From a virus (lineage: Duplodnaviria; Caudoviricetes): 64,000 nt of DNA. Location of the stretch: positions 32,001-96,000 of the IMG/VR virus record IMGVR_UViG_3300031760_000005. One strand, given 5' to 3'. The position numbers were made by a program, and so were the translations under genes. Under the pieces are notes generated by a model, which saw only the letters and a list, made by a program, of their open reading frames with translations, made no database searches and was not told the DNA's origin. Each line of letters begins with the position of its first letter. Within the stretch, counting starts at the first letter, position 1. Below are positions 1 to 64,000 of this stretch, piece after piece.

Positions 1-52
1 AAAATTATATACTATGCCAAATGATAAATGGTGTAAAAATATATTTTAATTT

Positions 53-736
53 ATGAAGAAGATAAATAATTATATATTAGAAAAACTTCAAATAGGTTCT
101 ACCACTAAATTGGGCGACAATTATAATTATCATCCTAAAACTAAAGAAGAATTAAAAGAATTATTATATAAACTAATTAAAGAACGTGGTAATGAAGCTA
201 ATTTAAATGATATTGACACATCAGAAATAACTGATATGTCTGATTTATTTGAAGAATCTAAATTTAATGGAAATATATCAGAATGGGACGTTAGTAAAGT
301 TACTGATATGAGTGGTATGTTTTATGATTCTAAATTTAATACAGATATATCGAAATGGGATGTAAGTAATGTTACAGATATGAATTGTATGTTTAATTTT
401 TCTAAATTTAATGGAGATATTTCCCAATGGAATGTTAGTAATGTAACCAATATGGAATATATGTTTTCCAATTCTATTTTTAATGGAGATATATCTAAAT
501 GGGATGTAAGTAATGTTACAGATATGGAGGGAATGTTTAATATATCTAAATTTAATCAGAATATATCTGAATGGGATGTAAGTAATGTTACTAATATGTT
601 TATAATGTTTTATGATTGTAAAACATTTAATCAAAATTTAGATAATTGGGATGTAAGTAATGTTAAAGATATGAGGCATACATTTGGTGGATGTAAATCA
701 TTAAAAAATAAACCAACATGGTATAAAACACAATAA
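53..736 (+). CDS. DUF285/BspA-like repeat protein with capsid-targeting-like N-terminus
   Basis: About 7 copies of the 22-aa [20 protein letters not shown] repeat; N-terminus MKKINNYILE; no signal peptide. Confidence 0.9.
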   Translation: MKKINNYILEKLQIGSTTKLGDNYNYHPKTKEELKELLYKLIKERGNEANLNDIDTSEITDMSDLFEESKFNGNISEWDVSKVTDMSGMFYDSKFNTDISKWDVSNVTDMNCMFNFSKFNGDISQWNVSNVTNMEYMFSNSIFNGDISKWDVSNVTDMEGMFNISKFNQNISEWDVSNVTNMFIMFYDCKTFNQNLDNWDVSNVKDMRHTFGGCKSLKNKPTWYKTQ

Positions 737-927
737 TGAAACAACTTAAACAATATTTAGAAGATTTATTTGCAACGCCAGCAAATACTATAGGGATGGG
801 AGGTATAACAGCTCCTACAGAAACAACGCCTGGTTCTGGAGATATTCCTCAACCTATGTGTATAGATATTAAAACAGGTAAAATGTATAAAAGAAGAAAA
901 AAATTTAAACGATATAAAATTGTATAA
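736..927 (+). CDS. small hypothetical protein, CTS-like N-terminus (MKQLKQYLE)
   Basis: TAATG overlap with the upstream stop; followed by a hairpin. Confidence 0.7.
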   Translation: MKQLKQYLEDLFATPANTIGMGGITAPTETTPGSGDIPQPMCIDIKTGKMYKRRKKFKRYKIV

Positions 928-930
928 TTG

Positions 931-962
931 AAATGGGAAACTCATTAATGAGTTTCCCATTT
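931..962. terminator. bidirectional intrinsic terminator
   Basis: Perfect palindrome aaatgggaaactcatt/aatgagtttcccattt between convergent genes. Confidence 0.8.
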
Positions 963-963
963 G

Positions 964-1131
964 TTAACTAAAAAATAATGTTTCACCTCCACATATCCAT
1001 ATAATTGACTGAGCTAAAAATGCGCCACATAAAAAAGCAAATACTCCTGTGATCCAATTAAAATACTCATTAGTAATTATACGATATGCCAAAATAAAAA
1101 ACGTAACTAAAAAAATAATTATATTAATCAT
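964..1131 (-). CDS. 55-aa two-TM membrane protein (not in ORF track)
   Basis: Hand translation MINIIIFLVTFFILAY...GETLFFS; ATGA overlap with the upstream gene. Confidence 0.7.
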   Translation of the reverse strand: MINIIIFLVTFFILAYRIITNEYFNWITGVFAFLCGAFLAQSIIWICGGETLFFS

Positions 1132-1589
1132 GATTTTTTATACAATTTATTTTCAATAACATGTTTAATAATTCTATATTTTGCCTGGTCATTAAGTGCG
1201 TTCAAATGATAATAGATTGCGCGAAAAATATCATTCATACTCATATTATCAATACTAGCATGACTATTTGGAAGAAAATGCTCATTTTTAACTAATTCAC
1301 GGGTTTTATATAACAACTCTTCCATTCCATCATCAGGAATAATAGCTTCCCAATAATTTGACTCCATTTCCTTAATAGAAAATAAAAGCTCATTAGCATT
1401 AGTATGAGGCAAAATAATTTTATCACCCAAACGAATAGCTAAATTTGTATAAAGTGTGCCATTAATTGCCTGCGCTTTAAGCATATTAAGAGCATCATGA
1501 AGTTTAAGATCAGACTTAACTACCTTCCAATATTTCACCTTATTAATATTCATAATCACTTCTATTTTTTTTATTAACAATTGAATCAA
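1128..1589 (-). CDS. hypothetical protein (true start probably MNINKVK)
   Basis: ORF within a tightly packed minus-strand operon. Confidence 0.7.
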   Translation of the reverse strand: MIQLLIKKIEVIMNINKVKYWKVVKSDLKLHDALNMLKAQAINGTLYTNLAIRLGDKIILPHTNANELLFSIKEMESNYWEAIIPDDGMEELLYKTRELVKNEHFLPNSHASIDNMSMNDIFRAIYYHLNALNDQAKYRIIKHVIENKLYKKS

Positions 1590-1797
1590 TATCCTTCATC
1601 AAACATTTGGGATCATGCGTAAAACCATGCCCATACAATCCACCATCTTTAAATTCTATAAATACATGGCCATCATATGTAAATCTTTTAGCAACGAGAG
1701 CATAAGAAATTCCATCTGAATTAACAGGTTCTGTGTCATTTGAATAACAACCACTCAATACCATGCACCCAACAAATAAAAACAAAATCTTTTTCAT
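1543..1797 (-). CDS. small lipoprotein
   Basis: Signal peptide with lipobox LSGC. Confidence 0.7.
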   Translation of the reverse strand: MKKILFLFVGCMVLSGCYSNDTEPVNSDGISYALVAKRFTYDGHVFIEFKDGGLYGHGFTHDPKCLMKDIDSIVNKKNRSDYEY

Positions 1798-1799
1798 AA

Positions 1800-1958
1800 T
1801 TATGAAAGACGGGTTTTAAGTTCTGTCAACCATTCCATGCATTTCTTAATTCTTTCTTTAGAATCACTATCACCATAATCGATACATTCTAAAGCATCAT
1901 GCAAATATTTTCTTGCAAAAATAATCATTTCTTCATCTTTTTGTGATAACTTACCCAT
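1800..1958 (-). CDS. 52-aa hypothetical protein (not in ORF track)
   Basis: Hand translation MGKLSQKDEEMIIFARKY...KTRLS; fills the gap below a promoter. Confidence 0.65.
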   Translation of the reverse strand: MGKLSQKDEEMIIFARKYLHDALECIDYGDSDSKERIKKCMEWLTELKTRLS

Positions 1959-1994
1959 AATAGTTTATTTTTTGTTATTTTTATTTGATATTTA

Positions 1995-2023
1995 AATATA
2001 GTAACAATTAAATAAAAATTCAA
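1995..2023 (-). promoter_or_regulatory. early-type promoter
   Basis: TTGAAT-N17-TATATT. Confidence 0.65.
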
Positions 2024-2040
2024 ATAATATTTAATTTTAT

Positions 2041-2355
2041 ATGAAAGGTTTTGTATATTTATTATGCGATGGAGAAAATTTCAAAATAGGAATGACTAAA
2101 CAAAAAGATATTCATAAAAGAATATCTGAATTACAAACGGGTAATCCTAAAGAGATTTATATTACATCTTATTATGAAACTGATTATCCATATAAAGTTG
2201 AACAATTAATGCACATAAAATATAATATTTCTAAAGTTAAAAATGAATGGTTTAATTTAACATTAGAACAAGTTGTTAATTTTAGAAAAAATTGTTTAGA
2301 ATGTGAGTATAGAATAGAATTATTAAAAGATAATCCATTTTTTGAAGCAAAATGA
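2041..2355 (+). CDS. GIY-YIG family protein (T5orf172/MUG113-like)
   Basis: VYLL...FKIGMT...RISELQTGNP...EQLMH...NEWF motifs. Confidence 0.85.
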   Translation: MKGFVYLLCDGENFKIGMTKQKDIHKRISELQTGNPKEIYITSYYETDYPYKVEQLMHIKYNISKVKNEWFNLTLEQVVNFRKNCLECEYRIELLKDNPFFEAK

Positions 2356-2365
2356 AAATTCACAA

Positions 2366-2779
2366 TTATTTATTTTCTTCAAAATTTATTTGCATTACCC
2401 TATCACTATATCCCTTATCCCCAACCTCAACATTAAGAGGAATATAATTGTAATAACCTGGAGTATCTTCAGTATACAAAACAAAATTTAACAAATCGTC
2501 ATCTCCCAAATCATTAATAATGTCATAAAGTACATCGATAGGAGTCATCATAAGATCATTATCGAAATCATCTTCTAATACATATGTACAAACGTAATGA
2601 CCTTCGTCATTTAGCTTAGTAAATATATGTTGAATCTTCACACTTACGAGATTAGGCATAGGATAATGATTACATTTCATAAAATCTTCTTTAGATCCAT
2701 GCTCCCACTTCCTAAATAAAATATTCCAAGTAGGAGGGCAACTCAAAACCATATCACGAAATTCTGATACTGTAATCAT
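2366..2779 (-). CDS. hypothetical protein
   Basis: 137-aa ORF with an upstream promoter. Confidence 0.7.
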   Translation of the reverse strand: MITVSEFRDMVLSCPPTWNILFRKWEHGSKEDFMKCNHYPMPNLVSVKIQHIFTKLNDEGHYVCTYVLEDDFDNDLMMTPIDVLYDIINDLGDDDLLNFVLYTEDTPGYYNYIPLNVEVGDKGYSDRVMQINFEENK

Positions 2780-2820
2780 ATTAAAAAAATTTGTTAAAAT
2801 TATTTTTTAATTATATATAA

Positions 2821-2849
2821 AATATAGAAAAACCTCTACAAAAATTCAA
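2821..2849 (-). promoter_or_regulatory. early-type promoter overlapping a hairpin (2833-2872)
   Basis: TTGAAT-N17-TATATT. Confidence 0.65.
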
Positions 2850-2900
2850 ATATTATTTGAAATTTGCAGAGGCTTTGCTTATTTGATGTTTAATGATAAT

Positions 2901-3386
2901 TTACATTCTTACAAGCCAGTCGGCAGCAGATGTTGCAAGAGGTGCGATAGTCTTAAATCGTACTTCATAACCCATTGACTCTACCCAACCTTTAGCTGTT
3001 TGGAACACCTCATTTGACTTAAACTGAGGATTTGGGTTAATATCGATATCGATATACTTAGGTCTAGGACAACCTGCTTCAGTAAGTTCATTAGCAAGGT
3101 TAAGAGATTCCTCTACCTCTTTAAGCAAACGAACTTGACGTACTGTCTCCTTAGCAGTTCTCCAACGTCTAAAGATACAATGTGCACCGTGGCCTGGAGT
3201 ATATAATGCAATAACTGTTGAATAAGTTGTGTGTCTACCCTTGTTTTGTGAGTCGGTTCCAATGATTATGTCAATACCACCATTCTTAGAATGCTCAGCA
3301 ACATACTGCTTAACATAATCTGAAACACTTAAAAGCTTTTCACCAGTAAACTTCTTAAAATCTACGGTACCTACTGTCTTTTCCAT
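2901..3386 (-). CDS. RNase H-like YkuK/DUF458 family protein
   Basis: IIIGTDSQ, RLLKEV, IDIDIN, AAD motifs. Confidence 0.85.
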   Translation of the reverse strand: MEKTVGTVDFKKFTGEKLLSVSDYVKQYVAEHSKNGGIDIIIGTDSQNKGRHTTYSTVIALYTPGHGAHCIFRRWRTAKETVRQVRLLKEVEESLNLANELTEAGCPRPKYIDIDINPNPQFKSNEVFQTAKGWVESMGYEVRFKTIAPLATSAADWLVRM

Positions 3387-3438
3387 AATTTTATAAATTT
3401 AATAATTAATGTGTTTTTTAATTCTTTATTAAAATAGT

Positions 3439-3474
3439 AAATCCCTAAACTTTATTAAAAATTTAGGGATTTTA
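3439..3474. terminator. intrinsic terminator hairpin
   Basis: aaatccctaaa/tttagggattt. Confidence 0.6.
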
Positions 3475-3500
3475 TATATAGTTTTAATAAAGTTTAACAA

Positions 3501-3854
3501 TTATTTCAATAAATCACATAATAATTTTGCATTATTATCATTCATCGCATATTCTTTTCCTGATTTTGTTAATTTAATAGAATTACAATTAACTTCTGTA
3601 GAATCTTCTTCATCGGTTTGAATAATAATATAATCTTCATCTCCATCATTTGCATCATAAAAATTAAATGTTGAAGAATTATAATTTAATTCTAAACATA
3701 TTGAAGGAAATTCATCTTCTTCAGTTCCTTTAACTAAATATGCAATACCAGTACTATCAGGGCCTTGTAATGTGCACCCATATTTTAAAACAAGTTTTTT
3801 AAATTGATCTAATTTAGAATTTGATTCTAAAATAAAAGTTTTAATATCTTTCAT
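3501..3854 (-). CDS. acidic putative internal head protein
   Basis: N-terminus MKDIKTFILE-S. Confidence 0.7.
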   Translation of the reverse strand: MKDIKTFILESNSKLDQFKKLVLKYGCTLQGPDSTGIAYLVKGTEEDEFPSICLELNYNSSTFNFYDANDGDEDYIIIQTDEEDSTEVNCNSIKLTKSGKEYAMNDNNAKLLCDLLK

Positions 3855-3888
3855 ATTTTTTATATTATATATTTATTTTTACTATTAA

Positions 3889-4242
3889 TTAATATTCTAT
3901 TTCATCCCCAAAATATGAAACAAACGTTGCAGTGTAAGTTTTATTATTCAAGCTAAAAGAGACTTCCCAATCATTTGATGTTTCTATAGAAGTTACTTTA
4001 ATGTTTTCATCCCAGTTATCATTTAAAAATTTTGCAATTTCTTTACAAGCTTTTTTAGGATCTGAATCATCAAAATTATCAAACCAACCATTATCAAGTA
4101 ATCCTTGACAATTTTCAGGTTCTACTTTTCCTGGTTTTCCATCAGGCATCTCGCCAAGACATGCCCATTTGGCAAAATCACCAACAGTAGCTTGATCTAC
4201 ATGTTTCTTACCTTCTAATATAAATTGTTTTAAATCTTTCAT
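3889..4242 (-). CDS. acidic putative internal head protein
   Basis: N-terminus MKDLKQFILE-G. Confidence 0.7.
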   Translation of the reverse strand: MKDLKQFILEGKKHVDQATVGDFAKWACLGEMPDGKPGKVEPENCQGLLDNGWFDNFDDSDPKKACKEIAKFLNDNWDENIKVTSIETSNDWEVSFSLNNKTYTATFVSYFGDEIEY

Positions 4243-4269
4243 AATTATTTATATGTTTATTAATAATAA

Positions 4270-5130
4270 TTACATTTTTCTAAATGAAGTTTTCAAATCA
4301 AACCCATGTGCAAGAATTTTAGTTTTATTATCAGGATTTGACTCTGGCTCTTGTTTAATACTCCATAAGAAATTTTCAATATTAATGTATGTATTTAAAT
4401 CAAACAAATCATTATACCAATATTTAAGTATATTGTAATTTAATTTTTGAAATGATATATTGGTTACATAATGTATATATTCAGATGTTCCTATCTTTGG
4501 TATGTTACGCCAATTTTCCCAATAAACTCCATTAATAAATAAATCATAATAATATTTTACAAATACCGGTGATTGGATCTTGTAAAAAACATCAGGACAA
4601 TCTACTTTCCAAACATAAGATTTCAATTCACTTTTAATTTTTTCTACTTTATCAGTCGAAAATTTAATTTTAGTATATCCACAAATACCTTTATCGGCTA
4701 TTTTATCAAATTCTTTTTGAGCCATCGGAATTAATATATTATCAATTGCTTCTTTAGATTCTGTAGTTGATCCATTTAAGATTTTATCTACCAATTCTCT
4801 ACCTAAGATAATAAATACATATTCACGAGATTTATATCCTTTACATATATAATGTATTTTCATAATTGGTTGTGAAAATACAAATGGGTATATTCCGAAA
4901 ATAAGATTGTCAAAAGAAATATCTCCATTATTTGCACATGTATTAGTATAATATTGATGCCCAAAATATCCATGATATTTGGAATAATATGTAACTGAAT
5001 TACCATTTCTTTTAAACAATTCATCGAAATACTCGTTTACAATCACTGCACTACGTACATATGTCAAATCGGCATCATGATCTTGAACCAAATAATCATA
5101 AAAATCTTTATATTTACTAATTATCTTCAT
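4270..5130 (-). CDS. hypothetical phage protein
   Basis: 286-aa ORF; ATGA overlap. Confidence 0.75.
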   Translation of the reverse strand: MKIISKYKDFYDYLVQDHDADLTYVRSAVIVNEYFDELFKRNGNSVTYYSKYHGYFGHQYYTNTCANNGDISFDNLIFGIYPFVFSQPIMKIHYICKGYKSREYVFIILGRELVDKILNGSTTESKEAIDNILIPMAQKEFDKIADKGICGYTKIKFSTDKVEKIKSELKSYVWKVDCPDVFYKIQSPVFVKYYYDLFINGVYWENWRNIPKIGTSEYIHYVTNISFQKLNYNILKYWYNDLFDLNTYINIENFLWSIKQEPESNPDNKTKILAHGFDLKTSFRKM

Positions 5131-5399
5131 TTCTCAATATAATTTTTTAAACTATAAATACTATCAAACTTCTTATCCCAATTTGTCCAAGCACCAATAA
5201 CTAATTTTGATGTTCTAGATACTTTAATATATAATACCTCTGGACGTCTTTTGTTATTACGAAACATAATATGATAACTGTAAATAAAATCTGTATCATT
5301 TCTTTTTACAGTGAATCCATATACCATATTACTAACTAAATATTTATTTAGTTCTTTAAAAGTAATTATACCAAAAGTTTTATTTAATCTAGGTCTCAT
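5127..5399 (-). CDS. hypothetical protein
   Basis: ORF directly below a promoter. Confidence 0.7.
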   Translation of the reverse strand: MRPRLNKTFGIITFKELNKYLVSNMVYGFTVKRNDTDFIYSYHIMFRNNKRRPEVLYIKVSRTSKLVIGAWTNWDKKFDSIYSLKNYIEK

Positions 5400-5418
5400 A
5401 TCATTATATTTGTAATTA

Positions 5419-5447
5419 AATATAGATAAAACTAAATATTATTTCAA
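5419..5447 (-). promoter_or_regulatory. early-type promoter
   Basis: TTGAAA-N17-TATATT. Confidence 0.6.
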
Positions 5448-5518
5448 AAATAAAAATAAAAAAATTAAGAAATATGAATTAACTATTTATTTTTAATTAA
5501 ATATTTAAATTTAATATA

Positions 5519-7552
5519 GTGGAAAGACATACATTAAATATTAATGATCATAAATATCTAATTGACTATACAAATGTAGTATATGATAATTCTTCATCAT
5601 ATACTATATCTCAATATATTATGATTCGTAATTTTGATGTAGTTAATGATATAATTATAGATAAAGATTTAATTTTTATTGATAAACGAGTATTTATAAA
5701 TTATATCAATAATTTAAAATCTGGTAAAACAAATGATATACAAGTATTTCCAATTAATAATTCTAAATTAACTGGTTATTCTAACAATATAACTTCATTT
5801 AATGGATCATTATACAATAATGATTTATTTGATATAATTGATGAAAATAATAATATTAATACTAATCAATATGTATATTTATTATATGATAATGAACATA
5901 ATGAAAAATATGTAAAGAACAATATCATAAAATTATATCATCCAACAACGCAAATAACATTAAATGGAATAATTTGTATTAAAAGCATAATAAATAATAT
6001 TAATGTTTATTTCTTATGTAATAAAATTAATGAGTATACAACATATTCAAATGATGAAATACGTTTAGAAAATAATAATTATTCTGAATATATTAAAATT
6101 GAATTTCCTAATATAGAAGATTTATTTGATATTAATAAAAACGCAAGTGTTGGAATAAATAATACTAATTTTAATACATATTATATAGAAAATCTTAATA
6201 TTGTAAATATTGTTGACGATTTTATCAATGGTCAAACTAATGAAAATGTAAACTTTATAAATAATGAAACACAATATATTCCTTTAAATTTAATTATTCA
6301 ACCTTATAAAATTGTATTAAAGAATATAGAAGGAGAAAATATGCATATTAAAGAATATGTTAATATTAAATATCGTATAGAAAATAGATTATTAACATAT
6401 CCATTTATATTCAGTATATTTCCATATAATGAAAATATTAATGATATATATCAATTAGCAGATAATTTATCAATAGCACAAATTACAATAACTTCTGAAT
6501 GTAAAATAACATTATCATCTAAATTAGGTTTTAATGAAGAAGGTAAAATATCAATTAATTCAGAATTTATATATCCTAATTTTGATAAATACAAAACATT
6601 CAAAGATGCATATTTAGATTTAAATAATATATCAATATCAGATTATGATGATTTTTATGAGAATATTGATAATCGATTAGAAGATATAAATTATTCAGAT
6701 ATATCAGAATTAGAATTAGATGTAGTAACACAAAATTTAAAAATAGCAAATAAACAAATAAATGAAGAAACAATATTAGAGGAATATAAAAGATTATTAG
6801 AAGAGCAATTAAAGGATGAATATGCTGATGAGCTTGGTTTAGATCCAACTTTTATTGGATTTAGAATTGAAATTGCTACAGATAATAATTTTAATGATTT
6901 AATATATTATAATGAAAAAACAATTAAATTAATATCTTTACCCAATAAATTTAATTTTGCTATTGATGGAATTTTTGATGATTGGAATCAAAAACCACAA
7001 TCATTAATATGTCGCTGCATGTTTATTGATAAATATTTAGGTATAAAAATAGTAAGTAATTTTGTTGTTATAACTAAAGAATGGTTTAAATATATAATAC
7101 GTCATAATATTCCTAACTTAATTAATAAAATACAATATGATAATAATATGCAAGAAATAATATTAAACGATGATACTAAATTTAATTTTATAAATAATAT
7201 TAAATGTATAATAAAAAAAGAGGAAAATAATATAGATATTAATAGTAAAAAAATATCTGATTTTCAAAAAATAGTCTTTAAACCAATTTTTTATAAAGTT
7301 CAAAACTTGCAAAATATTCAAATACGTCAAACAGTTAAACAAAATATTGGAATTAATTTAGCTGATTATATGACTAAAGTCAATGCATTTAAATTAATTA
7401 TAAACAATGAAGAAATTATAGAATCAGCTCGTAATGATATGTATGTTATATTTAATATAGATGGAAAAAAAATTACAAGTTATTCTGGAAAATACGATAT
7501 TGTTAATCAAGATGACGAATATATATCATCTGGTGGTTGGACATTAGTTTAA
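5519..7552 (+). CDS. hypothetical protein, probably structural (first gene of the baseplate operon)
   Basis: 677-aa ORF with GTG start, upstream of gp25/gp6-like genes. Confidence 0.7.
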   Translation: MERHTLNINDHKYLIDYTNVVYDNSSSYTISQYIMIRNFDVVNDIIIDKDLIFIDKRVFINYINNLKSGKTNDIQVFPINNSKLTGYSNNITSFNGSLYNNDLFDIIDENNNINTNQYVYLLYDNEHNEKYVKNNIIKLYHPTTQITLNGIICIKSIINNINVYFLCNKINEYTTYSNDEIRLENNNYSEYIKIEFPNIEDLFDINKNASVGINNTNFNTYYIENLNIVNIVDDFINGQTNENVNFINNETQYIPLNLIIQPYKIVLKNIEGENMHIKEYVNIKYRIENRLLTYPFIFSIFPYNENINDIYQLADNLSIAQITITSECKITLSSKLGFNEEGKISINSEFIYPNFDKYKTFKDAYLDLNNISISDYDDFYENIDNRLEDINYSDISELELDVVTQNLKIANKQINEETILEEYKRLLEEQLKDEYADELGLDPTFIGFRIEIATDNNFNDLIYYNEKTIKLISLPNKFNFAIDGIFDDWNQKPQSLICRCMFIDKYLGIKIVSNFVVITKEWFKYIIRHNIPNLINKIQYDNNMQEIILNDDTKFNFINNIKCIIKKEENNIDINSKKISDFQKIVFKPIFYKVQNLQNIQIRQTVKQNIGINLADYMTKVNAFKLIINNEEIIESARNDMYVIFNIDGKKITSYSGKYDIVNQDDEYISSGGWTLV

Positions 7553-7570
7553 AAATATTCATATATATTT

Positions 7571-7912
7571 ATGATAGATTTAGCATTAGATGGAAAGATT
7601 TTTATAGATAATACAGTTGATGCTGCTTTGCAAGAGTTAGATATGTTATTTAATACCGAAAAAACTGAGCTTATAAATAATGTTCAATATGGTACTAATT
7701 TCGAACAATTTTTATGGGTTTTAAATCCATCTGAAGAGCAATTAAAAAAATATATTAGTGAACAAATTACTAATACATATTTTTTAAGTAGTATGGATTA
7801 CGATATTAATGTAGAAATACTTAAAGGAGATTTCAGATTAATATATTTTGTTCAAATAAGTGTAACTGATGAATTTGGTCGTAATGGAATACGTGAATAC
7901 GAATTTAGATAA
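7571..7912 (+). CDS. baseplate wedge protein, T4 gp25-like
   Basis: LFNTEKTE...YGTNFEQFLW pattern; size; position before the gp6-like gene. Confidence 0.7.
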   Translation: MIDLALDGKIFIDNTVDAALQELDMLFNTEKTELINNVQYGTNFEQFLWVLNPSEEQLKKYISEQITNTYFLSSMDYDINVEILKGDFRLIYFVQISVTDEFGRNGIREYEFR

Positions 7913-7927
7913 ATTTATAATAATTTA

Positions 7928-9613
7928 ATGATGAAATTATTTACTGTAATGCAAACGGCTTTTGATAATTTCGATAATACAGTAAGAAATTATTTAGCCA
8001 AAACTTTTAATAATTTAGGATTACAATATACTCATTCACAGATTTTTGGTGTGATATTTGATGGTATGAAAGGTATCATGCAAAATATTATGTTTTATAT
8101 TGAAGATGCTATGAATGAGCAAAACATATATACTGCTTCTCGTAAACAATCAGTATATTCATTAGCTAAAATATCTGGATATGAACCAAGTTATGGTAAC
8201 AGCGCAACTGGTACTATTATTGGTTCTATGCATATAAATAATGGATTAAATAGTAATTCTGATAAAATATATATAAAAAACCATTGTAAAATAACTAATA
8301 AAAATAATGGGCTTATTTATTCATTAAGTTTGCCTACAGATTATTATGTAATTGATATTAGTAAGCCTTTAATTACTCATATGTTTACTGTAATTCAAGG
8401 AATTTATGTACAAAATAATTATGTGACAAAAGGAATTAAATTAGAAAGTGTACATGTATCTGTTGGAGAATTATTTGATGGTAATCATATAATTGTTAAA
8501 GTTGACGGTAAAGAATATGAAAGAGTTGGTAATTTATATGATATGGCAGAAAATGGCGAACAATATATTTTAAATATTGGATTTGATAATGGTTTTGAAA
8601 TAACTTTTGGTAATGGAATATATGGTAAACAATTAACTGAAGGTCAAACTATAGAAATTGAATATTTAAAACATAGTGGTGTTATTGGTAATGTATTACC
8701 TGGTGAAGAAGCACGCTTTAAATTTAATGATTCAGGATTTGACACACTTGGTAATGAAATTAATATTAATAATTTTATAGAATTAAAAATGGATAATTGT
8801 ATATCTGGAGGAACAAATTCAGATAGTATTGGATTTATTAGAAAAATGATTGGTGCAAATTCAAGATCTTCAGTATTAGTATCTGAGGAAAACTTTAAAT
8901 TATTCTTTAAAAGATTTTCATTTATTGGGTACGTTAATTGTTGGTCTGAATCAAATTCAATGATAATTAATGTTACATGTTTAAGAAATTTTTCAAAAGA
9001 AATTAAAGATGTAGATGAATATTTTAAATTGACATCAAATGATTTCTTATTAAATAATGATCAAAAAATAATGATACAAAATACTCTTGAAAATTCTAAA
9101 AAATCTTTTGCGGGTATTACTGTTAAATTTCAAGATCCAATTATTCGTAAATATGCTGCAATTTGTTACGTTAAAATAAAAAATAATTATGATAAAGATT
9201 TAGTAAAAACACAAATTAAACATATATTAGCTGAATATTTTTATAATTCATTAGAAGATACACAATTCATTTCAAAATCAGAAATAATTAAAAAAATACA
9301 TAATGAAATTGATTCAGTTATATCTATAGACATCGATTTTATTTCTCAATTAAATGAAGATGCATTTAAAAATGGTTATTACTATAAATATGAATTAATT
9401 TATAACAACTCGGTTTATAAATATGTAACTAAACGAGTAATTTATGAGCCAGATAATATGGCTGGTCTTGATGGTTATGGAAACATACAAGTAGATTCTA
9501 AACTTGAAATTCCTATACTTATGGGAGGATTTAATTATTATCCAGATAAAACATCATTAGATGGAATAAATAATAGTATAACTACAGAAGCTGTACAAAT
9601 ATACTTTATTTAA
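7928..9613 (+). CDS. baseplate wedge subunit, T4 gp6-like
   Basis: NEQNIYTA..QSVYSLAK..GY, ITFGNGIYGK, IEIEYL..G..GN, SGG..DSI..IR motifs. Confidence 0.85.
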   Translation: MMKLFTVMQTAFDNFDNTVRNYLAKTFNNLGLQYTHSQIFGVIFDGMKGIMQNIMFYIEDAMNEQNIYTASRKQSVYSLAKISGYEPSYGNSATGTIIGSMHINNGLNSNSDKIYIKNHCKITNKNNGLIYSLSLPTDYYVIDISKPLITHMFTVIQGIYVQNNYVTKGIKLESVHVSVGELFDGNHIIVKVDGKEYERVGNLYDMAENGEQYILNIGFDNGFEITFGNGIYGKQLTEGQTIEIEYLKHSGVIGNVLPGEEARFKFNDSGFDTLGNEININNFIELKMDNCISGGTNSDSIGFIRKMIGANSRSSVLVSEENFKLFFKRFSFIGYVNCWSESNSMIINVTCLRNFSKEIKDVDEYFKLTSNDFLLNNDQKIMIQNTLENSKKSFAGITVKFQDPIIRKYAAICYVKIKNNYDKDLVKTQIKHILAEYFYNSLEDTQFISKSEIIKKIHNEIDSVISIDIDFISQLNEDAFKNGYYYKYELIYNNSVYKYVTKRVIYEPDNMAGLDGYGNIQVDSKLEIPILMGGFNYYPDKTSLDGINNSITTEAVQIYFI

Positions 9614-9657
9614 AATTTAATTATTTTTAATTATCAAATTATATTACTTTAAAACAT

Positions 9658-11265
9658 ATGTATACATTTTTAGATTTTATACAAGAACGAAAAGAAATGC
9701 AAGTATATGAAGCATTTAATACCAAGAATATCGATTTTGTTACAGAAAAAATAAATAGTATTTTGTTAAAACATATTGATGGTTTAGTACCATTAGTGGG
9801 TTATCAAAAAACTACAATAGAAAAACAAAATTTTTTATCATCACAATATATTATTGTTGATTCTAAATCTCCAAGTAAATCATCAATGTTTCAAATTAAC
9901 TGGTTAGAATCAAAAAATGATGTTTATGCGTATTCTATTGACTTTTTTAAAGATGTAAATTATTTATTTACTGGTGAAGGTAAATCTGACTTAAGTATCT
10001 ATACATTAGGAAGTTCTATTATATATTTCTTACCTATTATTTGGACAATAGTTACTTCACAAAATTATAATCTTTCTGAAAAGAAAGCTATTGAAATTGG
10101 TCGTTCATATTTTAAAAACGCTGAAATAAAAGAATCATTATATTATATTGGAGCATTACCTTATCATGTATTTGAATCATTAAATAATAAAACAGTTTTC
10201 GATATTTTTAAGAAAACAATTAATGAAGCGGTAGATCCAAAATTAAATGAATATGCAGATAAAAAACGTAGAGATGCATTACAAGCATACGCAGATAAAG
10301 ATGAAAAAAAAGCCAATAAATTAGCAGATGAATTTTCAGAAATAAATTCTGCAATTAAAGGTGGGGCAAGTGATCTTAAAGAACTTAAATTAGCTATTAA
10401 ACGTAATGTTAATCTTATTGCAGAAATATCTGAAGAAATGAAGTCTTTCGAAAGTCAATTGAAGGGGCAATCTGAAGATCCAGAACAAACATTTAAAAAA
10501 ATGCAAGGTTATGTAAAGATGGTAATTACAGGAATTAATCCATCTGTTATTCTTTGCGGTGCTCCTGGTGTAGGTAAAACTTATAGAATTAAACAACAAT
10601 TAAAAGCTAATAATTATAAAGAAGGAGAAAATATGTTTACAATAAAAGGTAAATGTACTCCACGTAGATTATATTTAGCTCTTTATGAGTATCAAAACAA
10701 AGGACAAATTCTTTTAATTGATGATGCTGATGGTTTAGTTGGTCCTGGTGCTCCTGAAGAATGTATAAATATTCTTAAAGCTGCGCTTGATAGTACTTCA
10801 GATGATGAAGGTCGTCTTATATCGTATGGTATTTCTGGAAAACTTTTAGATGATGACGGTAATGAAGTACCAAAGAGATTTTACTATAATGGTGGAGTTA
10901 TTGTAATTACTAATTGGAATGCCGGTAAACTTGATACTGCTCTTAGAGGTCGTTCATATATTCAAGATATTAATTTCACTACTGAACAAGTATTGCAAAT
11001 AATTAAAAATCTTATGCCAAAAATTGAACCTGAAACACTAAGTCAAGAATCAAAAACAAAAGCATATAATTATTTAGTAGAATTATCAGAAGAAGGTGCA
11101 GAAATGGAAATTTCAATACGTACATTTGGTATATGTGCAAAAATATTTGAAGCATGTTCTGGTGATATTAATTTCTCTGATGACGATGCAAAATCAATGA
11201 TTAAAGAACAAATGAAACTTCAAGCCTCACGAATTTCGGGCAAAGGAAATAAAGGTAAATACTAA
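9658..11265 (+). CDS. AAA+ ATPase with long N-terminal domain and CTS-like N-terminus
   Basis: Walker A GAPGVGKT, Walker B LLIDDAD, VITN sensor, ALRGR; starts MYTFLDFIQE. Confidence 0.85.
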   Translation: MYTFLDFIQERKEMQVYEAFNTKNIDFVTEKINSILLKHIDGLVPLVGYQKTTIEKQNFLSSQYIIVDSKSPSKSSMFQINWLESKNDVYAYSIDFFKDVNYLFTGEGKSDLSIYTLGSSIIYFLPIIWTIVTSQNYNLSEKKAIEIGRSYFKNAEIKESLYYIGALPYHVFESLNNKTVFDIFKKTINEAVDPKLNEYADKKRRDALQAYADKDEKKANKLADEFSEINSAIKGGASDLKELKLAIKRNVNLIAEISEEMKSFESQLKGQSEDPEQTFKKMQGYVKMVITGINPSVILCGAPGVGKTYRIKQQLKANNYKEGENMFTIKGKCTPRRLYLALYEYQNKGQILLIDDADGLVGPGAPEECINILKAALDSTSDDEGRLISYGISGKLLDDDGNEVPKRFYYNGGVIVITNWNAGKLDTALRGRSYIQDINFTTEQVLQIIKNLMPKIEPETLSQESKTKAYNYLVELSEEGAEMEISIRTFGICAKIFEACSGDINFSDDDAKSMIKEQMKLQASRISGKGNKGKY

Positions 11266-11269
11266 TATT

Positions 11270-11674
11270 ATGAAATCACTTAAAACTATGATAACTGAAA
11301 GTCAAAATAATAATACAATATTTTCACTATTTAAAAATGGTGATGATTCTATTCTTTCAATGATTGCGAAAAGAATTGAAAAATGGGATGCTAATAATGG
11401 TAAACATTCTCGTGAACCAATGTTCTTATGTGACTGGAACAGACAAACTTTATCATGGTCAACTGTAGAAAATCTTCAAATAGAACTTGGAGACAATGAA
11501 GGTCATATTGATGGAGGAACAAATTATAAATTATTTGATGGCTTCTTAAAAGAATATATATCAGGAGAAACTACACCAAATGATCAATATATTCTTGGCG
11601 TATTTATTGATAGATGCTTTATTCCTATTATGGATAAAGAAACTTTTGAAAAGATCTGGTCAAAAATTGCATAA
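11270..11674 (+). CDS. putative internal head protein
   Basis: N-terminus MKSLKTMITE-S. Confidence 0.65.
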   Translation: MKSLKTMITESQNNNTIFSLFKNGDDSILSMIAKRIEKWDANNGKHSREPMFLCDWNRQTLSWSTVENLQIELGDNEGHIDGGTNYKLFDGFLKEYISGETTPNDQYILGVFIDRCFIPIMDKETFEKIWSKIA

Positions 11675-11829
11675 TGAATATTAAAGAACTTATTAAACAT
11701 TTAGAAATATTGCGTCAAAAATATGGGGATGATATAGAAGTATGTAAAGTAAAAAACCATGATTATCTTGCTTCTATATTATCTGATCAAATAGTATATA
11801 ATTGTAAAGAAAATAAAATTGAAATATGA
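11674..11829 (+). CDS. 51-aa hypothetical protein (not in ORF track)
   Basis: MNIKELIKHLEILRQKYGDD...; overlaps both neighbours (TAATG and ATGA). Confidence 0.7.
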   Translation: MNIKELIKHLEILRQKYGDDIEVCKVKNHDYLASILSDQIVYNCKENKIEI

Positions 11830-12362
11830 AACAATTAAATAATTATATATTAGAAAAACTTCAAATAGGTTCTAAAACTAAATTAGGATCAATGTTTAAC
11901 TATTATCCTGAAACTAAAGAAGAATTATATAATTTAGTGCGTAAATTAATTGAAGAACGTGGTAATAAAGCTAATTTAAATGACATTTATGTTAATGAAA
12001 TTACTAATATGAGTACATTATTTTACGAATTAGATTTTAATGGAGATATATCTAAATGGGATGTTTCTAATGTTACTAATATGTCATTTATGTTTTTTAA
12101 TTCTAAATTTAATGGAGATATAAAAAATTGGGATGTTAGTAGTGTAACAAATATGGACAGTATGTTTTGTGGATCTCAATTTAATAGTGATATATCTAAA
12201 TGGGATGTTAGTAAAGTAAAAAATATGCATGCTATGTTTAATTATTCTGATTTTAATGGAGATATATCTAAATGGGATGTAAGTAATGTTACTAATACGA
12301 CTTATATCTTTAATGATTCTCCATTAGAAAAAAATCCACCTAAATGGTATAAGGAAAAATAA
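11826..12362 (+). CDS. DUF285/BspA-like repeat protein, paralogue 2
   Basis: WDVSNVTNM repeats; N-terminus MKQLNNYILEKLQIGS. Confidence 0.9.
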   Translation: MKQLNNYILEKLQIGSKTKLGSMFNYYPETKEELYNLVRKLIEERGNKANLNDIYVNEITNMSTLFYELDFNGDISKWDVSNVTNMSFMFFNSKFNGDIKNWDVSSVTNMDSMFCGSQFNSDISKWDVSKVKNMHAMFNYSDFNGDISKWDVSNVTNTTYIFNDSPLEKNPPKWYKEK

Positions 12363-12377
12363 ATTAAATAATTATAT

Positions 12378-12662
12378 ATGAAAAATTTAGAAGAAATTGT
12401 TACAGATACACAAATTACTGAAGATTTAACATATGATAGCATAATACAAAAATTACAAGAAGCTAAAGAAAATAATGTACCTATTGATGAAGGTATTTTT
12501 GGCGCTATTGGTGGAGCTATATTAGGTGCTTCAGTAGGTCCTAAATTAGGAAATGCAATATGTAAAGCTTTAGGTGTAGATATTAAAGGTACTTTCGGTA
12601 CATTATTAACTTCTAAACTTGTTATGGGTTCTATAGGAGCTACTATGGGTTGGAAAATTTAA
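12378..12662 (+). CDS. glycine-zipper membrane protein
   Basis: GAIGGAILGASVG and GSIGATMG segments. Confidence 0.7.
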   Translation: MKNLEEIVTDTQITEDLTYDSIIQKLQEAKENNVPIDEGIFGAIGGAILGASVGPKLGNAICKALGVDIKGTFGTLLTSKLVMGSIGATMGWKI

Positions 12663-12677
12663 ATAAATAATACATAT

Positions 12678-13472
12678 ATGAGACGTCAAAATATTATAAC
12701 AGTAATAACTCCAGTTTATAATACACAACATAATTATTTTAAAGAATATTTTGATTCAACAATTAAAGCTGTAGAATATTTTAATAATGAATATTTTAAT
12801 AAATTTAATGCTGAATATGATAAAGTTAATATATTAATTTATAATGATGGTTCTGATAATGAAGAAACATTATCTGTATTAACAGAATATAAAAACAAAT
12901 ATTCAGATATTATTACTATAATAAATGGAGAAATAAATAAAGGATATGCTACATCTATAAATATTTTATTAGATAATTGTAATTGTAAGTATGTATGTTA
13001 TATGGATTCTGATGATACTATGGAATTTAATCGATTAACTGTTCAATATGATTATATGGAAGAACATTCTAATATAACATTATGTACAAGTAATACAACT
13101 AATGTAGTAGGTTGGTATAATGGTATAGTTAGAATATTAGAATTATATAATAATCAAAATATAACAAATGATGTAAACACATTATTACCTCAAAATTGTA
13201 TATGTCACCCTACAATATTTTATAAATTATCTGATATAAATAAACATAATATAAGATATAATATTAATTATATTGTTTGTAATGATTATTATTTTTATTT
13301 TGATGTTTTAAAAAACAATTTATATATAGGTTTTATTCCTGATAAATTAGTATTTTATAGAATTAAGAATAATGATAATCAACTAATTCGACGAGAAAAT
13401 AAAAAATGTGGTGAAGAAATTACAAAAATTAAAACATTAATTAAAAATTATATCACAAATTCTGATAAATGA
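12678..13472 (+). CDS. glycosyltransferase family 2
   Basis: ITPVYN, NDGSD, MDSDD, CHPT, NDY motifs. Confidence 0.9.
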   Translation: MRRQNIITVITPVYNTQHNYFKEYFDSTIKAVEYFNNEYFNKFNAEYDKVNILIYNDGSDNEETLSVLTEYKNKYSDIITIINGEINKGYATSINILLDNCNCKYVCYMDSDDTMEFNRLTVQYDYMEEHSNITLCTSNTTNVVGWYNGIVRILELYNNQNITNDVNTLLPQNCICHPTIFYKLSDINKHNIRYNINYIVCNDYYFYFDVLKNNLYIGFIPDKLVFYRIKNNDNQLIRRENKKCGEEITKIKTLIKNYITNSDK

Positions 13473-13549
13473 TTATTATTATTTAATAAATGAATATATT
13501 TAATGTATATTCATTATAAAACTGATAAAAATATAACAAAAATATACGT

Positions 13550-14830
13550 ATGAGCATAAAATTACTTAAAGACCTGAACTTTGCTGAAAAGATCAATTCT
13601 ACAGAAGCTATCACAGAGGCAGGTAAAGATGTTTTGAATAAATACCGCGCATATTGTTATTCAAATCCAGCAACTTGCGGTATTGTTAATGGCTTTGTTT
13701 TAGAAGCTTCTAAATTAAGCTTTGATACAGGTTTGACAAGTATATTAGAATCTGTTAATAACTTTATTAATGAAAACAACATTGGTTGGAAATTAGCTTC
13801 TGCATGTGAAAGTATTTCTAATAACAATTCAACTTACAATTACATTAATAAATTTGGTGTAGCACAAGTTGAAAAACTTCTTGAAATGAATGAATCAGAT
13901 ATTGTTAGCTATATTAAAGCTGGTTCTTTAAAGAGCATTCAATATGTTCCTGAATTCCGTCAAATTTGTAAAGAAGTTTATAAATCAACCATTAATGAAC
14001 AACAAGCAATTAATTATACTATTGTTAATCCTGTTAGTTACGTTTTAGTTGCTGAAAATGGTGAAAATAAAGAATTTTATTTTAAAGTATTAGATAAGAC
14101 ATTTAAAAATACTAATGGCGAAATTTCTGAAGCTGTTTGTGATGATGTTAAATTTAACAGAGTTAATGCTCTTCTTGAAAACTTCGTACGTCATAATGAT
14201 GTATTAGAATTAGAATACACAAGCATTTATAATGAACCTGCTAAATTTGAAATTAATGAAAATAAACTTATTTTCACAAAAGGTAATATTACTGAATCAT
14301 TCGAAAATGCAGTTGATTTTAATGAATATGTAAACAAAGTTGCTCGTGTAATGAATGTAAACGAAAAATTACGTTTCACACAAACTGCTGCTATTGTTTC
14401 TGAAGTATTTGAAAATATTGATAACATTACATCATGTGATTCTGTTAAATTAATGACAACAAACCAAGGTACAGTTCTTGCAATTGTTGAAGGTAATAAT
14501 AATGTTAATTTAACAGTATTCCGTTCTTATAATGCAGGTAAATCTTCAAATAACTATCAATATATGGTTGAAGCTCTTAATAATGTAGTTAAACTTACAG
14601 GTATTGATTTAAAGAATATGTTTGAAGAAAGAATCAATGAAGATATGAAGAAATTAGATCCTCAAGCGCAAGAAATTAAAGAACAACTTGAAGCTAATAA
14701 AGAGGCTCAATATGCAATTCGTAAGAAAAAGATTGCAATGCTTGCAGAACAATACAAAAATGATCCTGTAAAAATTGCTCTTCTTAGTAAAGTAGCTAAA
14801 GATCTTGCTATTCTTGAAAACGCAAAATAA
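13550..14830 (+). CDS. probable head core/scaffold-type structural protein
   Basis: Many I/L-x-E sites; C-terminal coiled coil; own terminator. Function is inferred. Confidence 0.5.
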   Translation: MSIKLLKDLNFAEKINSTEAITEAGKDVLNKYRAYCYSNPATCGIVNGFVLEASKLSFDTGLTSILESVNNFINENNIGWKLASACESISNNNSTYNYINKFGVAQVEKLLEMNESDIVSYIKAGSLKSIQYVPEFRQICKEVYKSTINEQQAINYTIVNPVSYVLVAENGENKEFYFKVLDKTFKNTNGEISEAVCDDVKFNRVNALLENFVRHNDVLELEYTSIYNEPAKFEINENKLIFTKGNITESFENAVDFNEYVNKVARVMNVNEKLRFTQTAAIVSEVFENIDNITSCDSVKLMTTNQGTVLAIVEGNNNVNLTVFRSYNAGKSSNNYQYMVEALNNVVKLTGIDLKNMFEERINEDMKKLDPQAQEIKEQLEANKEAQYAIRKKKIAMLAEQYKNDPVKIALLSKVAKDLAILENAK

Positions 14831-14857
14831 TTATTTTTATAAAATAAAAAAATTTAG

Positions 14858-14890
14858 AATGGAAACTATTTAATTAGTTTCCATTTTTTT
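14858..14890 (+). terminator. intrinsic terminator
   Basis: aatggaaacta/tagtttccatt followed by a T run. Confidence 0.75.
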
Positions 14891-14903
14891 ATATTTTTAA
14901 TAT

Positions 14904-16604
14904 ATGAGGACAGAATTAGTAATATTTATTTCACATATTTTTAATGAGTTTACTGTTGATAGATATAATGATATAAAATATTCATTATTAGAAAATCAGG
15001 AGTTGATATGGTGTTATACTGGAAATCCACCTCCAAATTTTTTTAATCATAATAAAATAATTAAAACATACAAATTTAATCCTCCAGTAAATTATAGGGA
15101 TCCAAATAATAAAAATTTACCAAATAATTCATATTTATTTGTTGATATTTATAATAAATATAATATGTATGAATATTATTGGATGATTGAATATGATGTA
15201 ACTATAAATTCAAATGATTATAATCCATTTGAACAATTATTTAGATATTATAATACATATAGATATGAACAAACTGCAGATGTTATAGCTGACCATATTA
15301 ATACTTATATAACTAATCATAATTATGTATTACTTTATAATTATAATATGTTAAAACGTTTATATCATTTTAACAGTAATTTTATAAATGAAAAAGATAT
15401 TACTTTTGGATTTTTAACTATATGTAGATTTTCTAATAATTTTTTGAAACATTTTAGTAAAAGTAATGATTGGCATAAATTTTATTTTGAATGGGGTATA
15501 TTAACATTTGCTAACAAAAATAATTATCGTATATGTACATTACATAATACATTTTCAACAGAAAATTATTCGCAATTATTTACTTATACGCCATATAGAA
15601 AAATTAATGATGGGTCTAATTCACCACACCCAAATAATAATAAAATAGGCATAAATGATGGTTATCCATTAGGCTGTATTATACATCACGTTAAAAGTTA
15701 TAATGTACAAAAAGAAAAAATTAATGAGCAATATAATATGATTTCAAAAGAAAATAAAGTATGGATATGTGGATTTAATATTCCAAGACAGTTTAATAAA
15801 AATTTAACATATAATTGTTTTAACCCTAAAGAAGAATATTCTAAACATAATATAAATAAATTAAACAGATTTTGGAGTGAATTTGTTTGTCAATATTATG
15901 TTTATAAGAATAACATATATTCTAAAGTAATATCATTTTGTCATGACACAAGAATTATTCAGGCAACTAAAATTAAAGAAAATGAAATTTTGGACAAAGA
16001 TATAATTCAATGTTATTATATAGTTAAAACTAATATGACAAATGAATATGATTATTTAGGTAACAAAATACCTAAAATAGAAGAAGTACCACATAGAGAA
16101 TTTAGAAATATTTATTATGAAATTGTATCTAAAATGAATCAACCAGAATTTATGTACAATGATTTTATAGAATATTTAACAACGCAAAATATAGTTCCTA
16201 TTGAAAATATAATAAATATAACTTCAACTAATGATTATAATTTTATTACTCGTGAAATGTATACCTGTATATGGAATAGATGGATTGATATGATGAAATT
16301 TGTTTGCGGTTATTATGAGTTTATAATAAAAAAATATTCATTAAACATAGTTGATGATTATTATAAACATTTTATTAATAGAATAATTCCTCATTATAGA
16401 AATTTAAAACCAGAAAATTATACTCCATCAAAAATTTTATATATGCAGCCACATGCATTTAATGAAATAAATAATCCAAAAACCAAATATGGTTTAAATG
16501 CGCAATGTAATGTATGGAGATGCTATTCTTATCATATTGAAATATTAATATCATTATATATATTAACTCATAATAATATTTATACAACAAATTGTATTTT
16601 ATAA
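14904..16604 (+). CDS. two-domain glycosyltransferase-like protein (C-terminal DUF4422-like)
   Basis: YYWMIEYDV in the N-half; INKLNRFWSEF..YYVYKN..ISFCH in the C-half. Confidence 0.55.
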   Translation: MRTELVIFISHIFNEFTVDRYNDIKYSLLENQELIWCYTGNPPPNFFNHNKIIKTYKFNPPVNYRDPNNKNLPNNSYLFVDIYNKYNMYEYYWMIEYDVTINSNDYNPFEQLFRYYNTYRYEQTADVIADHINTYITNHNYVLLYNYNMLKRLYHFNSNFINEKDITFGFLTICRFSNNFLKHFSKSNDWHKFYFEWGILTFANKNNYRICTLHNTFSTENYSQLFTYTPYRKINDGSNSPHPNNNKIGINDGYPLGCIIHHVKSYNVQKEKINEQYNMISKENKVWICGFNIPRQFNKNLTYNCFNPKEEYSKHNINKLNRFWSEFVCQYYVYKNNIYSKVISFCHDTRIIQATKIKENEILDKDIIQCYYIVKTNMTNEYDYLGNKIPKIEEVPHREFRNIYYEIVSKMNQPEFMYNDFIEYLTTQNIVPIENIINITSTNDYNFITREMYTCIWNRWIDMMKFVCGYYEFIIKKYSLNIVDDYYKHFINRIIPHYRNLKPENYTPSKILYMQPHAFNEINNPKTKYGLNAQCNVWRCYSYHIEILISLYILTHNNIYTTNCIL

Positions 16605-16619
16605 AAACTGTGGCTAGTT

Positions 16620-16697
16620 TTCATTCTCGTTCACTCAAATATATTAAATGTATAGTTTATCAAAAAATAATATTCAATACAGGAGAGTGAAGAAGAG
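16620..16697. repeat. degenerate copy of the dispersed palindromic element at 36584
   Basis: ttcattctcgttcactcaaat matches 36584-36604 at 20/21. Confidence 0.7.
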
Positions 16698-16737
16698 CCC
16701 ATAAAAATGATAGTTTAAATTTATTTAATACAGTACA

Positions 16738-16761
16738 AAGGAGAGAATTAATTCTCTCCTT
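16738..16761. terminator. terminator hairpin between convergent genes
   Basis: aaggagagaatt/aattctctcctt. Confidence 0.7.
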
Positions 16762-17401
16762 TATCTATATTATTTTCTATAAAATATTTTGAAAAATTAC
16801 TCATAAACCATGCATCAGATATATCATCAACTTTAGGAACAATTTTAAATTCTGGGTGATTTATTGTAAATATATTTATCATTATATCTTTATTACAATT
16901 ACCATTACCTGAAGCAAATTTTTTAATTTCTGATGGAGGTGTAATAATAAAAGTATATCCTTCCTTTTCAATAAATTTATCTCTTATAAGATAATTTAAT
17001 CCAGCTAAATCAAATATAGATTTTGTTCGCTGTGCAGAACCATATGATATACCTTCAATAACAATATATATACCTTCTGGATTATCTTTTGTCCAATCTT
17101 TTATTAAATTATAAATTGTTTTTGCGCATGTACACATATTCCAACTTTTCCAATATTCTTGAAAATGAGAATAATCTTTATAAATACTTAAATCTCTTTT
17201 TTCATAAAAACAATATTGAAAATGCTCAATTGCGTTTTCAGCTTCTTTTTCTTTTTTATTTAACCATTTTGATTCTAATTTATTATAATCAGCTGGTTTT
17301 AATATAATAAAATCTTCTTTAATTTTTACGTCACCATCAAATTTTTGTATACATATACCAGTACTATTAATTGATGGATCTATCCCAATATAATATTTCA
17401 C
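16748..17401 (-). CDS. RuvC-like Holliday junction resolvase
   Basis: IGIDPSINSTG, VIEG, PSEIKKFA, DDISDA. Confidence 0.85.
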   Translation of the reverse strand: MKYYIGIDPSINSTGICIQKFDGDVKIKEDFIILKPADYNKLESKWLNKKEKEAENAIEHFQYCFYEKRDLSIYKDYSHFQEYWKSWNMCTCAKTIYNLIKDWTKDNPEGIYIVIEGISYGSAQRTKSIFDLAGLNYLIRDKFIEKEGYTFIITPPSEIKKFASGNGNCNKDIMINIFTINHPEFKIVPKVDDISDAWFMSNFSKYFIENNIDKGEN

Positions 17402-17423
17402 GTATATTCATAATATATATTTT

Positions 17424-17783
17424 TTAAGGTTTTACTGTTAATGCGTATTTAATCATAAACCATTGAGCTTTTGACTTTGCTTCAATTTCACCACATTGAT
17501 ATAAATTTCTAAAAATCTTCACTACATCATCTTCATATTCATAAAATTCTGTTTTTGTCCAACTATAATAATTTACCCAATTTTCTTTTCTAATTGTTTT
17601 TATAATATCAGAATTTTTTTTCTTACTATTTATTTTTCTAAACATCCCTATAATTAAAGAATAAATAAGACTATTAGTGTCACATAAACAATTTAAATCA
17701 GATTCAGTATATTCTTCATTTTTCAAATAATCAATAGGATATATCCTAACACCATAAACAGTTTGAAATTTTGAATTACTCAT
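17424..17783 (-). CDS. hypothetical protein
   Basis: ORF in operon. Confidence 0.7.
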   Translation of the reverse strand: MSNSKFQTVYGVRIYPIDYLKNEEYTESDLNCLCDTNSLIYSLIIGMFRKINSKKKNSDIIKTIRKENWVNYYSWTKTEFYEYEDDVVKIFRNLYQCGEIEAKSKAQWFMIKYALTVKP

Positions 17784-17798
17784 TTTTATATTTTTTAA

Positions 17799-18023
17799 TT
17801 ATTTATCTTTACTTAATCTATTTAATACTTTCAATAAATCTAAACGTATATCTTCTGGTACATCTAAATTACCACCTGCGCCTGGTCCACAAATTTTAAC
17901 CACAGGTCCAAATCCATTATATCCATCCTTTTCCCAATAAGTAGCAATAAAATAATCATCACCTGTTGGATTAGTGAATATTTTAAGACATGCACCATCT
18001 ACATTATCACTTCGTATAACCAT
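17799..18023 (-). CDS. hypothetical protein
   Basis: ORF in operon. Confidence 0.65.
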   Translation of the reverse strand: MVIRSDNVDGACLKIFTNPTGDDYFIATYWEKDGYNGFGPVVKICGPGAGGNLDVPEDIRLDLLKVLNRLSKDK

Positions 18024-18031
18024 AATTATAA

Positions 18032-18499
18032 CTAATATTTATAATGCCAACGTACATGAAATTCATAAGTATTTGTTTCATTACACACCTCTTTTTGATT
18101 ATATAAATTTATCTCAACTTTCAAACCATTATCAGTTAACCATTTTTCATAATAATTTTTATCATTGCTTTTTTCTTCACATATTAATATGAAATCTGCC
18201 CAGCATTGCCCATTATATGCAATGTCTCTCATGGTTTTTTGCATTACATTTAATGTCTCGCTTTTTAACAATTGCCAATCTTTATATTTTTTATCATAAC
18301 ATTCATTATAAAGTTTATCCAATTCATCACATAATTTATAGGATTTATTAGGATATAATTTATCTTTATATTCTATTTTTCCACATTTTTTACATTTCCA
18401 AATAGAACGTTTACCATTACAGTAATTTATTTGATCGCCATATATATTACGAACAAATTCATATTCATGCTCACAAAATAAACTTTTAAACCAACTCAT
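18032..18499 (-). CDS. hypothetical protein with N-terminal Zn-ribbon-like motif
   Basis: FCEHEY...CKKCGK; ends in TAG. Confidence 0.7.
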   Translation of the reverse strand: MSWFKSLFCEHEYEFVRNIYGDQINYCNGKRSIWKCKKCGKIEYKDKLYPNKSYKLCDELDKLYNECYDKKYKDWQLLKSETLNVMQKTMRDIAYNGQCWADFILICEEKSNDKNYYEKWLTDNGLKVEINLYNQKEVCNETNTYEFHVRWHYKY

Positions 18500-18511
18500 A
18501 TATTTATTATT

Positions 18512-19126
18512 TTATTGTAGTTTTGGATATTTTTTCTCAAATGTGCCATCACCTATTTCATCATCACTTATTATCATATCACCTGTTTTTGGATCAATTC
18601 TTGAATGTTTCTTATGCCATTCATATGATTCTTCATTACTCATTGCTTTAATACCTTTTATATAAAAACCAATTGTATTCTGAGCAACACGAAAAGCAAG
18701 TGGTGTTTGTTGACGTGCCTTTTCATCCTCCATTAATTCATGAGTAGATAAAGAATGATCATAATAAAATTTATTATTGTTTATATTAAGTGCAGTATTA
18801 AAAAATCCTCCAAGTAAAAGACGACGAAGATTATGAGCAAATCTAATGTCTTTATTAGAATAATTATACATTCCAGGATATACTTCTAAAACTCTTGCAT
18901 CTTTAACTAAATATATACGATACCCAAGTTCAAGTAAATCGAATGACAAATGAAGAAGATCATAAGTACGAATTCGCTTACAACCATTTTTGATTGCCTC
19001 TTCTGTGTCAAGATATGAATAACAATCAATAGTAGGTAGTGATATAAATTTATATTCAAATGTATCAAGAATAAAATAGATCTCCTTTTTATTCTTTAAT
19101 CTTTCTTTTTTCCAATCAATTTCCAT
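18512..19126 (-). CDS. hypothetical protein
   Basis: 204-aa ORF in operon. Confidence 0.7.
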   Translation of the reverse strand: MEIDWKKERLKNKKEIYFILDTFEYKFISLPTIDCYSYLDTEEAIKNGCKRIRTYDLLHLSFDLLELGYRIYLVKDARVLEVYPGMYNYSNKDIRFAHNLRRLLLGGFFNTALNINNNKFYYDHSLSTHELMEDEKARQQTPLAFRVAQNTIGFYIKGIKAMSNEESYEWHKKHSRIDPKTGDMIISDDEIGDGTFEKKYPKLQ

Positions 19127-19138
19127 ACAATCCTATAA

Positions 19139-19393
19139 TTATTTAATAAATGTAATTTCTAAATTTTCATTAAAGACCATAATTAATAATTTAATAAATA
19201 GTACAAACCAAATACAATTATACATAAATTTAATCATTTCACGATATCTAACATACTTATTTGGATCGTCTAATATTTGATCAACAGCCATTTGATTTAC
19301 ACTATTATTAAATATTTCTAACAAATGTATAATTTGATATACGCATAATCTTACAATTAATATAATTAATATAATTTTTATAACTAATGACAT
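19139..19393 (-). CDS. small two-TM membrane protein
   Basis: Two hydrophobic segments. Confidence 0.6.
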   Translation of the reverse strand: MSLVIKIILIILIVRLCVYQIIHLLEIFNNSVNQMAVDQILDDPNKYVRYREMIKFMYNCIWFVLFIKLLIMVFNENLEITFIK

Positions 19394-19404
19394 ACTTTTA
19401 ATAT

Positions 19405-21348
19405 TTATATTATTTTAATACGATCTTGTAATTCTATTGGATATTGATTTTTTGTACTATTATATAATGTTTTAAAACATGCATCTAATATATATGTTAC
19501 GCACCAATCTCCATCATAACGAACACCACGACCAATACCCTGAATAATTTCATTTGATGTATGTGAATTATACCATAAAGGATATAATTTATTACGGGCG
19601 TTTACAAGTTTATCCATAAGAGTTGGATATGGTACTTTAAGTATTATAATAAATCTGCAATCATCTCCAGGTAAATCGATACCTGTATTAAGAGTAGGAC
19701 CAACTAATATGGTATCTTGTGACATTTGATGTAATTTTACCATTGTAATTTTTTCACGAGAACCATTATATACTAGCATACGTTGTTTAATTTCTAATGG
19801 AGCATCATTATATAAGCGTTTAGCAAATTCATATGAACCAGTTTGTATCATTCCTTTTTGTTCTTTAAATTTAGTTGAACAAATGGAATAAATAACTGTT
19901 TTTAAATGTCTAAATGATATTTCTCGTTCATTAAAAGACATCTTAAATTTATTAAAGAAATATATAGGGGATTCATTAAAATCAAATGTTGAAGGAATAA
20001 CTGTCATAAATGATTTGTCAACAATAGAATTTTCATGATCATATTCATCTTTTTCTTCATAATGAAATCCCATACGTTCATCAAATGCTGCTTTAGTTCC
20101 TACAGTGGCTGACAACATAACTTTATATGGAGCTTTACGTAATAAGAAATACCAAACTATATAATCTTCTTTAGTACACTTAAATGCCACAGATATATGC
20201 TTATCATCATTCGCTATTGTAATATCTTTTAATAAATAATCTACACCAGTAACATCAATCGCTGTAATAAAATCATTCCAATGACATAAATAATTTTCAT
20301 GCCATGAAGCTATTTTAAACATAGCTATATCATCTTTTGATAAATGCTCATGATTCATTTTTTTACTTGAAATTCTGCTTTTAATATCTTCACAACGTTT
20401 TGTAAAAGCAGTTAGTATTTCAAAATACTTTTTTAAATCATTTATGTCTTCATCTTTACGGGATTCTGGTGTTGTCCATGTTTTCCAGAATTTTTGTAAC
20501 TCTTCTTTAAATACAGTTACATTAGGATATTTAGTATAAACTATATTTTCCGCATCATTCAACTTAAACTCATCAAATAATGATATTTGTGGATCTGTAG
20601 TACCATTATATAAAGATTCTAATTTTTCAAAATCGCTTTCAACAATTGTGGGAGCATATTGTAATTGTACTATTTCTGGTATGTTATGACATTCATCACA
20701 AAATAATACTTGATGAGGAACAAATATTGGCGAACCATGACTATCACAATTAAACTGAGGATTATTCATTATAAATAAGAATAATTGATAAGTCATTATA
20801 CAAACTTTAGCTTTTACAGCCTTTTTTCTTGCTCGTACATATTCACATGTTGCAGCACATTCATACCCATATTTTTTGCATGTTTGCCAATTAAACATAG
20901 CAGCCCATGAAAGACCCGCCATTTTACAATCAGCGTTCTTCATGTCTTCACCATTTAATTTACAAACATAATTACCTGTTTGTCCTTTAAGTGTTGCAAT
21001 ACCTGTCTTCTTATGTTTTTTTAAAAAATTTTCGTATTGCTCCCAAAGAAACAAATCAGATACTAATATATATGAAGTAATATCAAAATATTCAGCTAAT
21101 ACACCAGCAGCTATCATATTTATAAGTGATTTACCAGATCCTGTTGGCGCTTCAACTACATAATTACGATATTTATGTGTTAAAATATTTTGAATAATTG
21201 TAACAATAGTTTCTAACTGATGAGGTCTAAATTCAAATGTTTTACTAATTTTATTATTAACCCAATCTTTTATATATGTAACAATATCTTCATCGGTATA
21301 AGAAATTTCTTCTCTATAATTATAAATATCTAATTCTTTTTTATCCAT
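19405..21348 (-). CDS. DinG/YoaA (XPD/Rad3-like) SF2 helicase
   Basis: EAPTGSGKS, Cys cluster, DECH, MLSAT, GIDLPGD, QGIGRGVR. Confidence 0.9.
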   Translation of the reverse strand: MDKKELDIYNYREEISYTDEDIVTYIKDWVNNKISKTFEFRPHQLETIVTIIQNILTHKYRNYVVEAPTGSGKSLINMIAAGVLAEYFDITSYILVSDLFLWEQYENFLKKHKKTGIATLKGQTGNYVCKLNGEDMKNADCKMAGLSWAAMFNWQTCKKYGYECAATCEYVRARKKAVKAKVCIMTYQLFLFIMNNPQFNCDSHGSPIFVPHQVLFCDECHNIPEIVQLQYAPTIVESDFEKLESLYNGTTDPQISLFDEFKLNDAENIVYTKYPNVTVFKEELQKFWKTWTTPESRKDEDINDLKKYFEILTAFTKRCEDIKSRISSKKMNHEHLSKDDIAMFKIASWHENYLCHWNDFITAIDVTGVDYLLKDITIANDDKHISVAFKCTKEDYIVWYFLLRKAPYKVMLSATVGTKAAFDERMGFHYEEKDEYDHENSIVDKSFMTVIPSTFDFNESPIYFFNKFKMSFNEREISFRHLKTVIYSICSTKFKEQKGMIQTGSYEFAKRLYNDAPLEIKQRMLVYNGSREKITMVKLHQMSQDTILVGPTLNTGIDLPGDDCRFIIILKVPYPTLMDKLVNARNKLYPLWYNSHTSNEIIQGIGRGVRYDGDWCVTYILDACFKTLYNSTKNQYPIELQDRIKII

Positions 21349-21400
21349 TAATTAAACTTTTAATACTTAATATTAAAATAGAATATAATGTATAAAAATT

Positions 21401-21434
21401 AAAAGCGGAAGAAGATTTATTTCTTCTTTTGCTT
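21401..21434 (-). terminator. intrinsic terminator closing the minigene-array transcript
   Basis: Minus strand aagcaaaagaagaa/tcttcttccgctttt. Confidence 0.6.
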
Positions 21435-21439
21435 ATATG

Positions 21440-21558
21440 ATTCTCAATCAACTTGAATACTATATCGCCATGCAGAATGTCTAGTATTGATTTTTTGAAC
21501 CTTGGGAGTTTTTGTAACGTTACCGAACTTTATCCTATTAAACTCTAGATTGGGATTT
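21440..21558. ncRNA. candidate structured RNA (three-stem junction)
   Basis: tctcaatc/gattggga enclosing aatacta/tagtatt and gagttt/aaactc; GC-richer than its flanks. Confidence 0.35.
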
Positions 21559-21606
21559 TTATATTTTATTAAATTATATCTTATATGTAAAAATTATATC
21601 TTTATT

Positions 21607-21627
21607 TTAGGGTCGATCTCTAATCAT
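21607..21627 (-). CDS. minigene MIRDRP
   Basis: ATG ATT AGA GAT CGA CCC TAA. Confidence 0.45.
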   Translation of the reverse strand: MIRDRP

Positions 21628-21698
21628 CTTACTTATAATTTAAAAGTTCTACTAATTTATATTATATTAATTATCATTTTATCAAGTTTAATTATTTA

Positions 21699-21719
21699 TT
21701 AGGGTCGATCTCGTATCAT
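21699..21719 (-). CDS. minigene MIRDRP
   Basis: ATG ATA CGA GAT CGA CCC TAA; differs from the 21607 copy only at two synonymous sites. Confidence 0.45.
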   Translation of the reverse strand: MIRDRP

Positions 21720-21784
21720 ATTATATAATTTCAAAATTCTACTAATATCTTACAAATTATCATCTTATCAAGTTTAATTATTTA

Positions 21785-21805
21785 TTAAGGTCAATCTCGT
21801 ATCAT
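21785..21805 (-). pseudogene. minigene copy with CGA>TGA (MIRD*P)
   Basis: ATG ATA CGA GAT TGA CCT TAA. Confidence 0.35.
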
Positions 21806-21874
21806 ATTATCTAATTTTAAATTCTTCTAATATATCTTACAAATTATCATCTATTTCTATATCATTAATTTTAA

Positions 21875-21898
21875 TTAGGGCGGAGGTCGTACTTCCAT
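21875..21898 (-). CDS. minigene MEVRPPP
   Basis: ATG GAA GTA CGA CCT CCG CCC TAA, 11 nt after the upstream stop, A-rich start context. Confidence 0.45.
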   Translation of the reverse strand: MEVRPPP

Positions 21899-21909
21899 AA
21901 TTTTAAAAT

Positions 21910-22197
21910 TTAAAGGGTTTCTTTAGGATCAAGTGAAATATATGTTCTTACTGTCTTCTGTTTATTATGATAAATTACCGTGGTATTATTTGCACCATAG
22001 CAAATAAATTCATTAGTTTTATGACCATTTACTTCATAATACTTAGCATTATATTCATCAATCAAATTATTAAAAGTTTCTTCAGCTTTCCTTATATCAG
22101 TAAAAAGAAGAATATCATTAGCTCTATCAATTGCCATTGCATAATCAGTATTATTAGCAGTGAAGAAACTCTGAATTGTAATCTGATAGATTTTCAT
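21910..22197 (-). CDS. hypothetical early protein
   Basis: Directly below a promoter and the conserved leader. Confidence 0.75.
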   Translation of the reverse strand: MKIYQITIQSFFTANNTDYAMAIDRANDILLFTDIRKAEETFNNLIDEYNAKYYEVNGHKTNEFICYGANNTTVIYHNKQKTVRTYISLDPKETL

Positions 22198-22255
22198 TTT
22201 TGTTTGTTTGTTTGATTTACATATATAATATAGAAATTGTTTTATGAAAATTCAA
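22198..22255 (-). promoter_or_regulatory. early promoter plus conserved AAAC-repeat leader
   Basis: TTGAAT-N17-TATATT then ATATATGTAAATCAAACAAACAAAC. Confidence 0.75.
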
Positions 22256-22270
22256 ATAATATATAAAAAA

Positions 22271-22522
22271 TTAATGAAAAACTTCTAATTTATAATTTGC
22301 CTCACGAAGCTGTTCAACATTACAAGTACAAATCTTAGACAAATTAAATTTCTTACCATAAAACTTAGTACGAGCTTTATTCTTAAATTGATAAGCCTCT
22401 GTAGGATTTTCTGTCAACTCACCATTAAGATTTTTAAGATATTCATTCTTGTTTGTAGCAATAATGAAACGTTTAACGTTGACAATTCTCGGATTTGAAA
22501 TGTTAATTGTTGTTGTTTTCAT
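22271..22522 (-). CDS. hypothetical early protein
   Basis: Directly below a promoter and the conserved leader. Confidence 0.75.
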   Translation of the reverse strand: MKTTTINISNPRIVNVKRFIIATNKNEYLKNLNGELTENPTEAYQFKNKARTKFYGKKFNLSKICTCNVEQLREANYKLEVFH

Positions 22523-22531
22523 CTTTAGTAG

Positions 22532-22597
22532 TTTTTTGTTTGTTTGATTTACATATATAATATAGAAAATGCTCGAAAAAATTCAAATTTTCGAGCA
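22532..22597 (-). promoter_or_regulatory. early promoter plus conserved leader, -35 inside a hairpin
   Basis: TTGAAT-N16-TATATT then ATATATGTAAATCAAACAAAC; tgctcgaaaa/ttttcgagca. Confidence 0.7.
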
Positions 22598-22645
22598 CTT
22601 TTTTTCAATAATATTTAAAAAATATTATACTATATTTATTTTTCT

Positions 22646-22975
22646 TTAATTGGATCTTTTATAGTAGTTGGTTTCAAGTTCTAATTCTGTTCCATTTTTA
22701 TCAAATTTTGATTTTTTAATAATTTCTATTGGTGCAGTTGTAGACAATAACTCTTCTTCTCTTTCCTTTTCAATTAAATAATTTGTTCCATTAAATGAAC
22801 ATACCTCGGTAATATTATCAGTATAAAATATATAAGTTTCTACATGATAAGTAGAATAATGAACATTTATCTCGGTTTTATATTTATTTGTTATATTAAT
22901 TGTTTTTATATTATTTCCACAACCTATAAATAAAATTGCACATAATATAATAATTATTCTCTTATAAGTTGCCAT
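22646..22975 (-). CDS. small lipoprotein
   Basis: Hydrophobic signal with lipobox FIGC. Confidence 0.65.
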   Translation of the reverse strand: MATYKRIIIILCAILFIGCGNNIKTINITNKYKTEINVHYSTYHVETYIFYTDNITEVCSFNGTNYLIEKEREEELLSTTAPIEIIKKSKFDKNGTELELETNYYKRSN

Positions 22976-23559
22976 TTATTATCATTCTTATTTTTATATG
23001 TTGATTTATTTAGTTTATCAATTAAATAATTAAATCCTACAAATAATCCATCTTCATCATAATTACTTATTCCAAATAATTTACAGAAAAATTGTCTTAA
23101 TTGATCATAGTTAAATTGATTTATTGATTCAAGATATGTACCCCTCTGTTCCAATATTTTGTCTTCAATATCATCTAATACTTCACTTTGATAAAATTCC
23201 CTAATAGTACTATCATGATCATCCAATACCCAACTTCCTTCAAGATGATCTAACATATCTTCATCAGATAAATAGTTAAGTATATAATATTTATCTAAGC
23301 AATCAAGAATATCTTCAGTACCATATTTACGGTCAAGTTTATCTACTATATCATCAATTGGAGCATTTTCTACTACAAAATCTATATCAGCATCTTCACA
23401 TATACGATTCGGATCTTTATATATATCAACTGCATCAATAATATCAGAACTAGAAATTTTATCATTTTCAAGCCCAGCCGTCAAGAGTTCTTCTAATGAA
23501 AATTTTTCCCAAATATTTTTTAACTCTTTTTGCCTCAATTTTTCTTTATTATTTTCCAT
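22954..23559 (-). CDS. acidic helical hypothetical protein
   Basis: D/E-rich 201-aa ORF. Confidence 0.7.
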   Translation of the reverse strand: MENNKEKLRQKELKNIWEKFSLEELLTAGLENDKISSSDIIDAVDIYKDPNRICEDADIDFVVENAPIDDIVDKLDRKYGTEDILDCLDKYYILNYLSDEDMLDHLEGSWVLDDHDSTIREFYQSEVLDDIEDKILEQRGTYLESINQFNYDQLRQFFCKLFGISNYDEDGLFVGFNYLIDKLNKSTYKNKNDNKWQLIRE

Positions 23560-23576
23560 AATAAATTATATATTTG

Positions 23577-24329
23577 TTAACTGAAAACTTTTTTGAATGC
23601 TACATAATTTCCATTACCATTATCAGGAATTGCAAAAATAACTTTTTCAAATTTATAATCTTTAAGAAATTCTTTGAAAATTGATGCAACCAATGTTGGG
23701 TCATTACCAAATACTCCGCAACCAAATGCACCAAGAATTAATATTTCCTGGTCATGTACTTTCGCCATATCTAATACAAACTTTATTCTTGATTCAAGTG
23801 TTTTAAGATAAAGATTTTCATCAGAATAGTATTTTTTATATACATTATAATTTGGTGCAGGACATGTAATTACATTTACTAGTAAATCTGAATTTTCACC
23901 AAATTTAAAATAGATAGAAGGAGAAAATATACCCCAATCTTCATAAAGTCCTGTCTCAAATGAACGCTTATAGAAATTTTCATCATATTTATCTTTAAAT
24001 GCTATCAATACATTATAAAGATTACTAACATGACATAATGCTTCTTCTTGTGCAATAGCACCTTTAATAAATCCTCCACCAGGACGTGTAAAACTGGCAA
24101 AATTCAATACACATAATTGTTTAAACGGTTGCGCGTATTTTGCAATTGCATTTTCGGTAGTGGAATCAATTACTTCAATACTATTATCATAAGTAAATTT
24201 TGGATAATGATTTTTATCATATATAACTGAATTTACTCGTGAGTTTTTAGTAATTCGTGATACAAAAGTATCATTTTCCATCTCATCGAAATGCTTTTCA
24301 GCAATTATTCTTCTTTCTTCTTTTGTCAT
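23577..24329 (-). CDS. bacterial-type PARG macrodomain (TIGR02452/DUF2263)
   Basis: VLNFAS..PGGGF..GAIAQEEALC, ITCPAPN, LGAFGCGVFGN. Confidence 0.92.
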   Translation of the reverse strand: MTKEERRIIAEKHFDEMENDTFVSRITKNSRVNSVIYDKNHYPKFTYDNSIEVIDSTTENAIAKYAQPFKQLCVLNFASFTRPGGGFIKGAIAQEEALCHVSNLYNVLIAFKDKYDENFYKRSFETGLYEDWGIFSPSIYFKFGENSDLLVNVITCPAPNYNVYKKYYSDENLYLKTLESRIKFVLDMAKVHDQEILILGAFGCGVFGNDPTLVASIFKEFLKDYKFEKVIFAIPDNGNGNYVAFKKVFS

Positions 24330-24667
24330 GATAGTTTAAATTCTGTAAAGTTAATTAAAATACATATTGCATTATCTAATTCATCCAAAGACATTACCTC
24401 CCCTATTGTTTCATATTGATTTTTTTCAAATCTCAACGTAAACATCCCATAATAATCAGGACATGGATCTACTCGTTCTGGTGAATATTCAGTATGCTCA
24501 TCTTCATAATTAATATAAATTTGTCGATATGATTCACCTTTGTCTTTGAGTAAATCATTAAGTTCATCCACATCTTTTAATATCGCTTTAAGATGACGTT
24601 TACCATAATCTAAAGCATAACCATCTATATATTTAATATTCTTAATATTGTCAATAGTTACTTTCAT
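24326..24667 (-). CDS. hypothetical protein
   Basis: ATGA overlap with the PARG gene. Confidence 0.7.
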   Translation of the reverse strand: MKVTIDNIKNIKYIDGYALDYGKRHLKAILKDVDELNDLLKDKGESYRQIYINYEDEHTEYSPERVDPCPDYYGMFTLRFEKNQYETIGEVMSLDELDNAICILINFTEFKLS

Positions 24668-24733
24668 AATTAAATATCTTTATATCTTAATATATAAATT
24701 TCAAATTTAATATAGTAATTTTTAATGAAATTT

Positions 24734-25192
24734 CTATGAAATAATTTTATTCTTCAGAGTTCTTTGTAAAACTATATTTTCCTTGTCTACATATAATTTA
24801 TGCAGTTGCCAAAGTTGTTCAGAATTTTTATACTCAGGATATAACTTACGTACATGATCAGTTATAAATTCTTGAGTAACTGGAAATGCATCATCATCAA
24901 ATTTAAGCTTTAGTCTTACTCTTCCAGGTCCAAAATATGATAAATCATAATTTAAATTTCTAATTGTATCGCATACCTCAACTACTCGATGATCATCATT
25001 ATCATTCCAAATTGGAAAATATTCCCAACATGAAAACTTTCTATAATAGAATTGTACATAACCATTTGCATCTATTCTGTATATAGGTTTGCGTTGATCA
25101 GAAAAAATCTCATTCCACAAAATACAACAAATAATACATAAAATTGCTGGTATAAACCAATACCAGAAATAAGTCATCACTACATTATCCAT
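24734..25192 (-). CDS. membrane-anchored hypothetical protein
   Basis: N-terminal hydrophobic helix; ends in TAG. Confidence 0.65.
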   Translation of the reverse strand: MDNVVMTYFWYWFIPAILCIICCILWNEIFSDQRKPIYRIDANGYVQFYYRKFSCWEYFPIWNDNDDHRVVEVCDTIRNLNYDLSYFGPGRVRLKLKFDDDAFPVTQEFITDHVRKLYPEYKNSEQLWQLHKLYVDKENIVLQRTLKNKIIS

Positions 25193-25194
25193 AA

Positions 25195-25686
25195 TTATCC
25201 TTCATATTTTACTGGTTCATCATCCCATGTTAATTCTCTTCCAATTAGTTTTTTAATTGTTCCTTTTGGTAAATAACACCAATGAGGATAAGCACCCCAT
25301 TTAGCCATATCGATATCTTCCGGTATTTCTACCCAATGGTCATCTTTCATTTGTGTGTCATCATATGAACAAATTTTGTTTTTTTCATCAAATGATTTCT
25401 TACGAATTTCCGGATCTAATGAATATTGACTATGCCATAACTTGGGAGAAAATCTTTGAAATCCATTTTTCAAAGTAGTCATACGTTCATTACCATTAGA
25501 ATCAACAGCCAACCAAATAAATATATCATCAGTGGACTCTTCATTTCCTTCCCAATTAGGATCTACACCCTCATCAATTACTAAACCTAAATTTTCAATA
25601 ATTTTAGCGGCTTCCTCTAAAGATAATTTATATTCTTTCATATTTATATAGTTATTAATTCGGCTTTCTTCCAATTCTTTGTCCAA
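25195..25686 (-). CDS. hypothetical phage protein (start probably MKEYKLS)
   Basis: WLAVD and LPKGTIKKLIGRELTWDDEPV segments. Confidence 0.7.
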   Translation of the reverse strand: MDKELEESRINNYINMKEYKLSLEEAAKIIENLGLVIDEGVDPNWEGNEESTDDIFIWLAVDSNGNERMTTLKNGFQRFSPKLWHSQYSLDPEIRKKSFDEKNKICSYDDTQMKDDHWVEIPEDIDMAKWGAYPHWCYLPKGTIKKLIGRELTWDDEPVKYEG

Positions 25687-26309
25687 TGTTCGTCAGTTTG
25701 TACGTGCCCGGGTCTGACCCACTTACAAACATAATATGGAAAGTATTTATCTTCAAAAGTCTTTGTTAATCTTATAACAACACCTTCTCGTTGAGGCCCG
25801 TATAATGATGGTTCGCTTGTAAATTTTTCAACAAGATTTTTAAGTTGTTCTTCTGATTCTATCTTTCCTCTCCATAATTCAGGAACTGTTGGGACATTAA
25901 GAATCTTGGCAAACTCGTTTACTTCATCCCAACTCATCCAATAATTTATATCACTATCGTATCCGGCAAATATAAACCAATATGCATGTAACTTATCATA
26001 ATGAATAGAGTGTTCACCATACAAATTTTCACCAAATATCATTTCATCGTCAGCTAATAAAGGCTTAATTCTCCAATACAAACCATCAGAAGGATCCCAT
26101 AAATTACGAGACCAGGGGGAACGTGTAGGTGCACCATGAGAACGGGCATAAACATCTTGAAAAGTAAAACACGTATTCTCACCGTCCATTTTTTCGGTTA
26201 TAACAATCTCTTGACCTTTGAAATTATTAAACCAATTACCCTGAAGCTTCTTATCATCCTTAGTAGCTCCAGGTGAATATGGTAAATGATATGTTCTTGG
26301 GTATTTCAT
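25644..26309 (-). CDS. ATP-dependent RNA ligase family protein
   Basis: KYPRTYHLP, TEKMDGEN, FGENLY, EGVVIR, KWVR. Confidence 0.88.
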   Translation of the reverse strand: MKYPRTYHLPYSPGATKDDKKLQGNWFNNFKGQEIVITEKMDGENTCFTFQDVYARSHGAPTRSPWSRNLWDPSDGLYWRIKPLLADDEMIFGENLYGEHSIHYDKLHAYWFIFAGYDSDINYWMSWDEVNEFAKILNVPTVPELWRGKIESEEQLKNLVEKFTSEPSLYGPQREGVVIRLTKTFEDKYFPYYVCKWVRPGHVQTDEHWTKNWKKAELITI

Positions 26310-26797
26310 TTTATTTTCTTTAATTTGATTGTACTAGCATTCTGTATTATTTGGCACATTTCTCCCTTTTCATCGCGTGCCCAACAACGAGATCTACCTG
26401 TAATAGTTTTCATTCCCTTCAAATCAGGAAACATCTTATAAAATCTTTTCCAAGCCGTTTTACGTTTAAGCTTAGGAACTCTAATCTGAGGACTCCACGA
26501 CCAATCAGTACCAGTGTCAATAAAACTTAAATCATTATCTTTTCGTCTTTGAGGCTTCTTATAAGTGTATGAATATCGCTGAACATGATAATCAATTTCA
26601 GCTAACATTTTATTGGCATAATCTAATCGTTTATAAATATAATTCTCATCTTGACAATCATGCAATGTGCCAACCTTAAAATAACTTCGTTCACCATTAA
26701 GCCAATTTTGACATTGTTTGACTACTGTCTCCCAATTATCTTTAAAATGCTCTCTAAATGCATTTGTATATTCTTCAAGTGAGTTACATCTTTTCAT
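26306..26797 (-). CDS. basic hypothetical protein
   Basis: ATGA overlap with the RNA ligase gene. Confidence 0.7.
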   Translation of the reverse strand: MKRCNSLEEYTNAFREHFKDNWETVVKQCQNWLNGERSYFKVGTLHDCQDENYIYKRLDYANKMLAEIDYHVQRYSYTYKKPQRRKDNDLSFIDTGTDWSWSPQIRVPKLKRKTAWKRFYKMFPDLKGMKTITGRSRCWARDEKGEMCQIIQNASTIKLKKIK

Positions 26798-26862
26798 ATC
26801 CCTATATTTCTATTATGTATAAATATAGTAATGATTTGTTAGAAATTAAATATAATTTGAAT

Positions 26863-27171
26863 TTATTTCCTTGCAAGTTCGTCGCATTCACAACTTACAA
26901 TTTCCATTCCTCTATATTCAATAAACTTATTAAAGAACTCAATAGCTTCAGGACACAAATCCAAAAATATATCAAATATATATGCAGCATCACCTATATT
27001 TAATTGCATTTTTGTACCTAAATCTGCATCTTCAAATGTTATTGAATCTGTAAGTGAATTACTAGTTGCACCATCGGCATTTACAAAAGTTGCTGAACAT
27101 GAATTTTCATGAAAGTATTTAGAATTTTTATCTAACTCATCAAGTAATACTTCAAAATTTTCGTTAGTCAT
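26863..27171 (-). CDS. acidic hypothetical protein
   Basis: ORF in operon. Confidence 0.65.
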   Translation of the reverse strand: MTNENFEVLLDELDKNSKYFHENSCSATFVNADGATSNSLTDSITFEDADLGTKMQLNIGDAAYIFDIFLDLCPEAIEFFNKFIEYRGMEIVSCECDELARK

Positions 27172-27187
27172 AATTATTTATTTAATT

Positions 27188-27370
27188 TTAATATGATTCA
27201 GAAGCATAAAAAGATTCACCACAACTACATGTGACATCATATTCTTTATTACCATCATCTAATGTTTGATAATATTCATCTTCCCACACTTCTACTTGTT
27301 TTCCACATGCAGGACACCATGCCCACATTTCTCCATTATCTTCTATTTTAAGATTTGCTACTAAACTCAT
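27188..27370 (-). CDS. small zinc-ribbon protein
   Basis: CPACG...CSCG. Confidence 0.7.
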   Translation of the reverse strand: MSLVANLKIEDNGEMWAWCPACGKQVEVWEDEYYQTLDDGNKEYDVTCSCGESFYASESY

Positions 27371-27593
27371 TTTTACTTAATTTATACATAAATATTTCTT
27401 CAGCTTCTATTATAAAATGATGTCGTTCAAAAAATGACAAATAACGATTTTCTGCTTCTTTTATAATTTCTGCTTCAGATTTTATTTCTTCACAATGTGC
27501 AGCCCACCAATCAGCAGCTCTACGTGCTTCCTGACATTTTAATTTGACATCTTCTTCAATTTCTTTACTTCGACGTTCCGAATATTCAGACAT
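27348..27593 (-). CDS. hypothetical protein
   Basis: ORF in operon. Confidence 0.65.
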   Translation of the reverse strand: MSEYSERRSKEIEEDVKLKCQEARRAADWWAAHCEEIKSEAEIIKEAENRYLSFFERHHFIIEAEEIFMYKLSKNEFSSKS

Positions 27594-27595
27594 AT

Positions 27596-27964
27596 TTATA
27601 ACAATTTAAATTCATATTTTACCCAATATGCATCTTCTTCATCTAAATTTGAGTTACATTCTGCTTGATGTTTCAATTCATCAAATACACAAATCCATTT
27701 TTTATTCCATTCTTGTAAATCCTTTGGATTTTTAATGTTTTCTCTAAAAATCTTAAATGTTATATAATGGCTAAGTTCTTCAACAACAACATATTTGGGA
27801 ATAGGTATATTATATTTACTAAATGCATAACGAATTGATGCATCAACCTGTACATACCACCAAGTATCTTTACTAAGTGGAATTTCTTTCAAATCAAATT
27901 CCAATGTTTCTTTATTGAAAAATTGTTTAAAATATTTAGTTTGCTTATTATAATCAGTTTTCAT
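27596..27964 (-). CDS. hypothetical protein
   Basis: ORF in operon. Confidence 0.65.
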   Translation of the reverse strand: MKTDYNKQTKYFKQFFNKETLEFDLKEIPLSKDTWWYVQVDASIRYAFSKYNIPIPKYVVVEELSHYITFKIFRENIKNPKDLQEWNKKWICVFDELKHQAECNSNLDEEDAYWVKYEFKLL

Positions 27965-28266
27965 GCTTCTAATATTTTATTTAGCTTTTCCAATAATTCA
28001 TTACTTTTATTATAATTTTCCAACCATTTCTCACTTTCATGACAACTTTGAAGAACTTCATTAAATTCAGGATTTGATTCATCTAATAACCATTCTCTTT
28101 CATAAATAGAACTTAATGAGAAATGAGACCCTTTCATATATTGTTCGGTTTCATCTTGAATATTGTCAATTTCTTCAGCAGTCGTTCCAATATAAGTTTG
28201 AGTTATGTCAGAATATAATGGGTCAATAGCTTTATACTTTATTATTCTTTTCATTTTGATATTCAA
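27961..28266 (-). CDS. hypothetical protein
   Basis: ORF in operon. Confidence 0.65.
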   Translation of the reverse strand: MNIKMKRIIKYKAIDPLYSDITQTYIGTTAEEIDNIQDETEQYMKGSHFSLSSIYEREWLLDESNPEFNEVLQSCHESEKWLENYNKSNELLEKLNKILEA

Positions 28267-28540
28267 TATATTTCAAAACATCTTCTTTAGTATCATATAT
28301 TTCATCTGATTTAACCCACCAAGCATGACCTCTTCTATTTACTTTATATTTAGTTTCAACATGCCATACATCACTCATAGGCATACCATCATCATATTCA
28401 TCATATCCCTTTGTAATATTCAATTGGCATTCTTCAACATAAACTTCCATAGGTGCTGGTTCGTGAGTATTTTTAAGATGACCTACCATATACCTAAATA
28501 CCCCAACCTTATGAGAAGCAGAAATTCTTAACTCGTCCAT
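28232..28540 (-). CDS. hypothetical protein
   Basis: ORF in operon. Confidence 0.65.
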   Translation of the reverse strand: MDELRISASHKVGVFRYMVGHLKNTHEPAPMEVYVEECQLNITKGYDEYDDGMPMSDVWHVETKYKVNRRGHAWWVKSDEIYDTKEDVLKYIEYQNEKNNKV

Positions 28541-28551
28541 ATCTTAACTAA

Positions 28552-28986
28552 TTAAACAATATCTACTGTGATGATTTTAGGATTCTTCACTACCATAATT
28601 GGATTACCATTTTCATCTAATTTTGGTATTTTATTTCCATTTTCATCAATTTCACATTCTTCTTCAAATTCACCCAACATTCTAGGTGCAAAATTTAATT
28701 CACGTCCAGCATCCAACAATTGTTTAACAACATTACCAGATGGTGTTTCAAGTAATTCTACATTTGCGCAAACTTGATTATCATTTATATAAATGTTGTT
28801 TACTTTATGCGTAATTTTTCCAGTATGAATTATCATTGGATCTGTCCCGTAATCAGGAGCAAGCTCACCGAATTGTTTGCCATTTTCTTTCCATTCTTTA
28901 ATAGCATTTTCTATACATTCTTTAGTAAAAACTACGCCATTCTTATCTGGATGGTCAAGGTTAAATATTTTAAAATCGATTTCCAT
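28552..28986 (-). CDS. T4 gp21-like prohead protease homologue, catalytic motifs degenerate
   Basis: KNGVVF, FGELAP, ITHKV, LLETPSG..VKQLLDAG, FAPRMLG, TVDIV. Confidence 0.7.
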   Translation of the reverse strand: MEIDFKIFNLDHPDKNGVVFTKECIENAIKEWKENGKQFGELAPDYGTDPMIIHTGKITHKVNNIYINDNQVCANVELLETPSGNVVKQLLDAGRELNFAPRMLGEFEEECEIDENGNKIPKLDENGNPIMVVKNPKIITVDIV

Positions 28987-28989
28987 AAT

Positions 28990-29193
28990 TTAATCATTAT
29001 ATTTTTCATTATGATAAAAATCATAATATATTGCGCATTCTTTTAATCCTAAATTAGTATGGATCTTTATATATTTAAGTGCTGCAGGTTTTGATAATGA
29101 TTTCATTTCATTAAACTGCTCTTCAGTTAATAAATCTTTTTTATACCCATCACGAATTAATGCATCTATATCTTCCATATTTATTTTCCCCAT
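28990..29193 (-). CDS. hypothetical protein (weak L7/L12 C-terminal-like motif)
   Basis: KPAALKYIK..TNLGLKEC. Confidence 0.55.
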   Translation of the reverse strand: MGKINMEDIDALIRDGYKKDLLTEEQFNEMKSLSKPAALKYIKIHTNLGLKECAIYYDFYHNEKYND

Positions 29194-29570
29194 TTATTTA
29201 TTTTATCATTCATTAACAATTCGTAATATTCACCAAAAGATAAATCCTTAATCTTATCTGGCTTCTTAATACTTACAGGTGATATATGCATATATTCAAT
29301 ACATTGACGTGGAGTAATTGTACCATTCTCTGCATCAATATGATGCTTAGCACATAGCGCAGCACCATTAGAAAGAATATATCCACCATTATTCCAAAGA
29401 TGTCTATCCAATATATGATGAGCATCTTCAGCGGCACAATTACACCCTGGAACGCAACACTTACCATTTGTCCTGGCAAACACTGCTTCCTTAAAATCAG
29501 ATCTCATCCGAATTTTTTCTTTTAAAATATTTTCTTCAATAGACATATTTTTATTTATTATATAAATCAC
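29181..29570 (-). CDS. HNH endonuclease family protein
   Basis: CCVPGC...DAHHI...NG..LC..HH. Confidence 0.8.
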   Translation of the reverse strand: MIYIINKNMSIEENILKEKIRMRSDFKEAVFARTNGKCCVPGCNCAAEDAHHILDRHLWNNGGYILSNGAALCAKHHIDAENGTITPRQCIEYMHISPVSIKKPDKIKDLSFGEYYELLMNDKINKWGK

Positions 29571-29886
29571 TTACCTCTCTCCACTCAGGTCTACGAAAAT
29601 CGGGAGTTACATCTCGCCAGCATGTCATATCAGGCTTAGCATAGCAAATTTCAAAAATTACATTCTTTTTGCCAATAATAGGATAATTATATCCAACTCT
29701 AATTGCGACCTGAGTTTTAGGATGCCTATAAAAAAGATAGTTACTAAACATAAAAGGTTCATCTTCAGGAGAAAATCCACCATCTCTAATAAAAGAATAA
29801 CCCTTATTAGTCAAACTCTCTTTAACCTTGTCAAGATTAAGTGAACTAAACTTTCTACGAATTTTTGCAGGATAAATAACAGGCAT
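29551..29886 (-). CDS. hypothetical early protein
   Basis: First ORF below a promoter. Confidence 0.7.
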   Translation of the reverse strand: MPVIYPAKIRRKFSSLNLDKVKESLTNKGYSFIRDGGFSPEDEPFMFSNYLFYRHPKTQVAIRVGYNYPIIGKKNVIFEICYAKPDMTCWRDVTPDFRRPEWREVSDLYNK

Positions 29887-29914
29887 AATATTTAATTTTT
29901 TAATTACAATTATA

Positions 29915-29943
29915 AATATAGTAAACTTTAGTATTTATTTCAA
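29915..29943 (-). promoter_or_regulatory. early-type promoter
   Basis: TTGAAA-N17-TATATT. Confidence 0.65.
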
Positions 29944-29976
29944 ATAATATTTAATTTTTTTATAACATCATAAAAA

Positions 29977-30002
29977 AAGAGGAATAATTTCTTATTCCTC
30001 TT
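29977..30002 (-). terminator. intrinsic terminator
   Basis: aagaggaataa/ttattcctctt with minus-strand T run. Confidence 0.75.
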
Positions 30003-30023
30003 CGTAAATAATATTTATATATT

Positions 30024-30659
30024 TTATTTAAATATCTGATCTATAGTTTGACCTTTTACAAAATATTCAGAAGTTAAATCTTTTCCTTCCCATTTTACAG
30101 GATAACCTTCGTATTTTCCTCTCATAACTGGATTAAGAAGATCTTCATTTTCTTTCACTGCTTTTACAACAGCTTTGTGTGATACGAATTTAACTTTCTT
30201 TTTATTTTTACAAACGCAAATATAATAACCGTTTTCATTAAAGTTTGCTAATGAACCAAGTGAAATAGCCCCAATATAATCTTTAGAAATTTTAATGTCT
30301 ATAAAACAAATAGGTTTATTATCTTCATCAACAATGATTATATCACCGTTTTTAGTATCAAATGTACTCTTTTCTTTATCTGATAAGTTTTCCCATTTTT
30401 TGTTTTCACTTGTTAATTCGTAATATTGTTGAGTACTAATAGCTTTATATTCATTATTGTTCTTAGTAAAACTATCTATAAACAATTGTTCATTTATTTT
30501 AGATATATCAAATCTATTAGGATCTTGATCATTAGTATCTTTTAATTTACCAAAATCTAAATCTTTTGTAAGTGCATTAAGAATATTATTAATATTTGCT
30601 GGTATTTCTGCATCATATGATAATGATGACTCGTAAATATAATTTATAAGTTTTTTCAT
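30024..30659 (-). CDS. putative packaged protein with PD-(D/E)xK-like motif
   Basis: N-terminus MKKLINYIYE-S; NEQLF...GDIII...FIDIK. Confidence 0.55.
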   Translation of the reverse strand: MKKLINYIYESSLSYDAEIPANINNILNALTKDLDFGKLKDTNDQDPNRFDISKINEQLFIDSFTKNNNEYKAISTQQYYELTSENKKWENLSDKEKSTFDTKNGDIIIVDEDNKPICFIDIKISKDYIGAISLGSLANFNENGYYICVCKNKKKVKFVSHKAVVKAVKENEDLLNPVMRGKYEGYPVKWEGKDLTSEYFVKGQTIDQIFK

Positions 30660-30704
30660 TTTATAATAAGCTATATTTTATTTAATAAAAATAATAAAAT
30701 AATA

Positions 30705-30805
30705 ATAAAATGGTGAAGGCGTTCATTTTCTTTCTTATGTGTTGCTAAGCAAGTTGACCACGAAAGTAATGTAGAGCCTTTACTTTTCTTCCTTCACCAT
30801 TTTAT
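30705..30805. ncRNA. candidate structured RNA downstream of rtcB
   Basis: 15-bp perfect closing stem ataaaatggtgaagg/ccttcaccattttat enclosing two hairpins. Confidence 0.45.
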
Positions 30806-30858
30806 CAATATTTAGTCATCCCAAGTATAATCATCTGGATTTGTGTGAATATATATAA

Positions 30859-30975
30859 TTAATCTTCAAAATAATTTCTATAGCAAAAAATACAAGGCAC
30901 AGGACTTTCTTCTAAGCCTTCATTATATATTGTATCTTGCCATTCTTTAAATATTTTACAAGGATTATTACACAT
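30859..30975 (-). CDS. 38-aa Cys-containing peptide (not in ORF track)
   Basis: MCNNPCKIFKEWQ...PCIFCYRNYFED; starts 2 nt after the rtcB stop. Confidence 0.55.
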   Translation of the reverse strand: MCNNPCKIFKEWQDTIYNEGLEESPVPCIFCYRNYFED

Positions 30976-30977
30976 AA

Positions 30978-32309
30978 TTAATCTCCTCCATCTGCCGCCT
31001 TAATATTAATTTTAGGTATCATCATGAATTTAATCTTACAAGTTTCCTGGATTAAATCTTTAATCTCATTGGTGTCCTTATAAGCCATAGGTGATTCGTC
31101 AATTGTTCCCTGACAAACTGTTGTAGAGTAAACATTCTTCATTGACTCTTCAAATTCCTTCATAGAAACTTTTTCCTTAGCCTTTGAGCGTGACATCTTA
31201 CGACCTGCTCCATGGGCACATGAATTAAGCCACTCAGGATTTGAAAGACCTTCACAAATAGCTACACCATCTCTCATATTAAAAGGAACAAGCATTTCTT
31301 CACCTATATAAGCTCGGATTGCACCCTTACGAATAATAGGTATCTCTTCATCAAAATCAATATAGTTATGTGTAGATATAATTTCCTTAGTTACTTTACA
31401 ACCATACTTAGCAACTATATTATCAATTGTACGATGAAGAATAATATGATTGAATCGAGCATATGTTCTTGCAGTAAACATATCGCAGAAATATCCATTC
31501 ATCTTATCTCCGGTTAAGAAACCTTCAATATGTCCTTCAGTCTTTGAATCCAAATACTTCTTAAGAGCATCCTTAAAGCCTTCCATGTTTTTTCTTCCAT
31601 GTTCTTCAATATATGCTTTCTTAAACTCATTTGTATACTCCTTCATTTCAGCTTTTGAAAGAGCAGCACCCTTAGACTTGTTTTCCCAATACTTACAAAC
31701 CTTTACTCCAAAATTTCGAGAACCGCAATGAACAGTTATACCATAAAGATTGTTCTCTTCATTGACATCATATTCGCAATAATGATTACCTCCCCCAAAA
31801 CTATTAATTGAGTAATACCAAGTCTTAGGATCCATTCCAAGACGATTAAGCATATCCATTATCCATTTCTCAGTTACTGTGTCTGGGAGCGCAGAGAAAA
31901 TTTCTGGATGTCTTGACTTTGCTTTTCTAAACTCAGTTGACATAAACTTATAAAGCTCTTTATCTTCATACATCTTCTTAGGAGACAAATTGAATCCCCA
32001 ACCGCATTCCTTAAGAATCTTATGGTTTAATTCTGCATACTTATCTTCAGGGATTGGTCTATCATAAAGATGCATAGAGATTTCACAGCCTATGTCGACC
32101 CCCACAGTGCGAGGATCAATGTACTTTCCAAAAGTTGAACAAAAACCAATGACTGAACCCTTTCCACAATGAGAATCTGGTTGAATTACAATTTTACAGC
32201 CCTCATAAGCTTTACAATTAACAATACTATGAATTTGTTGAACAGCTTCTTGTTCAATATTATCATTAGTAACTAATGCTGATGTGTATTTACCTTTTAA
32301 TGTGTACAT
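30978..32309 (-). CDS. rtcB: RtcB family RNA ligase
   Basis: PDSH.G, VGVDIGC, GGGNH, HCGSRN, HNY, RKGA, HGAGR, DESPMAYK. Confidence 0.95.
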   Translation of the reverse strand: MYTLKGKYTSALVTNDNIEQEAVQQIHSIVNCKAYEGCKIVIQPDSHCGKGSVIGFCSTFGKYIDPRTVGVDIGCEISMHLYDRPIPEDKYAELNHKILKECGWGFNLSPKKMYEDKELYKFMSTEFRKAKSRHPEIFSALPDTVTEKWIMDMLNRLGMDPKTWYYSINSFGGGNHYCEYDVNEENNLYGITVHCGSRNFGVKVCKYWENKSKGAALSKAEMKEYTNEFKKAYIEEHGRKNMEGFKDALKKYLDSKTEGHIEGFLTGDKMNGYFCDMFTARTYARFNHIILHRTIDNIVAKYGCKVTKEIISTHNYIDFDEEIPIIRKGAIRAYIGEEMLVPFNMRDGVAICEGLSNPEWLNSCAHGAGRKMSRSKAKEKVSMKEFEESMKNVYSTTVCQGTIDESPMAYKDTNEIKDLIQETCKIKFMMIPKINIKAADGGD

Positions 32310-32598
32310 AATTTAAAATTTTATTTCTTTATCACAATTTGGACAAGTCTTTACAAATTCACAATTATCTAAATTACCTATGATTTTAGTCATATTTAAA
32401 GTTTTGATTTTGCAAATTCTATTAATGAATCTAATGCCTCTATATCTGGATCACGATATGGATCAGGATATTCAAGTATTCCATCCATATACTCTTCCAT
32501 TACTTTGATTGCTTCTTTTATATCCATTTTATTAATTATTTACTCATTATTAAAACTATTAAGTAATACCATAATATCTCCAAATGTCTTTTTCCATA

Positions 32599-32808
32599 TT
32601 AATTTGATTTACTACCAAATAATATTCTGACAATAATATTAACAAGGAATAGTATTCCAATTGATTGCCAAATTGTTAGTATTGGAGCAGATGTCCAAAA
32701 CATAGGAGTCAACCAATTCCAGAGTAACATAAATATCCATCCTTCAAATATTGCCATTAATGCAATAAATATAATAGCAATAACACATCCAAATAAAAAT
32801 TCTTTCAT
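32599..32808 (-). CDS. small membrane protein
   Basis: Hydrophobic; MLLWNWL.P motif. Confidence 0.7.
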   Translation of the reverse strand: MKEFLFGCVIAIIFIALMAIFEGWIFMLLWNWLTPMFWTSAPILTIWQSIGILFLVNIIVRILFGSKSN

Positions 32809-32820
32809 ATTACTTTTTTA

Positions 32821-33645
32821 TTAAATTTCTTTTAAAATTGACATTAACTTATATTTATCTGTGTCACCCCAATTCCAATGTTCAATTTCATGCTTAACTC
32901 GGCAAAGATATTTCTTTGTTTTGTCAAAGTTTACACAATGTTCATAGATATTAAGATCAAGAAAATCATCATCTTTATATCTAACATATCCAGGATTACA
33001 CAATACTTCACCTGATACTTCTACTTCTTCGCAATCAAGAAGGCTATCAGTACCTGTGATTACAAATACATCTTCCCATTTCTTATCACGAATCCATCTT
33101 TCAGTTTCTTCAAATTCATTATCTTTTATATTTTGATCCTTGAAATTGGCAAATGACTTATTGATACGTTCTATTACATCACAATGCATTTCTGCAAAAG
33201 TGAAACTTGGCTCATGATTAAAGCTATATTTACCATCGCAGTAATATGCCTCACCATAATGAAGAGGAAGAACATTTTCATTGGGTTTTACAAGAAGTTC
33301 ATTGAAATATTTTATTTCAATATTTGAGATAATATTGCGATAATGAAGAATGATTGCATCCTCAAAATCAATACCTTCATGATAATACCACTCATCTCTA
33401 CGCTTTATTTCATTTACTTCATTCCAAAAATATGATAAATCAAGTTGATGTTTATTTGGAAAATTCTCATCATTACGCATATCATCCATACGATGCATGC
33501 ACCAAGTAACAACATCATTCTTTGACCAAAGTGACCAACCATCTGCATTTATGCAATGGAGCATGTCCATCCACATATTCTTCATCAGCCCGGGACGCAT
33601 TTGATACCATCCCTTACAATACAATGCTACATTTCCAAATTTCAT
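32821..33645 (-). CDS. hypothetical protein
   Basis: 274-aa ORF. Confidence 0.75.
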   Translation of the reverse strand: MKFGNVALYCKGWYQMRPGLMKNMWMDMLHCINADGWSLWSKNDVVTWCMHRMDDMRNDENFPNKHQLDLSYFWNEVNEIKRRDEWYYHEGIDFEDAIILHYRNIISNIEIKYFNELLVKPNENVLPLHYGEAYYCDGKYSFNHEPSFTFAEMHCDVIERINKSFANFKDQNIKDNEFEETERWIRDKKWEDVFVITGTDSLLDCEEVEVSGEVLCNPGYVRYKDDDFLDLNIYEHCVNFDKTKKYLCRVKHEIEHWNWGDTDKYKLMSILKEI

Positions 33646-34004
33646 GACAAAATATATTCTGATTTAAATTTAACAATATCTGAATTACTTCTCCAAGCTT
33701 TGGTTGGTTTTGATGAGAAGATTAATGTATCTTCTTTATCCTGTTCATAATATTTCTTATTACAATACAAACGACCATCATCATATTCAACTAAAACTTC
33801 ACAATAAAAATGATCTTTATAATTCCAACGAGGATTTCGAAAATCTTTAATAAATCCCTTTCGATATGATGCATCAGTTTTAGGTACAAGAATCAAAACC
33901 ATATCTCCTACCTTAAGTGGATTACCAATTCTATCAAAATAGTCTTCCATAATTTTAATATCTATTTCTAATTTCTTCAGCAACGCTTTCAATAATACTA
34001 TCAA
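33642..34004 (-). CDS. hypothetical SH3/KOW-like protein (start probably MEDYFD)
   Basis: DRIGNPLKVGDMV. Confidence 0.6.
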   Translation of the reverse strand: MIVLLKALLKKLEIDIKIMEDYFDRIGNPLKVGDMVLILVPKTDASYRKGFIKDFRNPRWNYKDHFYCEVLVEYDDGRLYCNKKYYEQDKEDTLIFSSKPTKAWRSNSDIVKFKSEYILS

Positions 34005-34260
34005 TTGCTATCTGTGTCCAACTACCATATTTCCATCCAAAATCTGTACAAGCTAATTCTTCAACAATTTGTCGAATGCAATATTCAATCATTTCAAATG
34101 CATCACTACTATCTTCTTCTATATCCTCAACTTCATAATTATTATCTTTGAAATATTCTAGCATTTCATTTACGACAAATTCAAAATCAGTATCATCTAA
34201 ATACTCATTTTTTATATGTCCATTATGTCTTAAACTTCCGCAATAATATTCGTTTTTCAT
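33955..34260 (-). CDS. acidic hypothetical protein
   Basis: ORF 33955-34338; likely start MKNEYY after the upstream stop. Confidence 0.6.
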   Translation of the reverse strand: MKNEYYCGSLRHNGHIKNEYLDDTDFEFVVNEMLEYFKDNNYEVEDIEEDSSDAFEMIEYCIRQIVEELACTDFGWKYGSWTQIAIDSIIESVAEEIRNRY

Positions 34261-34264
34261 ATTT

Positions 34265-34447
34265 TTAAATATCCAAAATGTCAAACAAATAATCAGGTTC
34301 AAGATCAAGTTGATCCTGAATAACATAATCTGCTTCACAAGGATTCTTCAACTTTAAAAGCAAATCACGAGTTTCTTTTACTAAATCTTCAGCATCTTCA
34401 CGAGTCATATTATCTCGCTTCATTAAAATCTTAACGACTTTATTCAT
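34265..34447 (-). CDS. hypothetical protein
   Basis: 60-aa ORF in operon. Confidence 0.65.
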   Translation of the reverse strand: MNKVVKILMKRDNMTREDAEDLVKETRDLLLKLKNPCEADYVIQDQLDLEPDYLFDILDI

Positions 34448-34452
34448 ATGAT

Positions 34453-34662
34453 TTAATTATTTATTGCTTCAATCCAAATAGTTTTATTTTTATCACAAAT
34501 ATAAAGATCATCTTCTTTTAAAGGAATTTCAGAAAGAGTTACTTCTTGAATTTATCCGCACATGACATCATATACCAATTCTGAATTACAAACCATATAA
34601 TCACCGATATTTTTAGTATCTCTGATTTCAATTAATTTATTTATGAAATCATTAAGTGTCAT
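34453..34662 (-). pseudogene. 69-codon ORF interrupted by one in-frame TAA (34552-34554)
   Basis: MTLNDFINKLIEIRD...VMCG*IQEVTL...WIEAINN; fills the gap between two genes. Confidence 0.55.
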
Positions 34663-34700
34663 ATTATTTAATCATTTTAATCTGTATTATATTTATATTG

Positions 34701-35003
34701 TTAAAATTTTGTTTCAATCATTACAAAACCGAACTCATCCACGTTGGGGCAATTATCAAAAATACTACCTTTATAGGAACCAATCATTTTCATCATAGGC
34801 AATATAGAACCATTTATTTCGCAAAGAGTTGTAACTCGGTCATAAAATGTTACATTATCACTATTTATAGATTCCAGAATAATATCCTTAGGATCATCAA
34901 ATCCCATATAATATGTGTGATTTTCTGTACTATAATCTGTGAGATTACCAAAAGTTACAGATTCAACCTTTTTGTAATGATCAACAGGGATAAAATTCTT
35001 CAT
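34701..35003 (-). CDS. hypothetical early protein
   Basis: Below a promoter and the conserved leader. Confidence 0.7.
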   Translation of the reverse strand: MKNFIPVDHYKKVESVTFGNLTDYSTENHTYYMGFDDPKDIILESINSDNVTFYDRVTTLCEINGSILPMMKMIGSYKGSIFDNCPNVDEFGFVMIETKF

Positions 35004-35060
35004 ATTATTGTTTGTTTTGATTTACATATTTAATATAGAAACGTTATGGGAAAAATTCAA
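35004..35060 (-). promoter_or_regulatory. early promoter plus conserved leader
   Basis: TTGAAT-N17-TATATT then AAATATGTAAATCAAAACAAAC. Confidence 0.75.
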
Positions 35061-35082
35061 ACAATATATAAAAATTATGATA

Positions 35083-35112
35083 AAAAAGAAAGAGGTTGTA
35101 TAACCTCTTTCT
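35083..35112 (-). terminator. intrinsic terminator
   Basis: agaaagaggtt/aacctctttct with minus-strand T run. Confidence 0.75.
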
Positions 35113-35219
35113 ATATTCATGTTAAATTTAATTTTCACTTTTACATCATCATTTATAAACATAGAACATTATGCATATCTATAAAATGTTTATGATTATA
35201 TAAAATTAAATTGTATATA

Positions 35220-36482
35220 TTATTTATTTACTGCGTGAATTTCAGATATACTATTTATAATTAAATCAGGCGTTCCAATAAATTCATCTAATGTAGAACA
35301 ATTTGTATATGACATAGCAGAACGTAAATAACTAATCATATTATCTACCCAGCCTTTAAGAGTATATTTTACTGGTAAATATTTTGTAATTCCTTCTGCT
35401 GTTTTTGTTTTTTCGCCAGAAATTGATTTTTGTCCATCTGATGAAGCCATTCCAAAAAATTTAACGTAAATCTTTCCCAATATATCTTCACCATAATTTT
35501 TTTTAAAAATATTTATATTTTTATCTAAATTTTTATTATTTCCATTAAATATTTGTAAATACTTATTTTTTAAAGTTATTTCATTTAATATTCCTTTCCA
35601 TGATTCTCCATTACAACATACAAAATTTTCATATTCATCTATTTTAATTGGAGTTTTACCATCTTCTACAAATTTCTCTCCAGCGGATTCTATACATTGT
35701 GCAAATAAACTACCTATCATCACATAATCTGCACCAAGAGCAAGAGCTTTAATTACATGATCATAATTACGAATACCTCCATCGGCAACAATTTTAGGTA
35801 ATAAAGCTTTATTATATTTAGGTTCACCTAAGTTATCATGTAATGTTAATAGTGAACGTTTTACTTTATAACATTCATCAATAAGTGATGCTTGTGGATA
35901 ATGAATTGAGACATTTGACGTAGTGATACATCCAGAACCGCCCCCGACCCCAACTCTTATATAATCAATAATTGTATCTCCACATAGTCGGTTAAAATTA
36001 CATATCCATGCATAAGTTTCTGGATTTGCAATATTACCTGTCATTATAGTTAATTCATAATTATTTTCTATAGCCAATTTTTTGGCTTCATAACATTTAG
36101 AATACAATGACTCCATGTGACCATTGGCAATATCTACACAAATATAATAATGAACATCAGAGTTATTAATTCTATCTATATAATTATTTATAAATAAATC
36201 TTCAAATTCTTTTAATGATAATGCTACCCATTGTTTATCATTCATTATTTTTTTACGAACTTCTAAACTAATATTTCTTGGTAAAATAGGAATAATACCA
36301 TTACTATTAAAATTATCTAAATTCTTTTCATTAACAACACTTGCCATAGGTGCTGTAAAAATTGGTAATAGATTATTCTCATTAATAAATGGATTACACT
36401 CTGAACGAGAAGATATCTTAGAAATTACTGAAGGTATAATAGTGAGATCATTATATGAATAACCAGTTATGTTTTTTATCAT
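35220..36482 (-). CDS. IMP dehydrogenase / GMP reductase family enzyme (no CBS domains)
   Basis: APM, VDIANGH, GNIA, GVGGGSGCIT, ADGGI, GADYVMIG, FFGMAS, LRSAMSY. Confidence 0.92.
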   Translation of the reverse strand: MIKNITGYSYNDLTIIPSVISKISSRSECNPFINENNLLPIFTAPMASVVNEKNLDNFNSNGIIPILPRNISLEVRKKIMNDKQWVALSLKEFEDLFINNYIDRINNSDVHYYICVDIANGHMESLYSKCYEAKKLAIENNYELTIMTGNIANPETYAWICNFNRLCGDTIIDYIRVGVGGGSGCITTSNVSIHYPQASLIDECYKVKRSLLTLHDNLGEPKYNKALLPKIVADGGIRNYDHVIKALALGADYVMIGSLFAQCIESAGEKFVEDGKTPIKIDEYENFVCCNGESWKGILNEITLKNKYLQIFNGNNKNLDKNINIFKKNYGEDILGKIYVKFFGMASSDGQKSISGEKTKTAEGITKYLPVKYTLKGWVDNMISYLRSAMSYTNCSTLDEFIGTPDLIINSISEIHAVNK

Positions 36483-36544
36483 ATTAATATATTTATAAAT
36501 TTAACATAATAATATAGATAATATAAAGATAAAAATTTCAAAAA

Positions 36545-36570
36545 TGAGCACCTTTGTGAAAAGGTGCTCA
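36545..36570 (-). terminator. intrinsic terminator
   Basis: tgagcaccttt/aaaggtgctca. Confidence 0.75.
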
Positions 36571-36583
36571 ACCGCAATTTAAT

Positions 36584-36655
36584 TTCATTCTCGTTCACTT
36601 AAATTTAATACATATATAGTTTTATTAAATTCATATTTAAGTGAACGAGAATGAA
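36584..36655. repeat. long inverted repeat (21-bp perfect arms)
   Basis: ttcattctcgttcacttaaat ... atttaagtgaacgagaatgaa, with further inner pairing. Confidence 0.85.
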
Positions 36656-36682
36656 TGAGAATAAACGTATAATAGGTTTAAA

Positions 36683-37339
36683 TTAGTTTCCTGTTTCTAT
36701 TTGAACTTCACTTTTAATTTCTGGATCAATTTCCAAAAATTCAAAATCAAAATTAGAATATTTAAATTCTACTTTAAAAGTATCTGATTGTGCAACTGGT
36801 TGTGAATAATCAAAGTCAAGCATATCCATACTATTTACTAATGGAGAATCTAAAAGTATTCTAGAATATATAGAACCTTTTTCATTAAATATATCAATAA
36901 CAATTTTAGGTATTAATTCCTTATAATATCTATCACGAGTAAATTGATAAAAGAAATTTTCAAATAATAAAAAATAATTTAAATAACCTAATGTATGTCT
37001 AAATGTTATATTCAATGTTTTGTCTATAATGTTAATTGGAGAATCAGGGGCACGATATGAATAATCACTATGTGGATATTGAAATGCATTTTCTGCATAA
37101 CGATTAGTATTTAATAAAGGTTTAATACCTGAACTAGATTGTTGTTGTTGAAAAGTACCATTTTCAAATCCAAATACTTGCACAGTTTGAATTGTTTCAT
37201 TTAAAAAATCAATTGGTTTATGATAAAAACTATTTTTAGATTTTAAAATAGTTTCATATTTTTCTTCAATTTCTGGGCATATAAACTCTTTAGGTAACGT
37301 TATCTTAAACGCATCTCTTCTTCCTTTTAATGCGAACAT
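36683..37339 (-). CDS. tail-tube-like protein (T4 gp19/gp54 fold suspected)
   Basis: Position after the tape-measure-like gene; size; LNITF and FKVEFKYSNF beta pattern. Confidence 0.5.
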   Translation of the reverse strand: MFALKGRRDAFKITLPKEFICPEIEEKYETILKSKNSFYHKPIDFLNETIQTVQVFGFENGTFQQQQSSSGIKPLLNTNRYAENAFQYPHSDYSYRAPDSPINIIDKTLNITFRHTLGYLNYFLLFENFFYQFTRDRYYKELIPKIVIDIFNEKGSIYSRILLDSPLVNSMDMLDFDYSQPVAQSDTFKVEFKYSNFDFEFLEIDPEIKSEVQIETGN

Positions 37340-37357
37340 ATTTTACTCTATATATAT

Positions 37358-37534
37358 TTAAACAATAATGGTTTTAACTACTCTTATATCTTTAGTGGAA
37401 ATTTTAGTCATTTGTTGATTATAACGATTTTTCTTCCATACATGTTCATTTTCCATTATTTTTACTACTTCTTCTGGTGATAGTGGTTTACTATTGAGCA
37501 AACCACTATCTGAATATAAATTATAATAAGTCAT
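37358..37534 (-). CDS. 58-aa hypothetical protein (not in ORF track)
   Basis: MTYYNLYSDSGLLNSKPLS...; TAATG overlap with the giant gene's stop. Confidence 0.65.
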   Translation of the reverse strand: MTYYNLYSDSGLLNSKPLSPEEVVKIMENEHVWKKNRYNQQMTKISTKDIRVVKTIIV

Positions 37535-40500
37535 TATATTTGTCCTGATAAATCATTTTTTAATTTAGTTATACTAGTTTCAATACTTGACGATTTTGTT
37601 ATTAATTGATCCATTCTATTTAAAATAGTTTTAAATTTATTTTCTACAGTATCATTAGATGAAGTTTTTTGTGAATCTTTCTTATTTTTACTTTCTGAAC
37701 TACTATTTCCTTTAGTTGATGTTGCATTATCGTCAGATGCTTTAGGCATTGTTCCACCACTTGAACTTAAACTTGAATTAGTGTCATTAGAACTTGGTTT
37801 AGATGATGCATTGTTTCCACCTCCACCTTGTGGTGTTTGACTATTTCCATTTCCATTTCCTCCATCATTAGTAAGAGATGATGTATCATCTACTTTAACA
37901 ATATTTATTTGAAGTGGATCTTTCATTATAGTTTGAATTTTTGTAATTGATTCTGAAATTAATTGATGACGTTTAGTTTGAATAGATTCCGCTTTGTCAA
38001 TTGTATCTTTAGAAAGAGCTAATTCTTCTGTAAGTTTATCAAGTATTTTAGATAAATTAGCTTCGAAATTTTTAGCAAAAGTATCTAAATCTCCAAATTT
38101 AGTAGCTAATGCATTCATAGAATTAGCCATATGTGTAATCTTGTCAATCTTACTTGTATTAAGAGAATTTATAGAACGTACATATTTAGATAATGCTTCT
38201 ACATGTTCTTTAAAATTTTTATTATTTCCAATATTATTTGTAGATGTATAAACATCGTCTATACCTTCTGAAATATTATCATAACCATCTGTACCTATAT
38301 TTTTAGCGTATTCTGATAATGATATGAAGTCATTTATTGTTTGTAAATAATTTGTAAATAAATTGTTTTCATCTTCAGAATTTTCCTTTTCTGCTATTTG
38401 TTTCTTAACTGTATATATAAATGTAATAAAATCACTTATTGTTTTAAATAATTCTCCATTCTTACTAAAGTCAACTGCTCCTATAAATGATTGTTTTATA
38501 TTTTCAATTGAGATAAGTAATTGTTTAATTATTGCTTCATCATGTGTAAATTGTTCAGTTAAATTATTATTAAATTTGTTTTTAAATAATTTACTTGTAA
38601 ATGAATTTAATCCATTATTAATTATACTACTAAGATTATTATAATCAGTAAATAATTTAGTTATTTTACTAAATATATTATTATCACCATTTTCGCCAAA
38701 ATCTGTTGTATTTTCAAATGAATTAATGATAGTCTTCATTGAAATAACTAAACCATCAATAATTTCTTTATTATTTTCGAATTGTTCTTTTATTTTATCT
38801 AATTTATTAACATATTGTTTATCTGCTGAAATTAATTGATTATTAATAATGTTATTAAGTGATTTATAATCTTCAAATAATTTAGTTATTTTACTAAATT
38901 TATTATTATCATCATTTTCAGCATTATATTTACTAACTATTTGATTTACTCTATTAATAAAATTAATTAAAGCATTAAAAATATTAATGTCAGTTTTAAC
39001 GTTATTAAGTTCTATAACTTTTTTATTAAAATTATTTGCAGATAATACATTATGTATAATGCTATATATATTAACACAATTTAATACAAATTTTTTAATT
39101 TTATCAATATTAGATTTTGCGCCATTAATTTTTTCATTATTTTCTTCATATAAATTATTAATACTAATAATACTTTTAAACATGGTATTTATAGTTTGAT
39201 AAGTTGAATTAATAGCATCAACATCTATATTAGTTTTATTAAAATTATTATATATGTTATCAATAAATCCATTTAAAATATTATTAATTCTTTCAAATAT
39301 ATTTAACACGTGTTGTTCAATTTTAATGGTTGGTACAAAATCTATAATTTCATCATTAAGTTGTTTAAGATTTTCAATCGAATTTTCTGATGCTGATACA
39401 ATACTGCTAAATATTGTATTCATTTTATTTATTTCATTTACATTTAAATTATTAAATTTAGTGAAATTATCATTTTTATCAAATATGGATGATAAACTTA
39501 AAATGCCACCTTTTGTATCACTACCATATATAATATTTTTAATATTTTGTATAATGGTATCTATATTATTTGATATATTGTTTTCTTGGTCAATTTCATT
39601 AAATACTTTAATTTCTTCAGCAATATTATTAATAATTCCAACTATATTAGTTATTCCTTCTATCACTGAATTAGCTAATGATTTTCCATTTTTATCTAAT
39701 TCAAAATTGGATAAATCTATTTTTTCTTTTCCTATACTAGCTTGTCCACTAATTACAGATATTAATGAACTTAATAACTTAACTATATTTTTTCTAGCTG
39801 CATCTATATCTAAATTTATTGTTTTTCCATTTTCATCAACAATATTTCCATTAGCATAAATTGAAAGTATTTTAGCTATTTCAGCAATTGGTGAAACCAT
39901 CATACTAATAGCTTTTGCAGCTACTAATGCAGGTATATTTGATTCAGAAGATTTTTTTCCTACTGCCCAATCCCAAAATCCTTGTTTTCCAAATAAATCT
40001 GCATTATCACCAATAGCATCAACAATACCTCTACCAATTGCAGTAATTATTTTTTGAATACGATCAATTGCTCCGTCAATTACTGTACTATTTATAGATA
40101 TAACATTACCATTTTCATCTATATATTTTTCTGAAGCAAATAATTTTATTGTTCCAACAATTGATGCTAAAGAACTTCCAATATTCTTATATAATAATGA
40201 TATATTCTTAGCAACTGGTGCAAATTTTGTAAATGCTGGATGTTCTGAAATTTCTAATATTTTATTTCCAATTATCATAAGAACATTTCCAATATTATTA
40301 CCTGCATTTGTAAAATCTTGTTCTGTTAATTGTCTATAAGCTGTTGGATTACCTTTATCGTCAAATGATATAGGCATAGCTAATTTAGAATAATCGCTGA
40401 TTCCTTTACTAATTATACCAATTACTTTACTAATTGATATTATTGAATCTATAATATTTGGTAAATTATCATTTTTTAATAAATCTGAATCTATTCCAGC

Positions 40501-43500
40501 AATAGAATTACCTAATGTTGTAATAATTTTTCCAATATTATTTGCTGCTGTTTCAAAATCAAATTTATTTAATGTAACATTATCTGATATTTTTTTACCA
40601 GTTTCGTCATATAATGGAACTGTTAAATTAGCATAATTTTTAATACTTTGAGCAATATTATTAATTACTCTACCCATCGATGCAGCACCTTTTATAATGT
40701 TGTCAAAATTAGTATTTTCTTTTCCATCAAACCAATCTTTATGTTTCTCAAATGTTGTCATTAAAGCATTACCAATAGTATCAATAATTGTGCTAATATT
40801 TGTTCCTGCATTTGTAAAATCACTTTTATCTAAACGTACAATTTTACCTGTTGGATAACCATTACTGTCATATTCTGGAACTTGCATAGATGCAAAATCT
40901 TTAACTGATTCAGCTATAACAGAAATCATATTGCCCATAGCCATACATGATTGAACAATTCTAATAAATTTATTATCAGAATCTTCGCCAAAAATGAGTC
41001 CTTTTAAACTTTTTGGTCCAGGTATATCAAACATTTCAGCTGCTCTAGGGTCATTAGATAAATCCAATATAGCTCCACCAATTACTCTAATAATTTTTTT
41101 AATATTATCAGCAGCAGCAGTAAAATCTGGGTCTTTCATTTTAGTATATTCAGCAATAGTACCATCAGGATTCCATCTAAGAGGTATATTAAGCATTGAA
41201 TATTCTTTTAAACCACTTGCAATTGAACCAATCATTTGACCCATACCTAAAACAGATTCACTTACCTTTTTAAATAATGAGTCATTTCCATCTTCAAACC
41301 AATCAGTGTTTTCATTAAATACTTGTATAATACTTTTACCTAAAGTAGAAATTATAAGAGCAATATTATCTGCTGCATTTTCAAAATCTTTTTTATCAAG
41401 CATTTTATATTCATTTTCTTTAATGGCTTTAGTATTTGGATCATAAACCGGGAATTTTAATTCTGAATATAATTTAACACCATTAGCAATATTTGAAATC
41501 ATATTACCCATATTTGAAAGTGAATCACATGTTTGAGCAAAAACGGAATCTTTTCCATCTTCAAACCAATCTTTATGTTCTTTACTAACACTAATTATTG
41601 TATTTCCTAAAATACTTATAACTGTACTAATATTTTTTGAAGCATTTATAAAATCTTTATTAGAAAGTGTTCTATTACCTTTTAACTGACCAGTTTTTTC
41701 GTCATATATAGGCATAGTTAAATTTGAAAAATCTTTAATTCCTGACGCAATTTTTGAAATTAGATTAGCCAATTTTGTATTAGCATTAATTGTATTAGTA
41801 AATGGAGAATTACCACCAATTAAGCCTTTTTCATCATACATATCTTTATTTGAATTATATGTGGCTATAATAGATGCACCTAATGTAGATAATATTAACT
41901 TAATATTATTTGATGCTTTAATAAAATCAGAACTATCAAGTGTTCTATTACCTTTTAATTGGCCAGTTTTTTCGTCATATATAGGTACAGTAAAATTAGC
42001 ATAATCTTTAACTGCACGTGCTATAGTTGATATTAATGATGCTAATTTCATATTAGCACTAATAGTTCTAGTAAATGGTGATGAACCGCCAAATCCAAAT
42101 ATACCTCCAGTTGTTTCATAATAATCTGGATGTAATTCATATGCTTTTATAATAGCACCACCAAGCATAGTAATTATTGATGTTATACATGCAGAAGCTT
42201 CTTTAAAATGTGATTCACTAAGTCTTTCTTTACCTACTAATTCGCCTTTTTCATTATATTTTGGTACAGTAAAATTAGCATAATCTTTAACTGCACGCGC
42301 TATAGTTGATATTAATGATGCTAATTTCATATTAGCACTAATAGTTCTAGTAAATGGTGATGAACCACCAAATCCAAATATACCTCCAGTTGTTTCGTAA
42401 TAATCTGGATGTGCTTTATATGCATCTATAATAGCATTACCAAGCACAGAAATTATTGTTGATATACATGTAGAAGCTTTTGTAAAATGTGATTCACCAA
42501 TGCTTTCTTTACCTATTAATTGACCAGTTTTTTCATCATATATAGGTGCTGTAAAATTCGCATAATCTTTAATACCACTTGATATTCTAGATATTAATGA
42601 ACCTAATTTACTTAATGCCATAGTAACTTTAGCAAATTTAGATCTGCCATACCAATTAGTTTCAAACATTTCAGGATTATTATCATATACAGATACAACA
42701 GCTTTACTTAATGTTGTTATAACAATTCCTATATTTTTTGCGGCGTTTTCAAAATCTGTTTTATCTAATTTATTATATTTAACTATTTTTGTACCATTAT
42801 ATTCAGGTACAACTAAACTTGCATAATTTTTAACTGAACGTGCAATTTTAGATAATAAATTTCCTAATGTAGATATTGATGTTACGATCATCGCAAATTT
42901 AAATCCTTTAAATAATTTTGGATTTTTATTATAAGTATTTAATACAGCATTTCCTAATGTAGTAATTACAATAGATACATTTGTACTTGCATTTTTAAAA
43001 TCTTCTGTTTTAAGAGATCTATAACCAACAATTTTTGTTCCTTCATATATTGGAACTCTTAATGATGCATAATCTTTAACAGATTTAGCAATTTTACTTA
43101 ATGCATTACTTAAAGAAATAATAGTATAAGAAGCTATAGATATTATTGGTGAAATTCCAATAATAGATTTTAATGAAAATGCAATTTCCATAAATCCTTT
43201 AATTCCATTAATAATTGGTTTAGGATTAAATCCCTTAACCTTTTCCATTGCAACCATAGAATCTGCTATCATCTTCATAGCTTTACCAGCATAATAAACT
43301 ATTGCAACTATAGCACCAAGCGCAGCTATACCAGCAATTAAAGCTGCAGTACCAAAACCACTTAATGTTAATGCACCTAATCCTATAGCTAATGCTGTTA
43401 CTCCTAAAATAATTGTACCCATTTGAAGTAAAACCATCCATGTTTTCTTTAAATCATAGTCTTGACCAATTTTTGCAATTTTACCAATAACTGTTGCGCA

Positions 43501-46500
43501 TAATAAAGATATAACAGATATAGCAAGTAATGCTAATATTCCTTGAATTAATTTAATTTTATCAATTTTACTTAATCTCCATACAATTAAAGCAAATCCA
43601 CCAACTAATACAAAAGTAGCAAATGTAAAACCTACTATATGTTCGGCACCATTTGGATATTTATCCATAAATAATATACCAATACTTAATGCCAATGAAG
43701 ATAACATTACAATTATACCTAATGCCACAGCTGATGGAATTGATTGAATTATTTCTCTTCCTAATTTTTTATATATAAATGTTATGCCCCAAATAAAACC
43801 TGCTAATATAAATCCATATCCAATAATTTGTAAAGGAGCCCAACCATCCTTCATTATATATATAGCAGGTAATAATGCTATACTTGACAATAATATCAAT
43901 ACACCTAATTGCATAGCGTAATTAATATTATTTCTTATATCTTTTCCATATTCTGTATATATATGAGTTATTCCCCAAATGAAAAGTCCCAATATAACAG
44001 CAAAACCAATAACATTTGCAGGAGATGCTAATTTCATAACTATTGCGCCAGCCATTAATATAGCACCTGATATTCCAACAATTAATGCAAAATCTTTAGC
44101 TGCATTTTTTATATCTTGTGATTTTTTGGCTAGAACATAATAAACTCCTCCAACAGTAACTATTAATACAGAAAGCATTACTCCAAAAGCTACAACATCT
44201 TCCCAACCAACAATTGAACTTATTAATGAACCTAACATAAGAATAGAACTAGACACAACTATCAATTTTAAAAATTCATTAGGTATAAATTTACCGTCGT
44301 TATTTAATTCTTTTAACTTTTCACCTGCATACATCCATATTCTCAATAAACCAATAATAAAAACACATTCTGCAGCAACAAATAATACTACATCATACCA
44401 TTTGACAAATTTAAATATTAAAGAACCAGCTATAAGAAGAGCTCCAGATATAGCTACTAATTTTGTTAAACTATTAATTGTATTAAATAAATCTTTATTT
44501 ATACTTTTACTTGCTTGGGCAAATATAAATAATAATCCAAAAACAAATACTCCTAATGTTACTGTAAATCCAAATAAACCGTCTAATGGTAAATATTTAT
44601 ATATGAATGCTCCCAAAATAAGGATAGCTGCTGATTTCATTACAAGATCTGAAATTGATTTTACAGAATCTAATGCATTTTCAATATTTTTGCCCACTGA
44701 ACGTATTGCTAATATTATACCTATTAAAAATGTACCTAATGCTATTGTAAATTCTGCTAAATTACTTTTATCTATAAAATTCATAATGAATGAACCAAGT
44801 AAAAGAACTCCACCAGCAGTTAAAATAAGTAGACTCATACCTTTAGCCCCGTCTAATGATTCTTTTAAACTATCTTTAAACCATTTAAGGCCAAATATAC
44901 CCATAACTCCAGCAATTAATCCAAATAAACACCCAGTAAATGTTATTAAACCCATAGGATTTATTAATGCTGAAACCATACTAGCAGTTACAAGAACAAG
45001 AGAAGAAGCAGTTAATATTAATGTAAATGATTTTAATACATCAATTGATTTTTTTAATTGTTTCTCATCAATTTTACCTAATTTATCAATTATTCCTTTA
45101 ATTGTATCAGCTTCTTTATCTAAAACAGCAAATCCAGCGGTTGGAAATTTCAAATTACCTATAACACGTAATCGTTTAGAAATTTTTTCTAATTCATCAA
45201 TAGATTTTAATAATGACTTTAATTTTACAATATTTACAATATTTAAATTATTAATATTGGTAATTAACGTATCAATTTTAGGTAACAACTTTAATAATGA
45301 TTCAATTTTTGCATTTACCGCACGACCTAATTCTATCTTTTTAATATTAATGATTAAGTTATTTAATTCATCATTTATTAAAGAATTAAGAATTCCTAAT
45401 TTTAACCACATTTTAGTTGTTTTTACTACTCCAGGTATATTATCATTTAATTCAGTATAAAAATTAAATAAATCCTCAAATACATCTAAAATTGGAATAA
45501 CATTATTTACCTTTTCTGATAAATCATTTAAGTTATCTAATATAGAAGATATTGCATCATTAACTATTAAATTTATAAGACTAGTTTTTACTGGAATAGT
45601 CACAACAATTTTAAACAGACTTATATCTGCAATTTTTCCAATTGACTCAAAAAATTCAGATAAATTAGATATTAATTTTGCTCCATTTTCATTTGCATCT
45701 TTAGAAGCGTCATTTAATGCAGAAATTATTTCAGCAACAGATTTAACAATATAATCATGTATATATTGTATATTACGATATGCATTTCTTCGTTGTTTAC
45801 TATCCCACGAAACAACATTTGATAATGCTGTCATGAAATTAGAAAATATTTTAAAATCAATTTCATTTTTAGTTATTTCACTAGCTTTTTCATTTAATAA
45901 TTTAATAATTTCAGTTACATCATCTATTAAGAAATGTTTAATAAACCAAACATTAAATTTAGTTTTTATAATATTAATATTTGTCGCTTCAGTTAGTGTT
46001 TCAAATAAAGTATTAATTAAATCAAGTTTATCTTTTACATCATTAGTTTTAATTTCAATTTTATTAAATGCATTCATTGATTTACACAATGCCAATAAAC
46101 TATCTTTATCTTTATCATTAGTAACAATATCTTTGATTTTACGTAAATTACGTTTTACTAAATCTAATGTTTTTTCTTCATTATTAATTTCAGAAATTGT
46201 TTTAATTAAACCAATTACATTAACAGCAGTATCTGTTAAATATTTTATTTTTATAATATTATCATCTAGTGTAATATCATTAAATATCTTTAGTATTGCT
46301 TTAAATAGATCAGTAAGTTTGCCAATTTCTTTTTCATTAGGTAAACTAATATTAGATATACTACTAAATACTGTTTCTAATGAAGTAAATATATTTTCGT
46401 CATTAAATTTTGTAATTTCATCTTTATTATTTACATCATTAATAAATACATTTAATGATTCTTTAAATGTAGAAATATCAGGAAATTTAGTTTCAAAAAT

Positions 46501-48717
46501 TCCTTTATTTTGATTAATAGTATTAATTACATTATTTACATTAGTAAATATTGTATTAAATCTTTCTTGTGCTTTAGTATCAATATCTGTTTTAATATCA
46601 TTAAGTTTTTTTTGTATGCTTTCAATCGCACTAATATAACTATTAATATTATCAATTGTTTGCATATCAATTTTATTATTAATACTTTGTATAGAAGTTA
46701 CAAAATTTCGTATATTTTCACTTATTTTATTAAGTGTTGCTGTGTATACATCTAAATATAATATATTTGATTGTTCACTTTTTTTACCCTTCTTACCATT
46801 ATTACCTTTTATTTCATTATTTATAAGATTTAATATATTATTTATACCTTTAAATATATTAGCTACTTTAGCTTGTACATCTTCACCATTTTCTATATTG
46901 AATTTAATAGTTATAGGTAACTCTTTATTAGCGTTTATTTCATCTATAAGAGTTTTTACATTATTTATATCACCTGTAAACTTAACGTCTATAGTTGGAT
47001 TTTCTTGTGATAATACAGATAATATATTTTTTACACTATCATCATTACCATTAAATGTAACAGTTATAGGTAATTCATTATTAGTGTTTATTTTATTTAT
47101 AAGCTCATTTATATTATTTATATTACCTGTAAACTTAACATCTATAGTTGGATTTTCTTTTGATAATACAGATAATATATTTTTTACACTATCATCATTA
47201 CCATTAAATGTAACAGTTATAGGTAACTCTTTATTAGCGTTTATTTCATCTATAAGAGTTTTTACATTATTTATATCACCTGTAAACTTAACATCTATAG
47301 TTGGATTTTCTTGTGATAATACAGATAATATGCTATTTACACTATCATCGTTACCATTAAATGTAACATTTATAGTTGGATTTTCTTTTGATAATATAGA
47401 TAATATGCTATTTACACTATCATCATTACCATTAAATGTAACAGTTATAGGTAATTCATTATTAGTGTTTATTTTATTTATAAGCTCATTTATATTATTT
47501 ATATTACCTGTAAACTTAACATCTATAGTTGGATTTTCTTTTGATAATACAGATAATATATTTTTTACACTATCATCATTACCATTAAATGTAACAGTTA
47601 TAGGTAACTCTTTATTAGCGTTTATTTCATCTATAAGAGTTTTTACATTATTTATATCACCTGTAAACTTAACATCTATAGTTGGATTTTCTTGTGATAA
47701 TACAGATAATATGCTATTTACACTATCATCGTTACCATTAAATGTAACAATTATAGGTAATTCATTATTAGTGTTTATTCTATTTATAAGCTCATTTATA
47801 TTATTTATATCACCTGTAAACTTAACGTCTATAGTTGGATTTTCTTGTAATAATACAGATAATATATTTTTTACATTATCATCGTTACCATTAAACGTAA
47901 CATTTATAGTTGGATTTTCTTTTGATAATACAGATAATATGCTATTTACACTATCATCATTACCATTAAATGTAACAGTTATAGGTAACTCTTTATTAGC
48001 GTTTATTTCATCTATAAAAGTTTTTATATTACTTGTATCACCTGTAAATGTAACAGTTATAGTTGGTTTGTTTTGTGATAATGATTCCAATATTTGTATT
48101 ATATTATCATTATTACCATTAAATGTAACAGTTATAGGTAATTCATTATTATCATTTATTTTATTTATAAGTTTACTTATATTACTTATATCACCATTAA
48201 TCTCTAATTTTAATGGATTTTTATTTATATCTTTAATAGAATCTTCAATAGTATTACATATAAAACTAGTACTATTTTCAATAGCACCTGTAATTGTAGA
48301 AATTGCCACCATAATATTGGCTTTATTTTCTATTAATTGATTTTTTACACCATTTATATATACATCATTAGATAATGTACTAGTATTATTTATTTTTGGA
48401 AAATCATTTGTTTGCTTATTAATAGTTTCTTTATTATCTTTAATCGCTTTTGATATTTCAGATATACCATGTAATAAGCCAATAAATCCTCCATCACTAC
48501 CAATACCTGATATTATAGATTTTGCGGCACCAGATTTATCTTTGCCACTCATTATTTTATTACCAGCATTTGGTCCACCAATTAATGCAGCAATAAGACC
48601 ATTAAGTGTAGTTAATACGCCTAATGATTCTTCTTCTGTATTTTTATCTCCACTTGGTGTATTAGTTGGTCTTACACGACTAACAAAGCCTAAATGTTTT
48701 CTTTTTTCTTCAGCCAT
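37534..48717 (-). CDS. giant tape-measure-like protein (3727 aa)
   Basis: Helical and repetitive; central multi-TM region; low-complexity G/S/N C-terminus; next to a tube-like gene. Confidence 0.7.
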   Translation of the reverse strand: MAEEKRKHLGFVSRVRPTNTPSGDKNTEEESLGVLTTLNGLIAALIGGPNAGNKIMSGKDKSGAAKSIISGIGSDGGFIGLLHGISEISKAIKDNKETINKQTNDFPKINNTSTLSNDVYINGVKNQLIENKANIMVAISTITGAIENSTSFICNTIEDSIKDINKNPLKLEINGDISNISKLINKINDNNELPITVTFNGNNDNIIQILESLSQNKPTITVTFTGDTSNIKTFIDEINANKELPITVTFNGNDDSVNSILSVLSKENPTINVTFNGNDDNVKNILSVLLQENPTIDVKFTGDINNINELINRINTNNELPIIVTFNGNDDSVNSILSVLSQENPTIDVKFTGDINNVKTLIDEINANKELPITVTFNGNDDSVKNILSVLSKENPTIDVKFTGNINNINELINKINTNNELPITVTFNGNDDSVNSILSILSKENPTINVTFNGNDDSVNSILSVLSQENPTIDVKFTGDINNVKTLIDEINANKELPITVTFNGNDDSVKNILSVLSKENPTIDVKFTGNINNINELINKINTNNELPITVTFNGNDDSVKNILSVLSQENPTIDVKFTGDINNVKTLIDEINANKELPITIKFNIENGEDVQAKVANIFKGINNILNLINNEIKGNNGKKGKKSEQSNILYLDVYTATLNKISENIRNFVTSIQSINNKIDMQTIDNINSYISAIESIQKKLNDIKTDIDTKAQERFNTIFTNVNNVINTINQNKGIFETKFPDISTFKESLNVFINDVNNKDEITKFNDENIFTSLETVFSSISNISLPNEKEIGKLTDLFKAILKIFNDITLDDNIIKIKYLTDTAVNVIGLIKTISEINNEEKTLDLVKRNLRKIKDIVTNDKDKDSLLALCKSMNAFNKIEIKTNDVKDKLDLINTLFETLTEATNINIIKTKFNVWFIKHFLIDDVTEIIKLLNEKASEITKNEIDFKIFSNFMTALSNVVSWDSKQRRNAYRNIQYIHDYIVKSVAEIISALNDASKDANENGAKLISNLSEFFESIGKIADISLFKIVVTIPVKTSLINLIVNDAISSILDNLNDLSEKVNNVIPILDVFEDLFNFYTELNDNIPGVVKTTKMWLKLGILNSLINDELNNLIINIKKIELGRAVNAKIESLLKLLPKIDTLITNINNLNIVNIVKLKSLLKSIDELEKISKRLRVIGNLKFPTAGFAVLDKEADTIKGIIDKLGKIDEKQLKKSIDVLKSFTLILTASSLVLVTASMVSALINPMGLITFTGCLFGLIAGVMGIFGLKWFKDSLKESLDGAKGMSLLILTAGGVLLLGSFIMNFIDKSNLAEFTIALGTFLIGIILAIRSVGKNIENALDSVKSISDLVMKSAAILILGAFIYKYLPLDGLFGFTVTLGVFVFGLLFIFAQASKSINKDLFNTINSLTKLVAISGALLIAGSLIFKFVKWYDVVLFVAAECVFIIGLLRIWMYAGEKLKELNNDGKFIPNEFLKLIVVSSSILMLGSLISSIVGWEDVVAFGVMLSVLIVTVGGVYYVLAKKSQDIKNAAKDFALIVGISGAILMAGAIVMKLASPANVIGFAVILGLFIWGITHIYTEYGKDIRNNINYAMQLGVLILLSSIALLPAIYIMKDGWAPLQIIGYGFILAGFIWGITFIYKKLGREIIQSIPSAVALGIIVMLSSLALSIGILFMDKYPNGAEHIVGFTFATFVLVGGFALIVWRLSKIDKIKLIQGILALLAISVISLLCATVIGKIAKIGQDYDLKKTWMVLLQMGTIILGVTALAIGLGALTLSGFGTAALIAGIAALGAIVAIVYYAGKAMKMIADSMVAMEKVKGFNPKPIINGIKGFMEIAFSLKSIIGISPIISIASYTIISLSNALSKIAKSVKDYASLRVPIYEGTKIVGYRSLKTEDFKNASTNVSIVITTLGNAVLNTYNKNPKLFKGFKFAMIVTSISTLGNLLSKIARSVKNYASLVVPEYNGTKIVKYNKLDKTDFENAAKNIGIVITTLSKAVVSVYDNNPEMFETNWYGRSKFAKVTMALSKLGSLISRISSGIKDYANFTAPIYDEKTGQLIGKESIGESHFTKASTCISTIISVLGNAIIDAYKAHPDYYETTGGIFGFGGSSPFTRTISANMKLASLISTIARAVKDYANFTVPKYNEKGELVGKERLSESHFKEASACITSIITMLGGAIIKAYELHPDYYETTGGIFGFGGSSPFTRTISANMKLASLISTIARAVKDYANFTVPIYDEKTGQLKGNRTLDSSDFIKASNNIKLILSTLGASIIATYNSNKDMYDEKGLIGGNSPFTNTINANTKLANLISKIASGIKDFSNLTMPIYDEKTGQLKGNRTLSNKDFINASKNISTVISILGNTIISVSKEHKDWFEDGKDSVFAQTCDSLSNMGNMISNIANGVKLYSELKFPVYDPNTKAIKENEYKMLDKKDFENAADNIALIISTLGKSIIQVFNENTDWFEDGNDSLFKKVSESVLGMGQMIGSIASGLKEYSMLNIPLRWNPDGTIAEYTKMKDPDFTAAADNIKKIIRVIGGAILDLSNDPRAAEMFDIPGPKSLKGLIFGEDSDNKFIRIVQSCMAMGNMISVIAESVKDFASMQVPEYDSNGYPTGKIVRLDKSDFTNAGTNISTIIDTIGNALMTTFEKHKDWFDGKENTNFDNIIKGAASMGRVINNIAQSIKNYANLTVPLYDETGKKISDNVTLNKFDFETAANNIGKIITTLGNSIAGIDSDLLKNDNLPNIIDSIISISKVIGIISKGISDYSKLAMPISFDDKGNPTAYRQLTEQDFTNAGNNIGNVLMIIGNKILEISEHPAFTKFAPVAKNISLLYKNIGSSLASIVGTIKLFASEKYIDENGNVISINSTVIDGAIDRIQKIITAIGRGIVDAIGDNADLFGKQGFWDWAVGKKSSESNIPALVAAKAISMMVSPIAEIAKILSIYANGNIVDENGKTINLDIDAARKNIVKLLSSLISVISGQASIGKEKIDLSNFELDKNGKSLANSVIEGITNIVGIINNIAEEIKVFNEIDQENNISNNIDTIIQNIKNIIYGSDTKGGILSLSSIFDKNDNFTKFNNLNVNEINKMNTIFSSIVSASENSIENLKQLNDEIIDFVPTIKIEQHVLNIFERINNILNGFIDNIYNNFNKTNIDVDAINSTYQTINTMFKSIISINNLYEENNEKINGAKSNIDKIKKFVLNCVNIYSIIHNVLSANNFNKKVIELNNVKTDINIFNALINFINRVNQIVSKYNAENDDNNKFSKITKLFEDYKSLNNIINNQLISADKQYVNKLDKIKEQFENNKEIIDGLVISMKTIINSFENTTDFGENGDNNIFSKITKLFTDYNNLSSIINNGLNSFTSKLFKNKFNNNLTEQFTHDEAIIKQLLISIENIKQSFIGAVDFSKNGELFKTISDFITFIYTVKKQIAEKENSEDENNLFTNYLQTINDFISLSEYAKNIGTDGYDNISEGIDDVYTSTNNIGNNKNFKEHVEALSKYVRSINSLNTSKIDKITHMANSMNALATKFGDLDTFAKNFEANLSKILDKLTEELALSKDTIDKAESIQTKRHQLISESITKIQTIMKDPLQINIVKVDDTSSLTNDGGNGNGNSQTPQGGGGNNASSKPSSNDTNSSLSSSGGTMPKASDDNATSTKGNSSSESKNKKDSQKTSSNDTVENKFKTILNRMDQLITKSSSIETSITKLKNDLSGQI
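39800..43100 (-). repeat. about 13 intragenic repeats of roughly 100 aa
   Basis: Recurrent KDYANFTVPIYD...DF..A..NI..II..LG; one near-identical DNA duplication at about 41980-42430. Confidence 0.8.
46900..48213 (-). repeat. 17 intragenic 75/78-bp tandem repeats of two alternating types
   Basis: ITVTFNGNDDSVKNILSVLSQENPT and IDVKFTGDINNVKTLIDEINANKELP. Confidence 0.92.
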
Positions 48718-48748
48718 TTATTATTAAAGATATTTTAAATACTAATTT

Positions 48749-48758
48749 ATTAAAAATA
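48749..48758 (-). promoter_or_regulatory. candidate late promoter TATTTTTAAT
   Basis: Same motif 20-33 nt upstream of several structural or packaged-protein genes. Confidence 0.4.
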
Positions 48759-48793
48759 AAACACACATCTAAATATTTTTATTATATTAAAAG

Positions 48794-48821
48794 AAAAAGA
48801 CTAACATAAGTTAGTCTTTTT
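48794..48821. terminator. intrinsic terminator
   Basis: aaaaagactaac/gttagtcttttt. Confidence 0.75.
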
Positions 48822-48839
48822 ATATATTATTTTTTTATT

Positions 48840-49445
48840 TTATTTTTTATACCATTTAGGTGGATTATTTTCTAACGGTGAATTATTAAACATCTCCCTC
48901 ATATCTATAACATTACTAACATCCCAATCCGATATATCTTTATTAAATTCAGAACTCATAAACATTCCATACATATTAGTTACATTACTTACATCCCATT
49001 CAGATATATTTCCATTAAAATCTGAATTATAAAACATATCCTCCATATTAGTTACATTACTTACATCCCATTTAGATATATCCTGGTTAAATTCAGTATA
49101 TTTAAACATCTCACTCATATCTATAACATTACTTACATCCCATTCAGATATATCACCATTAAAATCTGAATTATAAAACATATCCCCCATATTAGTTACA
49201 TTAGATACATCCCATTTTGATATATCGCCATTAAAATCCGAATCATAAAATAATTCATTCATATCCGTTATTTTACTAACATCTATATCATTTAAATCAG
49301 CTTCATTACCACGTTCTTTTATAAGTTGTTTAATTAATTTTTCTAATTCATTACTAGTTTTTGGATGATAACTATATTTATCACCCAATTTAGTATTAGA
49401 TCCAATTTGCAATTTTTCCGTTATATAATTATTTATTCTTTTCAT
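48840..49445 (-). CDS. DUF285/BspA-like repeat protein, paralogue 3
   Basis: WDVSNV repeats; N-terminus [16 protein letters not shown]. Confidence 0.9.
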
Positions 49446-49455
49446 ATTATATTTA

Positions 49456-49695
49456 TTATTCGTAATATGAAATCCATTTAAATTGTTTTACTTTATCAAT
49501 ATATTTTAACAGCATTATAATTCGTAAATCTATAAGTTGTAAAAATGTCACAAGTATAGAATTACCTTTAAATAAAATTTTAGGCAATGTTTTATTTAGA
49601 ATTCCATAATGAGCATAATCATATTTATTACCTCCTAGAAATTCATATTGTTTAAAATCATTTGTTCTATAATTTGTTGCTTGTTTAATATCCAT
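49456..49695 (-). CDS. hypothetical protein (start MDIKQAT)
   Basis: ATG 1 nt after the upstream TAA. Confidence 0.6.
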
Positions 49696-49696
49696 G

Positions 49697-49954
49697 TTAA
49701 CATATTTGCATAATTTCTCCAATTCCAGAAACATTAACATTTCTTTGGGTAAATTTACTATTATCTATTAAATTAGAGTTTTCGTTATGTATTGCTTTAT
49801 ATTTATCATAACTTTTAAAATAATTATAAATATCTTTTTCATTTGGTGATAATGAATCTACTACATTATTTTTATTACCATTAATGATATCCCCATATGT
49901 TTGGTTTGGATTATTTCTTGTAAAGTAATCATTTATATATTTAAATAAATTCAT
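49697..49954 (-). CDS. hypothetical protein
   Basis: ORF below the candidate late motif. Confidence 0.6.
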   Translation of the reverse strand: MNLFKYINDYFTRNNPNQTYGDIINGNKNNVVDSLSPNEKDIYNYFKSYDKYKAIHNENSNLIDNSKFTQRNVNVSGIGEIMQIC

Positions 49955-49984
49955 AATTATTACTCTATATATTTATTAAAAATA

Positions 49985-50015
49985 AAAAAGACTGACTTTT
50001 AAAAGTCAGTCTTTT
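49985..50015. terminator. intrinsic terminator
   Basis: aaaaagactgacttt/aaagtcagtctttt. Confidence 0.8.
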
Positions 50016-50041
50016 CATAAAAATAATAATTAATTATTTAA

Positions 50042-51094
50042 TTACTGAATAGTAACAATAGCTACTCGACCAGATGCATCACCAGCTACACCCTTACCTT
50101 CAGCGCTTTCTACAACTACACCCTTATTCTCAAGGTAAGATTTAACTGCATCAGCTCTACGTTGTGAAAGGTTTTGATTATATCTTTCTACACCTTCAGG
50201 AGAAGCATAAGCTACAATAGAAACTGTATCTTTAATTTCATCAAGAGTTGCCTTAGCTTCATCTGTCAACTCATCAGAATCAAATGCGAAGAAAATGTAA
50301 GTTGTTTGAGGAGTAGTATTAACTGCAACTGTGTCAGTAACAATAACTTCTTTAATTACTTCAACTTCCTTAGGCTTCTTAGCAAGCTCTTCATTCAAAG
50401 CGGCGATTTCAGCATTCATTGCACCAATATCATATGTCTTGAAATGATGTGTACCATTTGAAGTCTTGAAATGGTATGTATATCCAAGACCAAGATAAAG
50501 TTGTGCAAAATCAGAACTCATAGCGAGTTGTCTAGGAGCAGTTGGAGTAACATTCCAAACTACAGCAGGACGAATACTCAAAGTATGAGCCTTTGCCTTA
50601 CCAAGATTAAAGGCGAAATCAAGACCAGTCTTAAATCCAAGACCATTAATATCATTGTCATCACCTTTAAGATAACGATGAGTCCAACCCATACCCAAAA
50701 CTGTATTTACTTCAAATAGGCGTGGAGCTCCACGATATCCTGCAAATAGATTTGAAAGATTAATCAAACCGTTTACACCTACATAATGACCACGGATAAA
50801 TCCAAAATTCAAATCTTCATTCTGTGGTACATTAAAACCTCCACCATTTGATTCAAATCCCCAAAGAGTACCTTCCAATTCAGCACCCCATACAGGAGTA
50901 AACCACTTACCTACTGCAATACCTGCACTTGGGTTAAGAGGAGTAACGTTATCAAAATTAAGGGGCATGCCAAAACCACCATTAATAGTGATATACGTAT
51001 TGTCAAGCAACTTAGGATTTTCAATCGCAATTTGTGCATTAGCACTAAACATTGTGGCAAATACAAATGCCAACATCAAAATAAATTTTCTCAT
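50042..51094 (-). CDS. OmpA-family outer membrane protein (Bacteroidales type)
   Basis: Signal peptide ANA-Q; beta-barrel; coiled linker; FAFDS, YASPEG...NQNLSQRRA. Confidence 0.92.
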   Translation of the reverse strand: MRKFILMLAFVFATMFSANAQIAIENPKLLDNTYITINGGFGMPLNFDNVTPLNPSAGIAVGKWFTPVWGAELEGTLWGFESNGGGFNVPQNEDLNFGFIRGHYVGVNGLINLSNLFAGYRGAPRLFEVNTVLGMGWTHRYLKGDDNDINGLGFKTGLDFAFNLGKAKAHTLSIRPAVVWNVTPTAPRQLAMSSDFAQLYLGLGYTYHFKTSNGTHHFKTYDIGAMNAEIAALNEELAKKPKEVEVIKEVIVTDTVAVNTTPQTTYIFFAFDSDELTDEAKATLDEIKDTVSIVAYASPEGVERYNQNLSQRRADAVKSYLENKGVVVESAEGKGVAGDASGRVAIVTIQ

Positions 51095-51155
51095 AATTAA
51101 AATTTTAATAAATTAAGTTAAAAAATATTTTTTGATACTTTATCGTACCATTTTT

Positions 51156-51185
51156 AATATAGATATGTTGTTTAAAATTTTTCAA
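51156..51185 (-). promoter_or_regulatory. early-type promoter for the OmpA gene
   Basis: TTGAAA-N18-TATATT. Confidence 0.5.
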
Positions 51186-51462
51186 AATTTGTAGTAAGAT
51201 AAATTCGTATAAAAATACATATGGCACTCGAATTACCATTATAATTAGGATTACTACAATTCCAATGCTGATATGAGTATGAAACAGAGTGTACTTTATA
51301 TCCACTATATAGCTTAACATTATCTCCAAGTAAAGAAATGTCTACAGAATCTCCTGTATGAGGAATAGGATATGATGACAAATCTACATTATCTATAGTA
51401 TCAATAGTCTTACCTTCTGGTGTAGATATATCAATATATGAAACTCTATTATTATTTTTCAT
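51172..51462 (-). CDS. hypothetical protein
   Basis: ORF in operon. Confidence 0.6.
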   Translation of the reverse strand: MKNNNRVSYIDISTPEGKTIDTIDNVDLSSYPIPHTGDSVDISLLGDNVKLYSGYKVHSVSYSYQHWNCSNPNYNGNSSAICIFIRIYLTTNFEKF

Positions 51463-51793
51463 CTTTTTCTAATGTAATTTCTTTAAAATATGCTAAAGGA
51501 TGATTGAATTTATATTTAGTGTCTTTAATTACTCCTTCTGAACAACACATACGATATGTGATATCATTCAAATCATCTGCTAATCTTTCACAATCATCTG
51601 CTAATTCGCATTTTTCTTCACAAACTTTTCTACTAGTTTTAATAAATGATTTGAAATATGGACAATCTAACTGTCCCCCAAAACATTGCTCTGCTGTAAA
51701 ATCACACTTTTCACATTCCATTGAAGGATCTTCTAAATCATCGTCTTTCCAATCATTTAGATAAAACTTTCCATATAATCTATTCTTATCCAT
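51452..51793 (-). CDS. Cys-rich hypothetical protein
   Basis: CEKC...C...CP motifs. Confidence 0.65.
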   Translation of the reverse strand: MDKNRLYGKFYLNDWKDDDLEDPSMECEKCDFTAEQCFGGQLDCPYFKSFIKTSRKVCEEKCELADDCERLADDLNDITYRMCCSEGVIKDTKYKFNHPLAYFKEITLEKDEK

Positions 51794-52148
51794 TTTTTAT
51801 AATAAGATGCGTTATTTTAATATTCTTTACAACAAAATTATGGGGGCAATATTCACCAACAAATAATGTGTTAATATGTGAATTAATCAATTTCAATTTA
51901 CATTCATCTATTAGTCTATTTGGATTTGTACCTTCAAAAATCCAAGCCATATTAACAAATATCTTGAAAAATTCCCTTATACAACTAATAATTGCATTAT
52001 CTACAATTAGCTTATTACTATCGAACAATACATTACGAAGATATCTCAAATTCCACTTTACATCATATTCAAGATAACAATAAAACTTCTTATTATCCTT
52101 TGTTGGAAGATCAAACATAATATTGTGATGCTTATAAAACATAATCAA
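51786..52148 (-). CDS. hypothetical protein
   Basis: ORF in operon; loosely similar in layout to 52145-52510. Confidence 0.6.
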   Translation of the reverse strand: MIMFYKHHNIMFDLPTKDNKKFYCYLEYDVKWNLRYLRNVLFDSNKLIVDNAIISCIREFFKIFVNMAWIFEGTNPNRLIDECKLKLINSHINTLFVGEYCPHNFVVKNIKITHLIIKNG

Positions 52149-52510
52149 TTTTCGTATGAAGGTTTAATATTTGTAATTTCAAATTCGTTAATATTAATTC
52201 CATTTTTTCTCAAATCGAATTTAATATAATTGAATATTGACCTTTCCAATTTTTTTGCTTGAATTTTGTATGTTTTTGCTAGATTTTGCTTCAAACGTCC
52301 ACTTTTTGAAAATACCGCAGCAATATGATAATGTACAATATCATCAACAGAAATATTTCTAACTGAAAAATACTTCCAAAATGGATAACTAACTTTAATC
52401 TTATACGTAATATCATACGTCAAAAGAAAAGAATTAACACAATTAAAAGTGTTTGTGTAAATTTTAGAAATAGTAAACATATAAATATCAGTTTTTGTCA
52501 AATTTTCCAT
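52145..52510 (-). CDS. hypothetical protein
   Basis: ORF in operon. Confidence 0.6.
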   Translation of the reverse strand: MENLTKTDIYMFTISKIYTNTFNCVNSFLLTYDITYKIKVSYPFWKYFSVRNISVDDIVHYHIAAVFSKSGRLKQNLAKTYKIQAKKLERSIFNYIKFDLRKNGININEFEITNIKPSYEN

Positions 52511-52874
52511 TAATAATATGATTAGGAATATGTAATGCCCAATTCAAATATTTTACAAATGCCTCAAAATCATAATCAAAAATTTTAATACATGAATTGT
52601 CATAACGACTTAATTCATCTTTGGTAAGTGTATTGATATGAAAATAAATATTTCCTACGTATGAAGCGCTAATACCAAACATAATATATTCTTCAGATTC
52701 ATCCCAAAAATTAGGAAACTCATCCAATTTGTTTTGATAATTATCATGAATCCATTGACATACTTCTGGGGTATTCCTAATCACTGGGCATTTAGGAAGA
52801 TACTTACCCTTGGTATATTTATTCTTATACAAATTAAAAGGAGGTTTTGTCATAATATTTATTTTACATTTCAA
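52488..52874 (-). CDS. hypothetical protein
   Basis: ORF in operon. Confidence 0.65.
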   Translation of the reverse strand: MKCKINIMTKPPFNLYKNKYTKGKYLPKCPVIRNTPEVCQWIHDNYQNKLDEFPNFWDESEEYIMFGISASYVGNIYFHINTLTKDELSRYDNSCIKIFDYDFEAFVKYLNWALHIPNHIINGKFDKN

Positions 52875-52913
52875 ATATAAGATAGAAATAATATTTAAAA
52901 AATTTAATATTGT

Positions 52914-53213
52914 TTATTTATTTTTATATTTATATTGTTCATCCTTTTCAATAGGACCTCTCCATCTTGTTGATTTAGAAAAATCTACATAACTTGGACT
53001 ACCATCAGATCTAAAATTATAAATATTGGAAACATCTTTAATATCATTTACTTTAAACTCATCTTCTTTAGATATTAAAGTTTCTTTTTCATTAATATGT
53101 TCATGACGGCGGAATTTACGATTGGCCAAACGCTTATCCTTTTTATTAGAATTTCCACACCATTTAATTTTTACACCATTTTTATTATGGCGATTTCTTA
53201 TAGATCTGCTCAT
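52914..53213 (-). CDS. small basic hypothetical protein
   Basis: MSRS...KKDKRLANRKFRR. Confidence 0.7.
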   Translation of the reverse strand: MSRSIRNRHNKNGVKIKWCGNSNKKDKRLANRKFRRHEHINEKETLISKEDEFKVNDIKDVSNIYNFRSDGSPSYVDFSKSTRWRGPIEKDEQYKYKNK

Positions 53214-53461
53214 TTTGTTAATCGTTTTATTTCATAATAGAAATTTCCATATCTACCAAGCTTATCCCAAGCGGCAAGGTATTCAATATACTCACAAAGC
53301 TTTCCAATAATAATTGATGGAATTTCTACAATATATTCATTCTGATTATGATTATTCAATTCATTAATAAGCTGCTTAGAATATGAAAACTTCATATCAT
53401 CCTTTTCAATCAACCAAGCAACTATATTTCTCAGAACTTTTACAGGAACTTTTATGTTCAT
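53210..53461 (-). CDS. hypothetical protein
   Basis: ATGA overlap. Confidence 0.65.
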   Translation of the reverse strand: MNIKVPVKVLRNIVAWLIEKDDMKFSYSKQLINELNNHNQNEYIVEIPSIIIGKLCEYIEYLAAWDKLGRYGNFYYEIKRLTK

Positions 53462-53472
53462 AATATTTCAAC

Positions 53473-53766
53473 TTAAATAACTTCAAAAAGGTTATTTACC
53501 AGATTCTTAACATTACGATGATTGTTGAGAATATCATAATTCTCCAAAATATTTTTAATGCACTTGGCTGTATACTTACGATTACCATCCAAAGAATAAC
53601 CTGTGATATATTCGGAAAGAGGATTCATTTCAATTCCCATTTCCTCCCAAGAATAAAACAAATCCTTAGTGGCTTTCTTAATTTTCTTGAGAATCTTACC
53701 AAAATCATCATTGGCACGTTCTTCCCAAAGCTTCATTTCTTCATCAAGTGTCATTTTGTTATTCAT
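53473..53766 (-). CDS. hypothetical early protein
   Basis: First ORF below a promoter. Confidence 0.7.
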   Translation of the reverse strand: MNNKMTLDEEMKLWEERANDDFGKILKKIKKATKDLFYSWEEMGIEMNPLSEYITGYSLDGNRKYTAKCIKNILENYDILNNHRNVKNLVNNLFEVI

Positions 53767-53789
53767 ATTTTTTTATTTTTATATATATG

Positions 53790-53818
53790 AATATAGTATA
53801 ATACATATAAAAATTCAA
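53790..53818 (-). promoter_or_regulatory. early-type promoter
   Basis: TTGAAT-N17-TATATT. Confidence 0.65.
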
Positions 53819-53835
53819 ATAATATTAAAAAATTT

Positions 53836-55461
53836 ATGAAAAATATATCTCAATGTATATTTGAAGCTTCTGGTAAGCCTTCAGATCTTAAGAAATATAA
53901 AAGAACAGAACGTAAAGAGACTGTTCATTTTAGGGGCAGTGATATGTATGACTTAAAAGATCCAGGATATGATGATGAGTTTTCATATTTTGACGGTTCA
54001 GGTAATGGTTATATAAAAGATAAACAAGGTCACGTATATGATGTTGTTGCAACTGATAGAGCAGGAGATGCTGGTTACATTGCTGGCGGTGCGCATGACT
54101 ATTATGTAACTATTAAGAAAGCTAATGGTACAGATGATTTCCATGTTCATGGTTGGATTGCTATTATGTCAAAGGGTAGTAATACAGGATGTATAGAAGA
54201 TATTAAAGCAGGTCACTATCTTGAAGATTATATTGCTAAATATTGGAATGACTGGGATGATAAAGATGGTAAGTTCAAAGAATTAGCAGAAAAAGGAGAC
54301 AAGAATGCTAAAGCTTATGATGATCAAAAAGCAGAAAAAATCCAAAATAAAAAAGTAGAATTTGATACAAGATACATCACTATTCCGGAAAGAATTTCAT
54401 GGGAAATTATTGATGGTAATTTTAACATTAATAATCTAAATCTTACAAGTGGTTCCATAAAAGAACTTGAAAATAAACGTTCTGAATGGCTCAGTAAAAA
54501 TCGTTTAAAATCTTGGGAAGCGGAAGATAATCCAGAATTTGCAAAAATGAAAGAAGAAATTTCTGCAAAGTCTAAAGAACTAAAAGAAACTATTATGGAT
54601 GTACTAAAACCAGTACTTATTGATAGATTACAGAAAGTATTTAAAACTAAAGATTTGAAATCACTTTCAGGTTTAACAGGTTCATTTGTATATGAACATA
54701 AACTTGCTAAAGGAAAAACTTTTGGTTATATAAGACTTGCTATAGATACAAAGAAAAAAGAATTTGTTTTTAAAGATGAAGTTAACTACAAAATAGTTGA
54801 TAGTGATATTGAATTACAGCTTAATGATAATATAGCTGTCTTTAGAGATAGAGCTTCTGATAAAATGCTTGAGTTATTCAAGAAAGTTTCTGATGCATGG
54901 AAAAAGGCTAATGGAAGAAAACAAAGTGAATATGTAAAAGACCATTGGGAGAAGATTTATCATGATTCGGCTGGTGGTTATATTTATGGTAACCATTCAA
55001 AGACAAAAGGACAAGCTAAAGAAGAAGCTAAACAAGATTTTGAAAAAATAGTTAAGGATCATGATTTTAGTAATATTTCAAAAAATAGATTTGATTATTC
55101 ATTAGCATTAGTACAAGTTTATGTTGAAGGCGATATGGAACCTGATGCAGAACCAGTAGAAAAACCACTTGAAAATCCAGAACCAAAAGAAAAGAAGGAA
55201 CGTGGTAAAGATACAAAAATGAGTAAAGGTGCCAATGCTGCAGCTTATGATAAGATGAAAGCATGGCATGAAGGTACTCGTAAGCAAAATCTTTCAAATT
55301 GTTCTGACGCTAAACTTAAAATGAATTATAAAGTTTGTAAAGAACTTGGTTATGAAGCCGAAATGAAGCAAATTGAGGCAGAAGCTAAAAAACGTGATAT
55401 CGTTCTTGAAAGCATTTCATTGAATGATATTGTTTTAGCTGATAATGAAATTGATTTATAA
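53836..55461 (+). CDS. large charged putative internal head protein
   Basis: N-terminus MKNISQCIFE-A; K/E-rich; VLES near the C-terminus. Confidence 0.65.
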   Translation: MKNISQCIFEASGKPSDLKKYKRTERKETVHFRGSDMYDLKDPGYDDEFSYFDGSGNGYIKDKQGHVYDVVATDRAGDAGYIAGGAHDYYVTIKKANGTDDFHVHGWIAIMSKGSNTGCIEDIKAGHYLEDYIAKYWNDWDDKDGKFKELAEKGDKNAKAYDDQKAEKIQNKKVEFDTRYITIPERISWEIIDGNFNINNLNLTSGSIKELENKRSEWLSKNRLKSWEAEDNPEFAKMKEEISAKSKELKETIMDVLKPVLIDRLQKVFKTKDLKSLSGLTGSFVYEHKLAKGKTFGYIRLAIDTKKKEFVFKDEVNYKIVDSDIELQLNDNIAVFRDRASDKMLELFKKVSDAWKKANGRKQSEYVKDHWEKIYHDSAGGYIYGNHSKTKGQAKEEAKQDFEKIVKDHDFSNISKNRFDYSLALVQVYVEGDMEPDAEPVEKPLENPEPKEKKERGKDTKMSKGANAAAYDKMKAWHEGTRKQNLSNCSDAKLKMNYKVCKELGYEAEMKQIEAEAKKRDIVLESISLNDIVLADNEIDL

Positions 55462-55486
55462 AAATATATTGTAAAATAATAAAAAT

Positions 55487-55870
55487 ATGAAAAATTTAAA
55501 AGATTTTTTAATAACTGAATCACAAAAGTGGTCAGCACAAGAGGTTTATGATTTTGTTGATGACATCATAAATGGAGATCATGGTGATATAGATGGTGCA
55601 GATGAATATTATGATGAAAAATCAGATGAACTAGATGAGTGGTTAAAAAATAATAAATCAAAAAAATTCATTTGTAAAACATCATCTCCTGATTATTGGG
55701 GATTTAGTTCATCAGAATGCGAAGAAGTTGATGACGATTATATTGATGAGATAGATGGACCTGAAGATAACTGTGGTTTATATATTGGTGATTCTGATAT
55801 TATGGGTCATGTTGTTCCTAATGGATATATGAACATGGATTATTTCGATTTTGCTTTTGAAGAAGAATAA
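55487..55870 (+). CDS. extremely acidic putative internal head protein
   Basis: N-terminus MKNLKDFLITE-S; D/E-rich. Confidence 0.7.
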   Translation: MKNLKDFLITESQKWSAQEVYDFVDDIINGDHGDIDGADEYYDEKSDELDEWLKNNKSKKFICKTSSPDYWGFSSSECEEVDDDYIDEIDGPEDNCGLYIGDSDIMGHVVPNGYMNMDYFDFAFEEE

Positions 55871-55890
55871 TTATAATATAACTTAATAAC

Positions 55891-55919
55891 AAAGGGGAAG
55901 CTTTAAAACTTCCCCTTTT
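55891..55919. terminator. bidirectional terminator
   Basis: aaaggggaag/cttccccttt between convergent genes. Confidence 0.8.
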
Positions 55920-55980
55920 ATTTTATGTATTAATATTTCTCTAAAATTCATTTTATTCATAAAAATAATTTTGACATAAT

Positions 55981-56754
55981 TCAATGTTTAACATCTTGAC
56001 TGCCAAAACCGTTATCTCCACGATTTGATTCTGCCATTATTTTATTATATTCATTTTCATCTGTTTCATTATATGATGTATGGAATACAGGAATTAACAT
56101 CATTTGAGTTAATTTATCTCCACAATAAATAATATTTTGTGTAGAATGTTCAAGTGTTTCTTTTGTGAATGCTTGAGATAAATGTACAAATCCTGAATAA
56201 TCTTCATCTACTAAACATGCGCGAACATCCCATCCTTTATTACCCATACCTGATTTATTAACGTAAAGACCAGCAACGCCTATATTAAGAGCTCTAAAAA
56301 TATCAACTTCTTCATTTCCGTGTTCTTGTAAAACAGTATCTAATGCAATTTTAATACCTGAATTAATGAATAAAGTATCATTAACACGAACTTTTACGCC
56401 TACTTTATCATTATTTTTATCGTAAACTAAAAATTCATCTACAAATAAATAAACTCCTTGTATTTGTGAATATTGTTTTCTTTCTTCCAAAAATATATCA
56501 TAAAGAGCTAAAAACAAATGAATCATATTTGGTATTTGATATGTTGGAATTTCTGGATGTAATTCATTTATTACAATATTAAATTGTTCATTTAATGTTT
56601 TAATATCTTCAGATGTTTGTTTATAAGATTTTTCAAATGCTTTAAATGCCTTTTCAATTTTTTCTGGTGTATCTAAATTTGGAATATAATAATCTGATCC
56701 TGCTGATGTAAATGAATTTGATGGTTTTATACCGAATGAATTATATATTTTCAT
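55981..56754 (-). CDS. dut: trimeric dUTPase with large insertion
   Basis: SAGSD, NKSG, VDEDYSG, GDKLTQ, RGDNGFGS. Confidence 0.88.
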   Translation of the reverse strand: MKIYNSFGIKPSNSFTSAGSDYYIPNLDTPEKIEKAFKAFEKSYKQTSEDIKTLNEQFNIVINELHPEIPTYQIPNMIHLFLALYDIFLEERKQYSQIQGVYLFVDEFLVYDKNNDKVGVKVRVNDTLFINSGIKIALDTVLQEHGNEEVDIFRALNIGVAGLYVNKSGMGNKGWDVRACLVDEDYSGFVHLSQAFTKETLEHSTQNIIYCGDKLTQMMLIPVFHTSYNETDENEYNKIMAESNRGDNGFGSQDVKH

Positions 56755-56779
56755 ATTTTAATTAAGATATATTTATATT

Positions 56780-56823
56780 AATATAGAAAAAAAAGAATCA
56801 GGAATTCAATTTCCTGATTCTTT
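56780..56823 (-). promoter_or_regulatory. promoter overlapping a hairpin
   Basis: TTGAAT-N18-TATATT; agaatcaggaa/ttcctgattct. Confidence 0.55.
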
Positions 56824-57759
56824 ATCATTTTCTAAATTATATGTTATTTTCTCCCAATCATTCGGATAAACATATTTTAGCATTTTTGTATTAAGAGCTG
56901 ACAATTCATTAAAACCAGGATCATCACTAGTTTTTCCTGACAATACTGCTTCAAAATCAATCATTGCTCTACTATACAATGAATTAACAATTATTGGATA
57001 ATTTTTGAAATTTTCACATAATTCAGCTAATGCTGTACATGTACCTAAACGTGTTTCAATATTATTTGAACGAATAATAGAATTTGCATTAGCTCTCCAA
57101 TTGACTTCTATTGATGGTTGTACAATAATTTTTGCAGCATTTTGAATCCAAAATGGGATTGTTCTAATATCTTCATATGTACGAGTTGTATCATAAGGAT
57201 ATGAATGAACTATATATGAAGTATATATTTTATTCCATACATTAAATCTAAGCAAACCATCTTTAAATAATGCAATTAACGCAACAGTAGCATTATCTAT
57301 TAATATTTGTCTTGGGGCTCCAGCTTTAATTTGTTTACCTGATGTTGCGTCATTAATATAAATACCATATTCAACAATATCTGCTTCATATGTTTTAATA
57401 TCATTATATGCTCTATTTATAAAATCTGTATTAACATAATAATCATCTGCATCTAAGAACATAAAATAATCTCCAGTAGCTTGGTCAATACCATATTTTC
57501 TAGCTCCGCCGCATCCTAAATTTTCATTAGGTTGAAATAATTTAACTTCAATACCATTTTTAAATGTATTAGGTGAATTAACAAATTCATTAACTATTTG
57601 CGCAGAATTATCTGTTGACATATCATCTACAATAATATATTCAACATCAATATCTTCTGAAATTATTTGTTGACTTATACTATTTAATGCTGTAGTAATA
57701 AACTTTTCACAATTATAATATGTTGTGATTATACTTACTTTATCTCGTTTTTCTGACAT
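56806..57759 (-). CDS. glycosyltransferase family 2
   Basis: VSII..YN, IVDDMSTD, N.GCGGAR, FLDADD, VWNKIY, YED. Confidence 0.92.
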   Translation of the reverse strand: MSEKRDKVSIITTYYNCEKFITTALNSISQQIISEDIDVEYIIVDDMSTDNSAQIVNEFVNSPNTFKNGIEVKLFQPNENLGCGGARKYGIDQATGDYFMFLDADDYYVNTDFINRAYNDIKTYEADIVEYGIYINDATSGKQIKAGAPRQILIDNATVALIALFKDGLLRFNVWNKIYTSYIVHSYPYDTTRTYEDIRTIPFWIQNAAKIIVQPSIEVNWRANANSIIRSNNIETRLGTCTALAELCENFKNYPIIVNSLYSRAMIDFEAVLSGKTSDDPGFNELSALNTKMLKYVYPNDWEKITYNLENDKESGN

Positions 57760-57760
57760 A

Positions 57761-58360
57761 TTATTTAACTAATATAATTATACTCTTTTCCGAAAATCTT
57801 TCAATAACATAATAACTATATTTTGCTTTAGCTGTAGCTGGTATTGCTGTTCCAAATAGATTTTCATCTTTACCATTATAAGGCATACACATTTTACCTG
57901 GTGTGCATTTACCATTATCTATAACAATAGCTTTTCCACACAATGTAACTCTATTCCATTCAGGTCTACCTAAACGTTGTACATATTCTTTTGATGGATC
58001 ATATTTTTCATTTAGTAATGGTACATATTTATATGATTTAGCAGTCATAATAAATGGTCGTTCATTAACTTCATCGTATTGTTTAATACCAACTGCTAAA
58101 TTTTCATGTTTCATGTATGTATCACCAAATTCATTACATAAAAATTTGTTTGGCCATTCAGTATAATAATCTGATATTTCAACTGAATTAACTGTAGTTA
58201 CTCCTATAATATTATTTGAATTTGGTTTAAATAAACATATTTTTCCAGGATTATCATTATCAAACCCAACAAATCGACCAAGCTTATTTTCTTCAGGATT
58301 AGCAAACTCATAAAGTTCAGCGTATCCCATTTTTTTAAGTAAATTTCCTTGTTGTTGCAT
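57761..58360 (-). CDS. stand-alone Peptidase_G2-like (tailspike intramolecular chaperone) domain
   Basis: YAELYE, IIGV, W..KFL.NEFG, LN..YDPSKEY..R..RPEW..V.L.GK. Confidence 0.75.
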   Translation of the reverse strand: MQQQGNLLKKMGYAELYEFANPEENKLGRFVGFDNDNPGKICLFKPNSNNIIGVTTVNSVEISDYYTEWPNKFLCNEFGDTYMKHENLAVGIKQYDEVNERPFIMTAKSYKYVPLLNEKYDPSKEYVQRLGRPEWNRVTLCGKAIVIDNGKCTPGKMCMPYNGKDENLFGTAIPATAKAKYSYYVIERFSEKSIIILVK

Positions 58361-58362
58361 AT

Positions 58363-58794
58363 TTAACGGTTATAAATTTTTAGATTTTGTCCAGCTGTCA
58401 TAATTTCTTGACGTGTCTTAATAAATTCTAATTTCATACCTGCAATGTACCAATTCATCATAGCAGAAAATATATAATTATTAATATTATCTGGAACACT
58501 ATTAAATATAATATCTGGATTATTCAAAGCATGTTCTTGTGCAACTTCATATGATATTTGCTTATTACATTTTGTATCACATGGATGTTGCTTAGCTATG
58601 CCACACACTAAAATACGATTGTTATGATGATCTTCATAAAGATTACCTATAATAGTTACTGATTGTTCAGTACCATATTTTTCGTAATCACGACCATTTA
58701 TTTTAACATATTTTGAAGACTCTCTATTTTTGTCAATTGTAGTATAACAAAATGAATTAACTAATTGTTTTGTTGTAAAATCAAATTTTTCCAT
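58363..58794 (-). CDS. hypothetical protein
   Basis: ORF in operon. Confidence 0.7.
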   Translation of the reverse strand: MEKFDFTTKQLVNSFCYTTIDKNRESSKYVKINGRDYEKYGTEQSVTIIGNLYEDHHNNRILVCGIAKQHPCDTKCNKQISYEVAQEHALNNPDIIFNSVPDNINNYIFSAMMNWYIAGMKLEFIKTRQEIMTAGQNLKIYNR

Positions 58795-58812
58795 ATTTAC
58801 TTTATGTTTGAA

Positions 58813-59286
58813 TTAATTTTTAAATTTAATGTTTTTATAATATCTATCTTTACATTCTTTTATAATCTCTTTAGGGATATATGGTTGATTTATATCGCAA
58901 TAATCACAAGAGTCCGCATTATTAAAAAGCTTTGTAAGTGATATTTCTTTTAATTCAACAACTTCGTTATCAAAGTATATGCAGAAAAGCTTTGATAAAC
59001 CTTTACTATAACACTCTAATTCTTCTTCAACTACTTTATAACCAAGTGATTCTAATAATTTAATATCTTCATAATCAAATTTACAAATATTAAATAAAAA
59101 ATATTTAAAAGCGTTGAATGAAATAAATGCAAACATGGCATCATTATAATATGCTACTGCATGTGTATATGGACGTATTGTCTTTGTACCATGATTAAGT
59201 TTAGTCAATATTGCATTATGATTAAAATTATCTACACCAAAAATAATTTCATCATTTGTTGTATTTATTAATCTATAAGCTTTCAT
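58813..59286 (-). CDS. hypothetical protein
   Basis: ORF in operon. Confidence 0.7.
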   Translation of the reverse strand: MKAYRLINTTNDEIIFGVDNFNHNAILTKLNHGTKTIRPYTHAVAYYNDAMFAFISFNAFKYFLFNICKFDYEDIKLLESLGYKVVEEELECYSKGLSKLFCIYFDNEVVELKEISLTKLFNNADSCDYCDINQPYIPKEIIKECKDRYYKNIKFKN

Positions 59287-59318
59287 AATTATTTTAAAAT
59301 AACTTGTTAAATTTCTTA

Positions 59319-59675
59319 TTATTTATTTATCGGTATGCATTGTTTCCAAAATTTTAAAAAATCTTCTTGTTCTTTAATTGTTAAATTTTCTGTTTGATAT
59401 ATATCGTTTATGGAATGAATTTTTAATTTATCATTATTTTTCGTATTAAATAAATAATAGAAAGCAACACCATTTTTATATTCTGAATCTAATAAAATTT
59501 TATCAAAAGTTGCTTCTAAATATGGTTCTTCTTCTAAACTATTTAATTTATTTCTAATAATAAATTTATCGCCATGTTGTGGATCTGGACGATTATGAAA
59601 ATCTTCCCAAACACTACAAATAAATGGATTAAAACATTGTACGAATTTATAGAATTCTTTAAATTGCTTATTCAT
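59319..59675 (-). CDS. hypothetical protein
   Basis: ORF in operon. Confidence 0.65.
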   Translation of the reverse strand: MNKQFKEFYKFVQCFNPFICSVWEDFHNRPDPQHGDKFIIRNKLNSLEEEPYLEATFDKILLDSEYKNGVAFYYLFNTKNNDKLKIHSINDIYQTENLTIKEQEDFLKFWKQCIPINK

Positions 59676-59735
59676 AATTTATTTAATTAAAGATATCTTA
59701 ATTCAAAATAGATATTTATTATATACATATTCAAA

Positions 59736-60713
59736 TTATATTATTAATTCATTTTTAAAATAAGATATTGTTTCTTTTAATCCATAATCTAATGTTATAT
59801 TAGGTTGCCATCCAGTTTTATTTTTTAATTTATTAATATTTGCTTTACGTTGCATTGGATCATCTATAGGTAAATCTTCAAATATAAGTTTAGACTTTGA
59901 ATTAGTATATTTAATTACCATTTTTGCTAATTCTAATATTGTGAATTCAAAATCAGTCCCAATATTAACCGGTCCTGTAAATTCATCTTCAGTATTCATC
60001 ATCGCTTCTATACCATTTAATAAATCATCTATATATTGAAATGATCTAGTTTGAGAACCATCCCCATAAATAGTTATTGGTTTATTTTGTATTGCTTGAC
60101 AAATAAAATTAGAAATAACACGACCATCATTAGGATCCATATAAGGTCCATATGTATTGAATATTCTAATTAATTTTACTTTGCATCCACATTTTGAATA
60201 TTCATATATAATAGTTTCTGCAATACGTTTACCTTCATCATAACAAGCACGTGGGCCAAAAGTATTAACATTACCTTTATATTCTTCAGTTTGTGGATGT
60301 ACTAAAGGATCTCCATAAACTTCAGAAGTTGATGCATGTAATAATTTTGCATTATATTTAATAGTTAAATCACATATATATTCAATAGCTAAAGAACAAT
60401 GAACAGTATATAAAGGATTGATTTGATATTTTGGTGGAGAAGCCGGACAAGCTAAATTATAAATTTCATCAACATAGTCATTTAAAAAATTTTTAATAAT
60501 ATTATTTAATTCATCCCAAATGTTTACAGTAACATCACCATAAAAAAAATAATAATTAGAAAATCCTAAAAATTGATCTACGTTTTGTTTTTTACTTGTA
60601 TAAAAATTATCAATACATAATATCTTATGTCCTTGATTTAATAATTTTTTAGTTAAATTTGTTCCAATAAAACCAGCACCTCCAAATATAATAATATTTT
60701 TCATTAAATACAA
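59736..60713 (-). CDS. UDP-glucuronate decarboxylase (UDP-xylose synthase)
   Basis: GGAGFIG, NLACPASP, ASTSEVYGDP, GPRACYDEGKR, RIFNTYGP, DGRVISNF. Confidence 0.93.
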   Translation of the reverse strand: MYLMKNIIIFGGAGFIGTNLTKKLLNQGHKILCIDNFYTSKKQNVDQFLGFSNYYFFYGDVTVNIWDELNNIIKNFLNDYVDEIYNLACPASPPKYQINPLYTVHCSLAIEYICDLTIKYNAKLLHASTSEVYGDPLVHPQTEEYKGNVNTFGPRACYDEGKRIAETIIYEYSKCGCKVKLIRIFNTYGPYMDPNDGRVISNFICQAIQNKPITIYGDGSQTRSFQYIDDLLNGIEAMMNTEDEFTGPVNIGTDFEFTILELAKMVIKYTNSKSKLIFEDLPIDDPMQRKANINKLKNKTGWQPNITLDYGLKETISYFKNELII

Positions 60714-60738
60714 TTATATATTTATATTAAAATAGAAA

Positions 60739-60764
60739 AAAGGTAGGAAATAATTCCTACCTTT
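60739..60764 (-). terminator. intrinsic terminator
   Basis: aaaggtaggaa/ttcctaccttt. Confidence 0.75.
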
Positions 60765-60795
60765 ATATAAATAAATTTAAATTAATAAATTATTC

Positions 60796-61017
60796 TTATT
60801 CAGCATTATTTTTTGGTTTTTGTTGAATACTTGATTTTTTTTCTTTTTTAACTGTGCATTTATTATCTTCACATTCGGCATTCAACTTTTCTTTAATTTT
60901 ATTAGCTTCATCTTCAGATTCAAAGAAATTATACATAGTACCATCATTAAAATATACAGTATAAACATCATCATCTGAAGATTGTTCTTCTAAAATAAAT
61001 TCTTTTAAAGTCTTCAT
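60796..61017 (-). CDS. small putative internal head protein
   Basis: N-terminus MKTLKEFILE-E. Confidence 0.7.
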   Translation of the reverse strand: MKTLKEFILEEQSSDDDVYTVYFNDGTMYNFFESEDEANKIKEKLNAECEDNKCTVKKEKKSSIQQKPKNNAE

Positions 61018-61036
61018 GATATTTCTATATATTTAT

Positions 61037-62113
61037 TTATAACAAATCAGAATCATCTCCTCTATCATCATCAGACTCAGAATCATCGGAATCATCTTTT
61101 GTAGATTTATCATTTTCTGATTTATCATTTTCTGATTTATCTTTATTTTCGTCTTTATCTTTATTTTCTTTATCTTCGTCGTCCTTCTTTTCTTCGCGTG
61201 ATTTTTTCTCACCAGTTAATTTAAATACTGCTGGATCATCTGTTTTATCTGCTTCTAACATATCAAGTACAGATTCAATAAGTTTTTTAACCTCATCTGG
61301 AAGTTTTACGAGAGAGTCTTTAGCAAAGTCTTGCACCCATATTTTTTTATCATCACCAGCAAATATATGCATAAGAGAACGTATATTTTCAGAAGATTGT
61401 CCTGTAGGAAGTTTTTTAGTATATTTCCAACGAAGAGCAATGGCTTCTTCTCCATTTTTAAATTTAATAGCAGCAAAATAATATTCACGAGGAAGTTCTA
61501 TTTGTTGAGATACAAGAAGTTCAAGTTGTTTAGCTGCTTTAACTTTATCTTTCATATTAATAAGTTCCATAACCTTTTCAAGAGTAACATCTTTCATTTC
61601 TTCTTCAGCGTCATCTTCTTTAATTATAGAACTTACCTCAAATTCGTCATAAAGTGATTCTTTTGTTTCAACTGGAATAGCCCATTCTCCATAACCCGTA
61701 GAAACTGATACTGCATTAGGTTCTTGTTGTACTGGAGCTATAGCAGTTTTAATATCTTCAGGAGAGAAATAAACAACATAATACATACCAAGATTAATCT
61801 TAGTAATTTTTGTTAATCCTTGTTCAATTATATATGAAGCTAAAGTTTTTCCATCATTAAACAAAGGTTCATTTAATACATTATTTATTGATTCTTCATT
61901 TACAAATTTTGAACTATGAAGTTTAATTGATACACCATCTTCACCTAATCCAACAACTACGCCAAGATGTACAGCAAATAAGTTTTTAACATTTGTAATT
62001 ATATTTTGAATAGGTGTATAATGATTAGTTACGCCTGTTCCAATAACACCATTACCTGGATTAGTATCTGATGTTTTACAATGTTCAACCAATAATTGAG
62101 TTAGTTTTTTCAT
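61037..62113 (-). CDS. putative head-associated protein with acidic tail
   Basis: N-terminus MKKLTQLLVE; D/K/E low-complexity C-terminus. Confidence 0.65.
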   Translation of the reverse strand: MKKLTQLLVEHCKTSDTNPGNGVIGTGVTNHYTPIQNIITNVKNLFAVHLGVVVGLGEDGVSIKLHSSKFVNEESINNVLNEPLFNDGKTLASYIIEQGLTKITKINLGMYYVVYFSPEDIKTAIAPVQQEPNAVSVSTGYGEWAIPVETKESLYDEFEVSSIIKEDDAEEEMKDVTLEKVMELINMKDKVKAAKQLELLVSQQIELPREYYFAAIKFKNGEEAIALRWKYTKKLPTGQSSENIRSLMHIFAGDDKKIWVQDFAKDSLVKLPDEVKKLIESVLDMLEADKTDDPAVFKLTGEKKSREEKKDDEDKENKDKDENKDKSENDKSENDKSTKDDSDDSESDDDRGDDSDLL

Positions 62114-62165
62114 ATTTTATACTATTATATAATTTATGTTTATGTAATTAAAAATAACTATAAAT

Positions 62166-62831
62166 TTAAAATTGTCTCCAAAAATGAAATATTTGTTGGA
62201 GTGTAGCTTTTGAAAAGTGCCCTTCAGTAAAACACGCTGTTGGAATTAAACGTGTTGGTAATACATATGAAGCGCCTCTTAAAACTGGAATATACATTTT
62301 AACGCCAAATCCAATTTTTGCATTTGTTTTTGCTAAATGTTTTACTGCTTGATAAGATATCCATGTATTTGGTTTACCAGTAACTTCATTGAAATTTTTA
62401 TCAAAAAATGGTTTAAAATGCTGATAAACTGCTTCAATAATTCTTGTTCTGGTAAATGGTGGATAATAATGTAAATTAATACCAACTTCGCGAATATTAC
62501 CGTCATCCGTTCTTGTTATTCCACAAAATAATGTTAAAGGAGTAGCGTCATAATATTCAAGTTCTTCTTTAAATTTTGGTTGAGAATAATGAAATAATAC
62601 AATTTGACCAGGAAGAAGATATCTTTTTGTTGGTTTATTCAATTTTAATAATTCTTGATATGCTAATTTAGAACGAATAACAGTTGGACGTTTAGCTAAT
62701 GGATGATTATCAATAGCTTCATTAATGTGAAAATCTTTAATCTCATCTTCACTATATATTTTTCTATCTAAATCTTTTAGATTAAATACATGTCCTAATG
62801 TTGTTTGTTCTGGTTTATAAATTATTGGCAT
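62166..62831 (-). CDS. DNA end protector, T4 gp2-like
   Basis: PGQIVLFHY..K.K..L.YYD..PL...GINLHYYPP..R. Confidence 0.8.
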   Translation of the reverse strand: MPIIYKPEQTTLGHVFNLKDLDRKIYSEDEIKDFHINEAIDNHPLAKRPTVIRSKLAYQELLKLNKPTKRYLLPGQIVLFHYSQPKFKEELEYYDATPLTLFCGITRTDDGNIREVGINLHYYPPFTRTRIIEAVYQHFKPFFDKNFNEVTGKPNTWISYQAVKHLAKTNAKIGFGVKMYIPVLRGASYVLPTRLIPTACFTEGHFSKATLQQIFHFWRQF

Positions 62832-63142
62832 ACTAAAATCATTAAAATATTTATAAATGTACCTATAACTGAACCAATTATATCAGCTACAATATCTTTA
62901 AATTCAACTTTAGTTTTACGTAATTTTAAATCAATAATATATTCTTTAAATATTCCTATTAAAACTGTTATAACAAATGATATGCCTAAACTTATATAAG
63001 GATTTAATTTAAAACTTAAAAAAATTATAAATAATATATTAGTAATTAATGTTGAACAATATGAATGTAAAAATACATCTTTAGTAGTTGAATCTACAAA
63101 ATTATATATTTTATCAATAATTTTTAATAAAAATTCTTTCAT
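62822..63142 (-). CDS. VanZ/YfiM-like small membrane protein
   Basis: D..LH, IGIFKE..D, D..AD..G with TM helices. Confidence 0.65.
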   Translation of the reverse strand: MKEFLLKIIDKIYNFVDSTTKDVFLHSYCSTLITNILFIIFLSFKLNPYISLGISFVITVLIGIFKEYIIDLKLRKTKVEFKDIVADIIGSVIGTFINILMILVCQ

Positions 63143-63616
63143 TTATTTATCATAATATTTTTGAATATAATGAAATACATCTGATATATATTTCCCTTGA
63201 TTTTCTTTTATTGATTCTTTGCCAAACCATTTATATTCAGTATGTTCTTTCGACAATTTTATTTCTGGTTTAGATTCCATTTCTATAATAAAATATTCAG
63301 TATAAGAAACTACTTTATCATCATTACCAGGTCCTAAATGTTCCTGTTTTCCAAAATATTTCATTGAATATTCTTCATTAAATGATAATGTTATTCCAGT
63401 TTCTTCTTTTATTTCTCTAATTAGTGCATCTTTAGTTGTTTTATCTGATTCATTTACTGAACCTCCAACAAACCCCCATTTACCTTTAAATAAATCTACA
63501 TAATTAGATCTTTTAAGTAAAAGAATTTCGTCAGTATCTTTATTGACTAATATTCCATCTACATAATGTTTTATTTCATCTTTACTTTCTTTTATATAGT
63601 CAATTAATTGTTTCAT
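63143..63616 (-). CDS. NUDIX hydrolase with CTS-like N-terminus
   Basis: GG.V...D....ALIREIKEETG; SKEH; starts MKQLIDYIKE-S. Confidence 0.9.
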   Translation of the reverse strand: MKQLIDYIKESKDEIKHYVDGILVNKDTDEILLLKRSNYVDLFKGKWGFVGGSVNESDKTTKDALIREIKEETGITLSFNEEYSMKYFGKQEHLGPGNDDKVVSYTEYFIIEMESKPEIKLSKEHTEYKWFGKESIKENQGKYISDVFHYIQKYYDK

Positions 63617-63632
63617 TATCTATTATATTTAT

Positions 63633-64000
63633 TTAATATCCAATACATAAACTCATGTCATATGTATTAAATGGATCTTCAACTGTACCAGCAGCATGAC
63701 AATTAAGTGTTCCTACCATAAATGGATTTTCAGAACCTTTAACAAATATTTCTACTTTATATTGTTTCCATTGAGACATTCCATCCTTTGATTTACGATA
63801 TCCGCCATCATCTGGAGCTACCGAAACATCATATTCATGCTCAGGATTTTTTATAGTTTTTAAAGCGTCATCAATATCTTGTCTAACTAATTTAACACCA
63901 GCCCAATTATCATCGTGATAATAATGACCTGTGGTTTTAGTTTTATCTAATTGTTTATAGATGGCATTTTGAATTTTTTTCTTTTCTGGAGCTTTAATAG
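63633..64000 (-). CDS. hypothetical protein, 5'-truncated by the window edge
   Basis: Open frame ...YHDDNWAGV...CHAAGTVEDPFNTYDMSLCIGY*. Confidence 0.7.
   Translation of the reverse strand, partial: IKAPEKKKIQNAIYKQLDKTKTTGHYYHDDNWAGVKLVRQDIDDALKTIKNPEHEYDVSVAPDDGGYRKSKDGMSQWKQYKVEIFVKGSENPFMVGTLNCHAAGTVEDPFNTYDMSLCIGY

What the first reader, a model, noticed from the sequence alone, without database searches (positions are those of the whole stretch)
21600..21900. Tandem array of Pro-stop minigenes (MIRDRP, MEVRPPP): candidate ribosome-stalling or tRNA-sequestering system
Seen: four minus-strand units spaced 92, 86 and 90 bp, in which the GC-rich part reads ATG...CC(C/T) TAA. They are MEVRPPP* (21875-21898), MIRD*P* (21785-21805, CGA>TGA), MIRDRP* (21699-21719) and MIRDRP* (21607-21627). 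The two intact MIRDRP copies differ only synonymously (ATA/ATT, CGA/AGA) while their spacers carry indels, which hints at selection on the peptide. GC-rich codons CGA, CCC and CCG stand out in this AT-rich DNA. The array follows an early promoter and one ORF, and ends in a structured segment and a terminator. Known: C-terminal Pro or Pro-Pro before a stop impairs termination; PPP needs EF-P; RAPP/RAGP-type motifs arrest ribosomes; lambda bar minigenes starting AUG AUA deplete tRNA by peptidyl-tRNA drop-off. Inference: an early-expressed ribosome/tRNA sponge or translational sensor spaced so that several ribosomes load independently. Alternative: protein-binding iterons (GGGTCGATCTC) such as an origin beside the helicase. 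Two synonymous changes are a small sample.
Basis: partly seen in the sequence, partly recalled or inferred. Interest (0 to 1): 0.82.

Follow-up and report, generated by a model that had tools for sequence, protein, structure and literature searches.

The report
Conserved tiny proline ORFs in megaphages
The repeat array is real, and its 6-10 codon open reading frames are conserved as peptides in several distantly related giant rumen/gut phages, next to a previously undescribed structured RNA; so they are probably translated, most likely as ribosome-pausing elements, although their function is untested.

Summary
There are four minus-strand micro-ORFs: MEVRPPP, a broken MIRD-stop, and MIRDRP twice. 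They lie in a 93/86/92-bp tandem repeat between a 95-aa ORF and a terminator, upstream of a DinG-like helicase, in a 25.9% GC fragment of a Lak-related megaphage.

Comparative data support translation. A sister strain has copy 2 intact. Six further megaphage lineages (26-40% GC) carry the same peptide classes: [K/R]PPP(x); M[A/V]RD[R/G]P(x); M(K)I(KS)RD[R/K/S][P/T]. All have an ATG, an in-frame stop, in-frame indels and many synonymous codon swaps.

In those lineages the micro-ORFs are interleaved with a structured RNA that has strong covariation and no Rfam match. The unit ends at a terminator, and the gene downstream varies.

- Pro-stop is not conserved.
- Synonymous swaps change the tRNA isoacceptor, which argues against a tRNA sponge.
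- The triplication is specific to this lineage.

The origin/iteron alternative fails.

My best reading is that these are cis-acting ribosome-pausing micro-ORFs inside a phage non-coding RNA operon. The mechanism is inferred, not shown.

Another first-stage note on this window had already flagged the structured segment; no report on other DNA was found.

The parts
22198..22240 (-). Promoter-like motif plus A/C-rich 5' leader cassette in front of the 95-aa ORF. A near-identical copy lies at about 22523-22571, and a third at about 35004-35045.
   Evidence: Direct repeat D3, 95% identical. The CTATATT(A/T) motif lies 28-45 nt upstream of most operon starts. The same cassette directly precedes the PPP micro-ORF in L169 and the ORF95 homologue in L200.
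21910..22197 (-). ORF95, a 95-aa protein of unknown function, co-transcribed upstream of the array.
   Evidence: Homologues at 63-97% identity. In the 376-kb relative (L200) it is likewise followed by a PPP micro-ORF. AF2 pLDDT 85, no PDB fold match, no Pfam or PHROG family.
21875..21898 (-). Micro-ORF 1, MEVRPPP-stop (class [K/R]PPP).
   Evidence: Identical in the sister strain. Counterparts with PPP encoded by different Pro codons occur in L169, L187 and L200.
21785..21805 (-). Micro-ORF 2, MIRD-TGA: a broken copy carrying two C-to-T changes.
   Evidence: The sister strain L155 has the intact MIRDRP here, ending in TAG.
21699..21719 (-). Micro-ORF 3, MIRDRP-stop.
   Evidence: Identical in L155.
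21607..21627 (-). Micro-ORF 4, MIRDRP-stop, with synonymous ATT and AGA. It lies 49 nt upstream of the structured RNA.
   Evidence: Identical in L167, although the spacer after it carries many changes.
21607..21852 (-). Tandem repeat (period about 86-93 bp) that amplified the MIRDRP unit together with its AT-rich spacer.
   Evidence: TRF score 325; families D1, D2 and D8. Other lineages have one copy of each class.
21422..21562 (-). Conserved structured RNA. Domain A has helix P1 enclosing an invariant loop. Domain B has nested helices P4, P3 and P2.
   Evidence: Covariance model R1 scores 152.9 bits here and finds an untrained copy in L194 at E=4e-12. 91% of cells are paired against 74% in shuffles, and 16 pairs carry double changes. 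No Rfam family matches.
21400..21432 (-). Intrinsic terminator closing the unit.
   Evidence: Stem-loop followed by a U-tract in the fold. The stem pairs fully in L167. Terminators occupy the same position in L169, L187, L194, L200 and L191.
19405..21348 (-). DinG/Rad3-like helicase with its own promoter-like motif. It is a neighbour, not part of the unit.
   Evidence: PHROG 2488 and Pfam Helicase_C_2/ResIII. The gene downstream of the module differs in L194, L200 and L190.

Best explanation
The array belongs to a self-contained, terminator-closed transcription unit found in a subset of Lak-related rumen/gut megaphages. The unit holds translated micro-ORFs of 6-10 codons, in three peptide classes rich in Arg and Pro, interleaved with domains of a conserved structured non-coding RNA. 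In this phage the unit reads: ORF95, one PPP micro-ORF, a local triplication of the MIRDRP micro-ORF (one copy now dead), one RNA element, then a terminator.

The most likely mechanism is as follows. Ribosomes initiate on these ORFs and pause at PPP (an EF-P-dependent motif) or at R-D-R-P. Ribosome occupancy then acts in cis on the fate of the adjacent RNA, that is, its folding, processing, stability or termination. The unit would thereby report the host's translation state.

Shown: the peptide classes recur across seven lineages with intact ATG, frame and nearby stop, as does the RNA structure, and the module is autonomous. Inferred: that the ORFs are translated, that ribosomes pause, and that pausing acts in cis on the RNA.
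For: 1. Peptide-level conservation. [K/R]PPP, M[A/V]RD[R/G]P and M(K)I(KS)RD[R/K/S][P/T] micro-ORFs occur in the window, L155/L167, L169, L187, L194, L200, L191 and L190/L206.
2. Codon-level signature.
   - The three Pro codons of PPP vary only at third positions in four lineages.
   - Within RDRP, the variation among intact copies is C/A at position 1, T/C at 6, A/G/C at 9 and C/T/G at 12, all synonymous.
   - TCG/TCT is synonymous in the MKIRDST pair, although it breaks the nucleotide core.
   - Four length changes between the ATG and the motif are all multiples of 3.
3. Strain comparison. There are 0/66 differences in micro-ORFs 1, 3 and 4, against 29/326 in the spacers.
4. Translation context.
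   - In L169 the PPP ORF sits exactly where a first cistron sits behind the standard promoter/leader cassette.
   - In the window and in L200 it starts 11 and 3 nt after the ORF95 stop.
   - The start contexts of copies 1-3 fall within the range of true starts.
5. The motif ATG-NNN-R-D-R-P is absent from 1.09 Mb of Lak-C1 and Lak-B6 and from three relative fragments.
6. The adjacent RNA is structured and conserved, and a terminator closes the unit in every lineage.
7. From established knowledge: PPP needs EF-P, and Arg...Pro motifs arrest ribosomes (RAPP peptides; PMC10951233 and PMC7897499, seen).
Against: - There are no expression or ribosome data.
- Part of the codon evidence is biased. The class-2 hits in L190, L191 and L194 were found with a pattern that fixed the non-synonymous positions.
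- When all copies, including variants, are counted, roughly 10 changes are synonymous and about 7 non-synonymous. Constraint is therefore moderate, and the fifth residue varies (R/G/K/S).
- Copy 2 in the window is broken, and copy 4 has a poor start context.
- Spurious ATGs in the spacers score as well as the real ones.
- No pairing between a micro-ORF and the RNA is conserved, so no attenuator-like switch can be drawn.
- The gene downstream varies, so there is no obvious regulated target.
- RDRP is not a known arrest motif.
Confidence: 0.45

Rival explanations
1. A trans-acting sponge. The highly expressed minigenes would tie up ribosomes, peptidyl-tRNA hydrolase, EF-P, rescue factors or particular tRNAs through stalling and peptidyl-tRNA drop-off, as part of host takeover.
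For: - The ORFs are very short and rich in Pro and Arg, and they sit behind a strong-looking promoter cassette.
- This lineage has amplified the MIRDRP unit.
- Minigenes and early AGA codons are known to sequester tRNA (PMC2490762, seen).
- The window copies start AUG AUA, like the lambda bar minigenes (from my own knowledge).
Against: - Codon identity is not conserved while amino-acid identity is. Arg is written AGA, CGA, CGG or CGC and Pro uses all four codons, so different tRNAs are used.
- The last sense codon varies (P, T, Q, N, I, K, G, V, Y).
- The other lineages have only one copy per class.
- One of the three amplified copies is already dead in the window.
Confidence: 0.15
2. The released 6-10 residue peptides are themselves the product, for example an inhibitor of a host factor, a signal, or a precursor that is modified like the 7-codon mccA gene.
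For: The amino-acid sequence, rather than the codons, is conserved. Directly translated heptapeptide genes exist (mccA; from my own knowledge). Several of the peptides end in Asn.
Against: - The C-terminal residue and the peptide length vary between lineages.
- No modifying enzyme or exporter is linked to the module, and the neighbouring genes vary.
- The constant association with RNA domains and a terminator is left unexplained.
Confidence: 0.12
3. The elements are not translated. The conserved cores would be protein-binding DNA sites (iterons of an origin, or operator or partition sites) or an RNA-protein recognition motif.
For: GC-rich cores repeat at about 8 helical turns beside a helicase gene. 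A weak inverted core-like copy lies at 21435-21452 (13/18 matches, about 1% local chance). The RNA of the array is unstructured (z=+0.11).
Against: - There is no GC-skew switch here; skew follows gene strand and turns at about 6 and 16 kb.
- In L200, L194 and L190 the module is not next to the helicase.
- Most helicase relatives lack the array.
- The other lineages have single, non-repeated copies of different classes.
- Among intact copies the variation falls on synonymous positions, and indels are in frame.
- The TCG/TCT change breaks the nucleotide core but keeps Ser.
Confidence: 0.1
4. The extra copies in this window are a neutral slippage or unequal-crossover duplication of one functional unit, with no significance as an array.
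For: The triplication is seen only in this species. Copy 2 has a nonsense change in the window. A 30-nt stretch after copy 2 is replaced between the two strains, consistent with ongoing recombination.
Against: Copies 3 and 4 are identical between strains while the spacers diverge. This rival concerns copy number only and is compatible with the main explanation.
Confidence: 0.5

Closest known systems
RAPP/RAGP-type ribosome arrest peptides (ApdA, ApdP, SecM; PMC7897499, PMC10951233)
   Same: An Arg followed shortly by Pro near the C-terminus. The amino-acid sequence rather than the codon sequence is conserved. The ORF is placed upstream of RNA structure.
   Different: - The known peptides are tens of residues long.
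- They end in R-A-P-P, R-G-P-P or R-A-G-P.
- They lie upstream of Sec/YidC genes whose ribosome-binding site they unmask.
- Here the ORFs have 6-10 codons, the motif is R-D-R-P or PPP, a terminator follows, and the downstream gene varies.
Polyproline (EF-P-dependent) pause sites used as regulatory leaders, such as Pro-codon leaders of the mgt operons (from my own knowledge)
   Same: PPP follows a basic residue inside a very short leader-like ORF placed before structured RNA.
   Different: No regulated downstream ORF and no alternative hairpins were identified. The host is probably a Bacteroidota, and this system is not characterised there.
Lambda bar minigenes and other toxic minigenes (PMC2490762 for the tRNA-sequestering mechanism)
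   Same: They are phage-encoded, ultra-short ORFs, and the window copies begin AUG AUA.
   Different: The bar minigenes are two-codon ORFs whose effect depends on one particular tRNA. Here tRNA usage is not conserved but the peptide is.
Short drug-responsive leader ORFs with an Arg/Lys-X-Arg/Lys motif, such as the erm leaders (from my own knowledge)
   Same: R-D-R, K-I-R and K-N-K fit a basic-X-basic pattern within a leader of only a few codons.
   Different: No resistance gene or other regulated ORF follows, and dependence on a ligand is pure conjecture.
Iteron-type replication origins
   Same: Direct repeats with a GC-rich core lie in AT-rich DNA beside a replication gene.
   Different: Homologues are single-copy, conserved in frame, not linked to the helicase, and not at a skew switch.

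Membership tests
RAPP-like arrest peptides | A C-terminal R-A/G-P-P or R-A-G-P motif | tested here: not met
   The motifs found are R-D-R-P, R-D-G-P and [K/R]-P-P-P. None is RAPP or RGPP.
RAPP-like arrest peptides | Located upstream of a gene that it regulates, with a structure that hides that gene's start | tested here: not met
   A terminator closes the unit, and the next gene differs between lineages.
RAPP-like arrest peptides | Nascent-chain-dependent elongation arrest | not testable with these tools
   Needs toeprinting or Ribo-seq.
bar-type toxic minigenes / tRNA sponge | The effect depends on a specific tRNA, so the codon rather than the residue is conserved | tested here: not met
   Arg is written AGA, CGA, CGG or CGC, Pro uses all four codons, and the last sense codon varies.
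Leader-peptide transcription attenuator | A leader ORF followed by an intrinsic terminator | tested here: met
   Micro-ORF 4 lies about 175 nt upstream of the terminator at 21400-21432. The same order is seen in five other lineages.
Leader-peptide transcription attenuator | Conserved alternative pairing that links the leader to the terminator or antiterminator | tested here: not met
   The duplex between the micro-ORF and the RNA tail is significant only in the window (p about 0.01). It is not significant in L169, L187 or L200.
Leader-peptide transcription attenuator | A constant regulated gene downstream | tested here: not met
   The downstream gene is the helicase in the window, L169 and L187. 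It is another ORF in L200, an opposite-strand gene in L194 and a tRNA-Leu in L190.
Iteron origin of replication | Repeated DNA core conserved regardless of reading frame | tested here: not met
   The frame, ATG and stop are conserved, and the other lineages have single copies.
Iteron origin of replication | Strand-composition switch at the site | tested here: not met
   GC skew stays negative from 16 to 54 kb. Skew here tracks transcription, so this is a weak test.
Any Rfam RNA family (for the structured segment) | A score at or near a family's gathering threshold | tested here: not met
   No hit was found in the window or in nine related loci, apart from one tRNA.

The most novel reading that the evidence does not exclude
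Giant phages of Bacteroidota encode a dedicated set of ultra-short (6-10 residue) nascent peptides that arrest or reprogram host ribosomes. These peptides are wired to a new structured RNA, and the whole unit acts as a phage-borne sensor or effector of host translation state (EF-P or peptidyl-transferase capacity). The peptide-ribosome interaction would be of a kind not yet described: an R-D-R-P arrest motif that works with almost no nascent chain in the tunnel.
Probability: 0.2. Interest if true: 0.85.

Novelty: new variant of a known kind. Interest (0 to 1): 0.66.

Why it matters
Functional ORFs of 6-10 codons are almost never annotated, and very few are known. This case offers a family with comparative support, in uncultured megaphages whose early biology is unknown.

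If the peptides pause ribosomes, they would extend arrest-peptide biology in three directions: to phages, to hosts without Shine-Dalgarno-led initiation, and to minimal nascent chains.

The adjacent RNA is a new structured motif with good covariation and would merit a family of its own.

The work also gives short, concrete sequences for toeprinting and reporter assays.

Tried and rejected
- **Searches that found nothing useful.**
  - BLAST of the region against GenBank phages found nothing.
  - Exact and degenerate core patterns found only chance hits, or none, in IMG/VR. In JGI metagenomes they gave 24 single chance-level hits.
  - Two of those hits (L123, L129) have a Shine-Dalgarno sequence before a MIRDRP ORF. 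Their contexts are unrelated, a Firmicutes phage lysis cassette and an HTH gene, so I treat them as coincidence.
  - Patterns from domain A gave only chance hits in IMG/VR.
  - ORF95 as an anchor found only one IMG/VR relative.
- **Sigma-70-like promoters inside the units.** These were suggested by the scan. The best one, just before the structured RNA, is destroyed in the sister strain. The motif is not enriched genome-wide.
- **The array as one structured RNA.** Rejected: z=+0.11.
- **A CRISPR-like array.** Rejected, because the 'spacers' of units 2 and 3 are 88% identical.
- **Alternative genetic code.** Rejected.
- **tRNA or tmRNA.** None found.
- **MEV[K/R]HP 'micro-ORFs' in G006.** They resembled copy 1, but they are out-of-frame artefacts inside a duplicated real gene.
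- **A conserved leader-to-tail RNA switch.** Not supported outside this lineage.
- **ORF95 fold.** No informative match.
- **Start-context scoring.** It could not tell the real micro-ORFs from spurious spacer ATGs.

Full report
**Where the window comes from**

The window is bases 32001-96000 of a 157,695-bp IMG/VR virus contig with 25.9% GC, rated about 55% complete. Its DinG/Rad3-like helicase (19405-21348, minus strand) is 38% identical to those of the Prevotella Lak megaphages. It has hundreds of closer relatives in rumen and gut metagenomes. Table 11 fits the contig. TGA is a normal stop, and TAG is rare.

**Checking the observation**

The micro-ORFs are MEVRPPP (21875-21898), MIRD-TGA (21785-21805) and MIRDRP (21699-21719 and 21607-21627).
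- Spacing is 93, 86 and 92 bp.
- Tandem Repeats Finder reports period 86, 2.8 copies and 86% matches.
- The core is unique in the contig.
- All genes from 16.7 to 36 kb are on the minus strand.
- Most operon starts carry a CTATATT(A/T) motif 28-45 nt upstream. None lies inside the array.
- A 40-nt promoter-plus-leader cassette precedes ORF95 (21910-22197), and a 95%-identical copy precedes ORF83.
- A stem-loop with a U-tract at 21400-21432 closes the unit before the helicase's own promoter-like motif.
- The array is therefore most simply the 3' part of the ORF95 transcript.
- As RNA it is unstructured (z=+0.11).

**Close relatives**

- ORF95 has a 97%-identical homologue on five rumen contigs, all of which break inside the array.
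- L155 shows copy 1 identical to the window. Copy 2 is intact (MIRDRP, ending in TAG). A replaced 30-nt stretch follows it. Copy 3 is identical.
- L167, whose helicase is 99% identical, shows copy 4 identical. The spacer behind copy 4 has many changes. These include loss of the sigma-70-like -10 box that the promoter scan had flagged.
- Overall the spacers differ at 29 of 326 positions and micro-ORFs 1, 3 and 4 at 0 of 66. Micro-ORF 2 differs at 3 of 21, ORF95 at 8 of 288 and the structured segment at 4 of 123.

**Distant relatives**

Most helicase relatives have no array upstream. Two do, L169 and L187, with helicases 75% and 73% identical. Both have the same layout:

1. a [K]PPP micro-ORF (L169 1662-1688; L187 1935-1967);
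2. MIKSRDRP, with or without two more residues (L169 1744-1770; L187 2018-2050);
3. a copy of the 5' half of the window's structured segment;
4. MARDRP plus one residue (L169 1886-1909; L187 2154-2177);
5. a full copy of the structured segment;
6. terminators, then the promoter and the helicase.

Pattern scans then found four more modules in megaphage contigs:

- **L194** (435 kb, 26% GC): four micro-ORFs at 2490-2844 and the RNA at 2893-3040.
- **L200** (a 376-kb relative): the ORF95 homologue at 1048-1335, then MNNKNKPPPV, MVRDRPI and MKIRDSTF.
- **L191** (356 kb, 40% GC): MARDRP and MIRDKPTI.
- **L190/L206** (335 kb): MARDGPK, MARDRPI and MARASPK, then a tRNA-Leu.

In these four the module is not beside the helicase. 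Lak-C1, Lak-B6 and three fragmentary relatives have no ATG-x-R-D-R-P at all.

**Is it coding?**

Evidence for coding:

- Every copy has an ATG, and an in-frame stop 0-2 codons after the motif.
- Four length changes between the ATG and the motif are multiples of three.
- The three Pro codons of PPP differ only at third positions in four lineages.
- In intact RDRP copies the only variable positions are 1 (C/A), 6 (T/C), 9 (A/G/C) and 12 (C/T/G), and all these changes are synonymous.
- The MKIRDST pair differs by TCG/TCT. That change is synonymous, yet it disrupts the nucleotide core.

Caveats:

- Three class-2 hits were found with a pattern that fixed the non-synonymous positions.
- When all variant copies are counted, the tally is roughly 10 synonymous to 7 non-synonymous changes. 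This is a moderate excess over the 1:2 expected by chance.
- The fifth residue varies.
- The start-context test is compatible with translation but not diagnostic. The phage uses no Shine-Dalgarno sequence, and AT-rich spacer ATGs score as well as the micro-ORF starts.

I put translation with selection on the peptide at about 0.8.

**The structured segment**

- It has no Rfam match.
- RNAalifold and manual inspection give domain A, a helix P1 around an invariant loop. They also give domain B, nested helices P4, P3 and P2 with a loop that tolerates insertions.
- A covariance model built from four copies finds the untrained L194 copy at E=4e-12, and the A-only copies at about 1e-4 to 1e-5.
- It finds only one copy in this contig.
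- On the model-fitted alignment, 91% of cells pair, against 74% in shuffles and 31-45% when the partners are slid. Sixteen pairs carry double changes.
- The fit to the model inflates these numbers somewhat. The compensatory changes are nevertheless visible in the raw sequences.
- A related hairpin RNA stands alone upstream of the helicase or of other genes in L184, L188, L189 and L169. In L189 and L169 it follows its own promoter motif.

**Mechanism**

- The peptide is conserved while the codons, and therefore the tRNA isoacceptors, and the last sense codon are not. This argues against a bar-like tRNA sponge. It favours either a nascent-peptide effect on the ribosome or a free peptide.
- PPP is a textbook EF-P-dependent pause. 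Arg...Pro motifs underlie RAPP/RAGP arrest (PMC7897499 and PMC10951233; I saw only titles and abstracts).
- The constant interleaving with RNA domains and the closing terminator suggest a cis role.
- I could not find a conserved alternative pairing or a constant downstream target. The cis-regulatory step is therefore an inference.
- The origin/iteron alternative fails on skew, on linkage and on frame conservation.
- The triplication in this phage is specific to its lineage and partly decayed, so the 'array' aspect may be neutral.

**Verdict**

The feature is real and probably functional. It is a new variant of leader/arrest-type micro-ORFs, coupled to a new RNA motif, in an uncultured megaphage clade. 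The mechanism is unproven.

Noticed in passing
L169:2149-2300, L184:405-520, L188:123-285, L189:60-215: A stand-alone 'B-prime' hairpin RNA occurs in relatives. It has conserved loop sequences, covarying stems and an insertion-tolerant loop, and a terminator follows it. In L189 and L169 it sits right after a TCTATATT promoter motif, so it is probably an independent phage small RNA family related to domain B of the window's element.
   Followed up: partly
window 22198-22240, 22523-22571 and about 35004-35045 (minus strand): Three near-identical promoter-plus-leader cassettes (a CTATATTA motif, then a CAAA-repeat leader) sit in front of small ORFs. The same cassette precedes the PPP micro-ORF or ORF95 in relatives. 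It may mark one temporal class of genes.
   Followed up: partly
window 23577-24329 (minus strand): A 250-aa protein with a microbial-type poly(ADP-ribose) glycohydrolase catalytic domain (Pfam PF10021, E=1.6e-27). It lies in the same small-ORF block and is conserved in the sister strain.
   Followed up: no
G000:C1:8084-8244 and 9200-9262 (outside the window): Other non-coding tandem repeats, of period 33-42 with GC-containing cores, were seen in the TRF scan of the whole contig. They are better iteron candidates than the array studied here.
   Followed up: no
L155-L159, L167, L168: Metagenome contigs of sister strains end inside or right next to the array. The repeat evidently breaks short-read assemblies, so its copy number in any one contig should be treated with care.
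   Followed up: partly
L190 minus strand, oriented 243-326 (= L206 1236-1319): In a 335-kb megaphage a tRNA-Leu(UAA) gene sits where the other lineages carry the structured RNA, directly after three MAR..P micro-ORFs.
   Followed up: no
L123:2323-2343 and L129:895-915 (minus strands): Single MIRDRP-stop ORFs, each preceded by a good Shine-Dalgarno sequence, occur in unrelated low-GC metagenome contigs. One lies upstream of a Firmicutes phage holin-amidase cassette. The number of such hits is what chance predicts.
   Followed up: partly
window 55169-55264 (plus strand): A weak match to the RNA model R1 (17 bits, E about 0.4). It is probably noise.
   Followed up: no
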